A stretch of 32,000 bases of DNA from Promethearchaeota archaeon (GTDB lineage Archaea; Asgardarchaeota; Thorarchaeia; Thorarchaeales; Thorarchaeaceae), in NCBI GenBank assembly GCA_027031765.1, contig JALVPN010000110.1, positions 30,990 through 62,989 on the forward strand. Reading direction: 5' to 3'. Positions within the stretch are counted from its first letter, which is position 1. Every line of letters begins with the position of its first letter. Under the pieces are notes generated by a model. That model was not told the origin of the DNA, ran no database searches, and saw only the letters and a program-made list of their open reading frames with translations. This document shows, piece after piece, positions 1 to 32,000 of the stretch. Both the position numbers and the translations under genes were made by a program.

Positions 1-2
1 GC

Positions 3-1121
3 CTCGCATCCACGGGCCGTCCAATCGTGGTTACTGGATGCCTGCCAAAGATCTCCCACGACCGTGTCTTGGCTGCATTGCCCTCCTTCGGTGCGGTCCT
101 GGGCCCCCAAGCCGTTGTTTCTCTCGGCGAGGTAGTCCTGCGTGTCATCGGTGGCGAGCGTGGGATTGTCCACCTGACTTCAGACGCTGGTGCGAAGTTG
201 CAGTACCTTGAGGGCCCTCCTAACAGCGTCATATGTACAGTTCCCATCAGTGAGGGCTGCCTGGGTTCCTGCGCCTACTGCGCTGTCCGGTATGCACGTG
301 GGACTGTACGCAGCAATTCAATTGCGGCACTATTGGACGTTGTGCGCCGCTGTGTCCACCAAGGCTACCGTGAGATCCGTCTGACCTCTCAGGACGCCGG
401 CGCATTTGGCGCTGACACGGGCGAGGGCCTCGTAGACCTCCTCTCTGCTCTCGACAGTCTGGAGGGCCGGCACAGGTTCCGTCTTGGGATGTTCAACCCC
501 CATCTTGTACATCCGTACCTCGACGACCTGCTGGACGTCATGCGCTCCCCTCATTTCTTCAAGTTCTTTCACGTGCCACTCCAGTCCGGGTCGGACCGCG
601 TCCTCAGACTGATGCGACGGGGTTACACAGTGGACGAATGGGTCCAGGTGGTCACGCAGATCCGGGACGCCTTTCCAGATGCGACCATTGCTACGGACAT
701 CATCGTTGGTTTTCCGGGCGAAACACAAGAGGACTTCGAACAGACTGTCAGCATCATCCAGCGCCATCGTCCATCAGTGGTGAACATCTCCAAGTACGGC
801 GACAGGCCCGGCACACCGGCCTCACGGTCACCACACAAGGTGCGCACCGACGTCAAGAAGGCGCGCAGCAGACGGCTGACTGCACTGGTCTCGGTCCTGA
901 CCCTCAAGCTGCACCAGCGCCTGGTGGGACGGTGTGCAGAGTGTATTGCTATCGGACATGGGCCACGTGGTGGCATTCTGTGTCGCGATACTGCCTACAG
1001 ACCAGTCATCGTGGCCGATGCGGTTCCACTGGGGAGTACACTTTCCGTGTGGGTGACCGGGGCCGCACGAACCCACCTGCTCGGAGCCCTCAGTCCCGTC
1101 CCGTCACCTCGAAGTGGATGA
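3..1121 (+). CDS. mtaB: Radical SAM tRNA methylthiotransferase, MiaB-like (archaeal MtaB/CDKAL1 type); 5'-truncated by window edge
   Basis: CxxxCxxC motif CLGSCAYC, HVPLQSGSDRVLRLMRRGY, TDIIVGFPGET and a C-terminal TRAM-like segment; frame is open back to base 3. Confidence 0.85.
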   Translation, partial: LASTGRPIVVTGCLPKISHDRVLAALPSFGAVLGPQAVVSLGEVVLRVIGGERGIVHLTSDAGAKLQYLEGPPNSVICTVPISEGCLGSCAYCAVRYARGTVRSNSIAALLDVVRRCVHQGYREIRLTSQDAGAFGADTGEGLVDLLSALDSLEGRHRFRLGMFNPHLVHPYLDDLLDVMRSPHFFKFFHVPLQSGSDRVLRLMRRGYTVDEWVQVVTQIRDAFPDATIATDIIVGFPGETQEDFEQTVSIIQRHRPSVVNISKYGDRPGTPASRSPHKVRTDVKKARSRRLTALVSVLTLKLHQRLVGRCAECIAIGHGPRGGILCRDTAYRPVIVADAVPLGSTLSVWVTGAARTHLLGALSPVPSPRSG

Positions 1122-2124
1122 CCTTTCCTTTCCTTGTGCTCTCCCTCGCGTGCTCGACGACCTCAAGTGCTGCAATCCCATCGTCAAGGCTCACATGTGG
1201 CGTGGCACCAGTTTCAATGCACCGGATGAAGTCTGCAATGACCTCGCCAATAGGCTCCCCGTATACCTTGATTGTAGTACCCCTCTCTGGGAGTCGGATT
1301 GTGCGGCTGTCAGCAGAGGGCTCCTTGTCCAGGTCCTGAATCTTTATGATCTGTGCGAAGAGGTCAAGCACAAGCGTCCCCTTGGTGCCTGACACATCCA
1401 TCGCCCTCCTCCGTCCCGCATACTGTCTTGACAGGTGGAACAGGTGCTGTGTCCCCGACTGGAACTTGACAAGGATGACCGCTGCATTGTATATGTCCCC
1501 GTCCTCCACACACTGTGCATAGAGTGATGCCGGACCACTGCTCATCCTCATCATTATGTCAAAGTCGTGGACTCCTATGTCCTCGAACACATCACCGAGC
1601 GACCTCAGTCTGTCTGGCAGCACGAAACCACGCCTGTCGTGGACTACTGTCCTCGGCTTTCCAATAGCCCCTTCCCGGATGAGTGCGAGGGCCCTGCCAA
1701 CAATGGGGTTGTATATCTCCGAGTGTGACACAAGGGCGACAATCCCCTGCTGACGCAGGATCTTTGCAGTCCTCTTGGCATCAGCCAGTGTGCTGGCCAG
1801 TGGCTTCTCAATCAGTATTCCCCTGATGCACTCGTGCTCGGCAACACGGCTCGCAATCTCAGCATGTGTCGATGTGGGCGTGGCCACAATCACACCGTCG
1901 GGTCGGAGCCTGTCTATCATCGTGTTGAAGTCTTGGAAGGCCTCGACCCCATACTGCTCTGCAGTTGTCCTCGCCCTTTCGAGGTCGGTGTCTGCAATCC
2001 CACAAAGGGCCCTGAGCCCACCGAGTATCCGTGCGTGGATGCGTCCCATATTGCCCGCGCCAATTATCCCAATCTTTGGTGTTGTCGTTTCAGGACACCT
2101 CTCTGCAGTCCGCAGCCCCTGCAT
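1090..2124 (-). CDS. Gfo/Idh/MocA family NAD(P)-dependent oxidoreductase
   Basis: KIGIIGAGNMG Rossmann motif, EKPLA motif, DIGVHDFD; overlaps the 3' end of the methylthiotransferase convergently. Confidence 0.9.
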   Translation of the reverse strand: MQGLRTAERCPETTTPKIGIIGAGNMGRIHARILGGLRALCGIADTDLERARTTAEQYGVEAFQDFNTMIDRLRPDGVIVATPTSTHAEIASRVAEHECIRGILIEKPLASTLADAKRTAKILRQQGIVALVSHSEIYNPIVGRALALIREGAIGKPRTVVHDRRGFVLPDRLRSLGDVFEDIGVHDFDIMMRMSSGPASLYAQCVEDGDIYNAAVILVKFQSGTQHLFHLSRQYAGRRRAMDVSGTKGTLVLDLFAQIIKIQDLDKEPSADSRTIRLPERGTTIKVYGEPIGEVIADFIRCIETGATPHVSLDDGIAALEVVEHARESTRKGKVIHFEVTGRD

Positions 2125-2502
2125 GCGACCCCCTGCTTTATAGGTTGTCCTAGTGTCCAGAGTTTACACCGGGCCCCTCGTCCCTGTACATCGTGTGTCT
2201 GGTGACCTTAAATGCGCGGGCCATTATCACCAGTCGTACAAGGGACACATCCGACCGGAGCACCGGCCTCTATTGCGTTTCTGGTGAGTTGCACACCCCC
2301 CGGCAAAACGTACCACACCCGACCATGGGGCCCACTCCGCCTGTCCCGAGACCCCACCTGGCCCACCCATCTCGCCGTCACATTTCGGTGTGGGTGGGCC
2401 TCTCCTACCTGACTAGTAGGTATACCACGAGTACTGTGGTCTCGTCCTGTTACGCATGACAGGGAGCTCACCACTCGCACAAGTCCGTCAAGAACAATGA
2501 AA

Positions 2503-2590
2503 TGGTGCGGAGGGCGAGATTTGAACTCGCGAACCCCTGCGGGACAAGGCCCTCAACCTTGCGCCTTTGGCCTGGCTTGGCAACCTCCGC
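2503..2590 (-). tRNA. tRNA-Leu(GAG), intronless, CCA encoded
   Basis: Reverse complement gives GCGGAGG acceptor, anticodon arm CAAGG-TTGAGGG-CCTTG, long variable arm, GCGAG-TTCAAAT-CTCGC, 3' ACCA. Confidence 0.97.
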
Positions 2591-3207
2591 ACGCATTGGA
2601 TAGCGTACCAATGGCATGCAGGAATCAATCGTTATCCTGAAGCACTTAAAGTTGCCGGAAATGTGCCCACTGGTCGTATGTCTGATTTGTGCCACTGGAG
2701 TGGTCAACTGGCATTCAGCGTTGCCAGGCCACTGTCAGTCTTCACTGGTCTAGCATATGTGGGCCTCTGTCGACGAGGCCGAGGTCGTACAATCCCTCTG
2801 TCCTGCAACCAGTCAGTCATAGTCGGCCAGCATCTCAGCAGTCACGCCTGCAGTCCAAGTGGACTCCCCCGCTGTCTGCAGACAGCACTGACCTAGAACT
2901 GGGCTGGAAATGGACTGCGGCAAAAGGGAGTTTCGGGGGCCTTCGCCCCCTCGGCCTCACACAAACGGTATGTTTCCAATATGTGAAGATGGGCAGCCTG
3001 TACGGCCACTACCTCGTTGCTGCTGCGTACCACTCGAAAGGTGGGAGTGGACGGACGTACTTGTTCTTGTTCGTCTTCTTCTTTTCTCGCTTCATTCTAT
3101 CACTTCCTATTATACTGGTTGCTGTCCGAGTATGGATAAGACTTTGGGACCCTGCATACAGTCCTCCAACATGGGACAGAGGGCCGTGAAGTAGAAGATA
3201 GTGGTGA

Positions 3208-3314
3208 TGGAGCCCCGGGCGGGATGCCCGGCACTGCCAGCGACGTGACAGCACGTTCGAACCCGCGATTTTCTGCTTACGAGGCAGACGCCTTTACCAC
3301 TTGGCCACCGAGGC
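3208..3314 (-). tRNA. tRNA-Thr(CGT) with 31-nt non-canonical intron in the T-loop (59/60; intron 3225-3255), CCA encoded
   Basis: GCCTCGG/CCGGGGC acceptor, TCTGC-CTCGTAA-GCAGA anticodon arm; T-arm GCGGG-TTCGAA^T-CCCGC restored after removing a BHB-bounded insert; mature length 76 nt. Confidence 0.93.
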
Positions 3315-3344
3315 CCTTCTATCGTCGCCTGTCCTCTCTTGGGG

Positions 3345-3358
3345 TTATAAAGCTTTAT
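3345..3358. promoter_or_regulatory. TATA-box-like element (TTATAAAGCTTTAT) upstream of tRNA-Thr, possibly bidirectional
   Basis: AT-rich box about 30 nt upstream of the tRNA-Thr 5' end in GC-rich context. Confidence 0.55.
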
Positions 3359-3966
3359 CATCGTGTCCTCGTATGGACGATGACACCGGCGGGTCTCGTG
3401 GAGTGTTCTCTGCTGTTCCCGACCACATCGGCACTGGTGCAATGTACCAGTATTGCGTCCGAGTACGGAGCACCGTTTCTAGTCGATGTGCACAGGATGT
3501 ATGTTGGTGCCGCTGTGATACTTGGGACAGTCAATGTCCCTGTCCGACCATCTCTCCCACCCGCCTCACACTCAATATCGTCACCCCCGCTCCACGGCTG
3601 ACTAGGGATGTGTATCAACACCTCATGAACACCTCGTGATTGGGTGCAGATTCAAGCCGTCACAGTTTCAGCAATAGCAACAGCGCCTGCTGTTTCTTAC
3701 AGTACGGGGGCTGTCACAGACGCGTACGGTCCCAACATCCCCCCTCATGACGAGCTGCCCCCTTACCAGCACCATTGACTTGAGCTGACTTGGACATCCC
3801 ACCAGCCCCAGTCAGTCCTTTCAGACTGGGCATAGTGCTTAAGTGGGAGGTCATTGCACCTGCTGCACATGGGGTAACCAATACACTGGGATATCATGGT
3901 GGTCACTCTGGCAGCACTACGGTTCAGTCGTCTTTCATTGTCCTAGCAGTGCGATGGGGTGTACAG

Positions 3967-4959
3967 ATGAAACTGCGTGATATTGGGGAGCGGGAGCTGC
4001 TCCGCGAGCTTGAGTTCTTGGTGGACATTCCTGAAGGTGCCGTGCTGGGTCTTGACGAGGACGCATCTGAAGTCCCCCTCAACGGCTCGCTCCACCTTGT
4101 GGTGAATGTTGATACTTTTGTTTCTAGCACAGACCGACTGCCGGGCATGACGGACGCACAGGTCGGCCGCAAGACCGCGGTCATGGTGCTGAGCGACATT
4201 GTAGCAAAAGGTGCACGTCCTATAGCGGCCATGTTGTCCGTCTGTGTCCCTGCTGAGACCTCAAGCACAGCAGTCACCGAGCTCGTACGGGGGTACTCCC
4301 AGTTCTGTACAAAGTCTGCTGTGCTCTTCCTAGGCGGTGACATGGGGTGCTCAGAAGAGGTGACACTTACCGGTGTTGGTATCGGTACTGCGGTTCCGGA
4401 ACATATCGTACGACGTGGTGGGGCAGCACCCGGAGATGTGATTGCGGTCAGCGGTCTGTTCGGACTGACATCTGTTGCCTTCAAGACCCTACTTGAGGAC
4501 TATCCGGTCACTCCCACACTGCGTTCCTTGGCACTTGAGGCTGCCTTCCGTCCTGAGATCCATATCGGACTTGTTGAAGCCCTTGCAGGCTACTCGGCCA
4601 TCACGTCGTGCATGGACAGTAGTGACGGCCTTGCCATCTCGCTTGTCACAATGGCAGGACACAGTGGGTTCCAGTTCCTCATTGACGACCTCCCGGTGGC
4701 AGACGGAGTGGAGGCCTTTGCTGAACGGAACGGTCTTGACCTCTTCTCTCTGGTGATGCACGGGGGTGAAGAGTTTGTACTGGTCATGACAGTCCCACCT
4801 GACCAGTGGGATACAGCCACAGAGGTCTCAACTAGATGCGGTGCAGTCCTGACACCCATCGGGCGCGTCCGTGAGGGCACTGGTGTAGTATGGCAGTCCC
4901 CTGACGGGCCTGTACCTGTTGACACAAGGGGCTATGATAGCTTCAGGACATGGTCATGA
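3967..4959 (+). CDS. thiL: Thiamine-monophosphate kinase
   Basis: MKLRDIGERELL start, SDIVAKGARP, GGD, MDSSDGLA, GGEEFVLVMT; start placed at ATG 3967 rather than the TTG at 3790. Confidence 0.92.
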   Translation: MKLRDIGERELLRELEFLVDIPEGAVLGLDEDASEVPLNGSLHLVVNVDTFVSSTDRLPGMTDAQVGRKTAVMVLSDIVAKGARPIAAMLSVCVPAETSSTAVTELVRGYSQFCTKSAVLFLGGDMGCSEEVTLTGVGIGTAVPEHIVRRGGAAPGDVIAVSGLFGLTSVAFKTLLEDYPVTPTLRSLALEAAFRPEIHIGLVEALAGYSAITSCMDSSDGLAISLVTMAGHSGFQFLIDDLPVADGVEAFAERNGLDLFSLVMHGGEEFVLVMTVPPDQWDTATEVSTRCGAVLTPIGRVREGTGVVWQSPDGPVPVDTRGYDSFRTWS

Positions 4960-5071
4960 TGTCCATGTGTCCTCTGACACAGTGACACGGTTTCCACTGC
5001 GGTCGCCGCCTACGGGGCTGCTGACACAGTGTCCAGAGCGTCACTGCTCGCCAACCGCTTGGGCCCTGCGG

Positions 5072-5084
5072 AAAGCTTTATGAC
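5072..5084 (+). promoter_or_regulatory. BRE/TATA-like promoter of tRNA-Arg
   Basis: AAAGCTTTATGA about 27-30 nt upstream of the tRNA start at 5111. Confidence 0.55.
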
Positions 5085-5110
5085 GCCACGTTCTTTGCCG
5101 TACAGATAGC

Positions 5111-5254
5111 GGACCCGTTGCCTAGCCAGGGGGTGCAGAGATGCTATCTATCTCTGTACTTGGCAAATAGGGCGCCACCCTTCTAAGGTGGAATTCCCCG
5201 GTTCAAAAGGGCACACGGCTCTCGTCTGCCCGGGACTTCCGGGCGGGTCCGCCA
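5111..5254 (+). tRNA. tRNA-Arg(TCT) with two non-canonical introns: D-loop 19/20 (5131-5166, 36 nt) and T-loop 59/60 (5208-5237, 30 nt); CCA encoded
   Basis: GGACCCG/CGGGTCC acceptor + GCCA; CCACC-CTTCTAA-GGTGG anticodon arm; removing both BHB-bounded inserts gives D-loop AGCCAGG^ATA and T-loop TTCAAA^T, a 78-nt cloverleaf. Confidence 0.92.
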
Positions 5255-5271
5255 ATTGCGGTCTCTCGTTG

Positions 5272-5529
5272 TCACCCCAAGACGAACGATGGTGGGAACA
5301 TAACAAAGTACTGGACTACGATTGCGAGGATAATCCCGCTCATGACGAGGCCCTTCCCCTTGGTCGGGTTCGTACTCGTGAACCAAAGGATTGCTCCCAC
5401 GAGCACGATTACTACGGATGAAACACGTCCGACAAAAATCAGGAACTCCCAGATTTCTGCAAAATACGTGGAGATAATCCCGACAAAGTCTGACAGCGGG
5501 CTCAACACTCGGAGGGGCAATGTGTTCAC
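5272..5529 (-). CDS. Small membrane protein (2-3 hydrophobic helices), hypothetical
   Basis: 85 aa, hydrophobic stretches VSSVVIVLVGAILWF and LVMSGIILAIVVQYF linked by TNPTKGKG; GTG start. Confidence 0.65.
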   Translation of the reverse strand: MNTLPLRVLSPLSDFVGIISTYFAEIWEFLIFVGRVSSVVIVLVGAILWFTSTNPTKGKGLVMSGIILAIVVQYFVMFPPSFVLG

Positions 5530-5623
5530 CGCTCATGTGTCGCCATCCAACAATATAAGGCCCTACCAGCGTCACTCGTGGCGTGGGCCATGCTACGGTG
5601 TGGGGTTGCTGGGCGGTCGTGCG

Positions 5624-6406
5624 TCAGTATCCCTGCAGCCCTTCACAGAAGGCCCTGATGTTAATGCCGAGGTCTTCGTGGTTGTACCCTCCCTCCAATA
5701 TACCAAAGCGTCGTCCCTCGCACTTCTCTACGGCGAACTCGTAGACTAGTCTGCCAATCCTGCGGAAAGCATCGGTCGACAGGTTATGTCCCCAGCAGCC
5801 TATGTACTCGTCGAACCCTGCTGATGCGGCGATTATGTCGACCGACGGTGCTCTGTCCAGCACCTGCTTGACAACGGATAGGTATTCGTCGTCACCACGC
5901 CCGTGTGGGTTGTATATGAAGAACTCTTCCCTGTCACCCAAGATGTTGATGGTGCCATCACCTACATGCAGGTCGAAGTCAAGGACAAGTGCCGAACGGA
6001 TGAGTCCCTTGGACTGCAGCGAGAGTAGTGCTACGGCCATGTTGTTGAAGTAACAGAACCCCCAACATGAGGCCCTTGAGGCGTGGTGACCCGGTGGGCG
6101 GATGAGACCAAAAACCGGTTCTCCAGCGTATGCTATCTCTGCAGTCCTGATTGCACCCCCGGCAGCAACAATGGCGACACGGTACAGTCGTCCACCGTGG
6201 TAGACATCACTCTCATGCTTCATACTGTCGATGTGGTCCTGTGTGTGGGCACGGAGGAGTTCCTCTTCTGTGGCTGCTCGTGCGCCGACGAACTCGTATC
6301 CCGGACTCTCCCTCAAGACCTGCAGTGCCGAGTCAAGTCTGCCTGGTGCTCCGGCAGGGGTGTTGTCGTAGCTCTCACGCATGATGTCGTCATACACAAT
6401 CTTCAT
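5624..6406 (-). CDS. Histone deacetylase / AcuC-family Zn-dependent deacylase (compact)
   Basis: RPPGHHA, GFCYFNN, DFDLHVGDGT, SAGFD, LEGGY; start likely MKIVYDD at 6406. Confidence 0.9.
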   Translation of the reverse strand: MKIVYDDIMRESYDNTPAGAPGRLDSALQVLRESPGYEFVGARAATEEELLRAHTQDHIDSMKHESDVYHGGRLYRVAIVAAGGAIRTAEIAYAGEPVFGLIRPPGHHASRASCWGFCYFNNMAVALLSLQSKGLIRSALVLDFDLHVGDGTINILGDREEFFIYNPHGRGDDEYLSVVKQVLDRAPSVDIIAASAGFDEYIGCWGHNLSTDAFRRIGRLVYEFAVEKCEGRRFGILEGGYNHEDLGINIRAFCEGLQGY

Positions 6407-6486
6407 GGGCGATACTAATGCGCCCAAGGGATTTGTACATGTTGCTACTCTACACTACACCGTAGCTGGCGGGACTGCATTACTGG

Positions 6487-6528
6487 AAAAATAGGGGGAT
6501 GGGCAGGAGGCCTGTGACCAGCCTGCCC
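6487..6528 (-). terminator. Putative terminator of the rpl11-1-10-12 operon
   Basis: 7-bp inverted repeat GGGCAGG/CCTGCCC (6501-6528) followed on the minus strand by a T5 run (6487-6491). Confidence 0.45.
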
Positions 6529-6568
6529 TCTACTTGTTGGTGGGTCACGAGGAGGTGTGGACATGGAC

Positions 6569-6883
6569 CTAACCGAACAGGCTGCCGAGTCCAACTGTGA
6601 CCTCCTCTTCCTCCTCTTTCTTCTCTTCCTCCTTTTCTTCCTCAGCCGGGGCCGCTGCCGCCTCGGCCGGAGCAGCACCACCTGGTGCAGCTGCAACCGC
6701 CATCGGCATGGCCGCGCTCTTCACTGCCTCATCTATGTCGACACCCTCAAGTGCAGCAAGCAGGGCCTTGATCCGTCCCTTGTCCGGTGTGACACCTGCT
6801 GCTGTGAGGACTGCCTCCATGTTCTTTGCATTCAGTTCCTTTCCGGCCTTGTGGAGCAGGAGTGCTGTATACACGTATTCCAT
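6569..6883 (-). CDS. rpl12: 50S ribosomal stalk protein P1/L12
   Basis: [16 protein letters not shown] start, Ala-rich hinge, acidic tail ending GLGSLFG. Confidence 0.97.
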
Positions 6884-6913
6884 TCTGGTCTCCTCTCTGT
6901 GTGTTGTATCTTG

Positions 6914-7948
6914 TTAACCGAACAGGCTCCCGAGGCCAGCAGTGGCCTCTTCTTCCTCTTCTTCCTCTTCTTCCTCCTCAGCCGTTTCAGGAGCTGCACT
7001 CGCACTCCCAGTTGTCGTCACGGTGGTCGACACCACTTGGAGCTGACTGAGGATGTCCGAAGGTATTGCATCAGGGTCCCGCTCAGATATTGCTGCGGCG
7101 AGCGCCAGCGCCTCACCAGTTGCCTTGGCGAGGAATGCGTCCAGGAGGTCTGGTGTGAAGAAGCCGACGCTGAGCGCCAGTGTCTTCGCCTCAGTGTCCG
7201 CCTTGGCAATGAGCAGCGTGATGGTGTCGCCGGTCGGGTACCCTGTATTGACTGACAGGTTGACCGCATACTGGTGTCCCAAGATGACCTCGTTGAGCAG
7301 GTCGTAAAGGTTGACATCAAGGCTCTCAGACGTGAGGACCGTCCCGTCAGCATAGGCTGCGACCAGCTTCAGCTGTAACTCCATCGGTTCGATGCCCAGT
7401 CGTCCGAGCATCTGGGCCATTGCATTCGAGATGGTCTCACCGGCCTTGACCGCCACGGTCTCCTCTGTAATGTGGATGACCCCACCCTTGACACGTGCGG
7501 GGATGCTCAGGGCTGCAAGCTCGCTGATGAACGGGCCCGGTGCGACCCCGGTGTTCATGGCCGGGATGATGATGTCCTTTGGTGCGACCTGTCCCCCTTT
7601 TGCAGGGGCCGAGGCCTTGTTCTCGCTCAGGAACTTGCTCAACATGAACGGGTCCTGGTCGCTGAAAATGAAAGCAACAGGCCCCCTCACGTGTTCTATG
7701 AGGGCCTCTATGCCCTTCTTCTTTTTCTTGGCCTTCTCCAGCGCACGGATCATGAGGGTGTTGCGCGCCATCCTGATCAAGGCGGAGCCCCGCAGGCTGT
7801 TCCTTATCCCCTGCAGCTGTTTGGCCCCAACGCCCTCCACATTGACGAGGCCAACCATCTCGCTATTCTCTATCATCTCCGCCAGTCGGTTGACCTCCTC
7901 AATCTTCCATTGTGGTATGTGTTTCTCGTGTACGACCATCTCTGTCAC
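6914..7948 (-). CDS. rpl10: 50S ribosomal protein L10/P0
   Basis: IPQWKIEEV, LQGIRNSLRG, NTLMIRAL, TGVAPGP, acidic tail ending GLGSLFG. Confidence 0.97.
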   Translation of the reverse strand: MTEMVVHEKHIPQWKIEEVNRLAEMIENSEMVGLVNVEGVGAKQLQGIRNSLRGSALIRMARNTLMIRALEKAKKKKKGIEALIEHVRGPVAFIFSDQDPFMLSKFLSENKASAPAKGGQVAPKDIIIPAMNTGVAPGPFISELAALSIPARVKGGVIHITEETVAVKAGETISNAMAQMLGRLGIEPMELQLKLVAAYADGTVLTSESLDVNLYDLLNEVILGHQYAVNLSVNTGYPTGDTITLLIAKADTEAKTLALSVGFFTPDLLDAFLAKATGEALALAAAISERDPDAIPSDILSQLQVVSTTVTTTGSASAAPETAEEEEEEEEEEEATAGLGSLFG

Positions 7949-8607
7949 CTCCGGAGCGGAACACGCACAGCGGGCCCCATCGTGAGCTTGACAAAGACAC
8001 TGTCTATCCTGTCACTCAGGCCCTTGTTCTCAAGGAAGTTCAGGACTGCTGCGATGTTCTCTGCAACCTGTCGGTCGCCCATCCTTACATGGCCGACCTT
8101 GACATGGAACGTCGGTGTGTTCCGCATACGGATGCGGATTGTCTTCTGATACTGTTCTACCAGTGGCCGGATGTCGGCCTGTGGTGGCAACGGCCTCGGC
8201 ATCTTTCCCCGTGGCCCGAGCGCCTGCCCGAGATAGCGCCCCACGAGAGGCATCGTGTCAGTTGATGCTATGAAGAAGTCATAGCTCTTGGCGAGCGTCT
8301 TCCTCGCCTTCTTGTCCTCGCCGACCTTTGGTATCTCCTCCTTTGAGACCACCATGTCGACCCCGGCCTCTCGTGCTTTTTCCGCGAACTCGCCGTCACC
8401 AAAGACACAGATCCGTGCCGGTGGGTACAGTGGGTTCGGCAGCACGATTTCTTGGTTCAGGCGGTTCTCAGGCCTTGACACATCGAGTTCCCTTTTCCTG
8501 AAGTTGACCGCTAGGTCGAAGCTCTGCTCGAACTTGATGTCACGCTCTGTGCCCTTGGCACGTGCCTCAGCCACTGCGCTTACAATGGGCTCCACATCGA
8601 ATGGCAC
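7945..8607 (-). CDS. rpl1: 50S ribosomal protein L1
   Basis: KFEQSFDLAVN, MPLVGRYLGQALGPRGKMP, VKLTMGP. Confidence 0.97.
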   Translation of the reverse strand: MPFDVEPIVSAVAEARAKGTERDIKFEQSFDLAVNFRKRELDVSRPENRLNQEIVLPNPLYPPARICVFGDGEFAEKAREAGVDMVVSKEEIPKVGEDKKARKTLAKSYDFFIASTDTMPLVGRYLGQALGPRGKMPRPLPPQADIRPLVEQYQKTIRIRMRNTPTFHVKVGHVRMGDRQVAENIAAVLNFLENKGLSDRIDSVFVKLTMGPAVRVPLRR

Positions 8608-9111
8608 CTACTCCACCCCCCATGGCTCGTCGAGCTGTTCGTCCCACACACCCTCTCGCAGCTCCCTCTGGAACTCGCGTGGGTCTTTGCCTTCAACCGT
8701 CACACCGACCGACACACAGGTGCCCGCCACGGTCATGACCGCGTCCTTCAGTGTCAGGGCCGTGAGGTCTGCTGCCTTTGCCTTCGCAATCGTCTTCACC
8801 TGCTCAATCGTGAGGTTCCCAACAAAGTCGGTGTTCGGCTGTGACGAGCCCTTCGCCTGCCCTATCTCCTTCAGGATGAGAGCACTCGTTGGCGGTGTAC
8901 CGACCTCGACCTCGAACGACTTGTCAGCTGGGTGGACAGTTATCTTCACTGGCACCTTCAGTCCTGCGAACGGGGCGGTGACCTCGTTGATTTTCTGCAC
9001 GACCTGGAAGATATTGACTCCGGTGGGGCCTAGGGCTGGCCCGATTGGTGGTCCTCCTGATGCCTTGCCACCTTCCACCATTGCCTCGACTACAATTGGT
9101 TTCTCGCTCAA
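8608..9111 (-). CDS. rpl11: 50S ribosomal protein L11
   Basis: [35 protein letters not shown]; TTG start. Confidence 0.97.
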
Positions 9112-9358
9112 CTCTCAGCACATCCTTGCTTGCAGTGGTCTCGACACAGTTGTGTCGGACGGGGCGACCTGTGGACTAGAATTAGCATGTCTTTCTCCAC
9201 ACGGTCTACTGCAATCCATTAGCATCACCCCAGACATGGTGTCCTGCACACATGTCAGATTAAGGAGTTGAGCGGATGACCTTCACTCGTGTTTTAAGCG
9301 TTGTGGACTGGTAACCGTCCAGTCCGAGTCCTGTGCTGGGCCTGTCTACCGGCTGGGA

Positions 9359-10009
9359 TCAGTCGTGTGCCCAGAACGAGTCCTCATCCATTCCCTCCTC
9401 GCCGCCTTCCTCCTCCTCCTCGCGCCCGGCCTTCTCAACAATCTTGACGAAGTCAGCATGCACCTTGATTGGGATTGTGTGAGGGCTGCCCAGCAGTTCC
9501 AGCGTGAGTTCTTCCTTTGCCGTGTCGACCCTGATTACCTTGGCATGCTCGCCCCTGAACGGGCCGGAGACTATCTCGACCACATCGTTCTCTGCAATCC
9601 CCTCGGCCGCAGGCTTCGGGACGAGGAACTTGTCAATCTCTTCGAACTTGACCTTCCCACTTACGCGGCCCCTGACATGTGGCACACCCGCAATGGCAAT
9701 CTCTACATCTCTGAACTCCATAGTTTCCAAGAAGACATAGCCCCTAAGTGTTTCAGGGACAAGGATTGCTTTCACTCTGCCCAGTAGTGGGTTCTGTGAC
9801 ACCAGTCTTGGCTCTGCCCTGTCGCCCTTCCTCTTGTCACACTTCTCCATGTGCTTGCGTGTTGCAGACTCCGATGAGAACTCCTCCCCGCAGTATGGAC
9901 ATGCCCAGACATCACTCTCACCCGTCACTGCGGTGATTATCAGGTCTGTTACACCTTTCTCCTGACCTATTGTTGTACGTACTGCATAGATGCTGGTCTT
10001 CTTGTCCAA
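9359..10009 (-). CDS. spt5: Transcription elongation factor Spt5/NusG with an inserted zinc finger and acidic C-tail
   Basis: IYAVRTTIGQEK, LRGYVFLE, KOW motif VEIVSGPFRGEHAKV; TTG at 10009 follows a GGAGGG SD; the longer track ORF runs through secE in another frame. Confidence 0.93.
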   Translation of the reverse strand: MDKKTSIYAVRTTIGQEKGVTDLIITAVTGESDVWACPYCGEEFSSESATRKHMEKCDKRKGDRAEPRLVSQNPLLGRVKAILVPETLRGYVFLETMEFRDVEIAIAGVPHVRGRVSGKVKFEEIDKFLVPKPAAEGIAENDVVEIVSGPFRGEHAKVIRVDTAKEELTLELLGSPHTIPIKVHADFVKIVEKAGREEEEEGGEEGMDEDSFWAHD

Positions 10010-10065
10010 GTCTAGCCCTCCCTGCTCCGGGATGGGGTGGGTATGCTCGCGGCCCGGACATGCCC

Positions 10066-10248
10066 CTACTTGGTGCCCCAGCCTGATGTGAGCACTGTCA
10101 TCAGGTACTGTACGACAAAACTCAGCATCCCAACAAGGAACATCGCAAGTAGGCTGACCCTTGTACTCAGCCAGATCTCCTTTCTCGTGGGTTTTGTCGC
10201 CAGTTTCAGGATCCGTCTGCTCTCCCGGATGAAGTCGCCAACACCCAT
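10066..10248 (-). CDS. secE: Protein translocase subunit SecE/Sec61-gamma
   Basis: RILKLATKPTRKE followed by one TM helix; conserved position between ftsZ and spt5. Confidence 0.93.
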   Translation of the reverse strand: MGVGDFIRESRRILKLATKPTRKEIWLSTRVSLLAMFLVGMLSFVVQYLMTVLTSGWGTK

Positions 10249-10404
10249 TTGGTCTCACACCTATGTCGGGCCGGTCTGCAACCGGAACCGCCTCTCCTGC
10301 CCCCACACACCTTTTAATGTTTGCTGAGTGGCGGCCCCGTCATGGGGCACGCCTAGCTGTCCTACGTGTACTGCCACTCTGGCACATGGTGGCCAGTCCG
10401 CAGT

Positions 10405-11535
10405 TCAGTCAAGACGGGTCAGCCCGAGCTCGCCCCTGAGGTCTTCCACAAGTGGGCGCACAGGCTCTGATGAGGCGGACATGACGTAAGGGGAGTTGAC
10501 CCCCGAGGCAATGATGGTCACGCGCAGCCTGTCCTCAAGCTCTGGGACTATGAGCGCACCATATATCACCTCGGCATCCGGGTTCACCCGCTCTGTGATT
10601 AGCTCCACCACTCGTTTCGCCTCTTGCAACTGTAGGTCTGCACTGCCGCTGACATTGATCAGGATGTTCTTGGCGTTCTCGATTGAAACATCAATCAACG
10701 GGTTGTGGAGAGCATTGAGCACGGCCTCTTCTGCCCGCCTCTCCCCCTCGCCCTCGCCCAGGGCAATAATCGAAACCCCACCATTCCGCATTGTTGTCCG
10801 GACATCCGCAAAGTCGAGGTTCACGAGCCCGGGCCGCGAAATCAGTTCGGCAATCCCCTTGACGGCACGCACCAGCACCTCGTCGGCTATCATGAATGCT
10901 TCGGGCAACGAGAGGTCCGGTGCTATCTCAAGTAGCTTCTCGTTAGGGATGGCGATAAGTGTGTCCACATGTTCCATCAGTGCATTTACCCCCCTGTTGG
11001 CATTCTTCTTTCGCGTCATCCCCTCCACCTCGAATGGCAGACAGACAATTGCGACGGTGAGGGCTCCGTTCTCCTTGGCCGCCTTGGCTATCAGTGGTGC
11101 AGCGCCTGTCCCGGTACCGCCTCCCATCCCGGCTGTGATGAACACCAGGTCACCCCTGACAACGTCCTTGATTGTTTCATACGACTCCAGCGCTGCCTTC
11201 TCCCCGACGTCAGGGTCGTTGCCAGCACCAAGCCCCCCGCAGGTCTCCCTGCCAAGGAGGAGCTTGTGGTGGGCGTTGCAGAAGTAGAGGTCCTGGGCAT
11301 CCGTGTTCGCTGCCAGGGTCTCAGCACCCTCCACACCGACCTCCATCAGCCTGGTAATCGCATTGTTCCCCGCGCCACCAACACCAACGACCAGTATCCG
11401 TGCGCTCACATTCCTCAGCAGGTCTGCAAGTTCCTCGTCCGTTGTCGCACCCTTCCGCGCTCTCCTACTCGCGGATGTGGCGCTGAAGGACTCGCGTCTC
11501 GTATTTCCAAGGACTTCTTCCAACAGGGGATGCAC
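10405..11535 (-). CDS. ftsZ: Cell division protein FtsZ (FtsZ1-type by gene context)
   Basis: VVGVGGAGNN, GMGGGTGTG tubulin signature, NLDFADV T7 loop. Confidence 0.97.
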   Translation of the reverse strand: MHPLLEEVLGNTRRESFSATSASRRARKGATTDEELADLLRNVSARILVVGVGGAGNNAITRLMEVGVEGAETLAANTDAQDLYFCNAHHKLLLGRETCGGLGAGNDPDVGEKAALESYETIKDVVRGDLVFITAGMGGGTGTGAAPLIAKAAKENGALTVAIVCLPFEVEGMTRKKNANRGVNALMEHVDTLIAIPNEKLLEIAPDLSLPEAFMIADEVLVRAVKGIAELISRPGLVNLDFADVRTTMRNGGVSIIALGEGEGERRAEEAVLNALHNPLIDVSIENAKNILINVSGSADLQLQEAKRVVELITERVNPDAEVIYGALIVPELEDRLRVTIIASGVNSPYVMSASSEPVRPLVEDLRGELGLTRLD

Positions 11536-11609
11536 TTTCGTTCACGCCTCTTCTGTTCTATCACCTCGTTCTGCGTTCTGCCAAGAAAAAGTGGAATACT
11601 ACCCCTGTA

Positions 11610-12578
11610 TTACCGGCTAGTAACACCCTGCCGTTTCCGTGACCTGTAGCTCCGCAGGAGCGGCCCAACGGGGACTCCATGTTCCCTCAGCAGGTCCAGC
11701 GTTTGTTCCAGTGTGGGCTGCCCCCGCTGGGCCCCCTCGCATGTGATTGTCAGTGCTGCCACTGCGTTTGCCACGTTCAGACTGTGCTCGATGTCATCAG
11801 TCCGGTTCCAGGCCATCAGGAAGCCGGCTGCGAACGCATCGCCGGCACCAAGCGTGTCAGCAACCGGCACTTCAAAGACCTCTGATGTATAGTAGTCGAG
11901 CCCATCAGTTGCCACTGCGCCACGTCGGCCCTGCTTCACTACGACAATCCCTGGCAGTTTCCGTGCAAAGCCCAGGAGTGCCGCCCTTGAGGGCTCAATA
12001 CCAAAGTACATCTTCAGTTCCTTCCTGTTCAGAAACAGGACATCTGTCTTTGGCAGGACGGTGGAGAACTCGACGCTTTCGGCTGCGCGCCCCGGGTCCA
12101 GGGACAGCACTAGACCATTTGTGGTGGCTATGTCAGCTGCGCGTGCAATGATCCGGGGGAACCCTCCTGCCACATGGACTGCGCTGGCCCTTGCTAGGTA
12201 TTCCTCATCGAGGGCATGACGGTCAAGGAACCGGTTCGCACCCTGTTCTGAGCATATCATCGTGTTCCCCGTGCTGTCGCGTATCACCACGAACACGCCT
12301 GTCATCTGTCGCTCTAGGACGAGGATTTGTTTTGTGTCGACACCACCCTTACTGAGTTCTCTCACCGCAGTATTGCCGTGGGGGTCGTTTCCCACACAGC
12401 TTATCAGTCCGGTCTTGACCCGCAGCCGGGCGCTCTGCATTGCAAAGTTCGCTGCAGAACCCCCGACCGAAACATACGCGTTGCGCGCCATGATGTGGTT
12501 TGGCCCACGGGGTAACTTGTCCACGGTCATGACAATGTCGACATTGACCCTGCCGACCGCAACTACTTCAACCGCCAA
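11610..12578 (-). CDS. PfkB/ribokinase family carbohydrate kinase
   Basis: GGSAANFA, VGNDPHG, DTLGAGDAFAAG. Confidence 0.9.
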   Translation of the reverse strand: MAVEVVAVGRVNVDIVMTVDKLPRGPNHIMARNAYVSVGGSAANFAMQSARLRVKTGLISCVGNDPHGNTAVRELSKGGVDTKQILVLERQMTGVFVVIRDSTGNTMICSEQGANRFLDRHALDEEYLARASAVHVAGGFPRIIARAADIATTNGLVLSLDPGRAAESVEFSTVLPKTDVLFLNRKELKMYFGIEPSRAALLGFARKLPGIVVVKQGRRGAVATDGLDYYTSEVFEVPVADTLGAGDAFAAGFLMAWNRTDDIEHSLNVANAVAALTITCEGAQRGQPTLEQTLDLLREHGVPVGPLLRSYRSRKRQGVTSR

Positions 12579-12589
12579 CTATCTCGCCT

Positions 12590-13513
12590 TCAAACGATGA
12601 GTACCAGGATGGCCTTCTGTGCGTGGAGCCTGTTCTCTGCCTGGTCGAAGATGACACTGTGTGGCCCGTCCAGTACTTCGGAGGTCGCCTCCTCCTCACG
12701 GTGTGCTGGCAGACAGTGCATGACGATGACATCCTTCTTCGCATGGCCAACAAGTCTGCTGTTCACTTGGAATGGCATCAGTGCCTCTTCCTTCTCCTTT
12801 GTCCTCTCCTGTCCCATGCTGAAGAAGGTGTCTGTGTAGATGACATCCGCGCCCTCTACTGCCTCATAGGGGTCGTTCACTACAGACAGAGTTGTGTCGT
12901 ACTTCTCACTCAACTCCGTTGCGCTCTTCATGATCTCCTCCGATGGGGTGTAGCCCTTTGGTGAGCCTATCGTGACATCCATCCCCATGATTGTGCAGCC
13001 CTGCATTATGGAGTTGCTCACATTGTTGGAGTCGCCGACATATGCAATTTTCAGTCCTTCCAGCCGACCCTTGTACTCCTCTATCGTCATCAAGTCGGCC
13101 ATGATCTGACATGGGTGCAGGTAGTCTGACAGCCCGTTTATTACTGGTACAGTGGCATATGTGGCGAGCTCGGTCACATCACTGTGCGCATACACCCGCG
13201 CCATTATTGCATCACAGTACCTGCTCAGGACTCGCGCGGTATCCGCAATGGTCTCGCCACGGCCGAGCTGGGTCCCACTGGGCTGGAGGTACAGTGCATG
13301 GCCTCCGAGCTGGGTCATCCCGACCTCAAATGAGACCCGCGTCCGTGTGGATGACTTCATGAAGATCATAGCCAGCGACTTTCCCTTCAGGAGCTCGTGG
13401 GGCTCTCCACGCTTCTGCTTCAACTTCAGGTCATGTGCTGTGTCCAGTATCCGTCTCAGTTCGTGGCGCTCGAAATGTGAGAGGTCAATGAAGTGTCTAC
13501 CCTTCAGGCTCAT
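12590..13513 (-). CDS. argF: Ornithine carbamoyltransferase
   Basis: SSTRTRVSF, HPCQIMADL, HCLPA, DQAENRLHAQKA; real start MSLKGRHF at 13513. Confidence 0.95.
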   Translation of the reverse strand: MSLKGRHFIDLSHFERHELRRILDTAHDLKLKQKRGEPHELLKGKSLAMIFMKSSTRTRVSFEVGMTQLGGHALYLQPSGTQLGRGETIADTARVLSRYCDAIMARVYAHSDVTELATYATVPVINGLSDYLHPCQIMADLMTIEEYKGRLEGLKIAYVGDSNNVSNSIMQGCTIMGMDVTIGSPKGYTPSEEIMKSATELSEKYDTTLSVVNDPYEAVEGADVIYTDTFFSMGQERTKEKEEALMPFQVNSRLVGHAKKDVIVMHCLPAHREEEATSEVLDGPHSVIFDQAENRLHAQKAILVLIV

Positions 13514-13677
13514 GTCAGTAACCCTTCTGAGCAGTCTTGGGTGGTCTCGCGGTAGTCCCACAATAAAAAATGTGTCATCAATCACATCAGGGCTACTTGG
13601 TCCTATCAACGACTTGCTGCGCGGCCAGCACCGCATCCCCTCTCCGGGGGCCTCTGCCCGGGTCACATTTGTTGGTA

Positions 13678-14589
13678 TCACTCGACCGCAGCGATTCTCT
13701 TTGCGAACCACTCCGGGTCAAATACTTGCAGGTCGTCGTATTCCTGCCCCACACCAACATAGACTATTGGTTTGCCCGTCACGTACGTTATCGAGAGAGC
13801 AGCACCACCTGTTGGGTCTGCATCCACCTTCGTCAGGATTGCCCCGTCGATGTCAATGGCCTCGTTGAACTTCTGTGCTTGAGAGAGCGCGTCATTCCCG
13901 GCAAGAGCATCCCCGACAAAGAGTTTCAGGTCTGGCTCGGCGACCCGCGCTATTTTCTTCATCTCTTCCAACAGGTTCTTGTTGCTCTGCATGCGCCCTG
14001 CTGTGTCTATGAGTACGACATCTATGTGTCGTGCGCGCGCATGTGCGACTGCATCATAGGCCACAGCTGCTGCATCTGCACCGTAGTCCTGCCTGATGAC
14101 ACGGAGCCCAAGACGTTGGGCATGCTGTTCTATCTGCTCAATGCTCCCAGCCCTGAAGGTGTCCGCTGCTGCAATCACTACGGAATATCCGTTCTTCTTG
14201 AACATGTGTGCCATCTTGGCCAGGGTCGTGGTCTTCCCGGTGCCGTTTACGCCCACGAACAGTATCGATGTCGGCTCGCCCGTCCCCTTCTTCTGTGCAA
14301 CATACTCAAGTGGGTCGACCCGTTCCCGCGGTGTCAACGCCTCGAGTATCGACTGGTATATCGCCTCTCTGAAGACCCGCTGGATTTTCTCAAGTCTACC
14401 CGTACGTACACCAAGGAGTTTCTGCTTTGTGAGTTCACAGATATGCTCGGCGACCTCCACTGCAACATCATTCTGGATTAGCGCCAGCTGGAGTTCCCAC
14501 ACGGCATCACTGAGGTTGTCCTCCGTGAGCTCCTTCGTCGTGGCCTTCACTACTGCCGTGTCCAGTGCCTTCCGGAGGCGTGAGAACAT
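13678..14589 (-). CDS. ftsY: SRP receptor FtsY
   Basis: GVNGTGKTTT, DTFRAG, DTAGR, TKVD, GVGQ. Confidence 0.96.
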   Translation of the reverse strand: MFSRLRKALDTAVVKATTKELTEDNLSDAVWELQLALIQNDVAVEVAEHICELTKQKLLGVRTGRLEKIQRVFREAIYQSILEALTPRERVDPLEYVAQKKGTGEPTSILFVGVNGTGKTTTLAKMAHMFKKNGYSVVIAAADTFRAGSIEQIEQHAQRLGLRVIRQDYGADAAAVAYDAVAHARARHIDVVLIDTAGRMQSNKNLLEEMKKIARVAEPDLKLFVGDALAGNDALSQAQKFNEAIDIDGAILTKVDADPTGGAALSITYVTGKPIVYVGVGQEYDDLQVFDPEWFAKRIAAVE

Positions 14590-14594
14590 TGCGC

Positions 14595-15029
14595 CTACTT
14601 TTCCCCCTGCTCATGCATCTCTGCTGCGATGTTCTGCAGCTGGGCATTGAGAGCCGCCATATATGCGACATGTTTGTTGTACTCCTTTGTCAGGGCCTCC
14701 TTCTGCTTCTCCAGCCTCGTGATTGCATCCTGTACGCCCTTCTTTGCATCCTCTATGCTCTGCTCAATCCTGATATTGCTGCCGATGCCACGGGTCACCA
14801 TATGTGGGCTGACGAGTTTGGCCCGTACAAAGATCCGCCCACCAACATGCATCAGGACGGTCTCACCGTCCTCCTTACTCTCCATCTCTGCAAGGACATG
14901 GAGTCCGGTCCGGTAGTCCCTCAGGACCGCTTCCACCAGGTCAATCTGCTGACGTAGGAGCGCTATGTTCGACTCTGTCATCTTCTGCTCGACGTATACA
15001 CGCTCCAGTTGTCGCTGCTTCTCGCTCAT
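14595..15029 (-). CDS. pfdA: Prefoldin alpha subunit
   Basis: Coiled coils flanking a beta-hairpin (LMHVGGRIFVRAK...GIGSNIRIEQ); conserved position next to ftsY. Confidence 0.9.
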   Translation of the reverse strand: MSEKQRQLERVYVEQKMTESNIALLRQQIDLVEAVLRDYRTGLHVLAEMESKEDGETVLMHVGGRIFVRAKLVSPHMVTRGIGSNIRIEQSIEDAKKGVQDAITRLEKQKEALTKEYNKHVAYMAALNAQLQNIAAEMHEQGEK

Positions 15030-15271
15030 CAGCCCTCGCTCTCCACGCCAAGTGCCCTTCTCAGCTCGATACTCGTGACCTCCTCCGGCCGTATCTCGAC
15101 GACCTCGGTGAACCGGATGTCACGTCGCTTCACCCTGTGCCTGCTGCCAAGGTCTGAGTAGACCTTCTCTCGCGCATGTGTTTCCTTTGGGGCCAGGACT
15201 TCTTTCCGGAATATGAATGTCCTGCCCTTCTTCCGGTATTCTCCAACCACTCGCCAGACTTTCGAACTCAT
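15029..15271 (-). CDS. rpl18a: 50S ribosomal protein L18Ae/LX (eL20)
   Basis: AREKVYSDLGSRHRVKRRDIRF. Confidence 0.93.
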   Translation of the reverse strand: MSSKVWRVVGEYRKKGRTFIFRKEVLAPKETHAREKVYSDLGSRHRVKRRDIRFTEVVEIRPEEVTSIELRRALGVESEG

Positions 15272-15295
15272 GGCTCAACACCTCTATCTGTCCTG

Positions 15296-15961
15296 TCATA
15301 CAAACCCGAGTACTTGGGATATGTGGGCCAGCTCAACACCTGTGGTGTCAGCACCCGCAATCATCCCGTCAGTGTTTGCTATCACCCCAAGCCGTGTATA
15401 AGGACTGCCCCTGTTTACGGTCCCTGCCTCGACGTGGACTCCAAGTAGGTCGGCCATGACCTCCATCTCCTCGTCTGTGGCCATCGGGTGGACGACAGCC
15501 CCACGGTTCGTAGCAACCGTGTTTGCCCCGACAATTGGCAGTCCCGCCACGGTGCCTCTAATGACCTCCACATCTAGTACGTCCGCAATCTTGCGGACTG
15601 CTGCGCTGTCAAAACTGGGGTGGCAAATCGCACCACGGTCGTTGGTGACGATTATGTTGCCCATCGCCGTCATCTTGCTGTCTATCCAGTCCATGTGGAG
15701 GTAGTCTGCTCTCTTCAACTCGGCAAACTCCTCGTCCGTGACCGTGTACGGCAGCACTATTCCATTCGAGTTTGCCGCCGCAACGAAGCCGACGGCGTCC
15801 AGTGTGGCCACTGTGGACTGGACCAGTGGGAGGCCAAATGTCTTCTCAATTATGTCGAGGGACTTGGCTGACATGTTCGGCGAGACCAGTATGAACTTGT
15901 CAGTGGCGATTCCAAAGGCCCCGACATTCGAATCGCCCTCAAAGTCAGTGCGGGCGATCAC
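15296..15961 (-). CDS. eif6: Translation initiation factor 6 (aIF6)
   Basis: SNVGAFG, ANSNG, AMGNIIVTNDRGA, GTVNRGS. Confidence 0.95.
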   Translation of the reverse strand: MIARTDFEGDSNVGAFGIATDKFILVSPNMSAKSLDIIEKTFGLPLVQSTVATLDAVGFVAAANSNGIVLPYTVTDEEFAELKRADYLHMDWIDSKMTAMGNIIVTNDRGAICHPSFDSAAVRKIADVLDVEVIRGTVAGLPIVGANTVATNRGAVVHPMATDEEMEVMADLLGVHVEAGTVNRGSPYTRLGVIANTDGMIAGADTTGVELAHISQVLGFV

Positions 15962-15967
15962 GGTGGA

Positions 15968-16387
15968 CTACCCCTCCGCAAGGTATACCTTGACGAGGTT
16001 GTCCGTGTTCTTGGTGACTCTGATGCGGACCCTGCGTGGCGGCTTCTGGATTCCCCTGCTCCAAATCCTCTCGTTGACCTCTGGCTGGATGAGGAGCTCC
16101 TCAGGTTTCATGTGGCGCTCGACAAACTCCCGGAGGGCCCTCACAGCGCGGTTCGCACGGCGGCGTCTGCTACCTGTCCAGTACGCCTTCCTGAGTGGCA
16201 CCGTGTAGATCCGCTCTTCTACTATCTCCTCCTCTTCCTCCTCGACCTCGGCTGATGGTGCCTCCACCTCCTCTGCCTCTTCGGCAAGGGCCTCCTCTAT
16301 GTCCTCTGACAGCACCCCGGCCCCTTCCAGGTCCTCCTCGTCCTCTACGTCTTCAGTGGCGAGTCCTTCGTTCTCGGCATCGGCCAT
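15968..16387 (-). CDS. rpl31e: 50S ribosomal protein L31e with acidic N-terminal extension
   Basis: ERIYTVPLRK, RANRAVRALREFVERHM, IWSRGIQKPPRRVRIRV. Confidence 0.95.
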   Translation of the reverse strand: MADAENEGLATEDVEDEEDLEGAGVLSEDIEEALAEEAEEVEAPSAEVEEEEEEIVEERIYTVPLRKAYWTGSRRRRANRAVRALREFVERHMKPEELLIQPEVNERIWSRGIQKPPRRVRIRVTKNTDNLVKVYLAEG

Positions 16388-16406
16388 CGGTGTGTCCCCT
16401 CTCTGT

Positions 16407-16562
16407 CTATGGTTTCAGTTTCGTTTCCCGCCAGTGGCGTCGTTTTGGTGTTTCCCGTACTCTCCCGCCAGTCTTCACAACCACCCATGTGGGCACAGAC
16501 GCGGACATGCGCATGGCCCTTGCCATCCGCAACTTCTTCCCCAGCTGTTTGTTCCTCGCCAT
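16407..16562 (-). CDS. rpl39e: 50S ribosomal protein L39e (absent from the ORF track, 51 aa)
   Basis: My translation: MARNKQLGKKLRMARAMRMSASVPTWVVVKTGGRVRETPKRRHWRETKLKP; matches the L39e pattern and its syntenic slot. Confidence 0.95.
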   Translation of the reverse strand: MARNKQLGKKLRMARAMRMSASVPTWVVVKTGGRVRETPKRRHWRETKLKP

Positions 16563-16587
16563 AGTCTTCACCCGTGGAGATATGTCC

Positions 16588-16917
16588 TCACCTGAACGTG
16601 ACCTTTCTCTCTCTCTCTCTGCTCTGGATCTGCTTTAGTAGCGCCTTCAACTGCTCGTCCGTCACGCGTGTCCTCAGTTTCCCTGAACTTGCCAGCTGGA
16701 TGAGCTGCAGCTCAATCTGCTCGGCAAACTGCGGTTTTACAATCCTGATGTTTGCCAGTCGCGACCTTGCGTCTGGGGTGAGTATCTGGCGGAGGATTGC
16801 CTCCTTCTGGGCCTGGAACTCTGCTTCCTGCTGCTCCCGTGCCTGTTGCTCCAGTGCCTGCTGTCTGAGAGCAGCAAGTTTACGCTGTCTGATTGCTTCG
16901 AGTTCCTCATCACTCAC
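16588..16917 (-). CDS. PDCD5-like DNA-binding protein (MTH1615 family)
   Basis: DEELEAIRQRKL, ILTPDARSRLANIRIVKP, EQLKALL. Confidence 0.93.
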   Translation of the reverse strand: MSDEELEAIRQRKLAALRQQALEQQAREQQEAEFQAQKEAILRQILTPDARSRLANIRIVKPQFAEQIELQLIQLASSGKLRTRVTDEQLKALLKQIQSRERERKVTFR

Positions 16918-16939
16918 TGGATATCACCCCATACTCGGC

Positions 16940-17392
16940 TCAGTACCTGTCCAGTTCTGGGATTGCCTTCGAGAGCTCCTTCTTGAGTGCGGCCGAGAGC
17001 TTGTCCATGTATGACCTGCCAATGTTGGTCATCTCACGTCCCTTATTCCCTCGTTTCTTGATGAACCCTGCCCTCTCAAGCTGTTGGAGCGCCGTCCTTA
17101 TGATTGCGCCGCCACCACGATGGAAATGGTTCGGCTTGGTACCACGCCTCTTTCGCCCACCATACTGCACCCGGAGGCGCTCCGTACCGATGGGCCCCTG
17201 CAGGTAGACCTTCCGCAGTATGCTGGCGCACCGTACATACCACCAGTCCGGGTTGTCAGGTGCTCTCTCCTTGTGGGCTCCTGTCTTCACGTACGGGGCC
17301 CACTCAGGTGGTCGGATTTCCTTGCGGGTCTTGAGCTCCTGTGCAAGGCGCCGTATCAGGATGTTTGCCGGGATGTCGTAGACTGTGGGCAT
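16940..17392 (-). CDS. rps19e: 30S ribosomal protein S19e
   Basis: MPTVYDIP, PEWAPYVKTG, WWYVRCASILRK, IIRTALQQLE; start at 17392 (alternative 17407). Confidence 0.96.
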   Translation of the reverse strand: MPTVYDIPANILIRRLAQELKTRKEIRPPEWAPYVKTGAHKERAPDNPDWWYVRCASILRKVYLQGPIGTERLRVQYGGRKRRGTKPNHFHRGGGAIIRTALQQLERAGFIKKRGNKGREMTNIGRSYMDKLSAALKKELSKAIPELDRY

Positions 17393-17714
17393 ACTTGTGT
17401 TCACCATAGGACTATGATGGACTGTCGCGCAGAGACTCGGCCGGTGGCCTATCTCAGAAGGCTGGAACCAACCACTAGGGTGTGCATAAAAGGTTGTCGC
17501 TGTGTTGTAACTTGGCAGGTTCAGCACTCGCACAATTCATGAACTATGACGATACCATCCTGTTCCTGTTTGTTTCCAGTTCCACCGATTGGCCGGATGT
17601 TGTGTGTCAGCAACAGGTGTCGACATGAGTAGCAGCCATGTAAATTAGTATGGACTGGTCGACTGCACTAGTGGGAGCCCTGCAGACATCCGGGCATGCA
17701 GTCCCGTAGACCGG

Positions 17715-18015
17715 GTCTGATTCAGCAGCCGCGTTCCGCATGCGAGTTAGCTCCGCACGCTGCTCTAGTGCAGACCACTTCTGTGGACACCTTCCTCCGC
17801 AAGTGTGACTGTTCTCTCACGCAAGCGGAAGAGGTGCCCAGCAGTCTTGGAGGTTGGCGACACCTCCCTTGACGGAAAACCCCACCTTGCTGCTGCAGGA
17901 CTGGAGATACCGGGGCATTCCTCTTTCTGTGACGGGCGCTCGCATGGTATGACACACAGGATATTGCATAGGTGTGTCTAACAATTGCCAAGGCTCATGT
18001 TGTCATGAATGCTGG
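17715..18015 (-). pseudogene. Probable heavily decayed IS200/IS605-family TnpB C-terminal fragment
   Basis: Across frames: WQLL..QY..APVTE..PRYLQSCS, then VVC..ACG..HA / RNAA, echoing the TnpB pattern YK..PV..V.PRYTSQ.C..CG...C..CG...HAD.NAA.NI; several frameshifts and stops. Confidence 0.4.
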
Positions 18016-18207
18016 CTGCGGAAGGAGGAATGTAGCGGCTCGCTACATCCCACCGCATACAATTGTGCATTCGTCTTTCTCGGACTGTGTGTGCATGAGC
18101 AGTGTTGTCATAGATGTCCGCGTTTCGTAGAGCCCGGACGGTAGAAATATAACATAGTTATGCTGCTAACCAATAGGGACTCACGGGCTGGAGTGCGTGG
18201 CAACACA

Positions 18208-20290
18208 ATGAGCGAGTCCAATTGGTGGAAAAAGGGTCACTTCGTACGCGAGGTCATTTCAGCTATTGTCATTCTGATGTGGATACTTGCAGTTGTAGGG
18301 TTCACTGCCCTCAGCCCGCTGGCCGCAATGGGGAGATTGGTTTCTGACACGGCCGACGCACTTTTCTTTATATTCGGTTTCGTCCTGTACGTGCTCTATG
18401 CGTCAAAGATTCGTTTGGTCGTCCTCGCAGCGTACTATAGAATCAAGTATCGAAAAGCAGGAGAGCTCAGTTACGATATTCCTCCTATTGAATCTGGTCA
18501 TGAGCAGAACGAGCACGGTACAACAGGTGGGACTCAGCAAGGACTCCCCGACTATCACGATATTCTGGTCAAAGCCTCGTTCTTGAAACAACGGGGTCAC
18601 CCACACACTCCAAAGTTCCCTGTATATATTGCGGCGCCGCATCTACTGAAGGAATGGGGCCCTTTCTCGGGCCTTCTTAGGAGAGTTGGGCTGTCTGGGC
18701 GGCTCCCCTCTCAATCTGTTCTACCAAACTGGGCATTTCATATTCTCTTGATAGATACGGAACTCACACTCAAGCGCGAAATACGGACTGGTGATGGTGG
18801 CAATAGTGAGGTAGTCTACGAGCTCCAGGTTGACCTTGACAAGGCCCGTTATGGGATATACAACAATGATGGAAAGCGATTTCTCGACTTCATCTATCTA
18901 CGTGAACGGCATGGTTCAAGTGACTCCGAGCAGGACGCTGGAGAATGCGGCTCCGAGCAGCACACTAGAGAACACAGCTTCGAGCAGTATATTAGAGAGT
19001 ACGATACTACGCGAGATTTCGAATTCTTCAAATGCCGCCCGATTGACAACGAGGCGCGCAGGGCGGCAATTGAAAGTCTCGATAGGGCCATCACAGCTTT
19101 CTTGGAGGGTGATGAGGTTCGCGACCTTTCTGGGGGGGGGAGCAGGCTCTCCCACATGTGCTACATTTGACCTGCATGCAGCCCCCCTCCGGTGGGTTTC
19201 TGGTGGTGTTGTTCCAATCGTGAAACATCAGGACAGACTATGGGTCGTTCTATTCTTTCGAGAAATCAAACCTAGGGGGTGGAATCTGGGGAACGGCTCC
19301 TCCCAGAGCAGTGACGAGTACACAAACATCAGGAAACTATTGGTGCGGGAGTTCCTGGAGGAGTTCATAGTTCTTGGAAGTCCACCGGTGCCCCGCAACA
19401 CACAGTCTGCGGGAGTCACAGGGTCATGTGACTGCATAAGTGTCCCCAGGAAGATGCCTGAGTTCTACGAGGAGGGTACGCAGTTGACAGACTTGGAGTC
19501 AGCCGCCAGTCTTGTGTGGCGTGAACATGAGCAACTTCGCAAGAAACATGATGGCATCTCAATAGAATGGGACGATAGTAGCGAAGGCTATGTCCTCAAA
19601 ACTATCGAAACCCCGTATCGTGTCCAAATCGTTTGCCCTGAAACCAAGACCCCTCACAAGGTTCCGAACGCCCTCTTTACTATCAATCCCTTCGAGTTTG
19701 GAATTGAAATCAACAAGATAATGTGGTTTAGACTTGGTGAAACGGATTATATCTTAGACGGCGAGATTCTGGAAACAGGCCCATTTCTTCTGCGAAGACC
19801 TGTGATACTCATCTCGCTTGACTTCCTGAAACGGAAGTACGATGAGAACGGCCGAGAAGTCGGTCTTGGGAAAACACTCACCCATCCTGGCTTTCCCAAG
19901 TGCAAGAGTCTCGGGAGTATTCCCGCCGGCGAGTACAGGCTCTTCCTTCGTGACATTTACTTCAAGAATGTCCGGCTTGCCTCCCTCATTTCCAAGAGCC
20001 GCGGCATAAGGGGGCTGAATGCTGGGGAAAGAGAGGAATGTCGTGCCCTAAAATCGTGGCTGCGCAATTACCAGCACCTATTTCTCGGCGATGAGTACCG
20101 CTACGGTGACGTGCCAATGGACACGATTTGGCACCGCATTCTAGAACTGGAAAACGGCGAGGTGTCCCGTGACCTGAAAGACTCTGATCCAAGCACACCT
20201 TACCTCACGTCACTATGCCCGGTCACGTGGAAAAACCTTGAAACAATCCTCGGCAACCCATCCATCTGGGATGAAATCCAGAAGATTTGA
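18208..20290 (+). CDS. Hypothetical 2TM + Nudix-like protein, frameshifted at G9 tract 19132-19140 (about 693 aa if G8)
   Basis: ORFs 18160-19170 and 18830-20290 join in frame if one G is removed; two N-terminal TM helices; C-half has G..E..REFLEE Nudix-box-like motif. Confidence 0.6.
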
Positions 20291-20906
20291 TTCGGATGCA
20301 ATATGCTGGTGGGTGGCGAGCCATAATCTCTTTCCAGAATGACTCCCTGTCCTCAACGTCGTGCGTATCTTTGACGCATTCTACTTGAAGTGTGTACGGC
20401 ATTTCAACTGGAGTGTGACCATCATTCCACATGTCAAATATGAGCCTATGTGCATGCCAAGTCCATCTGTGTACTAATATAATATGGGTATGTCAGCGGG
20501 GTTTCAGTCGAGTCTGCAGGGAACCCAGACGGACTAGCAAGGGTGCCGGCGGGTAGTGCATGAGGTTCGCGTAATCCGGTTCTGAGAACGGGCACAACAT
20601 GGGTGCTGTTTGAATGTAGAGCCGCTGGGCAGGGCACATGAGTGCATTGATGGGACTGATGGAATGTGTACCCTTTAGGAGCAGTTCAGATGTGCCAGTG
20701 ATGTCAGGAAACAGCCATACACAACTAGGCGGTGACTTCTTGTTGCCAGTCCACTGTTGCGCCCTCTATCACCGCTGGAACCGTTTCTCCTGCTGCTGCA
20801 CCATTCCCGTTTCAGACGGTACTAGTAGTGGGCACGTAGGGGCGTCGTACGGCAAACATATGTGCCTGGATGTGTTGACGACCACTCTTTCCTGTAACGA
20901 CCTCCA

Positions 20907-21194
20907 CTACTTGCGGATCTTGTAGATTACTGCGGTGTTCCCACGCACTCCTGCCAGTGTTGCCCCAGTCCGCATGCAGAGCTCCTCAAATACATCGGTC
21001 TTTGACCTGTTGCTGCTCAGCGCTGTCCTCAGTACACGCACCTTGATGTACTCGTGTTCTTTCAGGAGCCGTCGTGCCTCACTCACCACCGCGTCGCTCA
21101 CTCCGGCCTTTCCAATCTGCATCATTGCAGGGTCTTGCCATGTGATTGCAATCCTTGTCGGGTCGGGCCTGCGTGTTACCCTCATTGTAACCAT
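20907..21194 (-). CDS. yhbY: YhbY/CRM-domain RNA-binding protein
   Basis: MQIGKAGVSDAVV, HEYIKVRVL, GNTAVIYK. Confidence 0.88.
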   Translation of the reverse strand: MVTMRVTRRPDPTRIAITWQDPAMMQIGKAGVSDAVVSEARRLLKEHEYIKVRVLRTALSSNRSKTDVFEELCMRTGATLAGVRGNTAVIYKIRK

Positions 21195-21222
21195 CTGTCA
21201 TCCGTCACATCAGGGCCATTAA

Positions 21223-21543
21223 CTACCTTTTGATGGGGAACCTGCGAATGGTGCCACATGAAAGACATGTGACGACCACATGTGTGGAGCGTCGTGCCCG
21301 CACACGCACCCTGCAGTTCCGCCCTGGGACGAGGACTGCCCCACACCTCTTACAGAGATGCCTGCGGATGTGCCACGGCATCCTTGTCCTCGCCTTCTGT
21401 GCTATCCTTGAGGCAATCCGCATCCACGCGCGCGCCAGATCTGGGCGCTCTCTCGCAACTGTGCGGGCCTGCTCCCATAGGATTCCTATCCGGGCGTGTG
21501 CAAGTCTGCGCACGAGTTTCCGTGGTTGTCTTCTCCTGTTCAA
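21223..21543 (-). CDS. rnp4: Ribonuclease P protein component 4 (Rpp21)
   Basis: ARIGILWEQA, RRHLCKRCG, VVTCLSCGTIRRFP zinc ribbon. Confidence 0.92.
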   Translation of the reverse strand: MNRRRQPRKLVRRLAHARIGILWEQARTVARERPDLARAWMRIASRIAQKARTRMPWHIRRHLCKRCGAVLVPGRNCRVRVRARRSTHVVVTCLSCGTIRRFPIKR

Positions 21544-21790
21544 CTCCCGTCAGTCCGCCGTTCTGCAGTTGCTACACGGTCGCCGGTGGCGGGCTGAGAT
21601 GGGCCGTTCCCATAGTGTTATGTCGCCCCAACACCATGTCATTGCCCTGTTCGCCCACTCACGTTGTACGCCCTGGGGGCTCCCCTGTGCCTGTGGGCTC
21701 CCGCCTCTGGCTGGCCAGAGTGGTAGTTACTGATTTGGCACACACATCTTATATTGTTTCCAGATTGACCACCCGCCCGGGAATGGCACC

Positions 21791-22525
21791 ATGCTCCATA
21801 TTGTCCTCCTAGAAAGTGCGTTGGAACTAGTCCCCACCGACATAGTTGGGACAAGGCAGGTCCGGGCATCGGCCCGTCGTCGTGGACGCAGACCAGACCA
21901 GATGCTGCTCGACCAGAGCTATCATGGTCAGGCAATGCTCCGCCTCCGTGACCACGAGCGACGGGGGCGTCCCGATATTGTGTTCCTGAGCCTCCTGTCC
22001 CTCCTAGAGACCCCGCTGTGTCGCGCTGGCCTCCTGTCAGTGCACCTGCACCTCCGCGATGGGCGGGTGGTGGACGTAGACCCGACTGTCAGACTGCCCC
22101 GGAACTATGAGCGGTTCACCGGTCTGCTGGAACAGCTCCTACTCAATGGCCGCGTCCCACCGACCGGTACGTCCCTGCTGCAGGTCACGCAGAAGACCCT
22201 GACCGAAACACTCGACGCACTTGACCCGGACGGCCAACATGCACTCCGCATCCTTGCTGACGAGGACGGTCAGCCAATGTCAATGCACAGCCTCTGCAAT
22301 TTCCTACCTGATGACCCCTCCCGTCCCGTCATTGTAGGCATCGGTGCGTTCCCGCACGGCGACCTCAGTGCCCGGATACGTCCATTGTTCCAGCACCATG
22401 TGTGTTTGGACAACGAGGTCATGATGGCGTGGCATGTCTGTTCAGAGGTACTCTGGGCATACTCCCTGCGGGTCGGCCTTGGGGACTCGTACAGGCCCCT
22501 GTCATCTGACAAACAACAGCCTTAA
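21791..22525 (+). CDS. nep1: 16S rRNA pseudouridine N1-methyltransferase Nep1/Emg1
   Basis: LESALEL, LLDQSYH, RGRPDIV, RLPRNYERFTGLLEQL, GIGAFPHG. Confidence 0.93.
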   Translation: MLHIVLLESALELVPTDIVGTRQVRASARRRGRRPDQMLLDQSYHGQAMLRLRDHERRGRPDIVFLSLLSLLETPLCRAGLLSVHLHLRDGRVVDVDPTVRLPRNYERFTGLLEQLLLNGRVPPTGTSLLQVTQKTLTETLDALDPDGQHALRILADEDGQPMSMHSLCNFLPDDPSRPVIVGIGAFPHGDLSARIRPLFQHHVCLDNEVMMAWHVCSEVLWAYSLRVGLGDSYRPLSSDKQQP

Positions 22526-22587
22526 ATCTCTACCATCCACACCGCACCAGTGTGGCCATCCCGGACGGGTGGCCGCGCCGACTGCGT

Positions 22588-22662
22588 GCGCCTGTAGTCT
22601 AGGGGTTATGATTCGACCCTTCCAAGGTCGCGACCCGGGTTCGATTCCCGGCAGGCGCACCA
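22588..22662 (+). tRNA. tRNA-Gly(TCC), intronless, CCA encoded
   Basis: GCGCCTG/CAGGCGC acceptor, CGACC-CTTCCAA-GGTCG, CCGGG-TTCGATT-CCCGG, ACCA. Confidence 0.97.
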
Positions 22663-22816
22663 CTCATCTTACCTACGACCTGCCGGGGGTGGAAGGGGCT
22701 CAGTGTTTCTGCCCGTGAACACAAGTCTTTTGTTGCCATAACCGTGGCCACATTGACTGAGGCGGGGCCATCCCACTCACAACATAGTCTACTGAGCGGA
22801 ACACAGGGGTCAGGAC

Positions 22817-24838
22817 ATGCAGTCCCTCATCCACAACGGCATCATTGTTGTCGGCCTCCCCGAGGCCAGAGGCCTCACCATCCGTGTACGGGGTCGCCCT
22901 ATCAAGATGGACCAGTTGCAGGAAGCAATGGCTGTTGCGTGGGTCAAGAAACTCGGCACACCCTATGTAGAAGACCCTGTCTTTGTATCAAACTTCATGC
23001 AGGACTTCAGCAAGGCCCTTGGTTTCAACCCGCCTCTCAGTATAGACGAGGTCGACTTCTCTGAGGTGATTGCTGTAGTCGAGGCCGAGCGGGCCCGGAA
23101 AGCAGCAATGACAGAGGAGGAGAGACGTGCAGAACGTGAGGCCCGGCGTGCTGAACGAGAACGCCTGAAGGAGAAGTACGGATATGCCATAGTCGACGGC
23201 GTGCGTATGGAACTGGCCAACTATCAGACGGAGCCTCCAGGCATATTCATGGGTCGTGGTGAACACCCCCTCCGTGGTCGCTGGAAGCCCGGGGTCACGC
23301 ACAAAGACATCACTCTGAACCTCTCCCCGGACTCGCCGCGTCCACCGGGTGAATGGGGTGAGATTGTGTGGGCCCCTGACTGCCTGTGGATTGCAAAATG
23401 GACAGACGCTCTCACAGGGAAACTCAAGTATGTCTGGCTACACGACAGCACCCCTCCCAAACAGGCCCGTGAGGCAGCCAAGTTCGACAAGGCCCTCAGG
23501 ATGGAACCGAAGCTGCCAGAGATCCGCCAGCATATCATGGACGGCCTCCGCAGTGAGAAGCCTCGGATACGTGAGGTCGCTGCAGCCTGCTACCTGATTG
23601 ACAGGCTCAGTCTGCGTGTGGGCGACGAGAAGGACCCGGACGAAGCGGACACGGTCGGTGCCACCACACTTAGGGTCGAACACCTCACGCTGAAGAAGAA
23701 CAACACTGTGGTCTTCGACTTCCTCGGAAAGGACAGTGTCCCTTGGCATAAGGAACTGCAGATGCCACCGGATGTCTTTGCGGTCTTCAAAGAGTTGTAC
23801 GACCGGGCTGCAGCCCGGCTCGAGTCTTTCCTCAGGCGGGAGGCCGAGACGACCAGTGCAGACCCAAAGAAGGTCGCCCAGATATTCCCGAGCATAGGCA
23901 GTTCCAGTGTGAACCGGTTCCTCAGTCAGGTCGACCCCGACCTCACGGCGAAGGTCTTCCGCACACTCCACGCATCTGTTACTATGCGGGACGAGCTGGC
24001 GCACAGCAACGCCAGACAGGACGACCCTGACTTCATCAAGAAGGCCGCCTTCAGGCGTGCTAACCTTGAGGTCGCCCGCCTCATGAACCATACAAAGCAG
24101 GCCCCTAAGAACTGGGAGCGTACTGTCGAAAGGTACCGGGAACGGCTGAGAAAGGCCGATGAACGTGTGGAACGGGCAAAGGCCAAGGTCACCGAAGCCG
24201 AAGAGCGTCTAGAAACGACCAAGGCCAAGATCAAGCTGGCACGTGAGAAACGACATGCCCGGCTCGAAACACTACGTGCTAAGGTCGAGGAACTGCGTGC
24301 TGCGCTGGCAACAGCAGAGGATGCAGTGAAAGCAGCACAGCAGGCCCTCAAGGAGGCACAGGCTGAAGCAATGGCCGCCAGTCCCCACAGTGATGGAGTC
24401 CACCAGATGGGGGGCAAGAAGAGGTCGTCGCGTAGGTCAAGTCGTGACCCACTGTCCCGTTTCAAGAAAGAAGTGGACCGGGCGAACACCCGGGTCAGAC
24501 GTCTGAAGGGTCAGCTCAGGCGTGCTCGCAAGAGACTGAAGGATGCCAGAGGCCGTGAGATAACATCGAAGGAGCGAGAGGCGGAGCGCCTATCAAGAGC
24601 CCGGAAGGCTGTAGATACGGCAAAGAAACGTCTGAAGAATGCAAAGCTTGCAAGGCGTAAGGTGAAGGTCGACTTTGAACTGGCCAAGGCCTGTCGTACC
24701 TGGAACCTTGGCACATCCCTCAAGTCGTACATCCACCCCCGGATTGTATACCGTTGGTGCCAGGAGGTGGACTACGACTGGCGCAAGGTATACCCGAAGA
24801 CATTGCAGCGGAAGTTCGAGGGCTGGATTGCCGGCTAG
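22817..24838 (+). CDS. top1: Eukaryotic-type DNA topoisomerase IB
   Basis: EPPGIFMGRGEHPLRGRWK, LRVGDEK (catalytic Arg), FLGKDS (Lys), KVFRT (Arg), LMNHTK (His), coiled-coil linker, LGTSLKSYIHPR (catalytic Tyr, codon 24728-24730). Confidence 0.95.
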   Translation: MQSLIHNGIIVVGLPEARGLTIRVRGRPIKMDQLQEAMAVAWVKKLGTPYVEDPVFVSNFMQDFSKALGFNPPLSIDEVDFSEVIAVVEAERARKAAMTEEERRAEREARRAERERLKEKYGYAIVDGVRMELANYQTEPPGIFMGRGEHPLRGRWKPGVTHKDITLNLSPDSPRPPGEWGEIVWAPDCLWIAKWTDALTGKLKYVWLHDSTPPKQAREAAKFDKALRMEPKLPEIRQHIMDGLRSEKPRIREVAAACYLIDRLSLRVGDEKDPDEADTVGATTLRVEHLTLKKNNTVVFDFLGKDSVPWHKELQMPPDVFAVFKELYDRAAARLESFLRREAETTSADPKKVAQIFPSIGSSSVNRFLSQVDPDLTAKVFRTLHASVTMRDELAHSNARQDDPDFIKKAAFRRANLEVARLMNHTKQAPKNWERTVERYRERLRKADERVERAKAKVTEAEERLETTKAKIKLAREKRHARLETLRAKVEELRAALATAEDAVKAAQQALKEAQAEAMAASPHSDGVHQMGGKKRSSRRSSRDPLSRFKKEVDRANTRVRRLKGQLRRARKRLKDARGREITSKEREAERLSRARKAVDTAKKRLKNAKLARRKVKVDFELAKACRTWNLGTSLKSYIHPRIVYRWCQEVDYDWRKVYPKTLQRKFEGWIAG

Positions 24839-24844
24839 TCGTCA

Positions 24845-25279
24845 CTACTGATGTCCTAGGATCTCTCTCCGGATGCGTGCCTCGATCAGGTCTCTGGTCT
24901 CGATGAACTTCAAGAGCACTTCCTCGTATGACCCTTGGAACGCAGCTGGGTCTGGCATTGGCCAGTGCAGGACCTCTCGTGCTCTTGGGGGGAGGACGCA
25001 CTCCTCCTTCATGGGGTCACACAGGGTCGCAACAAGGTCGAAGGGCTGGTCGAGGAACTCGGTGATGTGTTTCGGGTGCAGTGAGAGGTCGTCAATCCCC
25101 CTCTCCCTGAGTGCCTCCAGTGCAAAAGGGTTGACCTCCTTGGCTGGCTGTGTCCCAGCACTGAAGACCTCATGTTGTCCTCCTGACAACGCGCGCAACA
25201 GGGCCTCCGCCATCTGACTGCGGGCCGAGTTCCCAGTACACAGGAAGAGCACTCTCAAGAGCAGCACATCCTCAACCAC
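24845..25279 (-). CDS. arsC: Arsenate reductase ArsC / LMW-PTP family
   Basis: CTGNSARSQMAE P-loop plus TLC-x6-C redox pair typical of thioredoxin-coupled ArsC. Confidence 0.8.
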   Translation of the reverse strand: MVEDVLLLRVLFLCTGNSARSQMAEALLRALSGGQHEVFSAGTQPAKEVNPFALEALRERGIDDLSLHPKHITEFLDQPFDLVATLCDPMKEECVLPPRAREVLHWPMPDPAAFQGSYEEVLLKFIETRDLIEARIRREILGHQ

Positions 25280-25331
25280 AATGGACAGGAGGTTGTGTAA
25301 GGAGAGCTAGTACGCGAGCCAGTAAGAATGG

Positions 25332-25405
25332 TGGTGCGCCCGCCGGGATTCGAACCCGGGCCGGCTGCGTGGCAGGCAGCCATCATACCCCTAGACAACG
25401 GGCGC
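25332..25405 (-). tRNA. tRNA-Gly(GCC), intronless, CCA encoded
   Basis: GCGCCCG/CGGGCGC acceptor, GCTGC-CTGCCAC-GCAGC, CCGGG-TTCGAAT-CCCGG, ACCA. Confidence 0.97.
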
Positions 25406-25478
25406 CATTGCAGTACTGCCACCTTGACAGTGTTAAAAAGCTTACCGCACCACACATCCTGCCCGCAACTCCTGCGCT

Positions 25479-26672
25479 ATGATATCAGCAAGCAATAAAA
25501 GTCGGTCGGAGGAGGGGCTACACACCATGCAGGTCCGACCAGATTTGATTGGCCGTCCGTCAGAGGCAACGGACAGCGACAGGCAACAGACCCCCGTCCG
25601 ATGCGAGTGGCTTGCTATAGCCAAGGGCATCGGTCTCTTCATAGTAATCTACCTGCATGCTACTTGGGAGGCCATCGCACCATGGAATGCCTTCTTCTCG
25701 GGGTTTGCAATGCCCCTGTTCTTTGTGATTGCCGGCCTCACATATGACAACGAGAAGTACCGACACAATATGCGGGTCTTTGCGGTCACGCGTGCCCGCC
25801 GGTATCTGATACCCTATGTCATCCTGTTCACTATGTGGATTGGCCTTGTGACCGTTGCACCCGGTTCGGGGACTGACCAGAATGCGACCCAGCTCCTGTT
25901 CTGGTTTGCCTATGGTAACGGGCCCCCGAGCGGCTCACCCCATCTCTGGTTCCTCCCGACCCTGTACTTTGGTCTTATCCTCTTCATGCTTGTCGACCGC
26001 GTGACGAAAGACCTCCCGGCTGCGACAAAATGGGTCTTTGCTGTGGTCTTCCCCCTCATCACGGTGGCACTCCACTCCCTGTTCTCCACCCTGTGGCCCT
26101 ATCTCGTCCCATGGCGGATAGGCGCTATGTTTGTCGCTGCGACCTTCATCTTGGTGGGCAACGAAATCCGCCGGTACCTCCGCCTCAGGGCGTGGACCGT
26201 GGGCTCACTGGGCCTTGACCTCCTGTCCGTGCTCGGCGCAGCACTGGCCCTTTTCATGGTCTGCCAGATCAATGGGTTCACAGACATAGCAATGGACAAC
26301 ATCGGCAACGTGTGGCTCTACCTGACCACGGGCCTCCTAGGGACGTACATCGTGTTCGTCATCTCCGCGCTCGTCGTACAGTATGGTGGGCGGGTCAGGG
26401 AGTTCATGACCCGTGTTGGCACGTTCTCGCAGGAACTCTATGAGATACACCCAATGTTCCTGTACACCGTGCCTCTCCTCCTCGGGCTCGTCGGCGTAGT
26501 GGTCACGAACCCTATTGCAGCAGCCAGCTCACTCTGGCCCCTCAACTACCTCGTGATGTGCGCCTTCTCAATCCCGCTGGTGTTCTATGTAGTCCCCCGG
26601 CACGGCATCCTGAGGCTCGTATTCCGTGGCTCCACCAGAGCGGACCGCACTCCTACCCCTGCACCATCATAG
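25479..26672 (+). CDS. Acyltransferase family 3 (AT3) multi-pass membrane protein; start uncertain
   Basis: IAKGIGLFIVIYLH, FAMPLFFVIAG, RRYLIPY, HLWFLPTLY, YEIHP; about 10 TM segments. Confidence 0.85.
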   Translation: MISASNKSRSEEGLHTMQVRPDLIGRPSEATDSDRQQTPVRCEWLAIAKGIGLFIVIYLHATWEAIAPWNAFFSGFAMPLFFVIAGLTYDNEKYRHNMRVFAVTRARRYLIPYVILFTMWIGLVTVAPGSGTDQNATQLLFWFAYGNGPPSGSPHLWFLPTLYFGLILFMLVDRVTKDLPAATKWVFAVVFPLITVALHSLFSTLWPYLVPWRIGAMFVAATFILVGNEIRRYLRLRAWTVGSLGLDLLSVLGAALALFMVCQINGFTDIAMDNIGNVWLYLTTGLLGTYIVFVISALVVQYGGRVREFMTRVGTFSQELYEIHPMFLYTVPLLLGLVGVVVTNPIAAASSLWPLNYLVMCAFSIPLVFYVVPRHGILRLVFRGSTRADRTPTPAPS

Positions 26673-27581
26673 TACCCCAGCCGCACGCCTTATCATGAGC
26701 GCCCAGAACGTGGACTCAAGTTCCAGTGCTCCGGGGCTGCGCTCACCCGTGTCTAGGGCCATGAAGTCACCACATATCCAGTAGCCCTGTGCCCGCTCTT
26801 CCAGCCACTCACTTGGGAACATGTACGTCCCCTGTTCGGTGCGGTACTCCTCCATTGTGTCAAGGAGGCCAATGAATGCGGGGCTCTCCCTGAAACTGGT
26901 GGAACTGGCCAGTATCTCCACCAACTGTAGTCCCCTCGGCTTGCCGTCTAGCAGCGCGCCGAGGGCACAGGGCGCCATTGTCGACACCCCCGCCTCCTCC
27001 GTACCGCCTGACAGCCCATCACAGATGCGTCCGACCAGTTGCTCGACGCCATCGCGCAGCTGAGGGCTCCCCATGATCTTCTCTGACCGCAGGAATGCAA
27101 GTATGTCGTAGAGCGTCAGGTGTGCGCCCCCCTGCGACAGCGCCACTTGCAGTTGCCGCTGCAGTATCTCGTCAACGCGCCAGATGTCTTGGTATCGGGC
27201 TATGCTCAGCATGTCCGCCACCAACACGGCTGTCGATGAGGTGGTCCTCCCGTCCCCTTCAGTCAGCCACACCCTGAACGGCAGCGTCAAGGTGTCAAAT
27301 GGCTGGAGACCACCCCTCATCCCGAGCTGTGCAAGCTTGCCCATCACATTCACAAACGCTGTGGGCTCATCGGAGGTGATGGCCTCCGCCCCGAATGCTG
27401 GCGTGACCCGTGAGAGCCACCTGCCTACCTCCTCGCTCCTCAAGAAGTTCCTGAGCACTGTCGTGACCACTCCGAGGTCCTGCTCGTGATAGAAGTCGAC
27501 AGTCATGCGGAAGCGGATTACCGGCCCCCCATTGTCTAGCAGCCACCTTGCGAGATCCCAGGGGTCTGTGATTCTGGCCAA
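26667..27581 (-). CDS. Hypothetical protein, possibly prenyltransferase/squalene-oxidase-repeat-like helical fold
   Basis: 304 aa with protein-like composition; N-terminal WLLDNGGPVIRFR resembles, from memory, starts of that uncharacterised group; unverified. Confidence 0.5.
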   Translation of the reverse strand: MARITDPWDLARWLLDNGGPVIRFRMTVDFYHEQDLGVVTTVLRNFLRSEEVGRWLSRVTPAFGAEAITSDEPTAFVNVMGKLAQLGMRGGLQPFDTLTLPFRVWLTEGDGRTTSSTAVLVADMLSIARYQDIWRVDEILQRQLQVALSQGGAHLTLYDILAFLRSEKIMGSPQLRDGVEQLVGRICDGLSGGTEEAGVSTMAPCALGALLDGKPRGLQLVEILASSTSFRESPAFIGLLDTMEEYRTEQGTYMFPSEWLEERAQGYWICGDFMALDTGERSPGALELESTFWALMIRRAAGVL

Positions 27582-27636
27582 TGTTGTTCACCAACTGTCA
27601 CACACGGCAGCAGTTAAGAGCGCTTCGTATACCGCC

Positions 27637-28344
27637 ATGATTGACATGAACGCCACTGAGGACCAGCTCGGGACAATACGCAGGCGCGTCCTCCGCGAGA
27701 TATACGAGCGACGGATGCTCCTGACCTCCGTACGTGACAGGCCCGAGGGCTGGACACTGGTGTCCGGTGTGTGGAGCCCGTTCTATTTCCAGCTCCGCCT
27801 CCTGAGCTCGTTCCCCGAGACCCTAAGACTGGTCGCCAAGGGCTTGGCGATGGTACTCCGCAATGCGGCACCACATGTAGACCGTCTTGTCGGCCTCGCC
27901 CATGCAGGTGTGCCCATTGCAACCGCGCTGTCCTTGGAGACCGGCATCCCGGCCTGCCATACACGGAAGCTGGCGGGTGTCCGTACTACTGAAGACCTCC
28001 GGGAGGCAATTGCAGCATACGGTGACCATGCCCTAGTAGAGGGCGCAATTGAGAGCGGCGAGTCGTTGTGCATTGTTGATGACCTGGTCACGGGCCTTGA
28101 GAGCAAGCTTGTGGCCCGCCAGATGGTCACGAGCGAGGCCGAACGTCGGGGCCTGCGTGATGTGCGATGTGATGACATACTCGTTGTCCTTGACCGTCAA
28201 CAGGGTGCGGACAACCGTGCAAGAGAGGCCGGCCTGCGCCTCCATGCCCTTGTCCGCTTGGTCGACGAGGGCCTGCCAATCCTCGAAGATGTGATGATGC
28301 CCGAGGAGTTTGCGGTAATCCGTGACTACCTCCTCGGTCCTTGA
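27637..28344 (+). CDS. pyrE: Orotate phosphoribosyltransferase-like (type I PRTase)
   Basis: LVSGVWSPFYFQLR, LVGLAHAGVPIATAL, PRPP-binding CIVDDLVTG, VVLDRQQG; ATG 27637 preferred. Confidence 0.8.
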   Translation: MIDMNATEDQLGTIRRRVLREIYERRMLLTSVRDRPEGWTLVSGVWSPFYFQLRLLSSFPETLRLVAKGLAMVLRNAAPHVDRLVGLAHAGVPIATALSLETGIPACHTRKLAGVRTTEDLREAIAAYGDHALVEGAIESGESLCIVDDLVTGLESKLVARQMVTSEAERRGLRDVRCDDILVVLDRQQGADNRAREAGLRLHALVRLVDEGLPILEDVMMPEEFAVIRDYLLGP

Positions 28345-28395
28345 ACGTCGCCCGGCCCGAAACCCCTTTCTGTCAGCACTCACTATCCCATATAC

Positions 28396-28851
28396 ATGAA
28401 CGCACGCGACGACCCAGTCAGAAAAATGCTCCGGGTTGCCCTGGGCACAATCCAACAACACCACTCCTTCTATCTCCGCGCTGCCAATGCTGCTATGACC
28501 CCACAGGTGAAAGCACTCCTCCTCGTCCTTGCAGAGTCCGAGGAGGAACTGACAGAGAAGATTAACGACATGCTGCTGAAAGGGATTGTCGAGGAGCTCA
28601 GCTCTGTCGTCCAGGTGGGCGGGGTGCAGGCCACCCCTGACAGTACACCCTTCGCACCAGAGCGACACGACACCGACCCGCGCATTTTCGTCTGCAACAA
28701 GGCACTTGAGCAGGAGGTCAGAGCATACTCGTTCTTCCTCTCTATTGCAGCACATGCCAAGTCGGAAGTGGTCAGCCACCTGTTCGAATACTTCGCCCAA
28801 GTGAAGGCAGAACAGATACGGCGCATCCGCCGCGTCTGCGAGTCCTTCTGA
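28396..28851 (+). CDS. Ferritin-like / rubrerythrin-family protein
   Basis: Two repeats of AL..E..AY.FY/F..A..A....K.L...LA..E pattern; four-helix bundle; some metal ligands look degenerate. Confidence 0.7.
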   Translation: MNARDDPVRKMLRVALGTIQQHHSFYLRAANAAMTPQVKALLLVLAESEEELTEKINDMLLKGIVEELSSVVQVGGVQATPDSTPFAPERHDTDPRIFVCNKALEQEVRAYSFFLSIAAHAKSEVVSHLFEYFAQVKAEQIRRIRRVCESF

Positions 28852-29034
28852 CCACCTATCTTGAACACGTGTTCTAACTTGCCGCAGCAGGGAGCCGCCA
28901 CTGCACGCAATACAAGCAATAACTTTATATATTTTTGATGATTTAAGATATGTGTGTGCCGGGAGGCGCGCGTGCCCTGGTGACTCCCCACTGGCTCCAT
29001 TGGAAACCATGGGGTGGGTGGGTGACACATCACC

Positions 29035-29448
29035 ATGGACTGCAACAGGAGACTCAACATGATGATAGAGGCCCTAGGTAGAGAGCAACCAGTGTTGATA
29101 CCCCCAGTGGTGCTTGATGACTACGACGAATTCTGTCGGTTTGCGAGGGACGCGGCGCTTGTGACGTACCGTGTTGAGCACTTCAACGGCCCCTTCACAG
29201 ACCACATGGGACGGGTTCGTCGTGTGGTGTTCTGTGCGGTTGGAGCCATGGTCAATGGTGTACCAATGACCTTCAAGTACGTCTTCGAGCCGTCGTACGA
29301 CGCATCTGCAGACTGGGATGCTGTCGTGTGTGCTGTGGACCGGGCGGTACGGACAGCCATCGCCGACCTCGGAGCACAGACGGACATGGTAAGGGGCACA
29401 GTCGAGTCGGGGGTTCCACTTGGTGCCGTGCTGAGTGCGCGGATATAG
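29035..29448 (+). CDS. Hypothetical protein
   Basis: 137 aa ORF after an AT-rich promoter-like stretch (about 28915-28950). Confidence 0.65.
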   Translation: MDCNRRLNMMIEALGREQPVLIPPVVLDDYDEFCRFARDAALVTYRVEHFNGPFTDHMGRVRRVVFCAVGAMVNGVPMTFKYVFEPSYDASADWDAVVCAVDRAVRTAIADLGAQTDMVRGTVESGVPLGAVLSARI

Positions 29449-30076
29449 TCTGTGTGCTCCCATGTTCGGGCAGTTTTGTTATGGTCCGACTCGCCTGTGT
29501 GCCCACGACCAACAGCATTATCTGTGTATGCAACATGTGTCCGAGTGGATTGCATTGATCCGTCCGGAACCGATTGAGTCCATCATCCCTCGTATTGTCC
29601 GGCAGTACGAAGAGGAGCCCCGGGGCTGGCACGTACTCAGCACGCCGTCCGGTGACTGGCTTGTGCTGGGCCCACATGAGGCATATCAGCTGCGACTAGT
29701 CCCGCTTGACCCCATGCGATATGTGGGTTCTGGGACTGCCATTGATGACGTTGACCGCGTCCTTGAGGCGACCCGGAGTGCACCCGAGTTTGGCCTGCGC
29801 CCCCTCAATGACAGTGACCTCCGCCGTCTGATGGCTGCCGCTGAAGGTGCCGTCGCCCTGTCCTCATCTGTCGAGTCTGTTCTTGGTCGGGCCCCCAGAA
29901 GGCCCACCGCGGTCTTTTCGTCCGATGTCCGCCACGTCCTGTCGGGCCCCGTATTGGTGCGTCCCGACCTGCGTTCCATGAGCCCGGCTTTCTCCGAGGT
30001 ACAGGAGCAGCTTGACAGGGCCGCTGTGGACATGTTCAGGACAAGGTTTCCGGAACGTGCTCGCATGTTCTTCTAA
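29435..30076 (+). CDS. Hypothetical protein; start uncertain, may be near 29528
   Basis: Protein-like from MQHVSEW onward; co-oriented with the upstream ORF. Confidence 0.7.
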   Translation: MRGYSLCAPMFGQFCYGPTRLCAHDQQHYLCMQHVSEWIALIRPEPIESIIPRIVRQYEEEPRGWHVLSTPSGDWLVLGPHEAYQLRLVPLDPMRYVGSGTAIDDVDRVLEATRSAPEFGLRPLNDSDLRRLMAAAEGAVALSSSVESVLGRAPRRPTAVFSSDVRHVLSGPVLVRPDLRSMSPAFSEVQEQLDRAAVDMFRTRFPERARMFF

Positions 30077-30458
30077 CCCACTCGCATGTCGTGTCATATA
30101 TTACTATCCCGATTCCTGCGACCCCTGTCATGCTCCGGCACGCACACACTGTCCCAGAGTTTGAAGAAGAAGTGGTGGGCCGCGCCGGATTTGTCGGCCA
30201 AGCCCCCGTACTGGGATCCTGTGAACCGGCGACCACCGCACTGTCAATGCGGTATCATAGCCGGGCTAGACCAGCGGCCCGTCGTAGTCCCCTCCTCCTG
30301 CGGGTGATTAAAAAGGTTGCGTCTTGGGGTCGGGTCAACTGACTTATGGTGATATGAAGGCAAGAACTGTTGGCCCTCCGATGTAACCGGGCCAGTGAAA
30401 TACTTGTCCAAGCTGAACAATGATGACCCATAGAAATACAGGGTGAGGGGTCGGGGGC

Positions 30459-31105
30459 ATGGGACACTTCACACCTGGAGATAGAGCGTTCTGGTTGTTC
30501 GTCGTAGTTGCCTTTGCATGGTCGTGGCTGTTCTGGACACCTCAGTTTCTATGGGACTTCTCTCCGTATGTCGCTCCGTTCGGCCCTTCTGTGGCTACTC
30601 TCCTTCTCACATACAAGAAGGGCCGGATGGGACGAAGAATCTACTGCGAAGAGGTGCGGACTTTCGTTTCATTAAAGTCTGGCGTGTGCCAGTCCTTCTA
30701 TTGATACCCATTGTGGGGTTCTCTCTCCTAGTGGCTGTTCCCAGTTGGAATCCGGCACCTGACATTGTAGTCCCGCCACAGTCATGGGTCTTCATACCGG
30801 TATTCCTCTACATCCTCTTTCTCAGTGTGCCTGTAGCGGAGGAGTTTGGTTGGAGAGGATATGCCCTCGACAGGTTGCAGACAAGGTACAGTGCTCTTGT
30901 ATACGGGTAGGAGCATACTATCTGTCCTCCTCCATACCAACCGGTAACCCAATACTTCATCTTCCCAATCGGCGGGACTGGCCTGAGCGGGCAATACTCG
31001 CTCATATTGAATGCAGTCGTTGTGCTGATTGTACTCACGATATGGGGGCCTAGAAGACTGCTCCGCACACAGAATGCCGAATCGGTTTCGTCTGACAGCG
31101 GATAG
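30459..31105 (+). pseudogene. CPBP family (CAAX/Abi) intramembrane metalloprotease pseudogene
   Basis: Frameshift near 30610; AEEFGWRGYAL motif intact; stop at 30908; internal deletion removes the W..WH motif; TGRSILSVLLH remnant in another frame; C-terminal TM ending IWGPRRL. Confidence 0.8.
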
Positions 31106-31359
31106 GTGCAGGACTAGAAGCCCTCCCAAACCGTTTCGGTAACCCCCCCGGAGGAGTTATCACCAACAGTAGCGGGCGAGCAGGACTGGTGCTGGCGGTC
31201 CTCCTCTGTGCCCACAACAGCGTGTCCACTGCCTGTCGCGGCACACCATGCCCAAGTATCACTCTTTGGGGCTGACGAGTGGCAGACCGAGCTCTCATGG
31301 CCCTGACTTGTGGTGTACATCACCACCGGACAGGTGTTGGTAGGGCCAGCTGCTACGGG

Positions 31360-32000
31360 TCAGGTGTACAGGGACAGGCCTGCCCTCGCATGTCTGGTCA
31401 AAATCCGCCTTACGAGTTGTCTCTTCAGTCTCTCGTACGTGTCGAGCTCAGCTATCATCTTGTACATTATGTCGCGGATGTACTCGTCCTCATATGCGAG
31501 CCTGAGGACGGTCTCCATGTTCTTCTCGCTCTTGAACACCAGTTTCGCTATGCTCTTCCCGACCTTGAGGTCGTCCATGAAGCGTTTCTTCCAGCGCCCC
31601 TCGTATTCACGGAGCAGCTTGGGGTCTTTCTCCCTGACAGCCCGGTTCAACACGTCGGCTGCAATGATTCCAGACTCAATGGCCATCGGAATCCCCTCCC
31701 CGGAGAATGGGTTCACAAACCCTGCTGCATCGCCCACCAAGAGTGCCCGTCCGACTACAGTCCTTTCTGCAGCCCCCGAGTATGGGAGTCGTGCGGCTGA
31801 GTCAGACACGATTTCTGGCTCGATGTCGTGCTCTTCCACAAAGCTCTCTAGCCACTTGTTGAAGTGCTGACGGATGTTCTGTGCCCTGTCCTGTCGACAC
31901 CCGGCTCCTAGGCTCAGGACACTCCTCTTTGGGAAGCACCAGACGTAGCCATAGGGTACGGGGCCGAAGAAGATGTCTATACTCACTCCTTCCCTGTCGA
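31360..32000 (-). CDS. Geranylgeranyl reductase family flavoprotein; 5'-truncated by window edge
   Basis: GYVWCFPK, LLVGDAAGFVNPFSGEGIPMAIESG. Confidence 0.88.
   Translation of the reverse strand, partial: DREGVSIDIFFGPVPYGYVWCFPKRSVLSLGAGCRQDRAQNIRQHFNKWLESFVEEHDIEPEIVSDSAARLPYSGAAERTVVGRALLVGDAAGFVNPFSGEGIPMAIESGIIAADVLNRAVREKDPKLLREYEGRWKKRFMDDLKVGKSIAKLVFKSEKNMETVLRLAYEDEYIRDIMYKMIAELDTYERLKRQLVRRILTRHARAGLSLYT

Follow-up and report, generated by a model that had tools for sequence, protein, structure and literature searches.

A predicted C2HC zinc finger within Spt5's NGN domain, and a co-occurring loop in Spt4, in one family of Asgard archaea

The spt5 locus and its product

Within the 32,000-nucleotide stretch of DNA analysed here, referred to as the window, the gene for the elongation factor Spt5 (spt5) occupies positions 9359..10009 and is read from the reverse strand, as are all of its component parts and the secE and L11 genes mentioned below. 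The open reading frame and its translation give a protein of 216 amino acids, followed by a stop codon. Translation begins at a TTG codon (10009-10007), a start position that is shared with the orthologues, and a Shine-Dalgarno-like GGAGGG (10016..10021), which can be read directly from the sequence 7 nt 5' of the TTG, probably serves as the ribosome-binding site. Directly upstream is the ORF for secE (Sec61 gamma, 60 aa, 10066..10248). Directly downstream is the gene for L11 (8608..9111), which is followed by that for L1 (7945-8607), both ORFs being named from their translations and the conserved order of the cluster. The ORFs of the window hence place spt5 in its usual ftsZ-secE-spt5-L11-L1 cluster, and the ftsZ-secE-spt5 order, which has been described previously (PMC10833476), is also found in G311, a genome from the sister family. 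The gene is present in single copy, with one match in the genome.

An earlier note, made from the DNA letters, had taken the product to be an Spt5 with an acidic C-terminal tail, and both parts of this description are upheld. The protein scores 147 bits against the TIGR00405 Spt5 equivalog model (cut-off 69.95), 58.3 against Pfam Spt5-NGN (cut-off 22.4), where the match falls into two separate stretches, and 23.3 bits against Pfam KOW (cut-off 22.3). When the full-length predicted structure is used in a Foldseek search the top matches are 3P8B_B, 9BCT_G and 4ZN3_A (E ~1e-15), the Spt5 structures of P. furiosus and M. jannaschii being the best of them. The first part of the NGN domain (aa 1-29, 9923..10009) provides strand 1 and helix 1, as defined by Pfam and by the AF2 model (E6-12, H17-30). 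The second part (aa 79-135, 9605..9775), defined by Pfam and TIGR00405, provides strand 2, which is the Spt4-docking edge, followed by strand 3, helix 2, strand 4 and helix 3. The KOW domain (aa 138-193, 9431..9598; Pfam) appears as a five-stranded barrel in the AF2 model, and the acidic tail (aa 194-216, 9362..9430) is predicted to be disordered (pLDDT <50). The protein terminates with the residues DEDSFWAHD, of which the SFW motif (9371-9379) is found in 118 of 120 homologues. Acidic tails with a terminal aromatic motif also occur in many other Spt5 representatives.

The insert that divides the NGN domain

The two parts of the NGN domain are separated by a family-specific insert of 49 residues (aa 30-78, 9776..9922), which lies between helix 1 and strand 2. 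Residues 34-57 (9839..9910) are predicted to form a beta-beta-alpha finger of the C2HC type, an assignment made from the AF2 model, Foldseek, VIA-align and profile matches. The four putative zinc ligands are C37 (9899-9901), C40 (9890-9892), H53 (9851-9853) and C57 (9839-9841), which gives a spacing of C37-x2-C40-x12-H53-x3-C57, or in full C-x2-C-x3-F-x5-T-x2-H-x3-C, and the protein contains no cysteines other than these three. The finger is followed by a linker (aa 58-67, 9809..9838) that reads DKRKGDRAEP here and is poly-Lys in most orthologues, and then by a third strand (aa 68-71) and a connector to NGN strand 2 (aa 72-78; together 9776..9808). The third strand is present as E68-71 in both the full-length and the insert-only AF2 models, and column counts show residues N73, L75, G77 and R78 of the connector to be invariant. 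The earlier note had described a finger with classical spacing inside the NGN domain; its position and spacing are exact, and both the predicted fold and the results of the profile search are in accord with it.

Across 93 distinct orthologous inserts the ligands, together with W35, F44, T50 and M54, show little or no variation. A search for the core of a classical finger, which consists of an aromatic residue two positions before the first Cys, a Phe after the second Cys and a Leu in the helix, finds the first two as W35 (93/93) and F44 (92/93), with the usual helix Leu represented by an invariant Thr (T50). The full CCHC set, which the earlier note had read in this single protein, is retained in 118 of the 120 closest homologues from the database and in 48 of 50 family genomes that span all 16 genera. 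Exceptions are known, as one genus, g6, has a Glu in place of the fourth ligand, C57, and a metagenomic variant, P0112, retains the insert with all four ligands lost, and zinc may hence be dispensable in some lineages. For the insert dN/dS is 0.084 as against 0.006 for the core, values that come from 33 close and non-independent pairs.

The predicted fold is consistent between models. In the full-length AF2 model the finger comprises E34-36, E43-44 and H47-56 with a pLDDT of ~88-91, and the model of the insert by itself (pLDDT 82.7) returns the same beta-beta-alpha arrangement. A profile built from the orthologous inserts matches C2H2 fingers in the PDB with values that range from 4.5e-5 to 9e-4, including INSM1 (4.5e-5), Aart (1e-4) and the archaeal-virus protein B-129 (7e-4). 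The Pfam C2H2 models remain below their gathering cut-offs, with 19.1 for zf-C2H2_4 (cut-off 27) and 18.7 for zf-C2H2 (25.2), at E ~2e-3. A Foldseek search with the insert model gives no match at E <=0.001, and its top rows are C2H2 and C2HC fingers. The model superposes on Tramtrack with 0.4-0.5 A over 22 residues, and the best VIA-align row is AFV1p06 (Z 3.6, 41/45 residues, rmsd 2.8), with Kaiso and the MOZ and MYST CCHC fingers also among the best structural rows. Such low Z-scores (<=3.6) are expected for chains of 25-50 residues and are used here as support at the level of the fold. C2H2 clusters are also among the matches of a Protein Atlas feature search with the insert, at scores (<=0.77) that are below the useful range. 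It is well supported that the insert consists of a classical beta-beta-alpha finger, putatively stabilised by zinc, then a linker and finally a third strand that would complete a small sheet.

One Asgard family, represented by MAGs labelled Thorarchaeota, has the finger-bearing Spt5 at full length in 84 of its 85 species genomes, in a sampling that covered all 16 genera. The insert is absent from Spt5 of the sister family (G311, 159 aa) and from that of the other Asgard families sampled, in which the matches begin at about aa 76-79. Moreover, none of the best 150 Spt5 representatives outside the Thor cluster contains a C-x2-C-x12-H-x3-C finger. The possibility of a misassembly, which the earlier note had raised against itself, is ruled out by the recurrence of the insert in 84 independently assembled species genomes. 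The broader suspicion that an assembly or annotation artefact, or a chance arrangement of Cys and His, lies behind the finger is hardly credible, as the insert is in frame, recurs in hundreds of metagenomic proteins as well as in those genomes, and has conserved ligands that are under purifying selection. It is well supported that the 49-residue module entered the helix 1-strand 2 loop in the ancestor of the family, to which the archaeon analysed here belongs. In a search of the same genome for a donor paralogue, residues 28-78 gave only weak matches (E >=0.25), and with Pfam zf-C2H2_4 the best match was Spt5 itself.

No description of a zinc finger in Spt5 was found in the openly searchable literature, subscription literature being beyond reach. 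A survey of elongation factors that included 218 Asgard proteomes (PLoS Biology 2026) makes no mention of one, nor do an Asgard review (EMBO J 2026), a paper on the Asgard ribosomal-protein cluster and a review of NusG. The family-wide variant is real and apparently undescribed.

Spt4 and the predicted heterodimer

The earlier note had suggested that the finger could either modify or replace the binding of Spt4. An intact Spt4 with its four cysteines is encoded downstream of rpoE in the same genome, and 79 of the 85 family genomes, among them all 24 of high quality, likewise contain Spt4, with an identity across the family of 74-91%. The canonical interface with Spt5 is, in addition, predicted with high confidence. 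Hence the proposal that the finger replaces Spt4 or makes it dispensable, for which the only foundation is the earlier conjecture that the role of Spt4 could pass to an additional zinc site in the NGN domain, fails on the genomic evidence and is highly improbable.

All 38 of the family Spt4 proteins compared contain an extra loop of 8 residues (LPGRDPHEDPRK type), which is positioned directly after the strand that docks onto Spt5. The loop is absent from G311 and from representatives of 15 other Asgard families. In the model of the Spt4-Spt5 pair the ipSAE is 0.72, as against 0.01 for the best of three controls, and the mark used for this score is one that 58 of 80 solved complexes attained, as did 2 of 110 mismatched pairs, counts that apply only approximately because the alignments used here were custom-made. 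The score may reflect likeness to the Spt4/5 structures that have already been solved. Agreement between runs extends to at least 89% of the contacts, with a partner pLDDT of at least 83. In the modelled complex residues 79-86 of Spt5 run antiparallel to residues 32-41 of Spt4, with further Spt5 contacts at 95 and 122-129, and the confident interface also includes residues 39-41 and 47 of the Spt4 loop together with residues 28-29 and 76-77 of Spt5, which form the stems of the insert. The Spt4 loop is thus predicted to rest on both stems of the insert. Neither the finger itself (34-57) nor the Spt4 loop at its tip (42-46) has a confident contact in the model, a result that, by the rule of the method, does not speak against their proximity. 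The suggestion that the finger modifies the binding of Spt4 is partly supported: an 8-residue Spt4 loop co-occurs next to the base of the finger, and the model retains the canonical interface through strand 2. It is likewise well supported, on the basis of the models, that the canonical functions are retained, including the NGN surfaces, the KOW domain and the docking of Spt4 on the strand-2 edge.

The sole coupling seen for the finger links it to Spt4, whose co-occurring insertion is at an adjacent position, and it could be that the finger and the Spt4 loop act purely as a structural buttress that enlarges and stabilises the heterodimer or the NGN fold and binds no new external ligand. The pLDDT remains high through the linker, which suggests rigid packing, and the attachment of the finger module to the NGN core appears to be rigid. 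Unrelated, Cys-free inserts in the same loop elsewhere indicate that the site is permissive, and the exposed positions evolve ~14 times faster than the core. However, a dN/dS of 0.08 across a family of 16 genera represents strong constraint for a decoration of 49 residues, the canonical heterodimer suffices in the sister family, and the recurrent Lys-rich arm suggests a role that faces outward in most members. A purely structural function is considered unlikely.

Possible roles of the finger and comparison with other systems

The surface properties of the insert bear on what it might contact, for which the earlier note had suggested nucleic acid or chromatin. The linker has a mean net charge of +4.3 across 93 orthologues, but the value is +1 here and about -4 in genus g15. 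A Lys-rich arm is thus not shared by all members, and contact of poly-Lys with DNA cannot be what has been conserved. With a mean net charge of -1 in the orthologous inserts the finger tends to be slightly acidic, and its helix positions -1, 2, 3 and 6, through which classical fingers recognise bases, vary and are often acidic, a feature that speaks against base-specific reading. A comparison by eye of the Spt4-loop and linker variants across genera gave no simple pattern of charge complementarity. Elf1 is present in the genome (63 bits), and its loss was hence rejected as an explanation for the additional zinc site.

In the transcription complex the upstream duplex and the non-template strand follow a positively charged surface of Spt4/5 (PMC3094117). 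NGN residues of the P. furiosus protein touch the upstream DNA in contacts that matter for processivity (bioRxiv 10.1101/2024.01.05.574147), and with Pol II the upstream DNA is surrounded by Spt4, NGN and KOW1 (PMC6150629). The reading preferred here, to which a probability of about 0.4 is given, is that the finger insert and the Spt4 loop would together give Spt4/5 a new composite lobe at its Spt4 face, the side that lines the path of the upstream DNA duplex as it leaves RNA polymerase. Such a lobe may provide extra contacts, not specific for sequence, to the upstream DNA or to proteins that are bound there, and some of these contacts could be made through the arm after the finger that is usually rich in Lys. 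Under this reading the finger is neither a sequence-specific reader of DNA nor a substitute for Spt4.

The finger and the Spt4 loop may instead act as a platform for protein docking with no contact to nucleic acid, the candidates for the docked partner being the surface of an RNA polymerase subunit, an initiation or termination factor that competes for the clamp, a chromatin protein or the acidic SFW tail of Spt5 itself. The residues that are invariant and probably exposed (E31, D33, E42, M54 and the aromatic at position 39) are not basic, the finger is neutral to acidic with base-reading positions that vary, and the insertion in Spt4 implies that at least one protein partner has co-evolved. 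Moreover, single C2H2 and C2HC fingers often serve in contacts between proteins, and examples of such fingers, the MYST/MOZ and UBZ types, figure in the structural matches. However, neither Rpo1N nor Rpo2 has a family-specific indel that would mark a new docking site. In Rpo1N (G000 and G387 compared with G311 and G117) and in Rpo2 (G000, G387 and G315 compared with G311 and G117) the only exceptions, for the two proteins together, are ambiguity of the start codon and one gap of a single residue; the G311 Rpo2 is cut by the end of its contig, and the first ~250 residues were compared with G117 only. With regard to its own tail, this acidic segment is predicted to be disordered and undocked, and similar tails occur in lineages that have no finger. 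Docking in place of contact with nucleic acid is considered rather unlikely.

An extended form of the preferred composite lobe can also be envisaged, in which the Spt5 finger and the co-evolved Spt4 loop would build a closed or extended wall around the DNA exit, convergent with that of eukaryotes, and the acidic, aromatic-anchored tail, which resembles a histone-chaperone motif, would help to handle upstream DNA and histone-bound chromatin. The KOW1 insertion of eukaryotic Spt5, which closes the DNA tunnel and is absent in archaea (PMC6150629), is a possible analogue, as it too would extend the wall around the upstream DNA, but it belongs to a different domain, KOW1 rather than NGN, and has a different fold from the Thor insert. 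Although this scenario seems improbable, it would, if true, give the KOW1 insertion of eukaryotes, together with the acidic region of their Spt5, a convergent counterpart in archaea.

Canonical archaeal Spt4/5, as known from M. jannaschii and P. furiosus (3LPE, 4ZN3, 3P8B), shares with the Thor protein the NGN and single KOW domains, the C4 Spt4 ribbon on NGN strand 2, the secE-spt5-L11 context and the predicted interface. In comparison, Thor Spt5 adds the finger module of 49 residues and the acidic SFW tail of 23 residues and is 216 aa long as against ~147 aa, and Thor Spt4 adds the loop of 8 residues. No transcription factor other than Spt5/NusG is known to be conserved across all of cellular life, and its NGN domain is usually regarded as an invariant core. 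A whole Asgard family is now seen to have, inside this core, a type of finger that is typical of eukaryotic regulators, is under purifying selection and is paired with a co-occurring insertion in Spt4. This offers a defined and readily testable case of the elaboration of the elongation complex in the closest archaeal relatives of eukaryotes.

Among proteins with a comparable finger, the archaeal-virus protein AFV1p06 (2LVH; PMC3541406) likewise brings a classical C2H2-type fold, with a structural extension, into the archaeal world. Its fourth ligand is a Glu, which the Spt5 of genus g6 may match. However, AFV1p06 is a free-standing viral DNA-binding protein and the Thor finger a domain inside a host elongation factor, and the likeness is one of fold, with a Z of 3.6 that is too low to prove homology. 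The finger of the MOZ/MYST acetyltransferases (1M36, 6BA2) has the same C-x2-C-x12-H-x3-5-C arrangement on a beta-beta-alpha fold, and the MYST finger superposes on the Thor finger with 0.8 A over 25 residues (MOZ Z 2.4), alongside a weak match to Pfam zf-MYST. These fingers are eukaryotic and embedded in an acetyltransferase, and the likeness is again at the level of fold and motif only.

The NusG proteins of Aquifex aeolicus (1M1G) and Thermotoga maritima (2XHC), both of which are among the fold matches, also have a lineage-specific domain inserted into NGN. In contrast to the Thor finger, this bacterial domain II is located in the hairpin of strands 2 and 3, is beta-rich, has a length of 70-170 aa and is not known to bind zinc, and Spt4 is not known from bacteria.

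The view of archaeal Spt5 as a bare NGN and KOW protein, from which the earlier note had started, describes the canonical proteins but proves to be oversimplified, as uncultured lineages have other inserts in the same loop and zinc modules elsewhere. A Heimdallarchaeota-labelled Spt5, P0126, has a Cys-free insert of 87 aa in the helix 1-strand 2 loop, and the N-terminal region of Spt5 from this lineage gave no matches in 400 sampled Asgard genomes. Inserts in this loop are also present in P0142, P0147, P0255 and P0267, making it a recurrent site of insertion. Zinc modules, too, have joined archaeal Spt5 several times independently, with a C4 ribbon in the strand 4-helix 3 loop of P0210 and P0258 and another at the N-terminus of P0245.

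The spt5 gene and the module within its NGN domain

The spt5 gene lies on the minus strand of the window (10009..9359) and encodes a protein of 216 residues from a TTG start, with the sequence GGAGGG found 7 nt ahead of the TTG on the same strand. It is flanked by secE (10066-10248, minus strand) and the L11/L1 genes, with ftsZ upstream, and ftsZ-secE-spt5-L11 is a conserved archaeal gene order (PMC10833476). The protein scores 147 bits against the NCBIfam Spt5 equivalog, for which the cut-off is 69.95, and Pfam detects a KOW domain together with an NGN domain that is matched in two separate stretches.

The NGN domain is split between helix 1 and strand 2 by an insert comprising residues 30-78 (nt 9922-9776, minus strand). 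The earlier note had placed a CCHC motif here, and this was recovered at identical coordinates as C37-x2-C40-x3-F44-x5-T50-x2-H53-x3-C57, in which C37, C40 and C57 are the only cysteines of the protein. AlphaFold2, supplied with a 120-sequence alignment, predicts strands at 34-36 and 43-44 and a helix at 47-56 (pLDDT about 88-91), with an additional strand at 68-71 ahead of NGN strand 2. This third strand is part of the module, since the insert predicted in isolation yields the same secondary-structure elements as the full-length model.

A profile of the insert matches the solved C2H2 fingers of INSM1 (4.5e-5), Aart (1e-4), the Sulfolobus-virus protein B-129 (7e-4) and ZBTB17 (9e-4). The matches of the Pfam C2H2 models all fall short of the gathering threshold. 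The upper rows of a structure search, although statistically weak for so tiny a domain, are mostly occupied by classical fingers, including Kaiso, BCL11A, Tramtrack, the C2HC fingers of MYST and MOZ, and AFV1p06. Tramtrack superposes at 0.4-0.5 A over 22 residues, whilst the archaeal-virus finger AFV1p06 aligns over 41 of 45 residues with a Z score of 3.6, both values carrying the weak statistics of a domain of this size. We put the probability that a zinc-finger module has been inserted into the NGN domain of the family Spt5 at about 90%, and the finger would presumably bind zinc.

Conservation and distribution of the insert

The nearest 120 database proteins (66-79% identity, 216-273 aa), of which those with names mostly bear Thorarchaeota labels, retain all four ligands in 118 cases, so that the ligand conservation on which the earlier proposal depended is borne out. 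Across 93 distinct inserts G30, D33, W35, P38, N73, L75, G77 and R78 are invariant, and C37, C40, E42, F44, T50, H53, M54 and C57 are retained in more than 97%. From 33 pairs of close and mutually non-independent sequences, dN/dS is estimated at 0.084 for the insert and 0.090 for the finger within it, against 0.006 in the remainder of Spt5. The insert is thus a conserved zinc-finger module under selection.

Amongst 400 sampled species genomes of the phylum, the insert is confined to the window's family. A full-length Spt5 match is present in 84 of the 85 family genomes, and in the sister family (one genome) and all other sampled families the match starts only at about residue 76-79. The sister-family Spt5 is a canonical protein of 159 aa in the same ftsZ-secE-spt5 context as in the window, with a six-residue loop at the insert site and no acidic tail. 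The full CCHC set occurs in 48 of the 50 family genomes whose gene was read, covering all 16 genera. Both exceptions fall within genus g6 (loci L090 and L091), where Glu replaces C57, a substitution for which AFV1p06 offers an experimental precedent, its finger having Glu as fourth ligand (PMC3541406).

Amongst 50%-identity cluster representatives of 1.84 billion proteins, the best 150 of which were inspected, the C2HC motif is found in two Thor-type clusters only. To judge from these sequences the classical C2HC finger in Spt5 is specific to the window's family, and no description of a finger in Spt5 was found in the searchable literature. The metagenomic homologue P0112 has lost all four ligands and keeps the insert at full length. 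A further homologue, P0101, has a degenerate finger with Thr at the position of C57.

Spt4 and the possible role of the module

Whether spt4 is present had been raised as a check, and an intact Spt4 of 70 aa with four Cys is encoded in the window's genome (L001:875-1704, contig C217, together with rpoE). It lies directly downstream of the RNAP subunit gene rpoE (Rpo7, 200 aa), from which it is separated by 14 nt, in the usual rpoE-spt4 pairing. Spt4 was found in 79 of the 85 family genomes, including all 24 of high quality, with 74-91% identity. All 38 family Spt4 proteins read, the most divergent genus included, have eight additional residues of the PGRDPHEDPRK type after the docking strand (GIVVIL) and ahead of the next helix, and in the window's genome the extra loop spans residues 39-48. 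The loop is short and canonical in the sister-family genome and in representatives of 15 other Asgard families.

The suggested modelling of Spt5 with Spt4 was carried out with residues 1-135 of Spt5, using custom alignments, and gave an ipSAE of 0.72 against 0.01 for the best of three controls. Of the solved complexes 58 of 80 reach this mark, as do 2 of 110 mismatched pairs, counts that are approximate given the use of custom alignments. Agreement of contacts between runs was at least 89% and partner pLDDT at least 83, although the pass may reflect likeness to solved Spt4/5 structures rather than independent evidence. At the predicted interface Spt5 79-86 and Spt4 32-41 pair antiparallel in the canonical manner, and the confident interface residues include 39-41 and 47 of the Spt4 loop and 28-29 and 76-77 of Spt5, at both stems of the insert. 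The finger is not among the confident contacts, and the model is uninformative on whether it touches Spt4. Spt5 and Spt4 have therefore each gained an insertion in this family, and the two sites are neighbours in the modelled heterodimer, which is the strongest functional clue obtained.

In P. furiosus the NGN makes functionally important contacts with upstream DNA (bioRxiv 10.1101/2024.01.05.574147), and the KOW1 insertion that closes the eukaryotic DNA-exit tunnel is absent from archaea (PMC6150629). For these reasons an extra lobe where Spt4 meets the NGN could lengthen the wall along the upstream DNA. We tentatively favour, at somewhat less than even odds, a composite Spt4/5 lobe that touches upstream DNA or DNA-bound proteins. 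In most members the linker that follows the finger (residues 58-67) is rich in Lys, and its net charge averages +4.3. Counting against a simple DNA-binding reading, the canonical base-reading helix positions are variable, the finger has a mean net charge of -1, and the linker is almost neutral in the window's genome and acidic in genus g15. A role of the finger module in docking other proteins is a less likely alternative. No compensating change was seen among the components tested, since neither Rpo1N nor Rpo2 has indels specific to the family and Elf1 is present in the window's genome. A purely structural buttress is judged slightly less likely than the docking role.

Other decorated Spt5 proteins and minor observations

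Insertions recur in the helix1-strand2 loop, where other archaeal Spt5 representatives have Cys-free inserts of 35-160 residues, including one of 87 residues in the Heimdallarchaeota-labelled P0126 (264 aa). Independent zinc modules also occur in Spt5 homologues of other uncultured archaea, in the form of a C4 ribbon in the NGN strand4-helix3 loop of P0210 and P0258 and an N-terminal C4 ribbon in P0245. Given these inserts and ribbons, decorated archaeal Spt5 proteins are commoner than the textbook picture. The helix1-strand2 inserts of P0126, P0142, P0147, P0255 and P0267 are mostly helical, charged and Cys-free.

The Spt5 of the window ends in an acidic C-terminal tail with a conserved aromatic end, DSFWAH (9362-9430, minus strand). 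It resembles a short linear motif for docking, for which the partner is possibly histones, the ribosome or RNAP. Similar acidic-aromatic ends, such as DDDWAKF and EDVFSEFF, are seen in many other long-tailed representatives (P0125, P0126, P0137, P0143, P0172, P0193, P0200, P0221, P0224, P0259 and P0266), amongst which P0126 was looked up and bears a Heimdallarchaeota label.

In one family genome (G313:C1:6208-8867; L120, L121) rpoA1 (Rpo1N) is matched as two pieces in separate open frames, at model positions 2-236 and 233-864, and the gene could be genuinely split or the break could come from a frameshift or a sequencing error. Many Spt5 representatives have a beta-rich N-terminal extension of about 120-200 aa ahead of the NGN, with a recurring P-x-G-x-R-Y-G-D motif in P0138, P0146, P0168, P0177, P0180, P0201, P0211, P0217, P0241-P0243 and P0257, and this could be either an undescribed fused domain or the product of mis-called starts.
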